Part shown: positions 1 through 64,000 of the stretch, in pieces | How positions within the stretch are numbered: the stretch's first letter is position 1 | Layout of the letters: the number at the start of each line of letters is the position of its first letter | From: an uncultured Clostridia bacterium | GTDB taxonomy: Bacteria > Bacillota > Clostridia > TANB77 > CAG-508 | Assembly (NCBI GenBank): GCA_947623285.1 | Contig: CANQGP010000005.1 | Coordinates: 68,757 to 132,756 of the forward strand | Direction: 5' to 3' | Length of the DNA: 64,000 nucleotides | Made by a program: the position numbers and the translations under genes | The notes under the pieces: generated by a model | Databases searched by the model: none | What the model was told of the DNA's origin: nothing | What the model saw: the letters and a program-made list of their open reading frames with translations, nothing else

Positions 1-716
1 ACTGTACATTCAAATACGTGATGAATTGGTAATACAGATAATAAAACATCATCTGAATTTACATCTAATATTGAACCTATATCCATTAAATTAGAGCATA
101 TATTTTTGTGTGATAATGCTACTATTTTAGGCTCTGACGTAGTTCCTGATGTAAATAGCATTATACTCATTTTTTCTGGTTCTATTGTTGCATCTAAAAA
201 TTCTGTATTTCCTTTTTCTATCAATTCTTTTCCTTCTTCTATTAATTCCTTTTGAGAGTATATTCCATCTGCATTTTGTTCTAAGTCCATTGATATTAAA
301 TGTTTTAACTTACCTACTCCGCTATTTCTGAATTTTTCTAGACTTTCCACATATTTTTCTGAGCAAAAAATTGCTTCTACTTCTGATTTTTTTATTAAAT
401 TTTTTAATTCATTTTCTGTTAAAGCTTTATCTAATGGGACTACAATTCCTGTTCCACATACTATTGATAAATATGCTATTTCCCATTCATATCTATTTTC
501 TCCGATTACTGCAATTCTTTTATCTTTTAGTCCTAGTTCTATTAATGAAGTTCCTAATGCATTTATCATATCTCTTACTTCTTTATGTGTAAAAGTTATA
601 TATTCCCCATCTTTTTTTATTTTATATGCTTTCTTGTCTCCATATTGTTTTCCTGTTTTTTCTAACATGTCTTTCAAATCTGTAATTTCTAAATAATCAT
701 AAATTCTTTTGTCCAT
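1..716 (-). CDS. AMP-dependent acyl-CoA synthetase/ligase (long-chain-fatty-acid--CoA ligase-like), N-terminal ~238 codons; the 3' end lies outside the window
   Basis: Not in the ORF track because it runs off the window edge. My reverse-strand translation from the ATG at 716-714 gives MDKRIYDYLEITDLKDMLEKTGKQYGDKKAYK...MLFTSGTTSEPKIVALSHKN. It contains the adenylate-forming TSGTTxxPK motif. A GGAGG RBS (complement of 724-728) sits 7 nt upstream. Confidence 0.75.
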   Translation of the reverse strand, partial: MDKRIYDYLEITDLKDMLEKTGKQYGDKKAYKIKKDGEYITFTHKEVRDMINALGTSLIELGLKDKRIAVIGENRYEWEIAYLSIVCGTGIVVPLDKALTENELKNLIKKSEVEAIFCSEKYVESLEKFRNSGVGKLKHLISMDLEQNADGIYSQKELIEEGKELIEKGNTEFLDATIEPEKMSIMLFTSGTTSEPKIVALSHKNICSNLMDIGSILDVNSDDVLLSVLPIHHVFECT

Positions 717-842
717 TATTAATCCTCCCTAAGACATAAATCTGCTGTATTTATTTTCAATTTTTTATTTGTTACAATATACACTATAACATATATTTTT
801 AAAAAAGTAACTTTAACTGACCTTTCGGTTTAAAACTATTTA

Positions 843-3461
843 TCATTTCATTTTTTCTTTAATTCTTACGAGTGTATTCATTGCATCTATTGGTGTTAGT
901 TCATTTAAATTGATTTTATCTAACTCATGTGCAATTTCTGCAAGTTTGTAATTAAACATATCGAATTGTCCTGCCACTTGTTTTTTATCTTGCTTTGTAT
1001 CTTTTTTGTCTTTGAAAACACTTTTTCTTTCTAGAGTTCTAAGTATTTCGTTTGCTCTTTTTGTGACTGCTTTCGGAACTCCTGCTAAGCGTGCAACGTG
1101 AACCCCATAACTTTCGTCTGTTCCACCACGTTCTATTTTTCTTAAAAAGATTATGTCTTCGCCTTTTTCTTTTACTGCTATAGAATAATTTTTTACACCT
1201 TCTAGTTTATCTTCTAATTCTGTTAACTCGTGGTAATGTGTTGCAAATAAAGTTTTTGCTCCACATTTTTCTTTATTTGCTATAAACTCTGCTACTGCCC
1301 ATGCAATCGACAATCCATCATATGTAGAAGTTCCTCTTCCTATTTCATCTAATATTACTAAGCTATTGCTTGTTGCTTCTTTAAGTATTGATGATACTTC
1401 CATCATTTCTACCATAAATGTACTTTGTCCCATGCTCAAATCATCTGAAGCTCCTACTCTTGTAAAGATTTTATCTACTACACCTATTGTTGCCTTCTCA
1501 GCTGGTACAAAGCTTCCCACTTGTGCCATTAAAGTTATTAGGGCAACTTGTCTCATATATGTTGATTTTCCTGCCATATTAGGTCCTGTTATTATTGATA
1601 ATCTATTTTCTTCTTTGTCTAAATATGTATCGTTTTCTACAAATTCTCCTGGTCCTAACATTTTTTCAATTACTGGATGTCTTCCATTTTTTATATCAAT
1701 TGTTCCATAATTATTTACTTCTGGCATACAGTAATTCATATCTTCTGCAACTTGTGCAAATGATGTTAATACATCTAAAGTTGAAACTATTTCGCTTGTT
1801 TTTTGCAGACGTTTAATATTATCTGCTATTTCTTCTCTTATTTTTGTGAATTCATTATATTCTAAATTTACTACTTTTTCTTCTGCTCCCAGAATTTCAT
1901 TTTCTAGATTTTTTAATTCTTCTGTTATATATCTTTCAGCATTTGTTAATGTTTGTTTTCTTACAAAATAATCTGGTACTTGGTCCAAATATGATTTTGT
2001 TACTTCTAAATAATATCCAAATACTTTGTTAAATCCTATTTTTAGATTCTTTATTCCCGTTTTTTCTTTCTCTTCCGCTTCTAACTTTATAATCCAGTTT
2101 TTGCCTTCTGTTGTAGCTTTTTTTAGCCTGTCTATCTCTTCATGATAGCCAAGTTTAATAATTCCACCTTCTTTTATTGTCATTGGTGGGTCATCTATTA
2201 TTGATTTTTCGATTAATTCATATATGTCTTGTAATTCATCTAAATTTTCATATAGATCTTTTAATAATTCTGACTTACATTCCTTTAATGAATTCTTTAC
2301 ATCTGGTAATTTATATAGTGAATTTTTTAAAGTAATCATGTCTCTCGCATTTGCATTACCATATGTCATTTTTCCTGCTAGACGTTCTATATCGTAAACC
2401 TTTTTCAAATTGTCAATTATATCTCCTCTTAGCATTAAACTTTCTTTTAATTCTTTTACTGCATTCAACCTTTTATTTATTTCTAAGGAATCTATAAGTG
2501 GGTCACTTATCCATCTTGCAAGCATTCTTCCTCCCATTGAAGTACTTGTTTTATCTAATACCCATAACAAAGTTCCTTTTTTTGTTTTATCACGCATTTT
2601 TTCTGTTATTTCCAAGTTTCTTCTTGCGTTAATATCTAATGCCATATATTTTTCTGTGCTATATATTTTTATTTTGTTGATATGTTCTAAACTTGTTTTT
2701 TGTGTTTGAGAAATATATTCAATTAATGCATTTATTGAATTTATTGCTAATGCTTTCTCACTTAAATTTGTTATTTCTTTGTCATTGTTATTTACTATTG
2801 TCATTGTTTTAGTTATTTCATTTGGTTCATCCTTAAAATATTCATCATTAAATTTTGTTACATATACTTCAAAACGTTCTTTTATTTTTTTCATTTCTTC
2901 TGTTGAATCTGCCATCATAGAATTTATTACTATTTCAGATGGAGTATATTTTGCCATTTCATCAAGTAATTGTGCAAAATTATTTTCTTGTTTTATTTCA
3001 CTACTTAAAAATTCTCCTGTTGAAATATCACAAATACTTATACCAAAATAAATTCCTGCTTTATATATTGACATTATATAATTATTTTTTCTTTCCTCTA
3101 GCATATTACTTTCAATAATTGTTCCTGGAGTTACAACTCTTATAACTCCTCTTTTTACTATGCCTTTAGTCTTTTTAGGGTCTTCTAACTGTTCACATAT
3201 AGCAACTTTGTAGCCTTTTGCAATCAATCTTGATATATATATTTCGGCAGCATGATAAGGTATCCCACACATAGGAGCCCTTTCTTCTTTTCCACAATCT
3301 TTCCCTGTTAGTGTAAGCTCTAATTCTCTTGATGCCAAAATTGCATCATCAAAAAACATTTCATAAAAATCGCCTAAACGATAAAATAAAATGCTATCTT
3401 TATATTTTTCTTTTGTTTCAAGATATTTTTGCATCATTGGTGAATATTCTTCTTTTGCCAT
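843..3461 (-). CDS. mutS: DNA mismatch repair protein MutS
   Basis: 872 aa. N-terminus MMQKYLETKEKYKDSILFYRLGDFYEMFFDDA, Walker A GPNMAGKST, and DEIGRGTSTYDG. GGAGG RBS upstream. Confidence 0.95.
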   Translation of the reverse strand: MAKEEYSPMMQKYLETKEKYKDSILFYRLGDFYEMFFDDAILASRELELTLTGKDCGKEERAPMCGIPYHAAEIYISRLIAKGYKVAICEQLEDPKKTKGIVKRGVIRVVTPGTIIESNMLEERKNNYIMSIYKAGIYFGISICDISTGEFLSSEIKQENNFAQLLDEMAKYTPSEIVINSMMADSTEEMKKIKERFEVYVTKFNDEYFKDEPNEITKTMTIVNNNDKEITNLSEKALAINSINALIEYISQTQKTSLEHINKIKIYSTEKYMALDINARRNLEITEKMRDKTKKGTLLWVLDKTSTSMGGRMLARWISDPLIDSLEINKRLNAVKELKESLMLRGDIIDNLKKVYDIERLAGKMTYGNANARDMITLKNSLYKLPDVKNSLKECKSELLKDLYENLDELQDIYELIEKSIIDDPPMTIKEGGIIKLGYHEEIDRLKKATTEGKNWIIKLEAEEKEKTGIKNLKIGFNKVFGYYLEVTKSYLDQVPDYFVRKQTLTNAERYITEELKNLENEILGAEEKVVNLEYNEFTKIREEIADNIKRLQKTSEIVSTLDVLTSFAQVAEDMNYCMPEVNNYGTIDIKNGRHPVIEKMLGPGEFVENDTYLDKEENRLSIITGPNMAGKSTYMRQVALITLMAQVGSFVPAEKATIGVVDKIFTRVGASDDLSMGQSTFMVEMMEVSSILKEATSNSLVILDEIGRGTSTYDGLSIAWAVAEFIANKEKCGAKTLFATHYHELTELEDKLEGVKNYSIAVKEKGEDIIFLRKIERGGTDESYGVHVARLAGVPKAVTKRANEILRTLERKSVFKDKKDTKQDKKQVAGQFDMFNYKLAEIAHELDKINLNELTPIDAMNTLVRIKEKMK

Positions 3462-3500
3462 TTTTTCCTCCTTTTGTTTGAAAGATAATCAGCATCTTTT

Positions 3501-4916
3501 TCAAACTTGTTTTCCTCTTAAATACCACATATGTTCTGAAACTATCTTTAGATTTATTATCTCATTAATTAAATCATCTTTTCCTTCGAATATAACAACT
3601 TTGTTGCTGTCAGTTCTACCTGTTAACATATTTTCATTGTTTTTACTTTTTCCTTCTACTAATACTTTTTGAATAGTATTTATATATTTTTGATTGTTTT
3701 CAGCTATTTGACTTTCTACTAATTCTTTTAACCTATTGAAACGTTTATGTTTTATTTCATCTGGAATTTGTTTTTCCATTTTATCTCCTGGTGTTCCTAT
3801 TCTTCTTGAATAAATAAACATATATACTTGTTCAAAATGTACTTTTTTCACTACATCTAATGTATCTTCAAAATCCTCTTCTGTTTCACCAGGGAAACCT
3901 ACTATAATGTCTGTTGATAGTGTTAAATTTGGTATTCTTGTTTTCATTTTTTCTACCAAATTCAAATATTGTTGTTTTGTATATTTTCTATTCATTACTC
4001 TTAATACTTCTGTACTTCCTGATTGAAGTGGCAAATGTATTAATTTACATACTTTATCACATTTTGCAATTTGCTCTATTACATCATCTGTAAAATCTTT
4101 TGGATGTGGAGATACAAAACGAATTCTTTCTATTCCATCCACTTTATTTATCGCATGCAACAATGTTGCAAAAGAATTTATACCTTCATATTCTTCAAAT
4201 TGTATGTTGTTTTCTCTTTCAACTCTCAAATATGAATTAACATTTTGCCCAAGTAAAGTTATTTCTTTGTATCCTTGTTTTGCAAGCTCTTTTATTTCCT
4301 CCATTATGTCTTTTGGCATTCTACTTCTTTCACGTCCACGTACATATGGAACTATGCAATAACTACAAAAATTATTGCAACCATTCATTATAGTAACAGA
4401 TGCTTTTACACTACTATCTCTTTTTATTGGCAATCCCTCATACACTTTTCCTTCTATATCTAAAATGTCTGTTAATTTATTTTTTTCTTCTATTACTCTA
4501 TATAAATCTTCAGGAAATTTATGTAATGTATGTGTTCCAAATAACATATCAACAAATGGATAACTTTCTTTTATTTTTCTAGTTATATGCTTCTCTTGCA
4601 TCATACATCCACCAATTGCAACAATTGTTCCTCTTTTTTCTTTTAAATGCTTTAATTCTCCTAGCTTCCCAAAAAGCCTATCCTCCGCATTTTCTCTAAC
4701 GCAACATGTGTTGATAACTGCTAGGTCAACTTCTTCTGGATTTGTAGCTTTTACATATCCCATTTGCTCTATCATTCCACATAGTTTTTCTGAATCATTT
4801 TCGTTTTGTTGACATCCCATTGTTAATATGCTATATGTTAGCTTTTTATCTTTATTTAATTCTTTTACTTTTTCTATATATTGTTTTTGTTGTTCTATTT
4901 CTTTTGATATTTTCAA
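3501..4916 (-). CDS. miaB: tRNA (N6-isopentenyl-adenosine-37) methylthiotransferase MiaB (radical SAM)
   Basis: 471 aa. UPF0004 N-domain (TMGCQQNENDSE), radical-SAM CxxxCxxC (CNNFCSYC) and a C-terminal TRAM-like region. Classic position upstream of mutS. The start codon is TTG (complement of 4914-4916), preceded by AAGGAA. Confidence 0.85.
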   Translation of the reverse strand: MKISKEIEQQKQYIEKVKELNKDKKLTYSILTMGCQQNENDSEKLCGMIEQMGYVKATNPEEVDLAVINTCCVRENAEDRLFGKLGELKHLKEKRGTIVAIGGCMMQEKHITRKIKESYPFVDMLFGTHTLHKFPEDLYRVIEEKNKLTDILDIEGKVYEGLPIKRDSSVKASVTIMNGCNNFCSYCIVPYVRGRERSRMPKDIMEEIKELAKQGYKEITLLGQNVNSYLRVERENNIQFEEYEGINSFATLLHAINKVDGIERIRFVSPHPKDFTDDVIEQIAKCDKVCKLIHLPLQSGSTEVLRVMNRKYTKQQYLNLVEKMKTRIPNLTLSTDIIVGFPGETEEDFEDTLDVVKKVHFEQVYMFIYSRRIGTPGDKMEKQIPDEIKHKRFNRLKELVESQIAENNQKYINTIQKVLVEGKSKNNENMLTGRTDSNKVVIFEGKDDLINEIINLKIVSEHMWYLRGKQV

Positions 4917-4932
4917 TTTATAACATTTCCTT

Positions 4933-5108
4933 ATAATAAATTTAGGTTTTTTAAGGTTTTACCTATAAACCTCTGCTTACTTTATTTTTAATAACAAATT
5001 CAGGTTTTTATTAAGCTTTTTCCTATAATTTTTTATTATTCTTATCTTTAATAGCAAATTTAATTTTATTAAGCTTTTTTCTATAAACTTTTATTTTCTT
5101 TATACTTA
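4933..5108. repeat. three degenerate head-to-tail repeats of ~58-60 bp in the miaB / 5269-gene divergent intergenic region
   Basis: Units at 4933-4990, 4991-5050 and 5051-~5108 share the frame ATARCAAATTYAGGTTTTTATTAAGCTTTTTCCTATAA..TTTTATT..CTTA.CTTTA. Confidence 0.7.
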
Positions 5109-5268
5109 GCTATTTTATTACATTTTTCAACATTTTGCAAGGTTTATTTTTTATTGTAAAATATAATAATGTTTGTATATAAAATTTTTTAAATTTAATT
5201 TTAATTTATACTTTTATCTTTTCAATTTTAATGTTATAATTTAGTTAGATTTACAAAGGAGAAAAATA

Positions 5269-5961
5269 ATGAAATTTTTTAAAAATTTATTACATTCAAA
5301 AATACCAAAGAGTCCTATAAAAGATCCATTTGCACATTTAGTTTGTCAAAGAGCTAAACTTGAAGGTGTTAAATTAGATAATAATTTTGAATATTTAGAA
5401 GAGTTATCTGCAAAAAATCTTTTAAGGTTAAATAAAAAATTTAAATACAGTGAAGATTTAATAAAATTGTGGGCTATGTTAGATATGCGTAAATATTTAG
5501 AATGTTTTTTTGAATTAACTGTCAATCCTTATGTTGAAAACATTCCTGCTAAAGATTTAGATCATTACTTAAGTTTACCCGCAAAATATCACACTATTTT
5601 AGATATTAAATTAATAGATAAATTTAAAATTCAAGACACAACTTTTAAAAAAACATACTTTGTTACTTATGAGATAAAGGATGAACTTTATAATGTGTAT
5701 TGTCCTTATGTTGAAGTATTTACTAAAAATGAAGATGGATCCTTTTCATTACTGGGTTATGGATATGATACTAATTATAATGATACTGTAGAATTATTTA
5801 TTAAAAACTTTAATTATGCAGTTCTCCTTTCTGCTGATGGCTATATAAAATTACCATTAAAAAATACTAAAATAAAATTACATGTTTATGATATATTGAC
5901 TTCACTTAAAGTTAAGAGTTTATTTAATAATTTAACTTCAGAAGATATTGAAATAAATTGA
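5269..5961 (+). CDS. hypothetical cytoplasmic protein (230 aa), no family recognised
   Basis: Clean ORF with an AAGGAG RBS 8 nt upstream (5253-5258). No signal peptide or TM segment. Followed by a hairpin at 5965-5994. Confidence 0.6.
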   Translation: MKFFKNLLHSKIPKSPIKDPFAHLVCQRAKLEGVKLDNNFEYLEELSAKNLLRLNKKFKYSEDLIKLWAMLDMRKYLECFFELTVNPYVENIPAKDLDHYLSLPAKYHTILDIKLIDKFKIQDTTFKKTYFVTYEIKDELYNVYCPYVEVFTKNEDGSFSLLGYGYDTNYNDTVELFIKNFNYAVLLSADGYIKLPLKNTKIKLHVYDILTSLKVKSLFNNLTSEDIEIN

Positions 5962-5964
5962 TAT

Positions 5965-5994
5965 AAATTTGCCACCTTTTAAGATGGCAAATTT
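5965..5994. terminator. hairpin AAATTTGCCA-N10-TGGCAAATTT, candidate bidirectional terminator
   Basis: 10-bp perfect inverted repeat directly after the stop codon at 5959-5961. A/T runs are built into both arms. Confidence 0.5.
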
Positions 5995-6070
5995 ATTGCT
6001 TAGATAATTTTTAATCATATCCGCACAGTGGGTGGCTGTTGTTTCACTTTACAAAGCTAAACCATAATTA

Positions 6071-6112
6071 AAATCCCAAATTATTAAATTTTTATTTAAT
6101 AACTTGGGATTT
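6071..6112 (-). terminator. rpmE terminator hairpin
   Basis: AAATCCCAAATTATTAAA / TTTAATAACTTGGGATTT. An 18-bp stem with one mismatch, 7 nt downstream of the rpmE stop. Confidence 0.6.
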
Positions 6113-6118
6113 ATTGTT

Positions 6119-6319
6119 TTATGCAAGTCCGTATTTTTTCTTAAATCTATCAGCTCTACCACCAACTGTTTCTTGTCTTAAGTTTCCTGTCCAATATGGG
6201 TGGCATTTTGAACATACGTCTACTTTCATATCTTTTTTTGTTGATCCAACTTTTAAAACATTTCCACATGCACATGTTATTGTTGTATCATTATATTCTG
6301 GTTGTATATCTTTTTTCAT
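6119..6319 (-). CDS. rpmE: 50S ribosomal protein L31 (Zn-binding type A)
   Basis: 66 aa: MKKDIQPEY...CACGN...CSKCHPYWTG...GRADRFKKKYG. Confidence 0.95.
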   Translation of the reverse strand: MKKDIQPEYNDTTITCACGNVLKVGSTKKDMKVDVCSKCHPYWTGNLRQETVGGRADRFKKKYGLA

Positions 6320-6396
6320 TTAAGTTCACCTCTTTCTCCATTTACATAATTTGACTGTCATTTATCATAACATATTTTACAAATTTATTCAAGTAC

Positions 6397-6549
6397 TTAT
6401 TTATTTTTTTCTTCTTGGTATACATATTTGGCAGATGTCAACATTTCTTTATCCAAAGACATTTTATTTATAAGCTTGCCCATAACATTAAAGACACATG
6501 CTATTATTAAAATTAATAAACCTATCTTTTTCCAATGTTTTGCTAACAT
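6397..6549 (-). CDS. possible 50-aa small membrane protein (below the ORF-track length cut-off)
   Basis: My translation: MLAKHWKKIGLLILIIACVFNVMGKLINKMSLDKEMLTSAKYVYQEEKNK. One hydrophobic helix. GGAGAA lies 7 nt upstream of the ATG (complement of 6547-6549). Confidence 0.35.
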   Translation of the reverse strand: MLAKHWKKIGLLILIIACVFNVMGKLINKMSLDKEMLTSAKYVYQEEKNK

Positions 6550-6685
6550 TCACAATTCTCCTTTTACTTAAACTATATATAATTATACTTTTTTTTATCA
6601 TAAAAGTCAAGTGATTATTTTCTTTATTTTAGGTAATAATATTTTTAAGCAATATTTATATTTTTTGAAAGGACTAAATTTTAAA

Positions 6686-7366
6686 ATGAAGAAAAATAAA
6701 AATAAATCTATTTTATGGGCCACAATTTTAATTATTGGATTTATAGCATTTGGATTTTTTATTTGGAATACATATAATAAACCGTATTCTTCAGATAATT
6801 ATAACGCAGAAAGAACTTCATATGAAAACAGCTCCGAAAATAGCACTAACTCACCTAGTACAGATGATTCAACTCCATCTCCTTCTCCTTCTCCAGTTAT
6901 AACAGAAGAACCTTTAAGTTCTTTTGGAACAAAAATTTATAACAAAGATTCTGCAAGGCAAAACAATATTAATATTACGTGTCAAGCATTAAATGAGACA
7001 ATTGTTACAAATGGCAATACCTTTTCATTTTGCAATACTATAGGTCCTGCAACTTCTGATAAAGGTTATCAAAAAGCTGATATTTTTGATAGGAATGGAA
7101 ATAAGAAAAAAGGTCTTGGTGGTGGTAATTGTCAAATCAGTTCTACTTTATATAATGCTGTACTTGTAGTGCCAAATTTAGTTGTTACTGAAAGACATCA
7201 ACATAGTAATAAAGTTCCATATATTCAAAGTGGAAAAGATGCTGCTGTGGCTTATGGCAGTTATGATTTTAAATTTGTCAATCAGACTGGAAATGATATA
7301 AAAATATTAGCTTCTAGTGATGGAAATTCTGTAAATATTGAAATTAATAAATTAGTTCAGTCATAA
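6686..7366 (+). CDS. VanW family protein (membrane-anchored)
   Basis: VanW-type core: GNTFSFCNTIGPATSDKGYQKADIF...GGGNCQISSTLYNAVL...ERHQHS..VPYIQSGKDAAVAYGSYDFKFVN. I chose the ATG at 6686 (MKKNKNKSILWATILIIGF, an N-terminal TM helix) rather than the RBS-less GTG at 6611. Confidence 0.75.
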   Translation: MKKNKNKSILWATILIIGFIAFGFFIWNTYNKPYSSDNYNAERTSYENSSENSTNSPSTDDSTPSPSPSPVITEEPLSSFGTKIYNKDSARQNNINITCQALNETIVTNGNTFSFCNTIGPATSDKGYQKADIFDRNGNKKKGLGGGNCQISSTLYNAVLVVPNLVVTERHQHSNKVPYIQSGKDAAVAYGSYDFKFVNQTGNDIKILASSDGNSVNIEINKLVQS

Positions 7367-7379
7367 GGACAAAATTTTA

Positions 7380-7415
7380 GGGTAGTACTAAATTAAAAAG
7401 TACTACCCTTTTTTT
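7380..7415 (+). terminator. rho-independent terminator of the VanW gene
   Basis: GGGTAGTACT-N9-AGTACTACCC followed by TTTTTTT. Confidence 0.8.
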
Positions 7416-7457
7416 GACATCCCTATATTAAGTTTGTCAAATTATATGTATTAATCA

Positions 7458-9236
7458 CTAATCTGCAATATTTAGATTATTAAAACCAGTTAAATTTATA
7501 CTTTTCCCTGCTACATCAGAATAGTTGATTTGCACTTTATCACCTTCTCTTGTAACAGGTAACTCCTCTGATATCAAATAAGACGCAATGTATAGGCTTG
7601 ACATATTATTATCTAGAATCAGATAATAATATGTGTTACCATTCTCTATATTATTACTTATTCTTGTGACAGTTCCTACTTTTTCATTGTCGCTTAACTC
7701 ACTAGAAAAATCTACTTTTCTTCCACTAGCATTTACAGAATTAATATAATCTTTTTTTGTTTCTAAAATAGTATCTCCTACTTCAACAATACTATAATCC
7801 TCAATGTTAATCATAGCATATTGTTTTACTAATCCTGCATCATCCTTCAATGTACAGAAATATGTAGGTATTCCTGATATGTTGAGTGGAATGGGAGTTG
7901 TGGCAGAAAAATGCATATTTTGCACTTTTCCTTCTGCACTTGACATTGCTGAAGTTTCAGTTGCACCGACCATGCGATACATCTTCGCTTCTTTTGTCCT
8001 TGTGTTTATCAGAGCAAAGCCCACGGTTCCATTATCAGCTCCAACGGATGATAATCCTGTATAATAATAGCAATTACCATCATTATAAACAGTTGTTATG
8101 TGTTCCGTTACTGAGAGTTCATCTTTATTAGAAAGGTTCATGGGTCCATGAACAAATTTCCCATAATTTTCTAATTGATTTCTTATGAACTCTTCCGGCT
8201 GAATAATGTCTATCCATTCCGGTGCATCCTCTATGCTATATTCTTTGCACTCTCCATTTTTAGGATTACAAACAATTACTCCAGTTGCTTCTGGGGTAGA
8301 CCAAAGTATTGTATTTTCATATGTTGTTATAACCCAAAATGGATTGCCATTATCATCCAATTCAAAGGAAAATTCTGTTAATCCTTGGGTAAGAAAACCA
8401 CTAAGCCTAATGTGTCTTCTTAAATCATCCATAAAAAAGGCACTGTCTAAAAACTTTATTTTTTCATCAACCAGTTCTACATCATTAGGGTTTGTAGCAC
8501 TAACTTTTATAAAACCAGGAGTTCCTTCTTGATTGTTTAACCATTTAAAGAAACCTCTATGTTCCAATGGTGCTACATACATTAGCTCGCCGTTAACAGC
8601 TTGCTTGTTGGTGTATTGACCAACTTCAGCTTGAGAACCCAATGCTAATTGTTCTCCTAATTTTTTGTCTCCTATAACATCAGCTAATGCTATATCCACA
8701 ATTGGAATTTGAGTATTGTCAATTTCTACAATATCTTCAGTGAAAGATTTTTGTTCTATATTTCCAATTTGATTATACATTTTATTTGAGTTAAACCAAC
8801 TGGAACTTATAAATCCTCCTAGCATGACTGTTATAAAAAACAATAACATTAATATTATAAAGCTATCTGTGTTAAAATTTTCAAAATCTTCAATAGATCG
8901 TTTTACCTTTATTATAAATATTATAACAACACTTATACCTATTATCGCATATAGTGAAGACCATAGTGGCGACCGTGTAGGAATTAATGATAAAAGTAAT
9001 ATTATAATGTCTTCTAAAAGTATCTCTCCAACCCATTTCCACACTTCTATATGTATACCTTCTTTTATATATGTCCACCACATCTCAACTATTAGTACCA
9101 ATAGTAATAGTCCTGTGATTATATATACATAACCAGATATGAATCCCAAACTCAAAGGTGGCAAAAAAGCTAGATAAATTATTATATACAATGCCATTAT
9201 TCCTACAGTATTTGATATTGCTCTAATCAATTTCAA
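7458..9236 (-). CDS. polytopic membrane protein with a large (~430 aa) extracytoplasmic domain, family not recognised
   Basis: 592 aa. About 5 hydrophobic helices in the first ~160 aa, then a soluble Cys-containing domain. TTG start (complement of 9234-9236) with GGAGG 4 nt upstream. Lies directly downstream of, and co-oriented with, the giant ORF. Confidence 0.7.
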   Translation of the reverse strand: MKLIRAISNTVGIMALYIIIYLAFLPPLSLGFISGYVYIITGLLLLVLIVEMWWTYIKEGIHIEVWKWVGEILLEDIIILLLSLIPTRSPLWSSLYAIIGISVVIIFIIKVKRSIEDFENFNTDSFIILMLLFFITVMLGGFISSSWFNSNKMYNQIGNIEQKSFTEDIVEIDNTQIPIVDIALADVIGDKKLGEQLALGSQAEVGQYTNKQAVNGELMYVAPLEHRGFFKWLNNQEGTPGFIKVSATNPNDVELVDEKIKFLDSAFFMDDLRRHIRLSGFLTQGLTEFSFELDDNGNPFWVITTYENTILWSTPEATGVIVCNPKNGECKEYSIEDAPEWIDIIQPEEFIRNQLENYGKFVHGPMNLSNKDELSVTEHITTVYNDGNCYYYTGLSSVGADNGTVGFALINTRTKEAKMYRMVGATETSAMSSAEGKVQNMHFSATTPIPLNISGIPTYFCTLKDDAGLVKQYAMINIEDYSIVEVGDTILETKKDYINSVNASGRKVDFSSELSDNEKVGTVTRISNNIENGNTYYYLILDNNMSSLYIASYLISEELPVTREGDKVQINYSDVAGKSINLTGFNNLNIAD

Positions 9237-9357
9237 TGTACCTCCATATTGTACTAAATCTCATATTGATTAACACATATAATAAATATAAAATTACTGT
9301 TTTCTATTATATCAATATTTTTTAGTGAAGTCAAGTTATGTAACCTTAGCAACGTTC

Positions 9358-9397
9358 AAAGGAGCCTCAACATATAAAAATATGCTTTAGCTCCTTT
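9358..9397 (-). terminator. imperfect long hairpin downstream of the giant ORF (possible terminator)
   Basis: AAAGGAGC...GCTCCTTT outer stem with an inner AGCATAT/ATATGTT pairing, 26 nt after the stop. Only a weak T tract follows. Confidence 0.4.
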
Positions 9398-9422
9398 TAC
9401 AAATTAAATTTTATTTTCAAAC

Positions 9423-12400
9423 TTATTCAGCATTATTATCTGTATCAGTCGTTTGTGTAAATGGATCTATTGTAAAGTCATTTGTATCACTTCTTATTTG
9501 TCTGAAATATTTTCTCTTAACTTCTGTACTTCTAGTAGCTTTTTTGTCTCCTGCATCTGCATCTTGTTTCAATGCTGCTAAATACTCATCGTAGAATTCT
9601 TTTCCGTCTACATAAAGACCTTTTTCGTTTACGTATTTTTTAAGTCTATCATATCTATTTTTCTTATATTTTTGGTATGTCATTTCTTCATCACCTGTTA
9701 TATATCTTAGTGCTGTTAAGTCTGTAGTTGTTGTATTTCTGTTACCATTTTCTTTTTCTGAGATATAGTAAGCAGAGTAGTAAGCAACCATACCATCTAT
9801 ATATCCTCGTTCTCCTGCCATTTGCCAAGCTAAGTATTTAAAGTTTGCAGCATCTGGACGTCCATTATCCGCATGTGGCTGATACCAATGAAGATTGAAT
9901 ATTGAATCTGTATCAGCACCATTCATTTGCTCTCTATAAGTACTACATCCTGGTTTAAGCATTATTTGGTTAGTCCATAAGTCATCAACACTTTCTAGGT
10001 TCATTGTGCTAAAATCATTTTCTGTTAATGGTGTATAACCAACTACTACATCGCCTGCTCCTTGTTCTTTTTCCTTTGGATAAGATACTTTAACTGATGG
10101 TAGACTTGCTTTTTGTTGATTGCTTAATGATAAGAATGCAGTTCCCGCAATGTAGTCCAAAAAGTCATTTACATCAAAATAATTTTTATAGAAATTCTTT
10201 ATCTTGTCGTCGGTGTCTACTGTTGAACGGTGTAAGTTTTGTGATACATTTTCTTTTATTAATGGTTCTTCATCAAGAACATTTGGGCTAACCCATCCAT
10301 CTCTATAATATTGTTGAATGAATCCTGCCGCATAGTCTTCTCCATCGCCTCTACGTCCATAACCTTTCATGAATATCTTACTATCTTGGTTATGCAATGT
10401 TTCATGTGAAGAAACTCTAAATTCATTTAGCATTGTTCCATTTGCCCACATTACTACATCACCTGTTGCATAAGCTAATCCAGCTGTTCCCGGCCATCTA
10501 TCAACTGCTTCTGCAAAATATTTATGGTATCTATCTTCTGTTGAATATTTATTGTTATAAACTGTTTCTGTTCCTCTGCCTGTATATGTTTTTCTGTAAT
10601 CATACGTACAGTCGCAATAACTATTCATATTACCTATTCCCCAAATATTATAAGCAAATTCATAGAAATATTTAACTTGGTCTGCAAATTTTTCTATTCT
10701 GGCATGTAAGTTTGCCTGTGCTTCTGGAGTTGTTGGGTCTGGCCAATAGCAATATAGTGAACCGAAAAATACTTGTGTTGGTGCACTTATTAAGAACATT
10801 GAATTCTCAGGAACTGTTAAAGCTACTAATATACTATTTTGTACTTTACCATCTATCTTAGCATGGTCTACCATTGAATAGTATACATCTTTACAATCTA
10901 TAGTAACAGTTTTATAAATTCCTCCATGGAACTCATCTTTAAACCAATCATCATTGTCAGTATAGCTTGTAAATCCTTTTATTAGATAGTCTAAGAAGTA
11001 TCCCAAGTTGTCAAGTTTTGTATAAGTCCTTATGTAGTTATTATAGAAGTTTCCTGTTGCATTTGTATTAACATTTGAATCTGATAATAGAAGTTTATCA
11101 GTTAAGTTTTCTAATGTCATTCTTGGGCTAAACAATTCTTTTCCATGGAACATAACTATATCTGATAAGTCCATTCCTTCCATATTGTGACCATACCAAT
11201 AAGTAAAGTAATTGTATGCATATAATAGACGTTTTAATTTTTGTATATTTGCACCTGTAAGTTCTTGTCTTATTTTTGCATCCATTAAATCACTTTCAGT
11301 GTTTGGTGTATATCCCATGTTGATTAATGTTTTTACTACAAAATCTTCAATATTATGCTGAGTTTCTTTTTCAAAGTGCTCTCTGTATAGTCTGCTTTCA
11401 TCAGTTACTGTAAGTGCATTTATATCTGCATATTTGATTTGTGATACTGCTTCTTCGATTTCTTTTATTATATCTGCATTTAAATCTATTACATAATTAT
11501 TATAGTTATAACCAATCTTAAACTCTGATATCATATATGATGCTACATTTCCATAATAATCATCAAAGTCTACATGGTATCTCGCTTTTGTACCATCTTC
11601 AAACATAACTCTAATTGAATCTATGCTGTTGTAATCTTCTGTAGTTAAGTATGAAACCATTTTACCCTCTTTGTTAAATGCAAGAATGTTCTTTATTAAT
11701 TTTTTGCTTAGGTCATTATCATCTGGTATTTTGTTTCCATCATATATTAATTCTTTTGCATCATAGAAAGGCATTAACTTATACATATTGTGGTATGTAA
11801 TTTCTTTATCCTCTTTGTATTCCTTTAGCTTAGATACTCTATTGAAGTCTGGTATATAAACTTCTGGATTTTTTGGTTTACTTCCTTCATCTGTATATGA
11901 AATGCTTTCATTTTTCAATGTAGGTAATTTATCAGCTGAAGTATCTTCTGGTATATTCCAAATATCTTCTGAAAATCCTAATGTGCTAATAAAGAATTCT
12001 CTATTTACATTTTCCTTTTTGATAGTTCTTACTCCACCAACTCCATCTTCATTTTTCTTTGCTGTAGATTCTTCTAATTGGTAGTTGTTCTCAGAGTCAC
12101 TTCCTGGTGCTTTATTATTAGGGTAATATATTGTTCTAGCATTTCCAGCTTTTAGTAAAGATATGTTATTCTTTAATACTGCTCCATTTGGATCATATAT
12201 AACACAACCATTTTTACCTGTGTCTTCTGGCCAACTAGGTGTGAATGCCAAATCAATTATATTATTAGATATTTCAGATTTACTATCAGATTTTCCTATG
12301 AAGCCACCATTTATGTGCCATCCACCGTTTATTGCTCCAGTTATGTAACAGTTTTTAACTTTCGATGATAAAACTTCAAATATAAATCCTGAATCACTCT

Positions 12401-15400
12401 GACCATATCCACCTATACTTCCTATTATATCTGAAACACTACAATTTTCAACAAGTGAATTATTAGATACTTTAGTTGCAATTACTGAACTACCATCTCC
12501 AGGATTAAATGTTGGTCTAACTATTCGAACCCCTCTAATTGTGGTACTTTCTGCTGTGTTTGTAAAAATTGTACCTTTAGATAATAGTTCTGGTTCTTCA
12601 ATTACTAAGTTTTCAATTGTTGCTCCTTTTAATGTGCTAAATAATGATTTCTTCAAATTGTATATTCTATGTCCATTACCTTTTAAAGTTCCTTTAAATT
12701 CAGAATTTACAATTGTTTTTATATTGCTATCATTATTATCGCTATAATTACTTAAGTCATAGTCATGAGTTAATTGAATTTCTTCACCTTGTTGTGCTGC
12801 TTTCATTTTTTCTACTAACATTTTAAATGATTCTGAATATTGATATTCTTTTTCTTTATGCTCTCCTGGAACTTCATCTAATGTAACTTCTAATGGTTTT
12901 AACTCTGTACCTCCATTAAATGCCATAGCATCTGTGTATTGTAGTAATAATATTAGGTGAGAGCCATCTTCAGATGCTTGACAGCTTAGTACGTTACTAT
13001 AGAATTGAGTCATATCTTTCATTATTACTTTAACCATACAGTTTTCAGGGTTTGATAAAGCTTCTTGCGTGATAGTATCTATTTTTTGTGCTACATTTCC
13101 TATTCCATGGGTATATAATTCTATATCCATTATATCTTTCATTTCAATGTACCTTGAATTAACTGTAATAATTTCATAATGTATTCTTTCATTAGCCTTT
13201 GTGTTATCAACAGTTTTTTCTTTGTCTCTATGATATATAGAGTTGATTTCTACAAAGTATTTTCCTGCATCTGTTCTGTCAAATTCAATTGAATTATCTC
13301 CAATTTTTAATCCATCGAAATTATTTGGTGTAATCTCTTCACTATTTTCATCTAGAATTTTCATTGTCAAGCTATCGTTTGCTTGGTCATCATCTTTGAT
13401 TTTCACTCTTAAGTTAACCTTGTTATTATGGTCATCAATTGTATATGTAAAGTCTTCTACTGTTACAGGGTCTTTTAATACTTCGTATTCTTTAAATTTA
13501 CCTGTTTCATCTGTTAACTCAACTTCATTTCCACTATTTAATAAGACTTTATTAAATGTGAATGTGTGTAATCCTGCAGTATCTTCTGCTTTTAATTTAA
13601 CTGTGTATATATCTTCTGCTTTTTCAGCGGTGTAGTCTGTACCATTTATATTAACCTTTTCAGGATAAATATCTGACCACCTTGTTGAACATTTATATGT
13701 TAGTTTTAAATCTTCACCTTTTTCAAAGTAATTAGTTTCTTCACCTTTTGAATTGTAAAGCTTCATATCGTCAAATTTTATATCATATTTTCCTGTGTAT
13801 ATAAATTGCTTTTTAAATATTGTTTCATCTGTATAATTGTTGTCGTCACCTTGAACTTCTAATTTATCTGAATCTAAGTCATATTTACCTTTTATTTCAA
13901 AATCTAATATTTCATCTGCGTGTTCAATGTCAGCCTCAATTTCATTATCTTCATCTAATCTTACAGAAAACTTCTTTCCATCTACTAATGCATAAATATC
14001 ATCATCGGTTGATATAACATTATCTGGGTCATCAAGTCGGAATTTAAATTTAACTTTATTTTGACCTAATTCATTTTCAGTCGTGAAGTTTGTAACTTGT
14101 GGTTTATCTTTTAGTACATCTATTTTGTCAGTTCTTTCAAAATCCACTTCTTTTCCATTTGAGTAGATAACTTTTGATACTACAATATCTTCAACTCCGT
14201 CATTGTCTTGTGCTGTGTAGTATATTCTATATTTATCATTTCCATATTTTTGTTGATTTTCATCTAAGTCTTCACTATCCAATGTTTCTACATCATATTC
14301 TTTATTATTTATTACCATTTTTGAAATGCTAACTGCACTATCTATGTTTGAATGGTCTTCTGCATCTATTCTTACAACTTCTGTACTACTTATGTTGTAT
14401 ATAATTCCAAATGTCTCTCCTTTTGTTGGATATTTATTATATGTCGCTCCTAAAATAGATGTTGTTATACTTGATTGGTGAGTTTGATCATATCCAGTCC
14501 AGTCAATAGTGTAATCAGACCATCCTGGCATTCCGTATACTTTAGCAGTCACTATTAAGCGATACGTCGATGTAGGTGGATCAGGTATATCAAATGTAAC
14601 ATTTTTCTGCTCAGGGCTTATTTCCTGTCTTCCAATCTCTGCATTGCTTGAATCTTGTAAAATAAATGTAAGATTTGATGCTAACTCCTTAGCAGGATCT
14701 ACTATATTATAAGTAAACGTTACTGTTCCTTCCTGAGTATCCTCTGAGAAGCCTACTAGGTTGAATGTTGGATCAACTGGTTCAAGCATAACGACAGCAA
14801 TTTCATCTACATCGTAAGCATATCCGTTTTCAAGTATTAGTGTTTCATAATGAAATTTAGTTTGACCACCTTGAGGTATATATTTTAGTCGATATTGTGT
14901 TCTTTCATCATCGTCATTTTCATCAACATGGATGCTAACAGGATATTCTTTTCCATCAATAATTACTTTTTTTACTATGTCGTCTGTTCCTGTAGAGCAA
15001 TAGAATTCTACATTAGTTTCAACTCCAAGTGGCATTGGATAATATTTAATCTTATCTTCAAAACTAAAATTATATTGTTTAACTCCAGTTAATTTAACAA
15101 CATCTTCAAATATTTGCGTTGTTTTAATATATTCTGATTCTTCACTATCTTCTTCATCAGTTGCTATTGTTTTTGCTTCGTTTTTATTTCCAATAAACAT
15201 ACTTAATAATCTTTGAAGTATATTTTCTTCTGGAGCATCTGGTCTCAAATCATAAGTTGCTGTTGCACTTATTTTATATTTCTTTTGTTCCGTCATTCCT
15301 AAAGCATCTAATTTCATTTCATATTCTGTATATCCATCTTTCTTTGTACCATCTTTCACATCTCCTGAACCAATATCATTTTCACCACTTTCATCTTTTA

Positions 15401-18400
15401 CAACTAAGTGAGGATATTGTGTTTTTGATAATGCTCCATCTGCATCATTTATTCTAAACGTTGCTTTTCCATGTTCTTCATCTATTGCAAAACGTACCAA
15501 TGTTGGTGCATCTCTTAATACTTTTATAGGAACTTGTTCAACACCGTCGTTGTACTGTAATCTCGTTTTTCCATCACTTCCATTAATCAAATTGCTACCT
15601 ATTTGTACTGCTGTTACTTTTTGTGGATACACTCCTGCCCCATTTGGAGCTGTTAATTTAACTTTGTAAGTATCTGGAATTACCTTTTTATCTTTGTCCA
15701 GTGCTTTTTCAACACTATAGCCATTATTATCTATGTAAATTTTCTTAACTTCACCATCAATATTTGTATAAATATTATATGTTAATTCAACCTCTTCAGC
15801 TTTTTCTACATATTCCTTATCTATGGTATTACTGTTGATTATAACTTCTGGTGTTGCATTTGTGCTCTTTTCAAATAATTTTTCTTCTTCTAATGTTCCA
15901 TTTCCTATATCCCATACTGCTACTAACTCAATAGAATATATGTTAAATTTTAATTTCTTTATTGATAAAGTATTTGAATTTTCTTCTCCTATGTCAAAGT
16001 CTGTTACTTCAACTGTTTGAGCAATTGTTCCAGCACTTCTTCTCATATTTATTTTTAAGCTTTTTACAGCTTTATCTGGGTCTGTTAATGTGTAATCAAT
16101 TTTTGCATTGTCATATTCCTCGTAAATATCAGATGTAGGTGTTGCAGTTGGAGTTATATTTTTATATACATATGTCAATGGACGTTCAATTGGAAATTCT
16201 TTGTCTCCAATTTTTGCTACTTGAACTTGAAGTATGTGTTGACCTTTTTCTTTAGGATCTAATTCTAAACTATATACTCCTGTTTTTAAATCTTTCGTAA
16301 CTGTATAAGTTTCTCCATCTATTACAATACCATCAACATCTTGTTCTGACATTTCGGAATTTTCAAATGTTATTTTTACTTTTCCACCTTCTGGAACTCT
16401 TTCAGTTATTTTAAGATTTCTAACTTTAAATCTAGCTCCTTGTTTTATCGTTATATCATCAGTTTTAAATACTTCATCCTTATAATTTTCACTGTCATCA
16501 CTTAAGTTATGCTTGTTTTCAATCTTTAACGTATATGTGATTCCCGGCTCTAACTTACTAAATGTATAGTTATTAGGACCGACATGTATGTTATGTGATT
16601 CTATTAATTTATTATCGTCTTTTCTGGTTAATGTTATTTTACTGTTGCTGTCTAATGTATTATCCGAATCAGTTATATTGAATGAAACAGTTAGATTATC
16701 TCCATTATTTACTGCACTATATTCTCCTATTGTTGGTGCATCTTTTAGAACTGTTATACCTAAAGGTTCATTAGGTTCTATTGTAATATTATTTTTTGAA
16801 ATAGTCTTATTTCCTGTTAAGATGACATCTCCTATCTCAAATTTCTGTTGTCCAGCTTTCTTTCCTACTACTAAATCTATATAATATTCATTTTCTATAC
16901 CTTCCACTTGGTGGATTTCATGAGGTACTGCTGAAGTGCTATCAGCACTATCATCACTAATATCTTTTATATATAATTTTTCTGGTTTAAGTTGTGTTTT
17001 GTTTGTACTGTTGAATTTTAATCTTATCTGTTGAGTTTTGTTCGCATATCTTAATGGTGCATCAGTTTCTTTATCAACAATTTTTAAGTTGTTCAATTCT
17101 AACCCTAAATCTGATGTTAACATGAATTGGTGAACTGCTGTTTTTGATGATGTGTTTCTATCTTCAGTCTCTGTTATCTGGTCAGTATCCAAATCATAGT
17201 CAATTTGTACATTTAGGTTATGCATTATATCCTTTTGGTCTACTTTAACTGAGAAACTATGTGTACTAGTACCTTTTGCTTCAAGATTTTGTACATGTTC
17301 AAGTGTTTCAGCTTTTCCACCAGTCATCGCTTTGTCATCATCTGTTACATGTATATTAAACATAACTACGTCTTGCTCTAAATAGTCTACTGAATTTATT
17401 TCAAAGGTAGGTTCATCTTTTAATACATCTATTGTAGTTACATAAGAAGGCTCTAATGTTACATCTAAATTATCCTCATAACAAATTTTGTCTACTTCTA
17501 TACTTTGTATTCCAGCTGTTTCATTTACTTTATATCCCATGATTTTATACTTGCCTGGTTCTTCAGTTGCCTCTAACTTATATTCTTGGTCATTATCCAT
17601 AAGTAGTTTTATTGGAGCTTTGTTTATATTTGATGGTATAGTATATGTAATGTCTATTGTGGTTCCTTTATTAGGATAAATATTTGATGGAATACCTTCT
17701 ATAATCTTAGAATCTGGTGTTATTTCAATTTCTTCAGTTGTTTTTGCAAGCTCTTCATCTGTATGGGTCTCCCCATCTGCTAAGTCAAATTCTCCTTTAA
17801 TTACTATATTATATTTTCCTGGTTCTGTAATATCAAATGTATGGTCTCTTTCATTTAAGTAATTATTAACTATGTAGTCAGTAGCTACAGTACCGTCTTT
17901 TCTTTGTAACTCTATTTTTAAATTTTTCAATGTACTATCTTCATCAGTAACATTATATGTTACTTTTATATGTTGATTGTCCGTTACTTCTATTTGAACA
18001 TCATTTACTTCAGGTTTTGTTCTAAATATTGTAGTTTCAATAGGTTCATCAAGATCTGGTTTTATCTCATTATCCATTGTTACACCAATTAACTTAATAG
18101 ATGTTCTTTTCTTCTCGTTCATAATGTCTTGGGCTATTGGATAATAGAATGTATAACTATCTGTTGCTTCATCGTATGTTGCACTAGTTTCCACTTCCAT
18201 ATTTTCTATTTTTACAGTTGATATTTTATGGTTTATAGCAGATGTTGTTGCCTTAAATTGAAGTTTAGCATTACTTAAAGTTTTATCAATATTTAAAACA
18301 GTCAAGTCAGAAACTTTTACATCATAATCTGTAATTATTTCAACATCATTTGCTGTTCCCATAATGGTTTGTGTATAATGATCACTATTTTCAACTTGTT

Positions 18401-21400
18401 CACTGTCTAAGTCTTGGTCTATTTTTAATTCAACCTTATATTTTTTGTTTTCATCTAATTTAAGTTCATATCTTTGCGCTTCTAATTCTTTGTTTACATC
18501 CATTGTAACAATGTGTTCAGTACCATCTTCTGTATTTTCTGTTGCTTGTATTACACCTTTTACAAAACTTCCATCTGGGTCATTTAAGTCAAATGTTGTA
18601 ACTGCTTTACCTGATGTTGTATCTACCTTAAAGTTTTCTACTGTTAATTGGTCTTTTAAAACATCTACTGTTCCTTTTATACCTTTTTCATTTATAACCT
18701 CTAAATTGTTTAATGTTACATTTTCGATTTTAATTTCTTGTAGTCCTGCTGTTCCATATCCGCTTAGAGCTTCTTTTGTTGTATAAGTCTTTTTATCTGC
18801 AGATCTTTCTAGTTCATAATTTTGACCATTTATGGTTGCATATTCTGGATAATATGAATTTTCTTTTCCTCCTTCAATTGAACCTGTGTATGTTTTTGCA
18901 TTAAATGATACTTTAAATTCTTCATTTTTGCCTAAATATCTTGATGGTTCATTTGTATTAGTAGATATCGATTGTATATTAGTTATTTCTAATGATGAAG
19001 GTTCCAATAATGCTGCTCCAATCCTTATTAAAAGATCGTTTTCTTTCTCATTCTCATCCTTGTCACCTAATTCACTGTTCAAAGCGTCTGTATCTAGGTC
19101 ATAAGATGCATATATTTCTACCATACGTACTCTGCCATCAGTTTCTATATTCTTAAATGTAACTTCTTGTTGTGTGCCAATTTCTGTTATTGGAACTTCT
19201 TTTCTGCCCTGGTCATCTTGATAATCTGCATAGCGTATATATGCTTTAATCTGATTTTTAGTGTCTTTCAAAATTGTATTTTCATCATCCATTAATTTGA
19301 ACTTGAAGGTTATTGATCGGTCATCATAATTATCATCTATTTCGAAATTTCCTTTAGTAAATGGAACATATGGTTTAGATTTCAATACTTCTATTTTGGT
19401 TGAGATTTTTTCAATAGTAATCTCATCATCTTCATACTTAACTTTGTTTACTTCTAATTCTTTAACACCTGCCTCTTTTGGTGAAACATATGTTATTTGG
19501 TACTTGTCATCTCCTATAGAATCTGCCGGATATTCTTGTTCTCCTATAAATATACCTGTAATTGGCATTTCAGTATTGTCTGTTGCTTTAAATGTTATAG
19601 TTACTGGTTTTCCTTTTTCAGGATAATGTGTATCAATACTATCAAATGCTAAAGAGGCAGTTATTTTTAATTGGAAGTTTTGTTTAAATATTTGTGATAA
19701 ATCATAAAGGTTTTGTTTATCCTGCTCACTTCCACCTCTGTTATATGTTCCTGATAATTTTAATTCATATACTGTTTCTTCATTAAATTCTGAACCAGAT
19801 AAGTCAATAGTATTTGTGCCCCATTCTAATTTTTGTTCTTTTTTACTTTCATTGCCACTATATATCGAAACAGTTCCATTCAAGTCATCATTTTCCTTAT
19901 CATTTCCATTGTTTCCGTCGTTTAATTCAAATGTAATCTGTTTTTTATTTGTATCTAAGTTATAATCTTTTACTTCTGGTTTATTCTTTAATACATAAAT
20001 GCTTGCTACACTATTGTTTGCTTGATTTTCATCCAATGTAACAGTAGTATTTCCAAACTTTATAGCTTTAACTTTATATGTTTTTTCACCTTTTTCTTGA
20101 GGAGCTGTTAGTGTTGCTTTATATGTATTTCCTGCTTCTTCTACTAGAGTACATTCTTCATCTTCGCCCTCTATACTTATTGCTGTTGGTTTTTCAATTG
20201 TATTTGCTGTTATTTCATATTTAAGTGTTACCTTTTCTCCTTTTTCTTTGAATTTGTTTTCGTCTTCATTTACATATTTTATTTGTGCTTTTAATCCAAT
20301 GTTGCAATTTTTTATCTCTCCTATCGGTTCTTGTATATGATTTTCTCCGTCAACACAATCAAAGTCTGCAACAAATTGGACATCATAATTTCCAACATTT
20401 TTTATATCTGGGAAAATTACTTCTTTTTGAGCTTTGTTTTCAATATTCACTATTGTACTTTCTTCAGTTCCTTGTTTATTTGCTATTGCTTTTATATTTT
20501 TTGCAATATCTGCTTCATCAGTTAGTGTATATGTTACATATAAACCATCATTTTTTGCTTCATATGAAATGTCTGTTACTTCTGGCTTTTGCTTATATAT
20601 CTCAAATGAATTGTCTTCTTTTAATGCAATTGTAATATCTTTACTATAATCTAAAGTTATAGAAGTTATTGTTATTTGTTGATTTTCTCTTTCTTTAAGT
20701 TTTATAACAGCAGTATATGTATTTTCTGGCTCGTTAAGTTTTGTTACTGTTATTTCTTTGCTATCATCTTCTATTTGGTTACCTTCTACTGTTATTTTTC
20801 TAACATCTAAGTTTAGAGAGTTTGTGCTTGTGAATGTAATTGTTACGTCTTTGTTTTCAACTTTAACATCTTGTATCTCAATAGATGCATCACGTTCTGC
20901 TATTATATTTATTGTTTTTTTACTTAAGATTTCTGATAATTGATGTATATTTTGAGTAACATCCCCTATATCATCTCTATCATAAGTTCCTTCTAGTGTT
21001 ACTTCATATATTCCTGTTGCTAAGTCTCTTAAATCGATTGTTGTCTCTGCTGTATCTAGTTCTTCTTGTATTGTAGTGTTAAGTGTTGCTTCTTTTTTGG
21101 TATCTTCTTCTCCTTGTTTTTTAATTATTACTTTTGCTCCATTTATGATTGCACCATCCGGATTTTTTAATCCAATTGTTAATGACGGTTCTTCTGCATA
21201 TTCATCAAAGTCGAATTTTTCTATTGATGGTGTATCTTTTAATACATAATATTTAACATCTTCTGTAGAATTCTCAATCATACCTGTATGACCTTCATAC
21301 ATAACTGATGTTACATTAATTGATTGTTCTCCACAAGTTGCTCCTGCTGGAACTTCTGCAATGTAAGAACCATCATCTTGTTTTTCTAATGTGCAGTAAA

Positions 21401-24400
21401 CACTTCCTACTGTTATTCCTGATGGAGTACTACCATTGTTTGAACTAAACTCATATTTTACTTTAACTTTTGAATTTTTCTCAACATAGTAATCTGATAC
21501 AAGTTCAGCACTAGTTAAAGTTACTTTTGTATTAACTATTACTTTATCTGAACCTATTTCTTCATTCGTATGAGTTTCTCCGTCATATCTTTCATAATTT
21601 GCTAATATTTGTACTGTATATTCTCCTGCTTTAAATACATCAGCATTTGGAGATGCAAACTCAACTTCCTTTGTAGTTTTGTCTATCGTTTTTGTAGATA
21701 AAGCTTCTCCTGAAGGGTTAAGTAGTTTTGCTGTTAATCCTTCTGGAGTTGTAATCGTTTCATCATTATCTTTTATATTTATTGTAGCTTTTATTTGTTT
21801 TTGTTCTTGATCTGTAATCTCGGCACTTACTTCCGCTATTGGTACGGTTTTAAACACTATAACTTGCTCTTTCAAATCATTAAACTCTTTTAAGTTGTTT
21901 AATTTAGCTTGTTCTAATTTCAATTCTGTTCTTTCTTCATTGTCGTATGGAACTGTTACAATGTATTTAGTCATGTTACCATTTTTCTCGTTAGTTTTTT
22001 CAGCACTGTATATTGCTCCATTTATTGTAACTTCTTTTACATAGTAATCTTCATGTTCGTCATTATCTTCTGATGCATTTGAACTATAGAAACTTAGAGT
22101 AATTTTCTTCGCAGTTCTATCTATGCTTTCAACTTGTAGGTTACTCAATTGAAAATTATAATCTTCTATTAATTCAAAATTTTCTCCTGTTATTTTATTT
22201 ATTCCTTGATTCGCTGCATCATCTTTGTCTTCATCTAAATCGTATTTTAACTCAAATGTTAGATTATATTTTGTAAATGATTTTATATTTTTTAGTATAT
22301 GTGCATATGGATTTTCTCCTTTTTCTATTTCTATCTCCTGTGTTGAATTGTCTTTAGTGTTAGTTATTATAATCTTACCACCTATGAATGTATCTTCTTG
22401 GTCTTTTATATCATAGCTTAGAACTGCATTTTCTTCTGAATCATCTACTTTTATGTTTGATACTGTAGGCTTTTCAGATTTTATTACTTCTATATTTAAA
22501 GTATAACTAGCTTCAATTGATTCTCCATCTTCAAAGTTTATATTTGTAACATTCATTTCACGTTTTCCATGATTTTGTGGTGCTATGATTGTTACAGTAT
22601 ATTTTCCGTCTTCTGTTTTAGTTACTTCGCAAGTTTCTCCATCTATTACTAATGCCTTTATTGGTGATTTTGAATTTGTAGATATTGTAAATGTTGCTTC
22701 AAAACCTGAATTTTTATTTACATATCGTGGTGCATCTACTGCCGTAATTGTTGCACTTACTGGCACTTTTACCGTATCACTTGTTACTACTACATTATTT
22801 TGAAGTCCATTTCCATCTTCTGCATCAAAATCTGCTAAAAGTTTTACTGTATAATCACCTGATATATTGCTATCTATGTCGAATGCTACATCATGTGTAG
22901 TAGTTTCTATTTTTTGCGTTTGCAATTCATTTCCTTGACTATCACATAAAACTAATCTTAGATTCTTCGTTATCTCGTCTTTGTCTGTTATATCCAAAGT
23001 TACAGATATTTTATTTGATTCAAATTTTGGAATTATTGCTGCTATAACTTTTTTGAATATCACTACCTTTTTGTCTTCTAATTGAATTTTATGCAAACTA
23101 TTTATAATTACTTCTTCAAGTTTTAATTCTTGTCTTTCTTCACTTTCATCATATGGAATTTCCATTGTATAAGTATCGCCATCTCTTTGTAAATCACTAT
23201 CTTCATACATTGTTCCATTTATTCTTACGGCATTTATGTAATATTCATTACTATCTTCTACTGTTAAATTTGCTGTAAATTGTAGTTTTACTTTATGATT
23301 TGCTTTGTCAAAACTTACTACTTTATAATTTTTTAAATCAAGGTCATAGCTTGACAATAACCTAAATTGTTTATTAACTTCTATGCTATTTTGATGTTCT
23401 GAATCATTTTTCTTGGAATCTAAATCATAAGTAAGACTTATTTCTATATCGTATTGTTGAGATTTCTCGATTCCATTCAATTCAAAACTTAAGTTATTTA
23501 AGTCTTCAAAATCTATTTCTTGATTTGTTTGTTGAACCTTTATTTTTCCACTTACAAATGTACTTTCTGGATCATTCACACTAAATGTGAGAATTGTTTT
23601 ATCTTCATTATTTTTGCCAACTCCTACATCATTTATTTGAGGTATAACATTTCTTAATACATCTACTGTAACAGATGTTTCAGCTACACTTACTGTTTCT
23701 TCTCCATCATAGATTAAACCAGTTAGTTTATACTCTTTATAGCCATAGCTATCTGGTGCTATTAGTGTTGCTTGATATTCGTTTCCTTTTATATGCGTTA
23801 CGTCTACCTCTTCTCCATCTATTACTACTTTCTTCAATTCTTTTGTAGTATTTGCTGTTATTTCATAATTAATTTTTACTTCTGATTTTTTCTCTGCATA
23901 TTCTTTTTCAGCATTTCCTGTTGCACTTGCTTGTATTTCAACTATAGTTTCTGTTGAAGCTATAACTCTACCTATTGTTTCTTCTCCATCTGCTGCGTCA
24001 AAATCCGCAAGAATTTCTACTTTGTATGTTCCTGCTACATAAGCTTCATCATTTTCAAGTGTAAATATCGCTTCACTATTTTCTAGAGGTTTTGTTCCTA
24101 CTATTGTACCATTTTCGTCTGTTAATCTAACTTGTATATTTTCAGCTTTTATTTCTCCATCTTTTACAACAGCTTTAACTTTAATTTGTTTATTGTCATT
24201 TTCTACTCCTGCCGATACTTCTGCAGTTGGTTTATCTTTGAATACTACAATTTTATTTATGTTGTTAAAATCTCTACCAGCTTCAAATCCTTGTAAATTA
24301 TCTAATATAACCTTTTGTAATTCTAATTCTTGTCTTGTAGAATCTTCATATGAAATTTCTACAGTATAGCTATTGTCTCCATTTGCGGTTACTTCATAAT

Positions 24401-29688: not shown

Positions 29689-30349
29689 ATTCTTTCACCT
29701 TCCTTTGTTTTTTTATGATATACATTATATTTATAATATGTATCATTTTTACCTCAATTATACATTTTAGATAAATATTTATTTCACTGCCACTGTTTTC
29801 CAAATTATATATTGGCTTAATTTCATATCTACTTTGTTTTGATTCTACTATAGTATTTCTAAAGAAAAATGAAACTGCTGTTGCGATTATTGGTATTAAA
29901 AATGTTGTTGTAATTATATTACTTAATCCTACATTTATTTGTAAATTCAATTTTTTTACTTTTAATTTTAATTCTTTAGCTATTGTTAAAATATTTAATA
30001 CAATTTCCTGTATTTTATTTTTACTAAATTTTTCTATAAATTCTGTTTGCATTTTATTCATTCTTGTTTTTAATTTTTTTCCTAATTTTACAAATCTTTT
30101 CTTCTTTCTTAATTTATTTATTTTTTTATTATCTATCTTTAATATTAGTATAGGTATTATATTAAAAATATATAATTTAAATTTTATCAATACATCATTA
30201 TCTCTACTTATATTTTTCTTATCTATAAGTACTTCTCTTTGGGTTTTCCTTTTATACTTAAATTTTTCAATTTCAATATTGATTTTTGATGTTACTATTA
30301 CTGTAGTTACTATAATCAATACTAATATAAAATAAAAAAGAAAAGCCAT
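29642..30349 (-). CDS. ytfI: DUF2953 family sporulation protein (YtfI-like)
   Basis: 235 aa. N-terminal TM helix, K-rich, C-terminal GRPSNRRSYEYSYE. Directly upstream of ytfJ, which it overlaps by 47 nt, as in the ytfI-ytfJ pair. Confidence 0.6.
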   Translation of the reverse strand: MAFLFYFILVLIIVTTVIVTSKINIEIEKFKYKRKTQREVLIDKKNISRDNDVLIKFKLYIFNIIPILILKIDNKKINKLRKKKRFVKLGKKLKTRMNKMQTEFIEKFSKNKIQEIVLNILTIAKELKLKVKKLNLQINVGLSNIITTTFLIPIIATAVSFFFRNTIVESKQSRYEIKPIYNLENSGSEINIYLKCIIEVKMIHIINIMYIIKKQRKVKEYGRPSNRRSYEYSYE

Positions 30350-30406
30350 ATAACCACTTCCTTTGGTTTTTTATAGCTTTTCCATTTTTTTACTTATTAT
30401 TCAACT

Positions 30407-31162
30407 TTATCCAACTTTCTTTTTTTCAACTGTGATATCTCCGAACTGCTCTTCTTGGTTTGTTATTACTTTACTTCTTCTTGATAATTCTAATAATCCT
30501 ATAAATGCTGTTACTACTTCTTGTTTATTACGTTTTTTTATTGAAAATAATTTATTGAATACAAATTTTTTTTGTTTAATTAATGCTTTAAATATTTCTT
30601 TTACTTTACTTGCTACTGTATATGTTTCTGTAATTGCTATTTTTTCTATATTTTTTGCATTTTGATTTATTTTACTGCTGTTTCTTTCTACTAAATCTGC
30701 ATATATTTTTGATATTATCCCTTGTTCATATTGCTCTTCTATTTTTTGCTTTGGTAATTTTATACTTTCTTCTTGTTTAAAAATTCTATTTGAATATTTT
30801 ATGAAATTTTCTCTAAATTGCTTGCTAATTTCTTTATACTTTTTATATTCTATAATTTGTTTTATTAGTTCTTCCTCTGTTAATTCTTCTTCGTCGTCTT
30901 CTCCTTGCTTAGGAATTAAATTCTTTGATTTTAAATAAAGTAGAGTTGATGCCATTACAAGGAATTCACTTGCTATTTCCAAATTCAACTCTTCCATTTG
31001 ATTTAGGTAATCTATATACTGCTCTGTTATTTGGCTCAATTGTATGTCATATATATCCATTTTGTTCTTGTCTATTAAATGACATAATAAATCTAATGGA
31101 CCTTCAAAGTTGTTTATTTTTATTGCATACTTTTTAGTTTGCAATGTCAAAATCCCTGGCAT
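30407..31162 (-). CDS. scpA: segregation and condensation protein A
   Basis: 251 aa: FEGPLDLLCHLIDKNKMDIYDIQLSQITEQYIDYL. Confidence 0.9.
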   Translation of the reverse strand: MPGILTLQTKKYAIKINNFEGPLDLLCHLIDKNKMDIYDIQLSQITEQYIDYLNQMEELNLEIASEFLVMASTLLYLKSKNLIPKQGEDDEEELTEEELIKQIIEYKKYKEISKQFRENFIKYSNRIFKQEESIKLPKQKIEEQYEQGIISKIYADLVERNSSKINQNAKNIEKIAITETYTVASKVKEIFKALIKQKKFVFNKLFSIKKRNKQEVVTAFIGLLELSRRSKVITNQEEQFGDITVEKKKVG

Positions 31163-31235
31163 CTTTTTCCCTCCTTTTCATTATTAACAAATTATATTTA
31201 TATATTATTTTCATTCACAACTTATATTTTGTACA

Positions 31236-31682
31236 TTATTTTTCAAATGCACGTTTTATATTATCAGATTTATATCCTTTTTTATATAAAAAGTTTTTTA
31301 TTTCTTGTGGCTCTTGCGTATGTATTTTTTTTTGTATTATATTATATGCTGATTTTGTCTCATACTCATTTAATTCTTCTATGTTTAAATCTATATAATT
31401 TTCTAGTTCATGTTTGTTTACTCCTTTTGCTAATAACTTATAAGTTATTTCTTTTATTGATAAGTTTTTTAATGTTTTAAAATTATATATTTTTGATTCT
31501 ATATACTCACTATCATTGATATACCCTGCTTCCTTTAAATATTCTATTATATCTTCTAGCATATTTTCATCAATTTTATTTGCAAATTTTTTTCTTACTT
31601 CTTGCTCACATCTTTTTTGATATAATATATATTTTAGTACTTGTGTTTTTGCATTATCAAATTCTTCTATAGAATATGTCAT
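31236..31682 (-). CDS. recX: recombination regulator RecX (short form)
   Basis: 148 aa, helical-repeat composition. Its ATG overlaps the recA stop (TAATG), indicating translational coupling. Confidence 0.65.
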   Translation of the reverse strand: MTYSIEEFDNAKTQVLKYILYQKRCEQEVRKKFANKIDENMLEDIIEYLKEAGYINDSEYIESKIYNFKTLKNLSIKEITYKLLAKGVNKHELENYIDLNIEELNEYETKSAYNIIQKKIHTQEPQEIKNFLYKKGYKSDNIKRAFEK

Positions 31683-32746
31683 TATTTTTTACCTTTTTCT
31701 TTCTCTTCTTTTTCACTTGCAGATGGCAAATCTTCTCCTAAGCTTTGTTCAAATGCTTTAGCAAAATTTTCTCTTACTTTTCCTTCTACTTCTTTTAGCA
31801 CTTCTGGATTTTCTTTTAGCCATTTTTTCACATTTTCTCTGCCTTGACCAATTCTTTCTCCATTATATGAAAACCATGAACCAGCCTTTTCAATTATATC
31901 TAAATTAACAGCCATATCTAATATGTTTCCTTCTTTTGAAATACCTTCACCATATACTACATCAAATTCTGCTTCTCTAAATGGTGGTGCTACTTTATTT
32001 TTTATTACTTTAACACGTACTCTGCTTCCTTTGAATTCTCCATCTTGTTTTATATTTTCTATTTTTCTTATATCTAATCTAACTGATGCATAGAATTTTA
32101 ATGCTCTACCTCCTGTAGTTGTTTCAGGATTTCCAAACATTACTCCTATTTTTTCTCTCAATTGGTTTATAAATATAATTACTGTTTTTGATTTGTTAAT
32201 AGCTCCTGCCAATTTACGCAATGCTTGAGACATTAATCTTGCTTGTAGACCCATGTGTGAGTCTCCCATTTCACCATCTATTTCTGCTTTTGGTACTAAT
32301 GCTGCAACTGAGTCTACTACTATAACATCTAATGCTCCACTTCTAACTAAACTTTCTGTTATTTCTAAAGCTTGTTCTCCTGTATCTGGTTGTGAAACTA
32401 TTAAATTATCTATATCTACTCCTAATTTTTTTGCATATACTGGATCTAATGCATGTTCTGCATCTATAAAAGCTGCTTCTCCTCCCATTTTTTGAGCTTC
32501 TGCAACTATATGTAATGCTAATGTTGTTTTTCCAGATGATTCTGGTCCAAATACTTCAACAATTCTTCCTCTTGGAACTCCACCTATACCTAATGCAATG
32601 TCTAAACTCAATGCTCCTGTTGGTATGGCTTCTATCTCCATTGCTTTAAATTCTCCTAATTTCATTACTGAGCCTTTTCCAAATTGTTTTTCTATTTGAC
32701 TCATTGCTATTTCTAATGCTTTTCTTTTCTCTATGTTTTCCTCCAT
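31682..32746 (-). CDS. recA: recombinase RecA
   Basis: 354 aa: [38 protein letters not shown]. Confidence 0.97.
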
Positions 32747-32796
32747 TTTATTCTACTCCTCCTTCTTTAGTGTATAAACACTTGTTTGTTATATGT

Positions 32797-32824
32797 ATTA
32801 TACACCAAATTTATGTTTTGTCAA
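32797..32824 (-). promoter_or_regulatory. candidate recA sigma-A promoter
   Basis: Minus strand: TTGACA - 16 nt (ending TG) - TATAAT, ~50 nt upstream of the recA ATG. Confidence 0.5.
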
Positions 32825-32853
32825 GATATTTTTTTATTTATTTTTTATTTAGA

Positions 32854-34491
32854 TTATTTACCCCAAGTTTCCACTCCATAAAAACTGCTATACCAATTAG
32901 GTGAAAACTCTCCTAATAAGCTTGTACCATATACTACACTGTGTCTATTTGTATATAAACTTATATATGGGATTTCTGTTTTATAAATTTCTGATAATCT
33001 TTGATAATCCTTTTTTAATATTTCTTCATCTGTTGTGTTTTTTACTTCTTTCATTAATTCATTTACTTCATCTGTTACATAGTTAGCTAAATTTCCATTT
33101 CCAAAAAAAGTTTCCATGTTTGGACTTGGTGACATGTTTATACTACAAAGAGCTATATCATAATTTTTAGCATTTATGCTATTTGTATATTGTTCATCTG
33201 ATGCTTGTACTATATTTAGTGTAATTCCTTGACTTGCTAATTGTTCTTGTATGTTTTGTGCAACTGCTACTTTCGTTCCGTCACTTGCTTTTACTAACAA
33301 ATTGCATTCTAGTACTTGTGTAGATGCTGTTTGTGTTGTCGTTGTTTTTTTAGTAGTTTTCGTAGTTCTATTTTTAGCTTGTGCTCTAGCTGTAGATGCT
33401 AAACTTTTTTGCCATTTATTATTTCTATTTATCCAACCTTCTTGAGTTAATTCTTGTTTAGCTTGTTCTGGATTATATCCTGCACTAGGATTTTGTGCTT
33501 GATATACCCATGTTCCATATTCTAATGGAAAACTTGATGTATAATATTGATTGTTAAATATACTTGATACTATATTTTCTCTATCTATTGAATATGCTAT
33601 TGCTTTTCTTACTGCTGGTGATTGTAATATATTATTTTGTGTATTTATTGCTAAAAATGTATGTTCACGTCCTTGTATTTGTTTTTCATTATATCCAATC
33701 TTTCCTATATATTGTTGTAAATTCGTATTATTTGTACTAATCATATCCACATTTCCAATTTTAAATGCATTATACATCTCACCTAATGTTGCATATTTAT
33801 TTATTGTAATTTTTTCCAAAGATAACTTTGTTTTTTCTGCTCCCCACCAGTTTTGGTTTTTTTCCAATATTAAATTTTCATCTTGTTCTCCTGTAACTGT
33901 GTACTTTCCTGTTCCTCCTGGTATTGCTTCATTTGCATATCCTTCCGCCTCTACTATTGGAAATGTTAAGTTATATTCAAAAAATGGTACTTCATTTCCT
34001 AATGTTATTGTTAAAGTATGTTCATCTATAACATCAACTTGTACTACTGCTTCAACATTATAAGAATATATTGATGGTGTATCTTTTAATCTATCTATTG
34101 TAAATCTAACATCTTCCGCCGTAAAATTCTTTCCATTAGCCCATTTTACATTTTCCCTAAGTTTTATTATATAGGTTGTTTCATTCTGTTTTGCCCACTC
34201 TGTTGCAAGACATGGTTCTAATTTATAGTCTGTTGTTAGACTAATTAATGGCTCATATATTAATTTTTGTATATCTTGAACATTTTTATTGTTACTTACA
34301 ATAGGATTCATTGTGTCATATTCTGCAACACCTAAGTTTATTTCTTTTATTCTAGATTGTTCACTTTCTTCTTGTTTAGTCTGTTGCATTTGACTTTTTT
34401 GTTCTTCATCTGTCCTTATTTTATATATAGCAAAAACCATTATTATTACTACAAATACAATAAAAATATATTTAAACAAATTATTTCTCAT
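32854..34491 (-). CDS. ABC-type substrate-binding protein, family 5 (peptide/nickel type), membrane-anchored and orphan
   Basis: 545 aa with the SBP_bac_5 pattern (IYEPLISL..., WANGKNFTAEDVRFTIDRL). It has an N-terminal TM helix instead of a lipobox. T/K-rich insert AQAKNRTTKTTKKTTTTQTASTQ. No permease or ATPase genes are adjacent. Confidence 0.8.
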   Translation of the reverse strand: MRNNLFKYIFIVFVVIIMVFAIYKIRTDEEQKSQMQQTKQEESEQSRIKEINLGVAEYDTMNPIVSNNKNVQDIQKLIYEPLISLTTDYKLEPCLATEWAKQNETTYIIKLRENVKWANGKNFTAEDVRFTIDRLKDTPSIYSYNVEAVVQVDVIDEHTLTITLGNEVPFFEYNLTFPIVEAEGYANEAIPGGTGKYTVTGEQDENLILEKNQNWWGAEKTKLSLEKITINKYATLGEMYNAFKIGNVDMISTNNTNLQQYIGKIGYNEKQIQGREHTFLAINTQNNILQSPAVRKAIAYSIDRENIVSSIFNNQYYTSSFPLEYGTWVYQAQNPSAGYNPEQAKQELTQEGWINRNNKWQKSLASTARAQAKNRTTKTTKKTTTTQTASTQVLECNLLVKASDGTKVAVAQNIQEQLASQGITLNIVQASDEQYTNSINAKNYDIALCSINMSPSPNMETFFGNGNLANYVTDEVNELMKEVKNTTDEEILKKDYQRLSEIYKTEIPYISLYTNRHSVVYGTSLLGEFSPNWYSSFYGVETWGK

Positions 34492-34552
34492 TATTTGTTA
34501 CACCTCATTCTACAATACTATATATCATAAGTTCAAAAATTTCAAGATAAAA

Positions 34553-34583
34553 CAAAAAAAAGAGCAATATAATTAATTGCCCC
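34553..34583 (-). terminator. spoVS terminator
   Basis: Minus strand: GGGCAAT-N8-ATTGCTC followed by a T9 tract. Confidence 0.6.
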
Positions 34584-34594
34584 TAATATATATT

Positions 34595-34858
34595 TTAATT
34601 TCTTGATTCTATTATCAGTTTTATACCCGTCCTATCTTCTCCTTCCACTTCAACTTCAGCAAATGCTGGTATACATACTAAGTCTACTCCAGATGGCGCT
34701 ACAAAACCTCTTGCTATTGCTACCGCCTTTACTGCTTGATTTAATGCTCCAGCTCCGATTGCCTGCATTTCTGCTTTGTTTGATTCTTTTACTAATCCAG
34801 CTATAGCTCCTGCTACTGAATTAGGATTTGATTTTGATGAAATCTTTAAAATTTCCAT
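34595..34858 (-). CDS. spoVS: stage V sporulation protein S
   Basis: 87 aa: MEILKISSKSNPNSVAGAIAG...QAIGAGALNQAVKAVAIARGF. Confidence 0.95.
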   Translation of the reverse strand: MEILKISSKSNPNSVAGAIAGLVKESNKAEMQAIGAGALNQAVKAVAIARGFVAPSGVDLVCIPAFAEVEVEGEDRTGIKLIIESRN

Positions 34859-35019
34859 TTTTTCCTCCTATACTTTTTATATTTTTTCTGTTGCAACTTT
34901 TACATTGTTAATTTTACAATATTTGGAAATAGTTGTAAATATATTTTTTAAAATTATAGAAGGTTTTCATCGCAGAATTATCAATGTTTTGACAGCTTTC
35001 GACAACCTTTTATTGTTAT

Positions 35020-35790
35020 CTACAAATTTATTCTTTTTATTTCTTTTACTTTATTTGTCTTTGTATGAATTTTAAATACAACTGCATTAAACATGCAATC
35101 TCCTGTTGCTATCTTATATCTTTCTGGAAGTGTTGTTGCAAACCTTTTTACAGATGCTTTTATATCCATTCCAATAACTGAATTTCTAGGTCCTGTCATT
35201 CCTATATCTGTTATATATCCTGTTCCTTTTGGTAATATTCTTTCATCTGCTGTTTGCACATGTGTATGTGTACCAAATACTGCTGTTACTTGTCCATCTA
35301 AATAATTAGCTAATGCTATTTTTTCTGCTGTTGCTTCTGCATGGAAATCTATTATTATTATTTGCACTTCATCTTTTATTTCTTCAATTATTTGATTTGC
35401 TTTTAAAAATGGGTTTTCAGAAAGTACATTCATTCCTGCTCTTCCTATTAAATTTATAACAGCCATGTTTTTATTTTTACATCTATATATCCTATAACCT
35501 TTACCAACGACTCCCTCCGGATAATTCGCTGGTCTTATAATTTTGGGGTTATCTATAAATTTAAATATATCCTTTTTCCCCCAGGTATGATTTCCCATTG
35601 TTATAACATCAACATCAGCTTTTAGAATATCGTTGAAATTTTTTTCAGTTATTCCCATTCCTTCTGCTGCATTTTCTCCATTTACAATTACAAAATCAAT
35701 GTTATTTTCTTGTATTATATCTTTCAGTCTAAATCTCATTTCTTTTATACCTGCATTTCCAACTATGTCTCCAATAGCTAAAACATTCAT
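35020..35790 (-). CDS. ymdB: YmdB-type metallophosphoesterase (2',3'-cyclic-nucleotide phosphodiesterase, TIGR00282 family)
   Basis: MNVLAIGDIVGNAG..., GENAAEGMGIT, DFHAEATAEK, GTHTHVQTADERIL. I chose the ATG at 35790 (RBS AGGAAGG 12 nt upstream). The track start at 35802 abuts the RBS. Confidence 0.85.
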   Translation of the reverse strand: MNVLAIGDIVGNAGIKEMRFRLKDIIQENNIDFVIVNGENAAEGMGITEKNFNDILKADVDVITMGNHTWGKKDIFKFIDNPKIIRPANYPEGVVGKGYRIYRCKNKNMAVINLIGRAGMNVLSENPFLKANQIIEEIKDEVQIIIIDFHAEATAEKIALANYLDGQVTAVFGTHTHVQTADERILPKGTGYITDIGMTGPRNSVIGMDIKASVKRFATTLPERYKIATGDCMFNAVVFKIHTKTNKVKEIKRINL

Positions 35791-35866
35791 ATTTAATCTC
35801 ATTCCTTCCTAATGCTATATATGATACTACATTTTTAAAAATAAATCAATTAACTTTGCTTCATGT

Positions 35867-35902
35867 ATAAAAAAAGAGCAGAAGCATTAAAAACTTCTAC
35901 TC
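35867..35902 (-). terminator. rny terminator
   Basis: Minus strand: AGAGTAGAAG-N9-CTTCTGCTCT followed by TTTTTTT. Confidence 0.7.
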
Positions 35903-35909
35903 TGTGTTC

Positions 35910-37451
35910 TTATTTTGCATAATCAATAACTCTGGTCTCCCTAATCATATTTACTTTGATTTGTCCAGGATAATCCATGTCATTTTCAATCTTTTTAGCT
36001 ATATCTCTTGCAAGTATTGTCATTTCGTCATCAGTTATTTTATCTGGTTTAACCATTACTCTAACTTCACGACCTGCTTGTATAGCAAATGATTTTTCAA
36101 CACCATCAAATGAATCTGCAATTTCTTCAAGATTTTGAAGACGTTTAATGTATGCTTCTAATGTTTCTCTTCTTGCTCCTGGTCTAGATGCTGATATTGC
36201 GTCTGCTGCTTGTACTAAAACTGCTTCCATTGTTTGTGGTTCTACATCTCCATGATGTGCTTCTACTGCATTTATAACTTGTGGATTTTCTTTGTATTTC
36301 TTAAGGATATCCACACCTATTTCAACGTGTGTTCCTTCCATATCATGGTCTAAAGCTTTTCCTATATCATGTAACAATCCTGCTCTTCTAGCTAATTTTG
36401 TATCTAAGCCTAGTTCATCAGCCATAATTCTTGCTAAATTAGAAACCTCTATAGAATGATTAAGTACATTTTGTCCATAACTTGTTCTATATTTTAACTT
36501 TCCTATTAGTTTTACTATGTCAGGATGTAATCCATTTACTCCTGTTTCTAATACTGCTCTTTCTCCTTCTGATTTAATTGTGTTATCTATTTCTTCTTTA
36601 GCTTTTTCTACCATTTCTTCGATTTTTGCTGGATGTATTCTTCCGTCTTCTATTAATTTTTCAAGTGCTATTTTTCCAACTTCTCTACGTAATGGATCAA
36701 AGCCTGATAAAACAACGGCTTCAGGTGTATCATCTATTATCAAATCAACTCCTGTAAGTGTTTCTAATGCTTTTATGTTTCTACCTTCTCTACCAATAAT
36801 TCTACCTTTCATATCATCATTTGGTAATGCAACTATTGATACTGTAGTTTCTTGTGAGTGGTCTGCTGCACATTTTTGTACTGCATATGTTAATAATTCT
36901 TTAGCATTTTTATTAGATTCTTCTTTAGCTTTTTCTTCATATTCTCTAATCATTGCTGCTTTTTCTGCTTTAATTTCTTTTTCCATTGAATCTAATAATA
37001 TTTTCTTTGCTGCATCTTTTTTTAATCCTGCAACTTTTTGAAGTTCTTCTAATTGTTGTTCTCTTATTTTTGCTACTTCTTCTTTTTCTTTGTCAATTTC
37101 TGCTAATTCTCTGTCTACATCATTTTCTTTCTTTTCTAAGTTCTCTGAACGTTTGTCCAAATTTTCTTCTTTTTGAATTAGTCTTGTTTCTTGTTTTTGT
37201 AGTTCGCCTCTTCTTTCTTTAATCTCTTGGTCTAATTCTTTCCTTGCATTCATATTTTCTTCTTTTGCTTTAAAAATTTCTTCTTTTTTCAAATTTTCAG
37301 CTTCTATTTTTGCTAAATCTACTAAACGTTTTGCTTCATTTTCTGCTCCTTGAATTTTAGACTCTGCAACTTTTTTTCTGTATATCATTCCTACAAAAAA
37401 TCCAATTGCTAATGAGATTAATACGGCGATTACTATGATTATTGGATTCAT
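35910..37451 (-). CDS. rny: ribonuclease Y
   Basis: 513 aa. N-terminal TM helix, coiled coil, KH domain ([15 protein letters not shown]) and HD domain (LLHDIGKA). Confidence 0.95.
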
Positions 37452-37620
37452 AGTTTTTACACCTCTTTCTTATTAAATTTTCAATGTCCGAATAAAATAT
37501 ATATTCTTATTATCCTCTTAATATATTTTTTCTCCTATTCTATTTTATACTTATTATTGTAAACTGTCAAGAGTATTTATAAGTTTTTTATATTAAACCT
37601 GTTTACAAATAAATCCAAAA

Positions 37621-37661
37621 AGCACAAAAAAGCCATTAAAACTTTTATAAGCTTAATGGCT
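37621..37661 (-). terminator. terminator of the small LPXTG gene
   Basis: Minus strand: AGCCATTAA-N13-TTAATGGCT followed by TTTTTGTGCTTTTT. Confidence 0.65.
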
Positions 37662-37679
37662 CTATAATTAATTTCTAAA

Positions 37680-38054
37680 TTAAATATTTTGATAATCTTT
37701 TACTTTTTTATAAGCATATGCAGCTGATATAGCTACTACAACTATTAATGCAACAGCTGGTAATGAATCTTCTATACCTGTGTCTGGTAAGTTTGTACTA
37801 TTGTATGAGCTTGTATTAGTTTTATTTGTTGAAGTTAATGTTGTATTTAGTGTAGTATTGTTTGTTCCTGTATTTGTAGTATTATTTGTTGTTGGACTTG
37901 TTGATGCACTTGTAGTTGTTGTTGGTGTTGATGAACTATTTACATCTAAAGTTTCCCATCCACTATCTGCTGCAAATACATTTGTTGCTATAAACACAAC
38001 TGCTACCATAATTATCATTACTAAAACTTTTTTTGCATTTGTTAATTTTTTCAT
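37680..38054 (-). CDS. small (124 aa) LPXTG cell-wall-anchored protein, T/N/S-rich
   Basis: Signal peptide MKKLTNAKKVLVMIIMVAVVFIATNVFA. Complete sorting signal: LPDTG + IEDSLPAVALIVVVAISAAYAY + KKVKDYQNI. GAGGAG RBS. Confidence 0.75.
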   Translation of the reverse strand: MKKLTNAKKVLVMIIMVAVVFIATNVFAADSGWETLDVNSSSTPTTTTSASTSPTTNNTTNTGTNNTTLNTTLTSTNKTNTSSYNSTNLPDTGIEDSLPAVALIVVVAISAAYAYKKVKDYQNI

Positions 38055-38281
38055 ATCAAAATCTCCTCTTTCTATGTTTTACTTAATCTATTATTAATAT
38101 TATTAATCAACCAATATTTATTATACTATATTTTTGCTATATTTTCAAGTATTTTGTATAAATTAGTAAAACTTTTTTATTTATTCATTCGTTGTTAAAT
38201 ATATGATATACTTATTTGTTTTATTAGTCAATACTTTTCTAGTATTTTTTGTTTACAGTTTTATTACAAAATTATTACATT

Positions 38282-39373
38282 TTATACATTAAATTTAAAT
38301 AGTACTATATCTCCATCTTGCATAATATATTCTTTGCCTTCTGAACGCACTAGTCCTTTTTCTCTTGCTGTAACCATTGATCCCACGTTCATTAGATTAT
38401 CATATGATACAATTTCTGCTTTTATAAATCCTCTTTGTATATCAGAATGAATTTTTCCTGCAGCTTCTGGTGCCTTTGTTCCTTTTTTTATTGTCCATGC
38501 TCTAACTTCTGGTTTTCCAGCTGTTAAAAATGACATTAATCCCAATAAGTCATAACTTTTCTTTATTACTTTGTCTAGTCCAGATTCTTCTAGTCCTATA
38601 GCTTCTAACATTTCTTTTTTATCATCATCATCTAATCCTGATAATTCTTCTTCAATTTTTACACATAGTGGAATCACTTCTGCATTTTCTTTTTTGGCAT
38701 ATTCTTTTACTTTTATTACATTTTCATCGTTTTCTGCATTTTCAATTTGTTCTTCTGCAATATTTGCAATATATAGAATTGGTTTTATTGTAAGCAAAAA
38801 CATATCTTTTACTATTTCTTTTTCATCTTCATTTAGTTCAATTGCTCTTGCTGAAACTCCCTCTTCTAATTTAGCTTTCATTCTTTCTAACAAATCAATT
38901 TCTATTTGATATTTTTTATCTGCTTTTAAATTCTTCTTTGCTCTTTCTAATCTTTTATTTATTGTTTCTATATCTGCAAAAATAAGCTCCAAATTAATTG
39001 TTTCTATATCTCTAATTGGATCTATATTCCCATCAACATGAACAACGTTTGAATTTTCAAAACATCTTACTACTTCACATATTGCATCAACTTCTCTAAT
39101 GTGTGATAAAAATTTATTTCCTAACCCTTCTCCTTTACTTGCACCTTTTACAAGTCCTGCAATATCTACAAATTCCACTACAGCAGGAGTTGTTTTTTCT
39201 GGTTCATACATTTGTGTTAGTTTGTCTAACCTTTCATCAGGTACTGCAACTACTCCTACATTTGGTTCTATTGTGCAGAATGGATAGTTTGCACATTCTG
39301 CACCTGCTTTTGTAATACTGTTAAACATTGTACTTTTTCCTACATTTGGAAGTCCAACAATCCCTAGTTTCAT
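38282..39373 (-). CDS. ychF: redox-regulated ATPase YchF
   Basis: 363 aa: MKLGIVGLPNVGKSTMFN, TGS-like C-terminus. Confidence 0.95.
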   Translation of the reverse strand: MKLGIVGLPNVGKSTMFNSITKAGAECANYPFCTIEPNVGVVAVPDERLDKLTQMYEPEKTTPAVVEFVDIAGLVKGASKGEGLGNKFLSHIREVDAICEVVRCFENSNVVHVDGNIDPIRDIETINLELIFADIETINKRLERAKKNLKADKKYQIEIDLLERMKAKLEEGVSARAIELNEDEKEIVKDMFLLTIKPILYIANIAEEQIENAENDENVIKVKEYAKKENAEVIPLCVKIEEELSGLDDDDKKEMLEAIGLEESGLDKVIKKSYDLLGLMSFLTAGKPEVRAWTIKKGTKAPEAAGKIHSDIQRGFIKAEIVSYDNLMNVGSMVTAREKGLVRSEGKEYIMQDGDIVLFKFNV

Positions 39374-39437
39374 TTTTTATTTCCTTTCCACTGTTTATTT
39401 TATTTTCATATTAAAATTTTTATCTATATCTAATTTT

Positions 39438-41366
39438 CTACTGTTTATTTTGAATTTGATTTTGAATTTTTTCAACAAACTCTTCCAAGCTCATATTCCC
39501 TAAATCACCTTTACTTCTTGACCTTACTGTTATTTCTCCTGATTCTTTTTCTTTATCTCCTATAACTAACATATATGGCACTTTTTGAACTTGAGCTTCA
39601 CGTATTTTATATCCTATTTTTTCATTTCTGTCATCAAGTTCGACTCTTATTCCTTCATCTTCAATTTCTTCTAATAATTCTTTACAATAATCCAATTGTT
39701 TATCACTTATTGGTAATATTTTTACTTGTACTGGTGATAGCCAAATTGGAAGTACTCCTTTTGTATTTTCTAATATTAGTGCTAAGAATCTTTCGTAAGA
39801 ACCTAATATTGCTCTATGCACCATAACCGGTGTTTGTTTTTCACCATTTTCATCTATATAGAATAATCCAAATCTCTTAGGTGTTGCAAAGTCAAGTTGT
39901 ACTGTAGGTATTTGAACCTCTCTTTTCATAGCGTCTTTAAACATAAAGTCTAATTTAGGTCCATATAAAGCTGCTTCTCCCTCACATTTTTTAGCTTCCA
40001 ATCCTAGTTCATCTGAAACCTCTTGCAACATTCTTTCACAAGTATTCCAATCTTCTTCATTTCCAATATATTTTTCTGGATGGTCATAATCTCTGACTGA
40101 TAATGATACCCAATGATCATCCCATAATCCCATTCTAGTATAAAAATCTCTTATGATGTTACACATATTTATAACTTCTTGTTTTACTTGGTCTACACGA
40201 CAGAAAGAATGTCCGTCTTCTACAGTTATCGCATATACTCTTGATAATCCTCCAACAGAACCTTGAAGCTCTGCTCTATATTGTTTGTCAGACTCCATAT
40301 ATCTTATTGGTAAATCTTTATAACTTCTTTGTTTTGAAGCAAATATTTGTGTATGATGTGGACATTGAACTGGTTTTAATACAAATTCATGACCTTTTTT
40401 AGAATGAACTCTAAATAATTCATCATCAAATTTTTGCGCATGTCCTGATGTTTCAAATAAACTAATATTTGCTAGCGATGGACAACTTACCTTTTGGAAA
40501 CCATACTTTCTACAAATTCTTTCTACTTCTCTTTGCAATTCTTCTTTTACTATTGTTCCCTTTGGAGTATAAAGTGGAAGTCCTCCACCAACATAATCAG
40601 AAAAGCAAAATAAATCTAATTCTTTTCCTATTTTTCTGTGATCACGTTGTTTTGCCTCTTCCAAAAAGTCTAAATATTCTTGCAATTGACTTGCTTTCGG
40701 AAATGATATTCCATAAATTCTTTGAAGCATTTTATTTTTTTCATCACCTCTCCAATATGCTCCTGATGATGATAATATTTTTACTGCTTTTACCTTTCCT
40801 GTGCTCTCTAAATGTGGTCCTGCACATAAATCTGTAAAATCTCCTTGCTTATAAAAAGAAATTTCTTCACCTTCTGGTAAATCTTCTATCAATTCTTTTT
40901 TGTATGGTTGATTTTCCATTAATTTCAATGCTTCTTCTTTTGATAAAGAAAATCTTTCAATTGGAATATTTTCTTTTATTATTTTTTTCATTTCTTCTTC
41001 TATGTTTGCTTTATCTTCATCAGTAAATGGTTTTTCTATATCAAAATCATAATAAAATCCATTATCTATTGATGGTCCAATTGCAAATTTTACATCTGGA
41101 AATAATCTCTTTACTGCTTGAGCCATGATATGTGATGTTGTATGCCAATAAGCTTTTTTCCCTTCCAAATCTTCTTCATTAAATGTATGGATTACTAATT
41201 CACAGTTTTCAATTAATTCATAACGTAAATCTTTAATTTCTCCATTCACTTCTCCGCAAGTTGCAACCCTTGCTAATCCTTCACTTATTTTTTTTGCAAT
41301 GTCTAAAATAGAGCTTCCTTTTTCTACTTCTATTTTAGAGCCGTCTTTTAAAGTAATTTCTAACAT
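39438..41366 (-). CDS. thrS: threonine--tRNA ligase
   Basis: TGS, second-additional, class II core and anticodon-binding domains. I chose the start MLEITLKDGS at 41366 (GAGGAGG 7 nt upstream) rather than the track start at 41390. Confidence 0.95.
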   Translation of the reverse strand: MLEITLKDGSKIEVEKGSSILDIAKKISEGLARVATCGEVNGEIKDLRYELIENCELVIHTFNEEDLEGKKAYWHTTSHIMAQAVKRLFPDVKFAIGPSIDNGFYYDFDIEKPFTDEDKANIEEEMKKIIKENIPIERFSLSKEEALKLMENQPYKKELIEDLPEGEEISFYKQGDFTDLCAGPHLESTGKVKAVKILSSSGAYWRGDEKNKMLQRIYGISFPKASQLQEYLDFLEEAKQRDHRKIGKELDLFCFSDYVGGGLPLYTPKGTIVKEELQREVERICRKYGFQKVSCPSLANISLFETSGHAQKFDDELFRVHSKKGHEFVLKPVQCPHHTQIFASKQRSYKDLPIRYMESDKQYRAELQGSVGGLSRVYAITVEDGHSFCRVDQVKQEVINMCNIIRDFYTRMGLWDDHWVSLSVRDYDHPEKYIGNEEDWNTCERMLQEVSDELGLEAKKCEGEAALYGPKLDFMFKDAMKREVQIPTVQLDFATPKRFGLFYIDENGEKQTPVMVHRAILGSYERFLALILENTKGVLPIWLSPVQVKILPISDKQLDYCKELLEEIEDEGIRVELDDRNEKIGYKIREAQVQKVPYMLVIGDKEKESGEITVRSRSKGDLGNMSLEEFVEKIQNQIQNKQ

Positions 41367-41399
41367 TTTTATTCCTCCTCTTTTTTTCATTGTGGCTTA

Positions 41400-41705
41400 A
41401 TGAATTAACTTATGTATTATATTTATAATTATTATTCACATTTTGCGTATAATAAATTTAAATTAAATAAATTAAAAACAAAAAAGCCTCCAATGGATTA
41501 TATTATCCATAGGAGTGCTATAAAACACGGTTCCATCCTATTTTTTACTTGATTAAGATTATAACGTATCCAACACGTCTAGCTTATTCACTAGCAACTT
41601 TGAAGAGTTAGTTTTTCAAATATGTTTTTCTAAGTTAGCTTCCAGCCAATGACTAACTTTCTCTTTAGATAACCTTTATTTTACTTTTTCTCTTACTTGT
41701 TTTAT
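41400..41705 (-). promoter_or_regulatory. T-box leader (threonine, ACU specifier) of thrS
   Basis: Minus strand: AGAGA / CUCUU Stem-I base with GAAAAACUAA immediately 5' of CUCUU (ACU followed by a purine). T-box sequence AGGATGGAACCGTG (complement of 41526-41539). Terminator CTCCTATGGA-N7-TCCATTGGAGG + TTTTTT (41478-41516). Confidence 0.75.
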
Positions 41706-41712
41706 GTATATA

Positions 41713-41741
41713 ATTTTAGTACTTTTTTTCGGAAATGTCAA
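41713..41741 (-). promoter_or_regulatory. thrS sigma-A promoter
   Basis: Minus strand: TTGACA - 17 nt - TAAAAT. Confidence 0.6.
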
Positions 41742-41749
41742 CAAAATAG

Positions 41750-41778
41750 TTTACTTTTTTATGTTTTTCATATATAAT
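41750..41778 (+). promoter_or_regulatory. tRNA-Thr(GGU) sigma-A promoter
   Basis: TTTACT - 17 nt - TATAAT, 11 nt before the mature tRNA 5' end. Back-to-back with the thrS promoter; the two -35 boxes are 8 nt apart. Confidence 0.5.
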
Positions 41779-41789
41779 GCAAGTCAGTT

Positions 41790-41865
41790 GCTTCTATAGC
41801 TCAGGTGGTAGAGTGCTACTCTGGTAAGGTAGAGGTCACGGGTTCAAGTCCCGTTAGAAGCCCCA
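41790..41865 (+). tRNA. tRNA-Thr (anticodon GGU), CCA encoded
   Basis: Manual cloverleaf: acceptor GCTTCTA/TAGAAGC, D arm GCTC-AGGTGGTA-GAGT, anticodon arm CTACT-CTGGTAA-GGTAG, T arm ACGGG-TTCAAGT-CCCGT. Confidence 0.9.
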
Positions 41866-41870
41866 CACAT

Positions 41871-41902
41871 AAAGGCAAAGTTTTATTAAAAACTTTGCCT
41901 TT
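41871..41902. terminator. bidirectional terminator (tRNA-Thr / small membrane protein gene)
   Basis: AAAGGCAAAGTT-N8-AACTTTGCCTTT: a 12-bp perfect stem with A/T-rich flanks. Confidence 0.75.
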
Positions 41903-41904
41903 AT

Positions 41905-42174
41905 TTATAATTCTAAGAATTTTAATATAAGTACAATTATTGTTGCAACAAAGAGGACTCGTTCTATGTCTCTCTTCTGCTCTGAGTCAGTTAAACTCAT
42001 TACAAAGATGCCTACCATCGCAATTGCTACAAAAGTTATTCTCCAAATGACACCTTCAGAACCCATAAGTAGGATAATGAATACCATTGTAATCATGAAT
42101 GATATTGACCAGTAACACATTAATCTCTCTTCTTGCTTTTCCTTACTTTTGGAATTTTTAGTGTCTTTCTTCAT
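41905..42174 (-). CDS. small membrane protein (89 aa, ~3 TM helices)
   Basis: AGGAG RBS, K/E-rich N-terminus, then hydrophobic helices. Confidence 0.55.
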   Translation of the reverse strand: MKKDTKNSKSKEKQEERLMCYWSISFMITMVFIILLMGSEGVIWRITFVAIAMVGIFVMSLTDSEQKRDIERVLFVATIIVLILKFLEL

Positions 42175-42297
42175 TCTAGTCTCCTAGCTCTTTAAATCTA
42201 ATTTTAGATTTTGAATCTTCAACCAATAACGTTCAGTATTATTATAATCTATTTTACATAATTTGTCAAATGAATTATACATATTTATTGAAAAAAC

Positions 42298-43230
42298 TTA
42301 TTTTCCAGTAATAGGCAAAACTTTATTTTCATATTTTTCTTGTATACTACCATAGCATTTTTCATATTTTTCAAGTATAGCATAATTTGTTAATTCTTTT
42401 CCTGCTATTCCTTCTGTAATGGATTCTGCATATACTTGTGCTTCAGCATCTATTTCAAAATTATTGATATCTTTTATTTTTTCTTTTGGTACAATAATTT
42501 TAAATTCTTCATTACCTTCAAATTTTTCTTTTTCTTGATTATTTTTATCTACCACTTTTATTCCTTCTAATATTTTACCTTCATTATTTTTCAAATATAT
42601 CTTATAATTTTTTATTTCACTTTCAGTTTCAATTTTATAAGTTTTTGATACATAATTTTTATCTTTTTCATCATCTTCCCAATAAAGATTTTGTTTTTTT
42701 ATCTCTAATTTATTTGTGGCTTTCATTTTATTTAAAGTTGATTTACCTTCTAAAATTTTATTTATTGCATTCAATATTCTTTGTCCTTTTTCATCTTTTG
42801 CAATATATTTTTCTAGCAAACCTTCTTGATAATTACAAAATATCGCTCCTTGTGTTGCCATATATGCTTCTTCATTGTTGATACATCCTAATTGAGCTGA
42901 GCTTTTAAAAGGATAGCCATTTGCTAAAATTTTAGAAAAATTTTCTCGTTTCAATTCTCCTAATATATCAATATTTCTACTGTCAGGAAAATAGTCCAGT
43001 GGTTCTTCTTCTAGATAGTATACTGGCATCTTTTCTCCATCAATATTATGGTATAAATAATTAAATTCTACTTCTTTTTCATCTTTTAATATTGATGTAC
43101 TCAATTTTTTTGCTTTATATACTTGGACTTTACCTTCATTATTGCTTATTGCACTTACTACATTTGAAAAAATTACAATATCCATTATTATTATCATTAA
43201 TATTAATAATACTTTTTTTAGACTTCTCAC
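42298..43230 (-). CDS. secreted thioester-domain (TED)-like paralogue lacking the thioester Cys, plus an extra ~110-aa C-terminal domain; ends ...LPITGK
   Basis: GTG start with GGAAGGAG RBS. Signal peptide. Aligns with the upstream TED protein (ANGYPFKSSAQLGCINNEEAYMATQGAIF vs VNGYPYKTIEELGCKNEQEAYKATQTAIY), but reads PVYYLEEE where the paralogue has PAYCLNEN. Confidence 0.7.
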   Translation of the reverse strand: MRSLKKVLLILMIIIMDIVIFSNVVSAISNNEGKVQVYKAKKLSTSILKDEKEVEFNYLYHNIDGEKMPVYYLEEEPLDYFPDSRNIDILGELKRENFSKILANGYPFKSSAQLGCINNEEAYMATQGAIFCNYQEGLLEKYIAKDEKGQRILNAINKILEGKSTLNKMKATNKLEIKKQNLYWEDDEKDKNYVSKTYKIETESEIKNYKIYLKNNEGKILEGIKVVDKNNQEKEKFEGNEEFKIIVPKEKIKDINNFEIDAEAQVYAESITEGIAGKELTNYAILEKYEKCYGSIQEKYENKVLPITGK

Positions 43231-43265
43231 TATCGCTCTCCTTCCATACTTTTGTACTATTCATT

Positions 43266-43964
43266 TTACATTCCAGTAACTGGCAACTTTATTGTTTCTG
43301 CTTTTACAGGCTCTTCTTTTTCAACAATTCCTGTTAATGCATAGTTTTGCAACTCTTCACTTGGAGCCTTACCAAAAAATACTTTATTTGAATTGTCTGG
43401 CATTTCTTTTGAATTGTCAGCATTTGTTATTATATTTTTTAAAGCTTCTAATGTCCTTACAGCCGCTTCATCATAACCTCCTATACCATTTTCTCTATAT
43501 AATGATAAAGGTGTATTGCTTAGATAACAATATATTGCTGTTTGTGTTGCCTTATATGCTTCTTGCTCATTTTTACATCCTAATTCTTCAATAGTTTTAT
43601 ATGGATATCCATTTACAATGACTCTCCAAAGTCCTAGAGCTGTTACATTATTTCCTTTTATATCCACATCTGTTATTTCATTAGTTATATCTACAGAGTA
43701 TGATTTATCTGCTGATACACCTTCTAAATTTTCATTTAAGCAATATGCTGGATATTCAACTCCATTATATTTATAATATACATGTTTTGTTTCCACATTT
43801 ATTTCAGCACATGTTAATAATACAGGCAAATCTTCTTTAGCATATAATTCAACTTTTGATTCTTCTGTTGATTGATTTGTTGTTGCTTCAACAGACATTG
43901 CAAATCCTGTTACTAATATTGCAACTATCGTAAGTATAACTAATAATATTTTACTTTTTCGCAT
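43266..43964 (-). CDS. secreted thioester-domain (TED) protein; ends ...LPVTGM
   Basis: 232 aa. Signal peptide. TED hallmarks are Y-C-L-N (Cys75, codon = complement of 43740-43742) and TQxAI(Y/W) (ATQTAIY). GGAGGG RBS. Confidence 0.75.
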   Translation of the reverse strand: MRKSKILLVILTIVAILVTGFAMSVEATTNQSTEESKVELYAKEDLPVLLTCAEINVETKHVYYKYNGVEYPAYCLNENLEGVSADKSYSVDITNEITDVDIKGNNVTALGLWRVIVNGYPYKTIEELGCKNEQEAYKATQTAIYCYLSNTPLSLYRENGIGGYDEAAVRTLEALKNIITNADNSKEMPDNSNKVFFGKAPSEELQNYALTGIVEKEEPVKAETIKLPVTGM

Positions 43965-44202
43965 TAATTCCCTCCTTTTTGTTTGTATTTATGTAGACTG
44001 TCTTTTGTTCATTATTATTCGGTCATATGCTTCACCTACCTATTTTTATTTTTTGTTTGGAAATTTTAAAAGATAAAACTTTTTTTGAAATAAATTATTG
44101 ATAAAATATATTATTATATTACTACGTTTTTTTGTTTTTGTAAAGCACTTTTCATCGCAATATCCGCCATTATTCGACACTAACAAATTTTATTCATTTC
44201 AT

Positions 44203-44231
44203 AAAAAAGCAGAGGTATATTTCCTCTGCTT
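44203..44231 (-). terminator. terminator after tRNA-Leu
   Basis: Minus strand: AAGCAGAGG-N7-CCTCTGCTT followed by TTTTTT, 9 nt after the tRNA 3' end. Confidence 0.75.
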
Positions 44232-44239
44232 TTTTACTG

Positions 44240-44323
44240 TGGTGCGGATGAAGGGACTTGAACCCCCACGCCATTGGCACTGGTTCCTAAGACCAGCGCG
44301 TCTACCAATTCCGCCACATCCGC
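44240..44323 (-). tRNA. tRNA-Leu (anticodon UAG), type II, CCA encoded
   Basis: Reverse complement: GCGGATGTGGCGGAATTGGTAGACGCGCTGGTCTTAGGAACCAGTGCCAATGGCGTGGGGGTTCAAGTCCCTTCATCCGCACCA. Anticodon arm CTGGT-CTTAGGA-ACCAG, with a long variable arm. Confidence 0.9.
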
Positions 44324-44386
44324 ATATGTATTATTTAACTGACACTGTATATAATAGCATATTTTCATATACAGTGTCAAGTTGTT

Positions 44387-45361
44387 TTAACTAAATACTT
44401 CAAGTTCTTTTATTTTGTTTCCTCTTAAGAAATCTTGTATTTTCATTCTTTTGGCATTTTCACCTTGTATTTCTAATATACTTAATATTCCTTGTTTTGT
44501 TTTTATATATAATCCTTTTTTACTGTCAGATATTATAACTGTACCATTTTCATATTTTTCAATATTGTTTTTTAGTTCAGATGAAGAAATTTGTTCTATT
44601 TCTTTAAACACTTCTACTTTCCAAAATTTTATTTTTTTCCCGTTTATAAAAGTATATGCACCCATAATTGGATTTAAACCTCTAACAAGATTTTTTATTT
44701 CTTGTGCTGTTTTATTTTCCCAATCTATTTTTGCCATTTTTTTATCTAACATTGGTGCTATTGTCGCTTCACTATCGTCTTGTTTTATTCTAGATGCTGT
44801 TCCTAATTCTATCTGTTCTAATGTTTGTACTAACAATTGTCCTCCAATTTTTGAAAGTCTATTCCATAATTCTCCTGTAGTTTCATTATCACCAATTTCC
44901 ACTTCTTTTTTTAGTATCATATCTCCTGTGTCCATTCCTTCAGCCATATACATTGTTGTTATTCCTGTTATTTTATCTCCATTTAATACAGCCCATTGTA
45001 TTGGTGCTGCACCTCTGTATTTTGGCAATAATGAACCATGTACATTTATACAACCTTTTGGAGGAATATCCAGTATTTCTTTTGGTAATATTTTCCCATA
45101 TGCTACAACACATATTATCTCCGGATTTAATTTTTTCATCTCGTTTATTATCTCTTCATTGTTTTTTATCTTTTCTGGTTGATATATTTGTAATTCTTTA
45201 GATAGTGCATATTCTTTTACTGGAGTTGGTATCATTTTCATTCCTCTACCTTTAGGTCTATCAGGGTTTGTTATTACTCCAACTATTTCATGTCCAGCTT
45301 CATATATTGCTTCTAAGCTTTCTTTCGCAAAATCAGGTGTACCCATAAATACTATTTTCAT
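44387..45361 (-). CDS. fmt: methionyl-tRNA formyltransferase
   Basis: MKIVFMGTPDFA..., HGSLLPKYRGAAPIQWA. I chose the start at 45361 (AAAGGAGAG RBS) rather than the track start at 45412. Confidence 0.93.
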   Translation of the reverse strand: MKIVFMGTPDFAKESLEAIYEAGHEIVGVITNPDRPKGRGMKMIPTPVKEYALSKELQIYQPEKIKNNEEIINEMKKLNPEIICVVAYGKILPKEILDIPPKGCINVHGSLLPKYRGAAPIQWAVLNGDKITGITTMYMAEGMDTGDMILKKEVEIGDNETTGELWNRLSKIGGQLLVQTLEQIELGTASRIKQDDSEATIAPMLDKKMAKIDWENKTAQEIKNLVRGLNPIMGAYTFINGKKIKFWKVEVFKEIEQISSSELKNNIEKYENGTVIISDSKKGLYIKTKQGILSILEIQGENAKRMKIQDFLRGNKIKELEVFS

Positions 45362-45454
45362 ATTGCACTCTCCTTTCATTGTCAATATCTTAGTTTTTGT
45401 AAGAGTTCTCACTATCTTAAAGATATGAGGTTTGCTTAAATAAGTTAAATAACT

Positions 45455-45940
45455 TTATTTTTCATCTTCTTCTGATTCAACATATTCTAATGTTCCTGGA
45501 ATCATTTTGTCCACAAACACTTCACCATTTAAATGATCAACTTCATGACATATTGCTTGAGCTAGTAAATCTTTTGCTTTTACTCTTATTGTATTTCCTT
45601 CTAAATCTAGAAAGTCTGCTGTTACTTGTTCTGGTCTTTTTACTTTGGCAAATTTATTAGGGAAACTTAAACAACCTTCTTCTACTTCTACTTCTCCTTT
45701 AGTTTTTATTATTACTGGATTTATCATTGCAATTGGTCCATTTCCATCATATAAATCAATTACAATTATTCTTTTTAATATTCCTACTTGTACTGCTGCT
45801 AGTCCGACTCCATTATATTTGTGCATTGTTTCAATCATATCATCTATTAAGGTTAATATTCTTTCATCTATCTTTTCTACTTCTCTAGATTTCTTTTTTA
45901 ATATTTCATCGCCTTCTAATCTTAAGTTTCTTATTGCCAT
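45455..45940 (-). CDS. def: peptide deformylase
   Basis: GVGLAAVQVG, EGCLSFP, HEVDHLNG. I chose the start MAIRNLR at 45940 (AAAGGAGAGG RBS). Confidence 0.93.
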   Translation of the reverse strand: MAIRNLRLEGDEILKKKSREVEKIDERILTLIDDMIETMHKYNGVGLAAVQVGILKRIIVIDLYDGNGPIAMINPVIIKTKGEVEVEEGCLSFPNKFAKVKRPEQVTADFLDLEGNTIRVKAKDLLAQAICHEVDHLNGEVFVDKMIPGTLEYVESEEDEK

Positions 45941-45993
45941 TTTTCCTCTCCTTTCTATTTGATTATTTTTATTTTGCAATAAATCTCACAATT

Positions 45994-48219
45994 TTATATC
46001 ATATTATTTGGATTTACATCAATTGCTACTCTCATTTCTTTATTGTTCATTTTATATATTTTCTTTAAACATATATTTAGTATTTCTTCTGTTTTTTCAT
46101 CCATTTTTCCTTTTATTATTATTCTCCATCTATATTTATTTTGTATTTTATCGATTGGAGCTGGCATTGGACGTAATATTTTTTGACTTTCTATATCTAA
46201 TTTATCATTTAAATACTTATATACTCTGTTTATTAATTTTATTATTTCATTTTGATTTTTACTTGTAAAACCAATTACTATTATATCGCAAAATGGTGGA
46301 TATTTCAATTGTTCTCGTAATGCTTTTTCTGTTTTATAAAATTCTTCATAATTTTGTTTTTGTGCACATTGTATACTAAAGTTTTCTGGATTATATGTTT
46401 GAATTATAACTTTACCTACTTTTTCTCCTCTTCCAGCTCTTCCTGCTACTTGTGTTAAAGTTTGAAATGTCCTTTCGCTTGCCCTATAATCATCTATATT
46501 TAATGAGCTGTCTGCTGCAATTGCTCCTACTAAAGTTACATTTGGAAAATGATGTCCTTTCACTACCATTTGTGTTCCAATTAAAATATCTATATTTTCT
46601 TTTTTAAATGTTTCTAATATTTTTTCATGGGAATTCTTTTTAGTTACAGTATCTACATCCATTCTAATTGTTTTTATTCCCTCAAATTGTTTTTTTATTT
46701 CTTGCTCTAATTTTTGAGTTCCTGTTCCAAAATATCTAATTTTATCGCTTCCACACTCTGGACATTTGTTTACCACTGGTTCTTCATATCCACAATAATG
46801 ACATTTGAGTTTATTATTAAATTTATGATATGTCAAACTTATATTACAATTTTTGCATTTTACTGTATATCCACATTCCCTGCACATAATAAATGTAGAA
46901 AATCCTCGTCTATTTAAATATAATATAATTTGTTCTTTATTTTTTAAATTCTTTTCTATACTTTGATATAATTCTCTACTTAGCATCGAACGATTTCCAT
47001 ATGCTAATTCTTGTTTTAAATCTACTATTTCAACTTTTGGCAATTCTGATTTATTAGCCCTTTTCTTTAATTCTAACCTTTCAATTTCCCCTATTTCTGT
47101 TTTGTAATATGTAGTAATTTCAGGTGTTGCACTTCCCAATACAACAGGACAATTTTCTTCTTTGGCTATTTTTTGTGCTATCTCTTTTGCTTGATATTTT
47201 GGTGTAGTTTCCGATTTATATGAACTATCATGTTCTTCATCTATTATTATTATACCTAAATCTTTTACTGGTGCAAATATTGCTGATCTTGCTCCTATTA
47301 CAATTTTTGCTTTTCCTTCTCTTATTCTATTCCATTCATCATGTCTTTCTCCAAGCCCTAATTTACTATGTAACACAGCTATTTTTTCTTTTCCAAATCT
47401 TGCTACAAATCTATTAATAATTTGAGGTGTTAGTGAAATCTCCGGTACGAGCATAATTGAACTTTTCCCTTTGCTTAATAACTTTTCTATTATTTGTAAA
47501 TATACTTCTGTTTTTCCTGAACCTGTTACCCCAAATAGTAAGAATTCTTTATATTTATTTATTGATTTTTCTATTTCGTTGTAAGCATTTTGTTGTTCTT
47601 CTGTAAATTTTAATTTATTATTTCTTTCTATTCTTTTTCCTATAAGTGGATTTCTTTCAACCGTCTTTTCTATTATTTCCAAATATCCATTTTTCACTAA
47701 AGTGTTTACAACTCCTCGCGTACATCCTGTAAACATTTCTATTTCTGGAACCATACATCCTGGATTTTCTAACACAAACTTTATTACTCTTTTTTGTTTT
47801 TCTGTTTTTAATTTACCCGCTTCCATATCAAATTCTATTTTTTCTTCACTTTTTACATACACTACATTTATTTTTTTATCAGTTATACGATTATCTCTAT
47901 TTTTATTTCTAGTACCTGGTGTTAACATCAATTTTATACAATCTGATACATTACAAAAATATTTTTTAGACATCCATTTCGCTAACTCTATTTGTTTGTC
48001 TGTTAAGCTATCTTCTATTTTTAGAATATCTTTTACCTTATATTCTGATTTTTCTTTTATACCAACCACATATGCTTCTTCTGGAGTTTTAAAATTGGCA
48101 AAAGGCACCAAAACTTTACTACCTATAACAATAAAATCTTCTAGGTGTTTTGGTATATTATAATCAAAAGTTCTATTAAGTTTTTTTGCTGTTGAATTAA
48201 CTATTACTTCTGCTATCAT
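45994..48219 (-). CDS. priA: primosomal replication-restart helicase PriA
   Basis: 741 aa: GVTGSGKTEVY, DEEHD, Cys-rich Zn fingers (CRECGY..CKNC..CHYCGY..CPECGS). Confidence 0.93.
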   Translation of the reverse strand: MIAEVIVNSTAKKLNRTFDYNIPKHLEDFIVIGSKVLVPFANFKTPEEAYVVGIKEKSEYKVKDILKIEDSLTDKQIELAKWMSKKYFCNVSDCIKLMLTPGTRNKNRDNRITDKKINVVYVKSEEKIEFDMEAGKLKTEKQKRVIKFVLENPGCMVPEIEMFTGCTRGVVNTLVKNGYLEIIEKTVERNPLIGKRIERNNKLKFTEEQQNAYNEIEKSINKYKEFLLFGVTGSGKTEVYLQIIEKLLSKGKSSIMLVPEISLTPQIINRFVARFGKEKIAVLHSKLGLGERHDEWNRIREGKAKIVIGARSAIFAPVKDLGIIIIDEEHDSSYKSETTPKYQAKEIAQKIAKEENCPVVLGSATPEITTYYKTEIGEIERLELKKRANKSELPKVEIVDLKQELAYGNRSMLSRELYQSIEKNLKNKEQIILYLNRRGFSTFIMCRECGYTVKCKNCNISLTYHKFNNKLKCHYCGYEEPVVNKCPECGSDKIRYFGTGTQKLEQEIKKQFEGIKTIRMDVDTVTKKNSHEKILETFKKENIDILIGTQMVVKGHHFPNVTLVGAIAADSSLNIDDYRASERTFQTLTQVAGRAGRGEKVGKVIIQTYNPENFSIQCAQKQNYEEFYKTEKALREQLKYPPFCDIIVIGFTSKNQNEIIKLINRVYKYLNDKLDIESQKILRPMPAPIDKIQNKYRWRIIIKGKMDEKTEEILNICLKKIYKMNNKEMRVAIDVNPNNMI

Positions 48220-48302
48220 TTTTTCCCGATATAAACTTCGGCTACCTCCTTTATGGCTGTTTTTTATCTATGTTTTTATATTTGAATTATATCAAATGCA
48301 AC

Positions 48303-48324
48303 AAAAAAAATCCAGTTATCTGGA
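48303..48324 (-). terminator. weak terminator after the kinase-like gene
   Basis: Minus strand: TCCAG-ATAA-CTGGA followed by a T8 tract. The stem is only 5 bp. Confidence 0.4.
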
Positions 48325-48359
48325 CTTTCTTTGTTTTATTGTCAAATATAACATAATAT

Positions 48360-48920
48360 TTATTCTTCTAGCCATTTATTATATTTTTCTAAAATCAGAT
48401 TAGCAACTTCTTGTGGTGTTAAATTAGTTGTATCTACTACAAAATCATAATTTGCTTCATCTTCTTTATGAACCTGATATAAATTCCAATATCTTTCATT
48501 TTCTAGTCTATATCTTTTTTGTATATCTATTTTTTGTTCTTCTACAGTTTTAAATTTCTCTGTACTTTTTCGTTTACTATCTTCAAATGCTCTTTGGGCT
48601 GCAACATTTATATCCACTTTCATATACACCTTAAATGATTGTGGTACTGCATACCACCCTAATCTGGCATCTATAATAAAGTTATCATGATTTTTCGCAT
48701 ACTCTGCTGCACTATTTTCTATTTGTCTATCAATCTCTGGATGTTTTTCTACATATTTATTAAACTCTGTCACATTCATTCCAGATTCTTTTGCTAGTTT
48801 TCTAAAATATTCTCCATTTTTGTAAATTCCATATTGTAATTTCTCAGTTAATATTTTAGATACTGTACCTTTTCCACTAGCCAATTCTCCACCTAACGAA
48901 ATTATATGTTTTTTTTCCAT
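48360..48920 (-). CDS. P-loop nucleoside-monophosphate kinase-like protein (cytidylate-kinase-like family)
   Basis: 186 aa. P-loop GGELASGKGT. Size and layout fit an NMP kinase. It is not the canonical Gmk pattern. Confidence 0.55.
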   Translation of the reverse strand: MEKKHIISLGGELASGKGTVSKILTEKLQYGIYKNGEYFRKLAKESGMNVTEFNKYVEKHPEIDRQIENSAAEYAKNHDNFIIDARLGWYAVPQSFKVYMKVDINVAAQRAFEDSKRKSTEKFKTVEEQKIDIQKRYRLENERYWNLYQVHKEDEANYDFVVDTTNLTPQEVANLILEKYNKWLEE

Positions 48921-48955
48921 ATTAACATTCCCCTTTTGCTAAGTTGATTTTTTAT

Positions 48956-49168
48956 TTATTGTGCTTCTACTATTTCTTCTTTGTCTAATTTTATTTTTCC
49001 TTCTGCTATTTCATTTGCTGCTAGGGTAACTTTACTTTCTTCATCTACATCTGTTAATTTTTCAGCTCCGTCAGCTAATTGTCTAGCTCTTCTTGCTGTC
49101 ATTATAACTAACTCATATCTGTTTTCTGCTTTTGTAAGTAATTCTGTAATTGTAGGTTTTTCAATCAT
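48956..49168 (-). CDS. rpoZ: DNA-directed RNA polymerase subunit omega
   Basis: [32 protein letters not shown] chose the start at 49168 (GAAGGGAG RBS). Confidence 0.85.
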
Positions 49169-49460
49169 TAAAATTCTCCCTTCTTTTTTTATCATTTTTT
49201 AATAATTTTTCACTATTTTCTAATATATGTCTATCTAATCTACTCGCTATTGTATCTGGTTGAACTGCTGCTAATATCATATGTCCTGAGTCCATAATTA
49301 ATATTGACCTTGTTTTTCTTCCATATGTAGCATCTACTGCTGTTTGATTATCTTTTGCATCTTGTATTAATCTTTTTACTGGTGCTGATTCTGGACTTAT
49401 TATTGCAATTATTCTATCTGCAACTACAATATTTCCAAATCCGATGTTTACCAATTGCAT
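49161..49460 (-). CDS. remA: RemA/DUF370 family regulator
   Basis: [37 protein letters not shown]...[18 protein letters not shown]. Its last 8 nt (stop codon included) overlap the rpoZ start. Confidence 0.85.
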
Positions 49461-49475
49461 ACTATCAATCCTTTC

Positions 49476-50351
49476 CTATTCAATGTTTTGTACTTGCTCT
49501 CTTATATCCTCAATTTCTGTCTTTACTACTACAACATTATTTGTAATAGTTAAATTATTTGATTTTGAACCTATAGTATTTGTTTCTCTGTTCATTTCTT
49601 GAATTAAAAAATCAATTTGCTTTCCAACTGCTTTGTCTGTATGCAATAATTCTTTTAGTTGTGTTATATGGCTTCTTAATCTAGTAATCTCTTCTTCTAT
49701 TGAACATCTATCTGCATAAATTACAACCTCTTGAGCAATTCTAGATTCGTCTATCTCTTGTGTTTTTAGTAATTCCTTTATTCTATCTTTTAATTTTACT
49801 ACATAATTGTCAATAAGTCCAGTAGATAATGTAGAAATCTCTTTAACTCTTGAAGATATCCTTTGTAATCTATCCTCTATATCATTTGCCATTTTTATAC
49901 CTTCAGCTATTCTCATTTCAATTAAATTATCTAAAGCGATGTTAACAACTTGTTTTAATTCTTCTTTTATTTTGTCATCATCTTCTTTATTTACAATTTG
50001 TAATACATCTGGCATTTTAGAAATTTCTGTTACTTCTATATTTGCTTGTATATCTTCTTCTGCTGCTAATTCTTTTAATTCCTTTATATACACCTTCGCA
50101 ATTTCTTTATTAATTTTTATATCTTTACCTTCACAACTATTATTATTAAATGTTATAAATACATCTATTTTTCCTCTTTTTAATTTAGAAGAAATTGTCT
50201 TTCTTACTTCCTCTTCCAAATAGCTTATGCTTCTTGGCATTCTAACATTTATGTCTAAATATCTATGATTAACACTTTTTATTTCTACTACATATTCTCT
50301 TTCTTCTATATTAACGTTTCCTTTTCCATACCCTGTCATGCTTTTTATCAT
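49476..50351 (-). CDS. yicC: YicC/YloC family stress-induced protein
   Basis: MIKSMTGYG...SVNHRYLD...; C-terminal DUF1732-like ...EMNRETNTIGSKSN. Confidence 0.85.
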   Translation of the reverse strand: MIKSMTGYGKGNVNIEEREYVVEIKSVNHRYLDINVRMPRSISYLEEEVRKTISSKLKRGKIDVFITFNNNSCEGKDIKINKEIAKVYIKELKELAAEEDIQANIEVTEISKMPDVLQIVNKEDDDKIKEELKQVVNIALDNLIEMRIAEGIKMANDIEDRLQRISSRVKEISTLSTGLIDNYVVKLKDRIKELLKTQEIDESRIAQEVVIYADRCSIEEEITRLRSHITQLKELLHTDKAVGKQIDFLIQEMNRETNTIGSKSNNLTITNNVVVVKTEIEDIREQVQNIE

Positions 50352-50892
50352 TTACTTTACCTCTATTTTCTTCTTTTTTATTTGAAATATTTTTATCTTT
50401 TTTAGTTGGGGTTGTTTTTTTCCTTTTTGTTGCTTCTTTTTTTTGAGGTTCGTCTTTTACAATTTCTGCTATATCATTAAAGCTTTCTATATATTGTTTT
50501 TTCCCTAAAGTGAATACCATTAATGATTTTAATAAATAATATATTCCTGCTACTACTGAAGATATTATCATATATGTCATAAATTCTATATTTAATACTG
50601 TTAATACATGATTTATTGACAAAGTATGTGCTGATAATATAATCGCTTCTATTCCATTTATTGCTCTATAACCTTCATCATGTCTAAATGCTTGTTCTAG
50701 AAAAACTATTCCTATTACTAAAAAAGTTCCTGAAAAGACTTGTATATCGCCTATCAGTCTTTCTTCTTTCATTTTACTATGTGCTAATTGAAGAACCATA
50801 AAATATATGATAACTAACACTCCTACAATTAAATTTCTAGAAATTCTTTTTTTTATTTCTTGCATTTTACTCTTAGGCATTTTCTTTTTCAT
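50311..50892 (-). CDS. membrane protein (193 aa, ~4 TM helices) with a K/R-rich tail
   Basis: GGAG RBS. Hydrophobic helices, then KKEATKRKKTTPTKKDKNISNKKEENRGK. The 3' end overlaps yicC by 41 nt. Confidence 0.55.
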   Translation of the reverse strand: MKKKMPKSKMQEIKKRISRNLIVGVLVIIYFMVLQLAHSKMKEERLIGDIQVFSGTFLVIGIVFLEQAFRHDEGYRAINGIEAIILSAHTLSINHVLTVLNIEFMTYMIISSVVAGIYYLLKSLMVFTLGKKQYIESFNDIAEIVKDEPQKKEATKRKKTTPTKKDKNISNKKEENRGKVNDKKHDRVWKRKR

Positions 50893-50954
50893 TAATTAAT
50901 TCTCCTATCCTTATAAATGCAGTAAACAGCTTGTGTTCTATAAAATAATTTATA

Positions 50955-51494
50955 TTAATAATTTTCTGCTTTAATTTCAAAATATGCTTTTGGATGTGCA
51001 CAAACTGGACAGATTTCTGGAGCTGATTTTCCTATTACTATATGTCCGCAATTTCTACATTTCCAAATTCTATCACCATCTCTACTGAATACTATTCCAT
51101 CTTCAACATTTTCTAATAATTTTTTGTATCTTTCTTCATGTTCTTTTTCTATCTTTCCTACTGCTTCAAAAAAATATGCAATGTCGTCAAATCCTTCCTC
51201 TTTAGCTTCTTTAGCCATTCTATCATACATATCTGTCCATTCATAATTTTCACCTTCAGCTGCTGCTTTTAAATTTTCTGTTGTTGGATGAATATCTCCA
51301 CCTTGTAATAGTTTAAACCAAATCTTAGCATGTTCTTTTTCATTGTTAGCAGTTTCTTGGAATATAGCTGCTATTTGCTCATATCCTTCTTTTTTAGCTT
51401 TGCTTGCAAAATATGTGTATTTATTTCTTGCTTGTGATTCACCAGCAAATGCCTCCATTAAATTTTTTTCTGTCTTTGTTCCTTTTAAATCCAT
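50955..51494 (-). CDS. rbr: rubrerythrin
   Basis: Ferritin-like diiron E..H motifs plus a C-terminal rubredoxin CxxC...CxxC (CRNCGH...CPVCAH). Confidence 0.93.
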
Positions 51495-51571
51495 TTTTCA
51501 TTCCTCCTCATATTTTTTATATTTTTTATTATAAGCTAATGTATTGTTGAATTTTAACACATCATATTCTA

Positions 51572-51775
51572 TTAAAAATTAAAATACAATATTAATCCCC
51601 CAATAATCCCTATCAAATATCCTAAAAGCTTTAATCCTAAACTTGCATCATTTTGGTCTCCAAAACTAAAAAACTTTTTCGTAATACTACGTGCATCATA
51701 AATAAGGATTACTCCACTTGTTACTAATATTAGTCCTATTATTTTTAATACAATCTCTGCCATTTTCCTCAACAT
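51572..51775 (-). CDS. possible small membrane protein (~67 aa)
   Basis: Two hydrophobic helices. The track start at 51808 is an RBS-less TTG, so an internal ATG (MLRKMAEIV) is used here. The start remains uncertain. Confidence 0.35.
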   Translation of the reverse strand: MLRKMAEIVLKIIGLILVTSGVILIYDARSITKKFFSFGDQNDASLGLKLLGYLIGIIGGLILYFNF

Positions 51776-51827
51776 CCTTTTTATAAATCTTATCTTGTTT
51801 TTTTGCAAAAGTCAAGTGTAAATTATA

Positions 51828-53870
51828 TCAAATACTAAATACATTTTTAAATTTATCTTTAATCAAATACTTTAATTTTATATTTTCTTCTTTCTCTAAT
51901 TTAGGATCTTCTGAAATTATTTTTATAGCAACACTTTGTACTGATTTTAATATTGTTATATCCTGAAATAAATTTGCTATTTTGAATTCAGGAAGTCCAT
52001 GTTGCATTGTTCCAAAAAAATCTCCTGTCCCACGTAATTCTAAATCTTTTTCTGATATTGCAAAACCATCATTTGTATCACACATTACTTTCATTCTTTC
52101 TCTAATTTCTTTTCCGTTCCCTTCGTAACGCAATATACAATATGATTTATACTCGCCTCTTCCGACTCTTCCTCGTAATTGATGTAGCTGAGCTAATCCA
52201 AATCTTTGAGCATCTTCTATCACCATTATATTAGCATTTGGTACATCTACCCCTACCTCAATTACAGTTGTTGATAATAATACGTCAATTTTTCCTTCTT
52301 TGAATCTTTGCATTATTTCATCTTTATCTTTTGTTTTCATTTTCCCGTGTAAATATTCTACTGTATATTCTTTAAATGTTTCTTTCTTATATTTTTTATA
52401 TAATTCCTCTACTGATTTTAGGTCTGACTCTTCACTTTCTTCTACTAATGGACATACTATATATGCTTGTCTTCCTTCTTTTAATTGTTCTTTCACAAAA
52501 TTATTTATTCTTTCTGTCTTTGATTTTGTAACTGCAAATGTATCTATTTCCTTTCTATTAGGTGGAAGTTCATCAATTATTGATATATCCATATCTCCAT
52601 ATAATATTAGTCCCAACGTTCTAGGTATTGGAGTTGCTGTCATTATTAGCACATCTGGATTTTCTCCTTTTTCTACAATTTTAGCACGTTGTCTTACTCC
52701 AAACCTATGCTGTTCATCTGTCACTACTAATCCTAATTTTTGAAATTGAACATTGTCTTCTATCAATGCATGTGTTCCAATTATTATATCTATATCTCCT
52801 CTTTCTAAATCTTGCAATATGCTATCTTTTTGCCATTTTGGTATTCCTGAAATTAATAACTCACATCTAATTCCTAACTCTCCAAAATATTTCTTAAAAT
52901 TCTCTAAGTGCTGTGTTGCAAGTATTGCTGTTGGTGCCATTATTGCTGCTTGATATCCTGATTTAACTGCTTTATATGCTGCACACATTGCCACAACTGT
53001 TTTTCCTGAACCAACATCTCCTTGTAATAATCTATTCATTGGTTTGTCAGATTCCATGTTATTGTCAATTTCCTCTAGCACTCTTAACTGTGCTTTTGTT
53101 AATTTGAATGGTAATAAATTTATTATATCAGACATATGTGCTTTTTTATCAAATTGAATTCCCTTTAGTTCATTCATGTAATTATTTTTTAATTCTAATA
53201 ATGCTAATTGTACTGATAGTAATTCTTCAAACACTAGTCTTCTTCTTGCTTCTTCGATATCTATAAAATCTGTTGGCATGTGTATTTTTGCAGTTGCCTC
53301 ATTAATATCTTGTAATTTATATTCTTCTATAAGATAGTCTGGTAATGTTTCAGGTAAATTATTTTTCACTTCTTTTAATGCATTTTCTACAATTCTTCTT
53401 ATTGTATTTTGAGATAATTTATATGTTAATGGATAAATTGGAATTATTCTTCCTGTATTATTTTGCTTCTCACTGCTATCAAATACTGGTGACGTTATTG
53501 TGATTTTTCCACCTACATTTTTTATTTTGCCATACAGTTTATATTTTTCTCCAACTTTAAATTGAGTTTTTAAATAACTTTGATTAAACCATATAGCTGA
53601 TGCACTTGCTGTTTCATCACGTACTTGCAATTTGTACATTGTTTTACCACGTAATCGTATTTCTGCCATTCTACTTACTGGCACAACTTCAATTAACGCT
53701 TCTTCTCCATTTTCGCAATCAATTAAATCCTGTGGCTTGCTTCTATCTTGATATTTTCGTGGATAATATGTTATTAAATCTTTTAATGTATGTATTCCTA
53801 ATTTATTTAAAAGAAGAACTCTATTTGGTCCAACTCCTTTTATATACTTTACATCTTTATTTAAATCCAT
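51828..53870 (-). CDS. recG: ATP-dependent DNA helicase RecG
   Basis: 680 aa: wedge domain, GDVGSGKT, DEQHRFGV, TATPIPRT. Confidence 0.93.
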   Translation of the reverse strand: MDLNKDVKYIKGVGPNRVLLLNKLGIHTLKDLITYYPRKYQDRSKPQDLIDCENGEEALIEVVPVSRMAEIRLRGKTMYKLQVRDETASASAIWFNQSYLKTQFKVGEKYKLYGKIKNVGGKITITSPVFDSSEKQNNTGRIIPIYPLTYKLSQNTIRRIVENALKEVKNNLPETLPDYLIEEYKLQDINEATAKIHMPTDFIDIEEARRRLVFEELLSVQLALLELKNNYMNELKGIQFDKKAHMSDIINLLPFKLTKAQLRVLEEIDNNMESDKPMNRLLQGDVGSGKTVVAMCAAYKAVKSGYQAAIMAPTAILATQHLENFKKYFGELGIRCELLISGIPKWQKDSILQDLERGDIDIIIGTHALIEDNVQFQKLGLVVTDEQHRFGVRQRAKIVEKGENPDVLIMTATPIPRTLGLILYGDMDISIIDELPPNRKEIDTFAVTKSKTERINNFVKEQLKEGRQAYIVCPLVEESEESDLKSVEELYKKYKKETFKEYTVEYLHGKMKTKDKDEIMQRFKEGKIDVLLSTTVIEVGVDVPNANIMVIEDAQRFGLAQLHQLRGRVGRGEYKSYCILRYEGNGKEIRERMKVMCDTNDGFAISEKDLELRGTGDFFGTMQHGLPEFKIANLFQDITILKSVQSVAIKIISEDPKLEKEENIKLKYLIKDKFKNVFSI

Positions 53871-53873
53871 GGT

Positions 53874-54581
53874 TTATTGCACCTTCCATAAATTAAAATC
53901 CAAACTGTCACAACTTACTAATTTCATTTCTATCCCTTCATAATTTCCTTCTATTGCTTCATTTATTGCTATTCCATGCAAATGAGCATATATACATTTT
54001 TTTACCTTGTATTTTTTCATCATATCAATAAATGGAGAAGGTATGTTATTTTGAACATTGTAACTTGTTATTGGAGGATAATGCATATTTACTATAATTT
54101 CTTCATTCTCTCCGTGTTTTTCTATTCCATCTTTTAATGACAATTCTAACCTTTTTACTTCTCTTTCAACTAATCGCTTATCTTCTGCATCATCTGTTTG
54201 CATCCATCCTCGCGTTCCAGTGATTATTTTTCCTTCAAATTCATAACTGTTGTTATTTAAAAAATCTATATTTTTAAATCCATTTTCTCCTAAATATTTT
54301 CTCATACTTGTTAACGTTGTCCACCAATAATCATGATTTCCTTTTAACAAAAGCTTTTTTCCTGGCAATTCATTTAAATATTTAAAATCTTCATATGTAT
54401 TTTCCAAATATGTTGACCATGAAAAATCTCCTGGCAATAAAACCAAGTCATTCTCTTTAACTTTTTTTATCCAATCTTTTTTTATTTTTTCTTCATGACC
54501 TTCCCAGTTTTCACCAAAAATATCCATTGGTTTATTTTCATTGAAAGATAGGTGAAGGTCTCCTATTGCATATATTGCCAT
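53874..54581 (-). CDS. calcineurin-like metallophosphoesterase
   Basis: MAIYAIGDLHLSF, PGDFSW, GNHDYWW. I chose the start at 54581 (AGGAAGG RBS 12 nt upstream). Confidence 0.8.
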   Translation of the reverse strand: MAIYAIGDLHLSFNENKPMDIFGENWEGHEEKIKKDWIKKVKENDLVLLPGDFSWSTYLENTYEDFKYLNELPGKKLLLKGNHDYWWTTLTSMRKYLGENGFKNIDFLNNNSYEFEGKIITGTRGWMQTDDAEDKRLVEREVKRLELSLKDGIEKHGENEEIIVNMHYPPITSYNVQNNIPSPFIDMMKKYKVKKCIYAHLHGIAINEAIEGNYEGIEMKLVSCDSLDFNLWKVQ

Positions 54582-54685
54582 ATTTAACTTCATTCCTTCC
54601 TAAGGCACAAATCCGTTTGAAAAATAATTACAATTTTGCGTTGTCAAACTTACTCCTCCAGAATTGCAATTTATATACTCTCAAT

Positions 54686-55678
54686 TTAGTTTTGCAATTT
54701 CAAATTCGGCACTGCATTCAAATCTAATTCACTAATTTTTTTATTTATATAATTATAATAACCTGCTGAAGCAATCATTGCCGCATTGTCTGTGCATAAT
54801 TTTAAATCAGGTGTATATACTTTTATTCCTTGATTTTCTAATTTTAAAAATTCATTTCTAATATATGAATTTGCAGATACTCCTCCACCTAATGCCAATG
54901 TTTTTAATCCTGTTTGTTCGATTGCTTTCATTGTATTTTCTACTAATACTTCTGTTACAGCTTTTTCAAAGCTTATACATAAATCGGCTTTATTTGTATC
55001 TGGCTTGTTATGATTTAAATTTATTACTGCTGTTTTTATTCCACTAAAACTAAAATCTAAATTTTCAAAATGTGTTTTTGGTAATTCGATATTTGGCTTA
55101 CCTTCTTTTGCCAATTTGTCTACTTTTGGTCCACCTGGATATCCTAGCCCGACAACTCTAGCCACTTTGTCAAAAGCTTCACCTATCGCATCATCTCTAG
55201 TTTTTCCTAAAACATCAAATTCTGTGTAATCTTTTATATGAACTATTTGTGTATTTCCTCCAGATATTAGTAAACATATAAATGGTGGCTCTAATTCTTT
55301 ATGTGTAATATAATTTGCTGCAATATGTCCTTCTATATGGTTAACACCTACTAGTGGTTTGTTTAATGCATAACTTAATGCTTTTCCATATGATAATCCT
55401 ACAAGTAATGCTCCTACTAGTCCAGGTCCATAAGTTGGAGTTATTGCATCTATATCTTCAAATCTTATATTTGCTACTTCTAATGCTTTTTTTGTAACAC
55501 GCGAAATAGCTTCTATGTGATTTCTAGAAGCTATCTCTGGTACAACTCCTCCATATTTTTCATGGATTGGAATTTGTGTATCTATTATATTTGACAAAAC
55601 TTCTCTACCATTTTTTACAACTGCTACAGAAGTTTCGTCACAACTTGATTCAATTCCTAGTGTTAATATATCCTTCAT
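54686..55678 (-). CDS. tsaD: tRNA N6-adenosine threonylcarbamoyltransferase
   Basis: 330 aa: [23 protein letters not shown]. Confidence 0.93.
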
Positions 55679-55799
55679 TTATTCTCCTATCTATAATTCT
55701 TGTTTATAATACTACAAATATATTTTTATATTTCAACATCTACTATATATGTTTTGTTTTTGCATTTGTGTATTTATTTGTAACATTATTAATTGTGTT

Positions 55800-56540
55800 T
55801 TATAGTCCGAATATTGTTGAGCCTAAATTTAAGAATAATGATGAGATTCCTGAAATTGCTGGTGTTATTATTTCTCCTGCTATTCCTGAAATCCATATAA
55901 CTATAAATACTATATAAAATATTTGCTCATTATTTTCAAACCATTCTTTTGCTTTATATGGCAAAAATGGTTTTATTATTTTTGAACCATCTAATGGTGG
56001 TAATGGTATCAAATTAAATACTCCCAATCCAATATTTATAGTTATTGCAGAACCTATTATTCCAGCTACTACATATCCCACTGTACTTCCTGATATAAAT
56101 GCTCCCGCAAATTTATATAATGCTGAATATATTAATGTAAATATAAGTGCTAGTATGATATTCATTATAGGACCTGCTGCTGAAACAATTGCTTCTCCTT
56201 TTTCCATAGACATTTTTCTTGTATAATTTGTAGGATTTACATGTACTGGTTTTCCCCATCCAAATCCTGCAACAAGTAACATCACTGTTCCTATTGGGTC
56301 CAAATGATCCATTGGGTTTAAACTTAATCTTCCTTCATCTTTAGCAGTATTGTCTCCCAACTTATATGCTGCTAATCCATGTGCAAATTCATGAAATGTT
56401 ATTGCAACTAAAACCCCTGGAGCACTCATTAATAATCCAATTAACATATTTGGATTTGATATATATCTCAATAATGTTACCCCTAATAATATTCCTATTA
56501 TTATTGTTAATGTTCTTCTATCAAATGAAAATCCAAACAT
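55800..56540 (-). CDS. site-2 protease family (M50) membrane metalloprotease
   Basis: Polytopic, with HEFAHGLAAY (HExxH) and NLIPLPPLDG. Confidence 0.85.
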   Translation of the reverse strand: MFGFSFDRRTLTIIIGILLGVTLLRYISNPNMLIGLLMSAPGVLVAITFHEFAHGLAAYKLGDNTAKDEGRLSLNPMDHLDPIGTVMLLVAGFGWGKPVHVNPTNYTRKMSMEKGEAIVSAAGPIMNIILALIFTLIYSALYKFAGAFISGSTVGYVVAGIIGSAITINIGLGVFNLIPLPPLDGSKIIKPFLPYKAKEWFENNEQIFYIVFIVIWISGIAGEIITPAISGISSLFLNLGSTIFGL

Positions 56541-56557
56541 AAAATTCTCCTTTTAAA

Positions 56558-58069
56558 TTAATTCAACGGTTTCATTGTTGGAAATAATAATACATCTCTA
56601 ATTGATGCTTCATCTGTTAATAGCATTATTAATCTATCTACACCAATTCCAAGTCCTCCTGTTGGTGGTAATCCAATTTCTAATGCATGAACAAAATCCT
56701 CATCCATCATTCCTGCTTCTTCATCTCCAGCTTCTCTGGCTTCAACTTGTTTTTTGAATCTTTCATATTGGTCTATTGGGTCATTAAGTTCTGAAAATGC
56801 ATTTCCATATTCTCTACCACATATGAATGCTTCAAATCTTTCAGTCAATCTTTTATCCTTTGGACTCTTTTTTGCTAATGGTGATATTTCTACTGGATAG
56901 TCATACACGAATGTTGGTTGCACTAATGTTTTTTCAACATATTCATCAAAAAATAGTGCTATTACATCTCCTCTTGTTTCTTTTGTTTTATCCGGTATTT
57001 CTATATTCTTTTCCTTAGCTAATGCTACTGCTTCTTCATCTGTTTGTATTTCATTAAAATCAATTCCTGTCACTTCTTTTATAGAATCTATCATGCTTAT
57101 ACGTTTCCATCCACCTTCTGGTGCTAATTCAAGTTCTTGTCCTTGATATGTGATTTTCGTTGTTCCTAATACTTCCTTTGCTGTTTGTGAAAATATTTTT
57201 TCTGTTATATCCATCATATCATGATAATCTTGATATGCAGCATATAATTCTAGCATTGTAAATTCAGGATTGTGTCTTATATCCATTCCTTCATTTCTAA
57301 AAACTCTACCTATTTCATAAACTCTGTCAAATCCACCTACGATAAGTCTTTTTAAATTTAACTCCAAGGCAATTCTTAGATACATATCAATGTTTAACGC
57401 ATTGTGATGAGTAATAAACGGTCTTGCTGTTGCTCCTCCTGATATTGTATTTAATATTGGTGTTTCTACTTCCAAATATCCTTCTTCTTCCAATATTTTT
57501 CTTATTGTACTAATTATTTTACTTCTTAATATAAATGTTTGTTTTACTTCTGGATTTACTATTAAATCTGTATAACGTTGTCTATATCTTAAATCTGGGT
57601 CTTTTAGTCCATGGAATTTTTCTGGTAATGGACGTAGTGATTTTGAAAGTAATTTTACCTCTTTTGCATGTACCGAAATTTCTTCTGTTCTTGTTTTAAA
57701 TACAAATCCACTAATTCCAATAATATCTCCTATATCCCATGTTTTGAATTCTTTATAATTTTCTTCTCCTAAATCATTTATACTTACATAACTTTGTATT
57801 TTTTCATCACAATCTTGAATTGTGCAAAAAGAAGCTTTTCCCATAATTCTTTTTGCTATAATTCTTCCTGCTACAACTACATCTTTTTGCTCAAATTCCT
57901 CATAATTTGCTTTTATTTCCCCTGCTGTATTTGTTCTGTTAAATTTTGTTACTTCATATGGGTCCTTTCCTTGAGATTGTAATTCTGTTAACTTTTCTCT
58001 TCTTATTTTCATTAATTGATTTATATCCATTTCTTGTCCTTGGCTTTGGTTGCCATTGTTGTTTCCCAT
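56558..58069 (-). CDS. lysS: lysine--tRNA ligase (class II)
   Basis: 503 aa: OB fold plus class II motifs ([14 protein letters not shown]). Confidence 0.96.
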
Positions 58070-58083
58070 ATTAATCTCTCCTT

Positions 58084-59667
58084 TTATTTTTTTCTAAGAT
58101 ACATTCTAAATCCTTCTCCATTCATATCATATATCCCATATTTATTTCCTGTAGATGTTTTTAATTCTTCTGGAATTTCTTCTTGTCCTTCTTGTCCTTC
58201 TTGTCCATCTATTGAAATTTCAGAAATTCCTGGCATGTTTTCATCTAATCCTATTCCTTCTAAATCTATAGGCTCCTCTTCTGCTGGTATTGCCGTGCCA
58301 TTTCTTCCATACTGACTTCTTGTTAAATAATTTATCGCATCTTGTTGTTCATCTCCAACTACATATACAATTATTTTTTCTGTATCTAATGCTTTTGCTG
58401 CTTCAGACATTTGGTCATCGTCAAGATTTTTTAAACTCTCTGCATTTGGAACTATTCTTGGTGCTTCTGTTGTTCCAGAGGTAAAATACTTACCTACCCA
58501 AATTCCTGATACTTCTTCTCCATCTATTGTAAATGCACTTGGTATTTCGTATCCAGTACCTAGTTCATCTTCTACATTATCTGATGTTATTTTCGTTTCT
58601 ATAAATTGAGCTTCTACTTTATTTGAAGTATTTCCTTCTTTATCTGTATATTCTTCATCTTCTATTACTTTATATGCATATCTTGGAATCCATACATAAT
58701 AATTTTCATTCATTTTTGCATTTGCCCATCTGCTATTTCCTCCATCAGTTGTTCCTCCATCAGACATATCCTCATCTTCTGTAATTTCATATGAATACCA
58801 ATCATCTTTTTCAGGGTTTTCAATGCTTTGTTCATTTCCATCTTCATCAAATTTTATTGCCTGCATTCCTTCTATTAATTCTGGCTTAACTGAATATTCA
58901 GCCTTACATTGTACTTCTTCTGATTCAACATCGTTGTTGCCAATTTTTATAATGTATACTCCGCTTTTATTTACTGTGAATTTTAAATTATCGCTTTCAT
59001 TCCAATTATCAGTATTTTCTTCTTTGTATTTTACTTTCCACTTGTCTATATATCCTTGATATTGAACATTGCTAATTTCAAATTCCCATTCTCCATTTGA
59101 ACTTATTTGTTTAGAGGCTACTTCAAATTGAGGTGTTTCGTTATTTTGTTCATGTTGTACATTGTAAATTCCATCTGGTAGACTTTCTAAATTATAATAT
59201 TTATATCCGTCATTCATTAATCCATTATAGCTTATTACTTCTCTATCTTTAACATTTATTAAAAGCTCTTGTCCAACTCCTTCTACTGCTAAACCATTTT
59301 TTATTAAATTAGCATCGTAATATCTATAATTTTGTCTATCATCTTGATTAACTTCTACAGCATCAAAAGCTTCATTAGCTTTTTCTTGAAGATTACCATT
59401 TATTTCCTGTCCGATTTGTGTTATTTCTTCTCCTTTATAATTGTTTCCGTCAACAGTTATTTCTTCATCATTCCTCATTTTTTCATTTAATGAATTTACT
59501 TGTGCTTGCATAATTCTAAGTTCAGTTGTAAATGCGTTTAACCTTGCCGAATTAACGGCTGCACTAACATTATATATTGTCATTCCAGCCATTATCATCA
59601 ATACAACTACAACAATTCCTAATGTTACTAATGTAACACCCGAATTTCCTCTCATTTTTGTTTTCAT
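58084..59667 (-). CDS. secreted/anchored protein with a degenerate pilin-like N-terminus (527 aa), function unknown
   Basis: N-terminus [10 protein letters not shown]|[19 protein letters not shown] resembles a class III (prepilin) signal but has Thr instead of Glu at +5. The C-terminal half has WANA...[10 protein letters not shown]...GIWVGKY motifs. It stops 14 nt before lysS. Confidence 0.65.
58180..58206 (-). repeat. perfect 3 x 9-bp tandem repeat (GGACAAGAA, encoding GQE x3)
   Basis: Plus strand: TTCTTGTCC x3, in frame within the pilin-like gene ([11 protein letters not shown]). Confidence 0.95.
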
Positions 59668-59713
59668 ATGTTTACACCTCTTAATTAATTTTTTTGTTTT
59701 ATAAAATTAAATT

Positions 59714-64000: not shown

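Follow-up and report, generated by a model that had tools for sequence, protein, structure and literature searches.

To our knowledge, streptococci and Gemella are almost the only known sources of M26 peptidases. These enzymes cut IgA1 and other host mucosal proteins and are regarded as virulence or colonisation factors. In Clostridium perfringens, cohesin and dockerin modules are carried by separate secreted enzymes, and the cohesin module of NagJ takes part in non-cellulosomal enzyme complexes. ScaE of Ruminococcus flavefaciens, a sortase-anchored protein with a single cohesin, is the anchoring scaffoldin of a cellulosome. The streptococcal zinc metalloproteases of family M26 (the IgA1 protease ZmpA, ZmpB, ZmpC and ZmpD) are anchored through their N-terminal region, with the order signal peptide, LPXTG motif, two hydrophobic segments, a putative second signal-peptidase site, repeats and protease (PMC3518915; PMC2225412). 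How the streptococcal IgA1 protease and the Zmp proteins are retained after processing has so far been a matter of models. The Gram-positive metallo-IgA1 proteases (ZmpA subfamily) are defined by an N-terminal LPXTG motif, at least one G5 domain, the HEMTH motif, at least ~50% identity to characterised IgA1 proteases and cleavage of the IgA1 hinge (PMC9637739).

We analysed a 64,000-nucleotide stretch of DNA from an uncultured Clostridia bacterium (the window), in which a single open reading frame of 6,021 codons with an ATG start (9423..27488, minus strand) covers 18,066 nucleotides, or 28.2% of the total. We read the encoded protein as a cell-surface M26 zinc peptidase on a stalk of 42 domains, held by a fused cohesin/hairpin/dockerin cassette, and assign this overall reading a probability of about 0.72. 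The host would be a low-GC, spore-forming gut Clostridia bacterium, and the protein would leave the cell by Sec export. The features of the gene and its flanks, in the order of transcription, are as follows.

27528..27556, minus strand: promoter-like site, TTTACT, 17-nt spacer, TAGAAT, with TG ahead of the -10 hexamer (consensus scan, 9/12 matches; a pattern match only)
27498..27504, minus strand: ribosome-binding site AAGGGGA, 9-10 nt 5' of the ATG (read from the upstream sequence)
27423..27488, minus strand: putative signal peptide, aa 1-22, MKKTIVAIIFIFIITFSLNVFA, with KEK after the cut (hydropathy peak 2.54; V-F-A at -3 to -1)
27042..27410, minus strand: cohesin module, aa 27-149 (Pfam PF00963, E 9.2e-10, 39.3 bits against a cut-off of 24.1)
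26790..26948, minus strand: membrane hairpin, TM1 aa 181-200, Lys-rich loop NKNNKVNKNKK aa 201-211, TM2 aa 212-233 (hydropathy)
26589..26777, minus strand: dockerin module, aa 238-300, four residues past TM2 (PF00404 and two Ca-loop motifs)
26337..26588, minus strand: low-complexity linker, aa 301-384, Asn/Ser/Gly-rich and then Pro/Thr-rich (read from the sequence)
13179..26336, minus strand: stalk, aa 385-4770, 21 tandem A-B pairs or 42 beta-sandwich domains (iterated HMMs, AlphaFold, Foldseek)
9426..13178, minus strand: M26 metallopeptidase region, aa 4771-6021 (Pfam, NCBIfam, phmmer against the PDB)
10338..10406, minus strand: zinc site H5695-E5696-T-L-H5699 and Glu5717 (aligned with HEMTH...E of 7jgj/6xja)
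9423..9425, minus strand: stop codon, with neither a sorting signal nor a hydrophobic tail ahead of it

A first-pass annotation of the window had proposed much of this layout, namely a cleavable signal peptide, a cohesin-like module, a two-helix hairpin, a dockerin-like module, a flexible linker, ~4,350 aa of Ig-like modules and a C-terminal catalytic region of ~1,150 aa with HETLH, but neither a C-terminal LPXTG motif nor a hydrophobic tail. Each of these elements was recovered here, the modules as ~4,390 aa of beta-sandwiches and the catalytic region as ~1,250 aa of M26 sequence. In the Pfam search that it had recommended, Peptidase_M26_N, Peptidase_M26_C and Cohesin score above their cut-offs and Dockerin_1 is borderline. 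Its comparison with the N-terminally tethered pneumococcal proteases was also apt (PMC3518915).

The C-terminal region matches Peptidase_M26_N (E 6e-15, 55.5 bits against a cut-off of 27.7, aa ~4743-4987, profile positions 7-246 of 250) and Peptidase_M26_C (E 3.5e-28, 98.7 bits against 22, aa 5314-5973). The latter is also found among the precomputed matches; it was missed with long query pieces and recovered with a 922-residue piece. The NCBIfam ZmpB model aligns over ~1,217 aa (E 5e-41), and the scores of 112-140 bits for the ZmpA, ZmpB and ZmpD models lie below their cut-off of 3,000. With the C-terminal 1,321 residues as the query, phmmer retrieved from the PDB the Streptococcus pneumoniae IgA1 protease (7jgj/6xja, E 1e-34) and the Gemella IgA1P (7uvk, E 4e-33), the latter collinear over query residues 79-1263. 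The window protein thus shares with the streptococcal and Gemella enzymes a homologous, collinear catalytic region of ~1,200-1,250 residues with HExxH and a downstream Glu; the two His, the Glu between them and the downstream Glu are invariant among the window protein and four divergent relatives. By its sequence, the protein is a member of MEROPS family M26 and a predicted zinc peptidase.

We rejected the possibility that it is an orthologue of the IgA1 protease (ZmpA). It has HETLH instead of HEMTH, no LPXTG motif, scores below the NCBIfam cut-offs and only ~22-25% identity to the characterised M26 enzymes. The G5 profile (PF07501) found no match in any part of the window protein, whereas all streptococcal and Gemella sequences matched by the C-terminal query carry G5. 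The two groups also live in different places, gut Clostridia as opposed to respiratory and oral streptococci. Because the identity to the characterised enzymes is so low, they are a weak guide to the substrate, which, going by the known M26 substrates, is probably a Pro/Ser/Thr-rich glycoprotein of the host or the gut lumen, e.g., an immunoglobulin hinge or a mucin. The protein raises the question of what proteins, from the host or the diet, are cut by gut commensals at some distance from the cell, with secretory IgA, mucins and other O-glycoproteins as candidates.

The window protein belongs to a populous family. Among GTDB species genomes, 145 relatives were confirmed by tblastn in metagenome-assembled genomes from rabbit, mouse and human gut, with open reading frames from 2,000 to >5,178 aa, and larger members of the family reach 6,181 and 6,592 aa. 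A word-indexed search with the N-terminal 320 residues returned four fragments only; the family emerged from an exhaustive search of cluster representatives, 433 of which match the N-terminal cassette. Every long and complete cassette-bearing representative has A/B modules, in 1 to 22 pairs, and an M26 region. Cohesin and dockerin occur together in cis with M26 in 114 sequences, and at 13 loci the M26 reading frame begins with a hydrophobic segment and a dockerin, adjoined upstream by a reading frame of the form signal peptide-cohesin-X-dockerin. Wherever the cohesin occurs in the family, a dockerin comes with it, on the same chain or encoded by the neighbouring gene. We found no publication on a protein of such size or on the combination with cohesin and dockerin, so the first-pass suggestion that both were undescribed may stand for the literature; it fails for the databases, which hold equal or larger members. 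By the sequences collected here, the family is large but unstudied and the window protein is not unique in it. These relatives make up a large M26 branch in uncultured gut Clostridia, in which stalks of tunable length would place the predicted enzyme at a distance from the cell.

As in the streptococcal enzymes, a signal peptide is followed by two hydrophobic segments, then by a repeat or fibrillar region and last by the protease (PMC3518915; PMC2225412), but in the window protein a cohesin precedes the hairpin and a dockerin follows it. The putative signal peptide is suggested by hydropathy and by the majority consensus of 52 family N-termini, "MKK...V.A", which agrees with the cleavage position after V-F-A. 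The cohesin is predicted by AlphaFold as an all-beta domain (pLDDT ~88-95), for which Foldseek gave the NagJ cohesin of C. perfringens as the best match (2jh2, TM 0.77 on the target), with cellulosomal cohesins next in rank; the top 35 matches are nearly all cohesins, with a CLIPPER adhesin domain at rank 29 as the exception. For the dockerin, PF00404 scores 23.5 or 21.6 bits depending on the query context, against a cut-off of 22.9. It contains two canonical Ca-binding loop motifs, DVNNDESTDYED and DTNLDGEISTAD, each followed by a helix, and AlphaFold predicts two helices (pLDDT ~90). The Asp/Asn/Gly columns of the loops are invariant or at least 90% conserved among 22 relatives, and the orthologous dockerins of relatives reach 30-44 bits (E 1e-8 to 2e-11) with the same profile.

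The membrane hairpin shows hydropathy peaks of 3.04 (TM1) and 2.56 (TM2), and there are no other peaks downstream of the signal peptide. AlphaFold places its helices at aa 184-202 and 208-234 (pLDDT 87-91). The patterns LPxT[GAN], NPxTG and LPxAG are absent from all 6,021 residues, so that the hydrophobic segment and the basic part of a sorting signal are present as TM1 and the loop, and LPXTG is missing. In relatives, however, ~17-25 of 114 have an LPXTG-like motif immediately N-terminal of TM1; such more distant clostridial members keep, like the streptococcal proteins, an LPXTG before the first hydrophobic segment. The TM2 equivalent in relatives ends in a signal-peptidase-like G[VT]IYA. 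The M26 proteins encoded at the split loci open with a basic n-region, after which come a hydrophobic core, G[VT]IYA and the dockerin. The relatives' loci also encode stand-alone proteins composed of a signal peptide, a cohesin, LPXTG, a hydrophobic segment and a basic tail.

Because of the LPXTG before TM1 and the signal-peptide-like TM2 equivalent in relatives, the hairpin looks like a fusion of two units, a cohesin anchor protein and a dockerin-led secreted enzyme. The first unit would have contributed the cohesin with its C-terminal sorting signal, whose hydrophobic segment became TM1 and whose basic tail became the loop, the LPXTG presumably having been lost in the clade of the window protein. 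The second would have contributed its signal peptide, with the same loop as the basic n-region and TM2 as the h-region. In the predicted topology, the polypeptide would run from the cohesin through TM1, a basic cytoplasmic loop and TM2 to the dockerin, so that both modules would face outwards, with the dockerin immediately next to the membrane and the cohesin tethered by ~30 residues. The disordered linker, which may be long enough to span the cell wall, would then cross it and lead into the stalk, with the protease at the far C-terminal end. The cohesin-dockerin pair most likely couples the huge passenger to the anchored N-terminal part, either as a clamp across an uncleaved hairpin or, if TM2 is cleaved, as the sole link. 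The AlphaFold model of the cohesin, hairpin and dockerin (aa 23-310) has a pTM of 0.77, which exceeds the expectation for three independently placed parts and which we counted toward this reading.

The cassette (signal peptide, cohesin, (LPXTG), TM1, basic loop, TM2, dockerin) brings together, in a single hairpin, elements of the sortase and signal-peptide types and the pairing of cohesin with dockerin that is best known from cellulosomes. We tentatively propose, as a possibility that we rate well below even odds, that it is an undescribed anchoring device that arose when a cohesin protein anchored in the wall or the membrane was fused to a dockerin-led secreted enzyme. Once exported and, in many members, processed by sortase and signal peptidase, the passenger would remain attached to its own N-terminal fragment through a cohesin-dockerin bond. 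Such an anchor may explain how N-terminally anchored M26 proteases are retained on the cell. If the fusion reading is true, it would offer a molecular explanation for the N-terminal LPXTG and the two hydrophobic segments of the streptococcal IgA1 protease and Zmp proteins. It would also describe a general system by which gut Clostridia display giant surface enzymes of several kinds. The cassette is found on non-protease passengers too, BNR/sortilin-like and LRR proteins, which makes it a general anchor and not a protease-specific one; it could therefore serve generally for surface display and be of use in engineering.

The first-pass annotation had concluded that anchoring must come from the N-terminal hairpin. 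The hairpin itself is there, but "must" is too simple, since in relatives it consists of a sorting signal and a signal-peptide-like segment, so that processing and retention by the cohesin-dockerin pair are live alternatives. TM2 could be an internal signal peptide that is cut by signal peptidase, with the cohesin staying anchored via the hairpin and a mature passenger of 5,790 residues starting with the dockerin, held by the cohesin non-covalently and shed when the bond opens. The split-gene M26 proteins, with a classical-looking signal peptide and G[VT]IYA directly ahead of the dockerin, speak for such a cut, as do the many cis-form relatives with the same motif after TM2 or an Ala immediately before the first Asp of the dockerin. 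The model of the streptococcal Zmp proteins likewise includes a second signal-peptidase site past the second hydrophobic segment (PMC3518915). In the window protein, however, TM2 is followed by ILTISILKTEKT/DVNND (KTEKT/DVNND), with Glu and Lys where small neutral residues are needed, and the sole candidate site (T-I-S/I) sits within the TM2 helix. As no convincing small-x-small site follows TM2, processing is doubtful for the window protein itself, and we regard a cut passenger as possible but not probable.

Alternatively, the hairpin could be a plain uncleaved anchor, and the cohesin and dockerin could recruit other proteins instead of each other. The cohesin would then display dockerin-bearing enzymes, and the partners of the dockerin would be copies of the protein nearby or distinct cohesin proteins, giving a cellulosome-like but non-cellulolytic coat. 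The loci of some relatives (L021-L024, L029) would suit this arrangement, as they encode several further large proteins with C-terminal dockerins, adaptors with cohesin and dockerin, and sortase-type single-cohesin anchors. It would also agree with the nearest cohesin structure being that of NagJ. On the other hand, the 64-kb window contains no other cohesin or dockerin, and the strict 1:1 occurrence in one chain, with four residues between the membrane and the dockerin and a tether of 30 residues for the cohesin, fits self-pairing at least equally well. We give such a network a minority chance, and continue with the self-paired cassette as the preferred reading.

The NagJ cohesin (2jh2, 2o4e) is the one that the window protein's cohesin resembles most by fold and, weakly, by sequence, and, as in NagJ and NagH of C. 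perfringens, the modules belong to enzymes acting, by our prediction, on host material and not on plant fibre; unlike there, both modules reside in one chain and flank a membrane hairpin. The single-cohesin LPXTG anchors and the cohesin/dockerin adaptors at the relatives' loci follow the same logic of anchor, adaptor and enzyme as the ScaE-type scaffoldins. The window protein differs from these in fusing anchor and enzyme, with one cohesin only, a peptidase as the passenger and no carbohydrate-active enzyme or carbohydrate-binding (CBM) domain. With a single cohesin, a single dockerin, neither kind of domain and no further cohesin or dockerin elsewhere in the window, it was rejected as a cellulosome component.

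The stalk has a period of ~200 aa, with a two-pair super-period in its first half. By iterated HMMs, A and B modules alternate strictly, with 21 of the former and 18 clear cases of the latter, and the units are 16-36% identical to one another with an odd/even pattern. The AlphaFold model of aa 1589-2000 (pLDDT 91.6) contains four beta-sandwiches, and Foldseek matched it to MG domains of complement C3, the giant adhesin SiiE and extender repeats of RTX adhesins. No Pfam family reached its cut-off on the A or B modules. Acidic motifs of the YDLDSD type recur at the module ends and might bind Ca as in SiiE and the RTX adhesins. An Ig-like domain is generally ~4 nm long. With 42 such domains, we infer that the stalk could be 150-190 nm long and keep the predicted enzyme at about that distance from the cell. 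The streptococcal M26 proteases have only a few short repeats in the corresponding place, and the window protein is three times longer. The long rod of tandem beta-sandwiches with low identity between neighbours resembles SiiE and the RTX adhesins; these are secreted by the Gram-negative type I system and have adhesive tips, whereas the window protein would be exported by Sec, anchored in the membrane at its N-terminal end and tipped with an enzyme.

The same resemblance could mean that the protein is mainly a fibrillar adhesin, with the M26 region as a binding head and not an enzyme. A stalk with a tip is the layout typical of fibrillar adhesins, the stalk matches are adhesin extender domains, and a large-scale adhesin screen found clusters with Peptidase_M26_N to be ambiguous between an adhesive and a catalytic role (PMC9210967). 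We consider this improbable, given that no zinc ligand is missing, nor is the catalytic Glu, that none of them varies among divergent relatives, and that over its entire ~1,250 residues the region is collinear with IgA1 proteases that are active. The M26 region also shows no change between strains that differ at 123 positions in the stalk.

As for the gene itself, its 6,021-aa translation has no internal stops. At the GC content of the window (~0.29), the stop frequency is 0.095 per codon and the probability of so many open codons by chance is ~5e-261, which bears out the first-pass view that an 18,066-nt frame covering 28% of the window is not accidental. No open reading frame of at least 150 aa was listed on the opposite strand. 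The exact 6,021-aa protein was found on at least seven contigs of ENA, Logan and NCBI that were assembled independently, from different samples and with different assemblers. Two strain variants with at least 90% identity are also exactly 6,021 aa long, without indels, one of them differing from the window protein by 148 substitutions. The ratio pN/pS between strain variants is ~0.27, and 0.26 for the stalk alone. The gene contains no tandem DNA repeats, and its longest direct repeat is at most 62 nt with 74% identity; repeat collapse or expansion is no concern, because the 21 stalk units are only 16-36% identical at the protein level. A decaying pseudogene or a product of the assembly is a very improbable account of the long frame, since the same protein stands on at least seven contigs with same-length variants, no collapsible repeats and a pN/pS of 0.27, even though such genes are sometimes interrupted or mis-assembled, as in the closest relative (L001), split by frameshift into 3,896 and 2,057 aa, and in another (L087), split into 181 and 6,592 aa. 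Judged from these comparisons, the open reading frame is a functional gene under purifying selection.

Around the gene, we found no riboswitch or other Rfam element. A downstream multi-pass membrane protein of 592 aa (7458..9236, minus strand) was considered as a partner of the giant protease and dropped, because it is conserved only on contigs of the same strain, is absent beside the relatives and has its own strong promoter-like site. The promoter-like site of the protease gene, extended by TG, lies ~40 nt 5' of its start codon.

The open reading frame at 9423..27488 on the minus strand comprises 6,021 codons from an ATG start without an internal stop, according to the ORF listing and the translation, and covers 28.2% of the window. 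With a per-codon stop frequency of 0.095 at the local composition, an open frame of 6,021 codons would arise by chance with a probability of about 5e-261. The GC content of the gene (0.29–0.31) is similar to that of the neighbouring genes. The features of the gene and of the encoded giant protein (aa, residues of this protein) are as follows:

About 40 nt upstream of the ORF, minus strand: TG-extended promoter-like site (pattern match)
9-10 nt 5' of the ATG, minus strand: ribosome-binding site AAGGGGA, read from the sequence
aa 1-22: signal peptide with V-F-A as its last residues, where the family consensus reads "V.A"
aa 27-149: cohesin (Pfam score 39.3 bits, cut-off 24.1)
aa 181-200 and 212-233: TM1 and TM2, the only hydrophobic segments besides the signal peptide, modelled as two long helices
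aa 238-300: dockerin, borderline in Pfam, with two textbook calcium loops
aa 301-384: linker that changes from a low-complexity N/S/G segment to a Pro/Thr segment
aa 385-4770: stalk of 21 A modules (~90 residues each) alternating with B modules, by iterated HMMs
aa 4771-6021: M26 protease, with Peptidase_M26_N and Peptidase_M26_C both above the Pfam cut-off

The giant gene is genuine, being neither an artefact nor a pseudogene. The exact 6,021-residue protein occurs on at least seven contigs from ENA, Logan and NCBI assemblies, and its 90% cluster contains two more variants of exactly 6,021 residues. The DNA of one variant differs from the window gene at 148 positions with no indels, and the comparison gave 64 synonymous and 68 non-synonymous codon changes (pN/pS 0.27). 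Between these two strains, the M26 part carries no changes, and the stalk has a pN/pS of 0.26. Because the synonymous divergence of residues 3250-3470 (window 17079-17741) is ten times that of the rest of the stalk (0.156 versus 0.016, and zero in the protease region), this segment resembles DNA acquired by recombination from a less closely related strain. Tandem Repeats Finder detected no tandem DNA repeats in the gene, the longest direct repeat is 62 nt with 74% identity, and the 21 stalk units (A-B pairs) are mutually only 16–36% identical at the protein level. Therefore, the concern about collapsed or expanded repeats raised in the first-pass annotation does not apply, and the uninterrupted 18-kb frame that it described is confirmed by the contigs and the indel-free variants under selection.

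The predicted succession of signal peptide, cohesin-like module, two-helix membrane hairpin, dockerin-like module, flexible linker and long Ig-like stalk was also recovered. We modelled residues 23-310 with AlphaFold using 22 relatives as input (pLDDT 84.9, pTM 0.77); the pTM suggests a defined mutual arrangement of the parts. Foldseek matched the cohesin model best to the NagJ cohesin of C. perfringens (2jh2), followed by dozens of cellulosomal cohesins. Even though Pfam itself is borderline for the dockerin, its loop residues are conserved in the relatives, whose dockerins score clearly. TM1 and TM2 are joined by the Lys-rich loop NKNNKVNKNKK, which by the positive-inside rule is predicted to face the cytoplasm, thereby placing both cohesin and dockerin outside. 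No LPXTG motif was found anywhere in the giant protein, and no hydrophobic tail at its C-terminus.

By every sequence criterion tested, the giant protein belongs to family M26, as the first-pass annotation had proposed for its C-terminal zinc metalloprotease. Besides the Pfam profiles, the NCBIfam ZmpB profile matches the protease region over ~1,217 residues (E 5e-41). The region is collinear with the IgA1 proteases of known structure from S. pneumoniae and Gemella, and H5695, E5696, H5699 and E5717, invariant in the relatives, align with the zinc site of these structures. Membership in the metallo-IgA1 protease subfamily is not supported; the giant protein lacks three features that define this subfamily, namely LPXTG, a G5 domain, and the HEMTH motif with high identity, which makes the name "IgA protease" unsuitable. 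The best-supported reading of the sequence is an active M26 endopeptidase that a semi-rigid stalk holds at a great distance from the cell. The substrates known for M26 enzymes are proteins of the host mucosa, e.g., the IgA1 hinge (PMC9637739; PMC13271334), and most non-ZmpA members are uncharacterised (PMC9637739). Since the relatives are of gut origin, secretory immunoglobulins, mucins or other Pro/Ser/Thr-rich glycoproteins would, by analogy, be reasonable candidate substrates.

The iterated HMMs clearly detected 18 of the B modules, the other three being divergent, and the first eleven units form an odd/even super-repeat. AlphaFold modelled units 7-8 (aa 1589-2000) as four beta-sandwiches (pLDDT 91.6), which Foldseek matched to the MG domains of complement C3, the Salmonella giant adhesin SiiE and the extender repeats of RTX adhesins. 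Neither module type has a Pfam family at cut-off. The stalk length is inferred from 42 domains of ~4 nm each. The acidic motif YD[LFR]D[SDTE] closes every second B module (aa 555, 959, 1354, 1749, 2169, 2796, 3431 and 4536), and the alternate B modules close with (A/G)D(Y/F)DxxDG; by analogy with SiiE and RTX adhesins, these ends may be calcium sites at domain junctions. Unit 18 is ~60 residues longer than the others, with an insert at aa 4080-4110 (window ~15159-15251) made up of ILQRLLSMFIG, a short amphipathic segment, and an acidic run. The closest relative (P0001, aa 70-95) carries a comparable insert at the same place, in which MSLFKKIMSVF is combined with an acidic run.

The best homologues of the protease region are metagenome fragments of ~2,000 residues with 30–46% identity, followed by streptococcal and Gemella Zmp proteins (22–24%). 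The closest relative (46%; contig L001, 1-16174) consists of two ORFs of 3,896 and 2,057 residues in overlapping frames, the former carrying the dockerin and lying directly upstream of the latter, the protease ORF; this pair is probably one gene of ~5,970 residues frameshifted on a single Logan contig. Scanning one genome per GTDB species gave 145 confirmed relatives, with ORFs from ~2,000 to >5,178 residues, several exceeding the fetched flank. The 80 retained are all gut MAGs from rabbit, mouse, wild mouse and human, labelled Clostridia, Clostridium, Bacilli, Tenericutes, etc. An exhaustive search identified 433 cluster representatives matching the N-terminal 320 residues. All long complete representatives combine A/B modules with an M26 region; they have 1, 4 (commonest), 7, 10, 16-17 or 22 stalk pairs and lengths up to 6,181 residues. 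In a relative from the same sample series (contig L087, 8392-18937; also L088 and L089), a 181-residue signal peptide-cohesin ORF is followed, in another frame with ~44 nt overlap, by a 6,592-residue ORF beginning with TM1-loop-TM2-dockerin. The frame changes near an A5 run between cohesin and TM1, and the 181-residue product occurs on six contigs, so that the ORFs may be genuinely separate or the site prone to slippage. Given the many long relatives, the giant protein is no singleton; it ranks with the largest proteins of a populous family. The word-indexed homologue search had missed this family, including the giant protein's own cluster representative (P0048), so that absence from such a search is weak evidence for low-complexity proteins encoded by AT-rich DNA.

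Relatives point to the origin of the hairpin. Of the 114 sequences that carry cohesin and dockerin in cis, 17 show a strict LPXTG-like motif immediately N-terminal to TM1 (IPKTG, LPQTG, LPKTG, LPHTG and others), and ~8 more a degenerate one. Stand-alone proteins composed of signal peptide, cohesin, LPXTG, hydrophobic segment and basic tail also exist (contig L022, 23047-23757, and several representatives). Both observations indicate that TM1 and the basic loop are the remnant of a sortase-type sorting signal. At 13 split-gene loci, the M26 ORF lacks the cohesin; its N-terminus is first basic, then hydrophobic, and ends in G[VT]IYA, with the dockerin within ~8 residues. This start looks like an ordinary cleavable signal peptide; many cis-form relatives retain G[VT]IYA after TM2. 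The adjoining upstream ORF at all 13 loci encodes signal peptide, cohesin, X module and dockerin. The cohesin-hairpin-dockerin cassette is also found on other passengers (P0157, P0170, P0196), among them BNR/sortilin-like beta-propeller proteins and a 2,056-residue protein in which it lies internally, between an LRR and a BNR region; it is therefore a portable module. Taken together, the LPXTG motifs, the split genes and the other passengers indicate that the hairpin is probably a fusion joint, where a cohesin anchor protein, at its C-terminal sorting signal, has been joined to a dockerin-led enzyme at the N-terminal signal peptide of the latter, the basic loop serving both parts.

The window protein belongs to a clade that has lost LPXTG, and no convincing cleavage site follows its TM2. 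In its case, cleavage with non-covalent retention is no more likely than a hairpin that stays uncleaved and is clamped by the pairing of cohesin and dockerin. Four residues separate the dockerin from TM2, and a ~30-residue tether carries the cohesin, a geometry that fits putative self-pairing. The split-form loci (L021 15462-19328; L022 1-5670, 18383-22204 and 23047-23757; L024 14694-23482; L029 19345-19983) also hold clusters of other large dockerin-ending ORFs, cohesin-dockerin adaptor proteins and small sortase-type single-cohesin anchors. Together, these genes make up what looks like a display system of the cellulosome type, without any sign of enzymes that degrade fibre.

Streptococcal Zmp proteins, with signal peptide, LPXTG, two hydrophobic segments, a putative second signal-peptidase site, repeats and protease (PMC3518915; PMC2225412), share the element order of the clostridial anchor family. 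Unlike all characterised M26 members, the giant protein has a cohesin and a dockerin flanking the hairpin, and it differs from them in its size and its 42-domain stalk of two module types without a Pfam family. A full-text literature search found no paper linking M26 peptidases with cohesin or dockerin, and none on the cohesin-hairpin-dockerin cassette; one adhesin survey classed Peptidase_M26_N clusters as ambiguous stalked proteins. The novelty claimed for the size and the cohesin-dockerin combination may thus hold for the literature but not for sequence data, where the family is populous and reaches 6,181 and 6,592 residues. Domain, family and strain comparisons support the first-pass annotation overall, to which we add how large the family is, that the gene shows evidence of selection, and a model of the anchor as a fusion.

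The giant gene is flanked by core chromosomal genes of a spore-forming Firmicute: MutS, MiaB-like, VanW and a membrane protein without assigned identity on one side, and a divergent PBP5-type carboxypeptidase, YtfJ, ScpA and RecA on the other. By RecA, the organism groups with uncultured Clostridia or Clostridiaceae MAGs. At 7458-9236 on the minus strand, preceded by a promoter-like site with 11/12 matches (9334-9306), lies the gene for a 590-592-residue protein with several N-terminal membrane helices, a large extracytoplasmic part and no Pfam match at E 1e-4. It was not found beside the relatives of the giant gene, and adjoins the giant gene on its 3' side in all strain contigs.

Follow-up and report, generated by a model that had tools for sequence, protein, structure and literature searches.

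Tail-less LPxTG-X endings on two tandem thioester-domain proteins look like a natural minimal sortase tag

Two adjacent genes and their thioester domains

The window, meaning the whole 64-kb stretch of DNA (64,000 nucleotides) from an uncultured Clostridia bacterium that was analysed here, carries on its reverse strand two adjacent genes for thioester-domain (TED) proteins, TED1 and TED2. Coordinates and sequence agree with a first-pass annotation of this DNA, which had described two tandem ORFs that both end one residue after LPxTG and have no hydrophobic tail. The features of the locus are as follows, with the basis of an assignment given in brackets:

37680..38054, (-): protein of 124 aa, rich in Thr/Asn/Ser, whose sorting signal is canonical (LPDTG, hydrophobic segment, KKVK)
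41790..41865, (+): tRNA-Thr(GGT), the downstream boundary of the two-gene unit
41905-42174, (-): 89-aa membrane ORF with its own consensus promoter, between tRNA-Thr and TED2
42298..43230, (-): TED2 gene, 310 aa, GTG start, C-terminus VLPITGK, stop TAA; signal peptide, Class II TED fold with insert, nearly no linker, LPITGK-stop
42298..42318, (-): TED2 minimal sorting signal, LPITG + Lys + TAA (sequence)
42388..42390, (-): TED2 Thr281 codon at the thioester-Gln position, ELTNYA (alignment column)
42424..42708, (-): TED2 Class II beta-sandwich insert, about residues 175-269 (alignment gap in TED1 and model)
43015..43017, (-): TED2 Tyr72 codon at the thioester-Cys position, PVYYLEE (alignment columns)
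43236..43241, (-): GGAGAG ribosome-binding site of TED2, within the TED1-TED2 spacer (sequence)
43266..43964, (-): TED1 gene, 232 aa, ATG start, C-terminus KLPVTGM, stop TAA; signal peptide, thioester domain, ~15-residue linker, LPVTGM-stop
43266..43286, (-): TED1 minimal sorting signal, LPVTG + Met + TAA (sequence)
43347..43349, (-): TED1 Gln206 codon in the beta-strand motif LQNYA, predicted thioester Gln (alignment; PMC4450167, PMC6194298)
43740..43742, (-): TED1 Cys75 codon in YCLN, predicted thioester Cys (alignment; motif definition in PMC4450167)
43884..43964, (-): TED1 signal peptide, residues 1-27, MRKSKILLVILTIVAILVTGFAMSVEA / TTNQ (inspection)
44240..44323, (-): tRNA-Leu(TAG), the upstream boundary of the two-gene unit, with fmt further out

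TED1 and TED2 are read in different frames and are separated by a spacer of 35 nt, and the downstream start codon is indeed out of frame with the first ORF, as had been claimed. Scanning for consensus sites revealed nothing terminator-like between the two genes, which are probably co-transcribed. The canonical signal of the 124-aa protein shows that ordinary sortase substrates are used in the same genome as well. By inspection, both TED proteins begin with a signal peptide made up of a basic (Lys/Arg) n-region, a hydrophobic core of ~18 residues and a cleavage-type V-x-A or V-S-A site at residue 27 (V-E-A in TED1). In both AlphaFold2 models a helix at the N-terminus leads into a disordered stretch; in TED1 the helix spans residues 2-21 and the stretch after it is of low confidence.

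The proposal that both proteins are TEDs stands, with profiles and predicted structures in agreement. TED1 scored 46.3 bits and TED2 34.7 bits against Pfam TED PF08341 (cut-off 22), and 35.0 and 32.4 bits against TIGR03934 (cut-off 30.4); the two are 32% identical to each other across 159 aa. The AlphaFold2 models reached a pLDDT of 88.2 for TED1 and 89.4 for TED2. Foldseek matched the TED1 model at probability 1.00 to the thioester domains of Cpa, SfbI, CpTIE, EfmTIE86 and BaTIE (solved structures 4C0Z, 5A0L, 5A0G, 6FWY and 6FWV), and the TED2 model, likewise at probability 1.00, to BaTIE 6FWV and EfmTIE86 6FWY with E 1e-16 to 3e-15 over 272-296 columns.

Class II TEDs are defined by a beta-sandwich of ~75 or more residues that is inserted into the TED fold with a slipknot (PMC6194298). 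This insert is present in TED2, where the corresponding region of the model is all-beta, and in most family members; TED1 lacks it and shows a 100-column alignment gap at that place, yet falls into the same clade by sequence. Judged on its sequences, the window clade is a Class II TED clade related to B. anthracis BaTIE. It comprises 333 clusters at 50% identity (E <= 1e-30), and the reference loci come from uncultured, low-GC gut Clostridia. Long family members have a C-terminal CnaB domain, and Pro/Glu/Lys-rich linkers ahead of the motif that resemble wall-spanning segments.

Cys and Gln are described as the sole universally conserved TED residues (PMC6194298). The motifs around both are defined in PMC4450167, that of Gln also in PMC6194298, and the TQxA glutamine as a thioester residue is ruled out by PMC4450167. 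Among 74 aligned family members, the thioester-Cys column ([YFL]C-hydrophobic-hydrophilic) holds Cys in 68 and the thioester-Gln column (hydrophobic-Q-hydrophilic-hydrophobic-hydrophobic) holds Gln in 72. The internal Cys-Gln thioester envisaged by the first-pass annotation would apply to only one of the two proteins: TED1 reads Y-C75-L-N and L-Q206-N-Y-A and would be expected to form the thioester from this intact pair, whereas TED2 reads Y-Y72-L-E and L-T281-N-Y-A and, with Tyr and Thr in place of Cys and Gln, can therefore form no Cys-Gln thioester. Tyr at the Cys position occurs, besides TED2, only in the homologue P0041, and Thr at the Gln position is found in TED2 alone among the 74 members.

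The LPxTG-X ending across the family

By the textbook, a sortase sorting signal is built from three parts, and its hydrophobic and charged tail is thought necessary for holding the substrate at the membrane. Neither TED1 nor TED2 has a hydrophobic membrane-spanning segment after the motif, and a positively charged tail is absent as well, TED1 ending in Met and TED2 in a single Lys. Further in-frame stops follow both ends, as previously described: reading on past the TED1 stop gives N-E-stop, and past the TED2 stop 37 non-hydrophobic codons, with a best 15-residue Kyte-Doolittle window of 0.11. The +1 and -1 frames after the two stops contain no hydrophobic tail either. A tail hidden by read-through or by a +1/-1 frameshift was rejected for the family, there being no sorting-like tail in any frame in the window and 85 loci. 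Family stops are TAA or TAG with a median read-through of 6 codons, and the rare hydrophobic read-throughs in relatives correspond to the following gene's signal peptide.

A survey of homologues found the LPxTG-X-stop ending to be conserved: ~95 of 120 terminate in [K/R]LPxTG plus one residue, usually Met. The ending is present in 80/80 reference-genome loci, which represent 80 different assemblies from species other than that of the window, and this upholds the earlier judgement that a sequencing accident is unlikely. Representatives from an exhaustive search were tail-less in 114 of 144 cases, vs 2 with canonical tails; if only distant representatives with a discernible C-terminal motif are counted, the figure is 114 of 117. 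Exactly one residue follows the Gly in 213 of 217 motif-carrying family proteins, and the counts for this final residue across the family are M 143, F 20, Y 17 and K 13. The ending of TED1 matches the family consensus [K/R]-L-P-[V/K/R]-T-G-[M/F/Y] exactly, while in TED2 the V before the motif, the I at position x and the terminal K are each minority variants within the family.

The L, P, T and G of the motif are invariant in 85 loci with 4-5 synonymous codons in use for each, and the linker beside the invariant motif is hypervariable (~3 bits of entropy). Stand-alone proteins of the short type, P0002-P0008, are 41-60% identical overall, yet every one of them ends KLP[VKL]TG[MN]. Two other explanations, DNA-level conservation and an RNA element where the genes end, were rejected, given the high synonymous codon diversity and an Rfam search that yielded only the two flanking tRNAs. 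The recurrence of LPxTG-X is far beyond chance, and the ending is real and selected. It is the conserved norm of a large gut-Clostridia family and so has the look of a minimal sortase tag of natural origin rather than an error.

A sortase partner and a possible route to the surface

An ORF for a small sortase lies directly upstream of the TED gene and on the same strand in 72/80 reference loci, all of them from uncultured gut Clostridia, and the two genes overlap by 4 bp in the gene calls examined; the closer relative P0010 is arranged alike. The operon sortases conserve the catalytic residues His111, Cys172 and Arg180 (each 64/64), 56 of 63 have an N-terminal hydrophobic anchor, and Pfam Sortase matches them at E 1e-22 to 1e-24. 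Their nearest solved structures are 4D70 and 2KW8, with E about 1e-11. Assignment to any of the classes A-F or GN was rejected, every class-specific model remaining far under its cut-off: C, D and E were the best, class C leading with a sub-threshold 67-72 bits against a cut-off of 160, and the class B model gave no match at E <= 0.1. Within ~1.4 Mb of flanks around the reference loci, TEDs are the only LPxTG-X ORFs. Accessory proteins with a YAKY motif were also found in some of these operons, and a relationship of accessory operon proteins to TasA/camelysin was unsupported by Pfam, NCBIfam and PDB sequences.

In the 64-kb window, tblastn with three operon sortases found no sortase, and the accessory proteins and locus-flanking genes of the relatives had no match there. 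The relatives keep the sortase-TED operon in the mraZ-to-spoIVFA region, which lies outside the window, and short TEDs of the window type also stand alone in other genomes (L010, L091). As the window contains no sortase, the cognate enzyme would therefore have to sit elsewhere in this genome, where I infer it to be present.

The best reading, given a probability of roughly 0.6, is that TED1 and TED2 are Sec-secreted surface proteins of the Class II TIE type whose sorting signal has been reduced to the catalytic minimum. Among the three fates suggested by the first-pass annotation, capture by a sortase after secretion is favoured because the TED gene follows a dedicated sortase gene in so many related genomes (72/80), with pure release as a soluble tag being less favoured. 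Following export, the signal peptide would be removed and a membrane-anchored sortase would cut the Thr-Gly bond, freeing the dipeptide Gly-Met or Gly-Lys and passing the C-terminal Thr to an amine; the likeliest acceptor would be a peptidoglycan precursor, leading to wall-anchored display. Capture would be kinetic without a membrane-retention segment, and some protein would probably be lost to the medium, as is the case for AbpA. TED1 with its intact pair would bind target amines covalently, and TED2 would be limited to non-covalent roles, such as that of a structural or adaptor paralogue. I infer the cleavage, the acceptor and the cellular location (wall, other protein or release) in this scheme.

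In the classical view, the hydrophobic and charged tail holds substrates at the membrane for sorting (PMC4974636), and because the role of the tail is membrane retention, the efficiency of tail-less sorting is uncertain. S. aureus SrtA incorporates exogenous tail-less K(FITC)LPETG-amide in vivo into the wall (PMC4723074). SrtA may be inhibited when a carboxylate sits directly on the Gly of the motif (PMC4723074), and the lone residue after Gly would distance the scissile Thr-Gly region from the free carboxylate. With a linker of ~15 residues in TED1 and nearly none in TED2, wall-anchored copies might be buried within the wall instead of being exposed.

Alternative readings and known systems

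Protein-protein ligation or pilus-like assembly, in which another protein would supply the Lys or N-terminal amine to which the C-terminal Thr is joined, is conceivable but unlikely. TED1 would then be the tip and TED2 the stalk or base in the window, while in relatives the TED would be joined onto co-encoded accessory proteins. The tandem, probably co-transcribed gene pair fits such an arrangement, as does TED2, which retains the fold and LPxTG-X minus both thioester residues, as expected of a structural subunit; moreover, in S. pyogenes Cpa, a top structural match, thioester domains serve as pilus tip adhesins, and the sortase of AbpA also builds AbpA ladders (PMC4974636). Class C, that of the pilin polymerases, is the best sortase model, but its score falls far short of the cut-off, and the match of the NF033902 major-pilin model (SpaH/EbpB) to the CnaB domain of long members is weak (43.6 bits vs a cut-off of 95). 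Neither a pilin motif nor an acceptor Lys came to light, short of a dedicated search for a pilin-motif Lys, and the invariant NGYPYK was rejected as a pilin-type Lys motif: BaTIE has the same general Class II TED motif. Most loci encode just one LPxTG protein and lack a second pilin, accessory proteins occur in just ~20/80 loci and are without LPxTG, and Cys-less paralogues resembling TED2 are rare.

A distinct sortase system for soluble, fully translocated substrates, with LPxTG-Met captured after secretion and ligated to a non-peptidoglycan target such as a protein, is likewise a rather doubtful proposition. If it were true, TED1 would be ligated onto TED2 in the window, or the TED onto the YAKY-motif accessory proteins in relatives, and the product would be a linker that is covalent at both ends, by the thioester and by the sortase-made amide. 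The operon enzymes should in that case bind LPxTG far more tightly than SrtA.

It is quite improbable that the proteins are simply released in soluble form, with the motif hydrolysed by a sortase or unused and TED1 diffusing away to tag host or microbial amines covalently. Such a fate would suit the missing retention segment, the absence of a sortase from the 64-kb window and the several genomes with stand-alone short-type genes; AbpA is found largely in the supernatant (PMC4974636), and TIEpLS20, a Class II TED adhesin, functions without a sortase (PMC8092201). However, an idle motif would not remain invariant at four positions amid synonymous codon turnover, P0002-P0008 included; its tail is fixed at one residue in 213/217 proteins, and a diffusible thioester protein would bring its producer no adhesion. 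An artefact that masks a normal hydrophobic tail, whether through faulty sequencing or assembly, nonsense mutation, stop-codon read-through, programmed frameshifting or a non-standard genetic code, has in its favour only the odd appearance of the ending and the metagenomic origin of the assembly, and is scarcely credible given identical TED1 and TED2 proteins on six independently assembled contigs (three of the six were read), the same ending in 80 assemblies and hundreds of protein clusters, no tail encoded in any downstream frame of the window or relatives, and normal termination of the adjacent housekeeping genes.

For the preferred reading, surface proteins captured by a sortase through a minimal signal, a search of open-access papers and preprints for earlier descriptions of tail-less LPxTG thioester proteins found AbpA as the only precedent. 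In AbpA of S. parasanguinis and S. gordonii the C-terminus is LPKTS-AVK, a hydrophobic segment is missing, and a dedicated sortase is encoded alongside; the short signal of AbpA is functional by experiment, and the protein is present in the cell wall and the supernatant (PMC4974636). The AbpA/SrtB pair thus resembles the window clade in its short tail-less sorting signal and its adjoining dedicated sortase (72/80 relatives; not in the window). It differs in that the AbpA tail has 3 residues with Ser at P1', whereas the window clade has a tail of 1 residue and an invariant Gly; AbpA is a coiled-coil amylase binder and the window clade a TED fold, and abpA comes before srtB, whereas the sortase precedes its substrate in the TED clade. 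The enzyme of AbpA is named SrtB, whereas the TED-clade sortase has no class B match at threshold and lies under all class cut-offs. Finally, AbpA is confined to oral streptococci, while the TED clade occurs in gut Clostridia with hundreds of 50%-identity clusters.

Class II TIEs used for comparison were BaTIE 6FWV (B. anthracis), EfmTIE86 6FWY and SaTIE 6FX6 (PMC6194298). The family profile matches BaTIE at E 4e-54, covering TED, beta-sandwich insert and CnaB domain alike, and the YC-hydrophobic-hydrophilic, hydrophobic-Q and NGYP.K motifs are held in common. LPATG is followed by a transmembrane domain in BaTIE, and sortase anchoring is stated for BaTIE, SaTIE and EfmTIE86 (PMC6194298, PMC8092201). 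BaTIE has a tail, whereas the window clade halts one residue beyond Gly; TED1 further differs from the Class II TIEs in lacking the class-defining insert, and TED2 in lacking Cys and Gln. Cpa (Spy0125) of S. pyogenes shares the TED fold, 4C0Z and 2XID being the top Foldseek matches for TED1, as well as delivery by a specialised sortase of the same locus. Cpa is a Class I TED with a full sorting signal including the membrane tail, and a pilus sortase of class B type joins it to the backbone pilin; no backbone pilin is evident in the TED-clade loci. TIEpLS20, the conjugation adhesin of B. subtilis pLS20, is also a Class II TED with a non-canonical sorting signal, but it has no LPXTG at all and is independent of host sortases, whereas LPxTG is invariant and sortase-linked in the window clade (PMC8092201). 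Engineered tags (LPETGG, LPETG-amide) show that LPxTG with an amide-linked Gly is enough for cleavage and external wall incorporation; they are synthetic and require high (micromolar to millimolar) substrate with SrtA (PMC4723074), whereas the tag of the clade is natural, conserved and has a co-evolved enzyme.

An entire clade of adhesins predicted to act covalently, from abundant uncultured gut Clostridia, has dropped the tail and keeps the chemical minimum for a sortase, usually together with its own sortase from outside the curated classes. Within it, the thioester-dead TED2 offers a natural control for the function of the TED fold minus the covalent bond. If confirmed, the single experimental precedent of AbpA/SrtB would become a widespread strategy and would raise the question of how substrates are captured without membrane retention. 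The sortases involved may be efficient on soluble LPxTG-X, which would be useful in protein ligation, an application limited by the weak substrate affinity of SrtA.

Tail-less C-termini of the TED1-TED2 gene pair

The two thioester-domain (TED) genes of the window were read as follows:

43266-43964, minus strand: TED1, ATG start, 232 aa, C-terminus KLPVTGM followed by TAA
42298-43230, minus strand: TED2, GTG start, 310 aa, C-terminus VLPITGK followed by TAA

Translation bore out the first-pass annotation, which had both proteins ending one residue past an LPxTG sortase motif with no hydrophobic tail (LPxTG-X), and no such tail occurred in any frame. The in-frame continuation past the TED1 stop was N-E-stop, that past the TED2 stop comprised 37 non-hydrophobic codons, and nothing similar to a hydrophobic, basic tail was found in the shifted frames after either gene. 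In 85 related loci tested likewise, read-through past the TED stop had a median of 6 codons, and the handful of 'hydrophobic' continuations came from the signal peptide that the following gene encodes. Read-through and shifted-frame tests on the window and the 85 loci ruled out an artefact as the origin of the ending. A sequencing error, already considered unlikely, is further disfavoured by the recurrence of identical TED1 and TED2 proteins on six contigs assembled independently (three of the six were read) and by the same ending in relatives.

The genes are separated by a 35-nt spacer with a GGAGAG ribosome-binding site and differ in frame, and both proteins start with a signal peptide with a predicted cleavage-type site after residue 27 (by inspection only). 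The pair is bounded by tRNA-Leu (44240-44323) and tRNA-Thr (41790-41865) and surrounded by housekeeping genes (priA-def-fmt on one side, thrS-ychF on the other), at a window G+C of 28.7%. Directly downstream of TED2, an 89-aa hydrophobic ORF (41905-42174, minus strand) has its own promoter (42269..42241, a perfect TTGACA-17-TATAAT), shares a bidirectional terminator with a 16-bp stem (41869-41904) with tRNA-Thr, and is annotated as a gene in other assemblies of the same organism; its family matches were all below curated cut-offs.

The LPxTG-X ending is a conserved family trait, as the homologue survey proposed beforehand showed: about 95 of 120 proteins among the TED1 matches listed ended in [K/R]LPxTG plus exactly one residue, those without it looking like fragments cut at contig ends, and a one-genome-per-species GTDB scan, which gave 140 relatives, found it on the TED ORF in 80/80 loci retrieved. 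When 1.84 billion cluster representatives were searched exhaustively with a profile, 1116 proteins passed E <= 0.001, and 333 passed E <= 1e-30. The ending was counted in 144 newly listed representatives (the remaining six of 150 listed were already in the protein set), of which 114 were tail-less, 2 had canonical tails, 1 had the motif with a non-hydrophobic tail, and 27 were motif-less and apparently fragments. Tail length was one residue in 213 of 217 motif-bearing proteins, whose last residue was M in 143, F in 20, Y in 17, K in 13 and C in 8, with K or R before the Leu in 180. Across 85 loci the motif L, P, T and G were invariant but written with 4-5 different codons each, and the preceding 10-15 linker positions had ~3 bits of entropy, a pattern that points to selection on the peptide and not on the DNA.

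TED fold and thioester residues

Both proteins scored above the Pfam TED and TIGR03934 thresholds, so that the profile search suggested at first pass upheld the domain assignment. AlphaFold2 models from family alignments were confident (pLDDT 88.2 for TED1, 89.4 for TED2). The TED1 model matched every solved thioester domain at a Foldseek probability of 1.00 (Cpa 4C0Z and 2XID, SfbI 5A0L, C. perfringens 5A0G, EfmTIE86 6FWY, BaTIE 6FWV), and the TED2 model matched 6FWV and 6FWY, both of Class II, over 272-296 columns. Because the match of the family profile to BaTIE (E 4e-54) extends over TED, beta-sandwich insert and CnaB domain, the clade can be assigned by sequence to the Class II TEDs of Miller et al. 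(PMC6194298). The beta-sandwich insert is lost in TED1 and its short relatives. This 220-233-aa subgroup (TED1, homologues P0002-P0008 and L010:5088-5753) thus belongs to the Class II clade by sequence with the class-defining insert deleted, in effect a Class I-like compact TED, and its genes are stand-alone, without sortase linkage.

The thioester Cys belongs to a [YFL]C-hydrophobic-hydrophilic motif, and its Gln partner to a C-terminal beta-strand motif, not to TQxA (Walden et al., PMC4450167). Of the two proteins to which an internal Cys-Gln thioester was ascribed, TED1 has both residues (YC75LN, LQ206NYA) and would be able to form it, but TED2 has Tyr72 and Thr281 at these columns (Cys in 68/74 and Gln in 72/74 of the family). 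With these residues a thioester bond is predicted to be impossible, and TED2, which has few relatives, would be a chemistry-dead paralogue that kept the fold.

The operon sortase of relatives

The TED gene is directly preceded by a sortase ORF on the same strand in 72/80 reference genomes, and the end of this ORF overlaps the TED start by 4 bp where gene calls were inspected; the same arrangement holds for P0010, a member of the next closest group to TED1. This operon lies in a core region that is itself conserved, between mraZ-rsmH-HD protein and spoIVFA/spoIVFB-like M23 and M50 peptidases. The genomes are all metagenome-assembled and belong to uncultured Clostridia from the guts of humans, rabbits, goats, chickens and mice (e.g. 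Clostridium sp. CAG:389, Clostridium sp. 28_12, UMGS1516/1673/1734), with 26-29% G+C in the four loci computed and sporulation genes near the loci.

The operon sortases are 172-229 aa long, with an N-terminal hydrophobic anchor in 56/63 and the catalytic His (LAGHN), Cys (TLITC) and Arg each in 64/64. They passed general sortase models and fell far under every class-specific cut-off (class C 67-72 bits vs 160, class D 53-69 vs 140-165, class E 62-69 vs 160), and the nearest solved structures, 4D70 (C. perfringens) and 2KW8, reached only E ~1e-11. Ten residues past the catalytic Cys172 and beside the catalytic Arg they have another cysteine, C182 in 'RRC', which is nearly invariant (63/64; L008:9423-10004 and 63 related ORFs). 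Such a second cysteine is unusual for sortases and might form a regulatory disulfide.

Downstream of the TED, many operons (~20/80 reference loci; L008:11293-14515, L006:11029-13230) encode 2-4 small secreted proteins that matched nothing in Pfam or NCBIfam; the one compared with PDB sequences had no match there either. None has an LPxTG, and all carry '[G/S/T]-Y-[A/T]-[K/R]-Y' right behind the N-terminal hydrophobic segment (GGYTYAKY, HISYARY, SFAKYIF), a motif that might define a signal-peptide or cleavage class of its own, loosely TasA/SipW-like; the proteins could be TED partners or acceptors. In 24 loci the operon is closed by a conserved 111-113 aa protein (MESSDMKNMVVLKNLPSNMVEEAIIIFKE..., C-terminal TM) adjoining the M23 and M50 peptidase genes:

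L008:14571-14912, tail-anchored operon protein
L004:11286-11621, tail-anchored operon protein
L006:13294-13635, tail-anchored operon protein

Neither a sortase gene nor the mraZ locus was found in the 64 kb of the window. Short TED1-like genes also stand alone elsewhere (L010, L091, L092), as do a few long members (L049, L069, L070, L079, L086), and these copies keep the motif perfectly, which argues for the action of a sortase encoded elsewhere. No ORF other than the TEDs ended in LPxTG-X in the ~1.4 Mb of flanks. Canonical substrates also occur in the lineage (window 37680-38054; L041), the former a 124-aa Thr/Asn/Ser-rich, mucin-like small protein (minus strand) with LPDTG, a hydrophobic segment and KKVKDYQNI, so that a single genome carries both signal types, canonical and minimal.

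A proposed minimal sorting signal

The simplest account of LPxTG-X is a minimal sorting signal: TEDs would be exported by Sec and lose the signal peptide, the sortase would cut Thr|Gly and free Gly-Met, and an amine of peptidoglycan or protein would resolve the acyl-enzyme. This is plausible because AbpA of oral streptococci, which ends in LPKTS-AVK and whose own dedicated sortase is encoded next to it, occurs in both wall-anchored and released form (PMC4974636), and because S. aureus SrtA builds tail-less LPETG-amide probes, when supplied from outside, into the wall in vivo (PMC4723074). A free carboxylate on the motif Gly may inhibit SrtA (PMC4723074), which would explain why exactly one extra residue is kept. 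Protein-to-protein ligation in place of peptidoglycan anchoring would fit a tandem pair in which both proteins have very short linkers and TED2 has a dead thioester site, and is considered unlikely.

BaTIE, SaTIE and EfmTIE86 are described as sortase-anchored, and in BaTIE the LPATG motif is followed by a transmembrane domain, whereas the present clade stops one residue past the Gly; in TIEpLS20 the sorting signal is wholly absent. LPxTG-X is thus a third condition beside these two, with AbpA/SrtB as nearest functional analogue, and no earlier description of LPxTG-X thioester proteins was found in the searchable literature (open-access papers and preprints). The system is regarded here as a probable sortase-substrate pair in which the signal is minimal and the dedicated sortase unclassified, not as a new category. 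Of the clade representatives listed, only P0224 (812 aa) and P0229 (1089 aa) have kept a tail of the canonical kind, in which IPDTG or VPNTG precedes a TM segment and a basic C-terminus; as markers of the changeover between full and minimal signal, they would help to date the loss of the tail.
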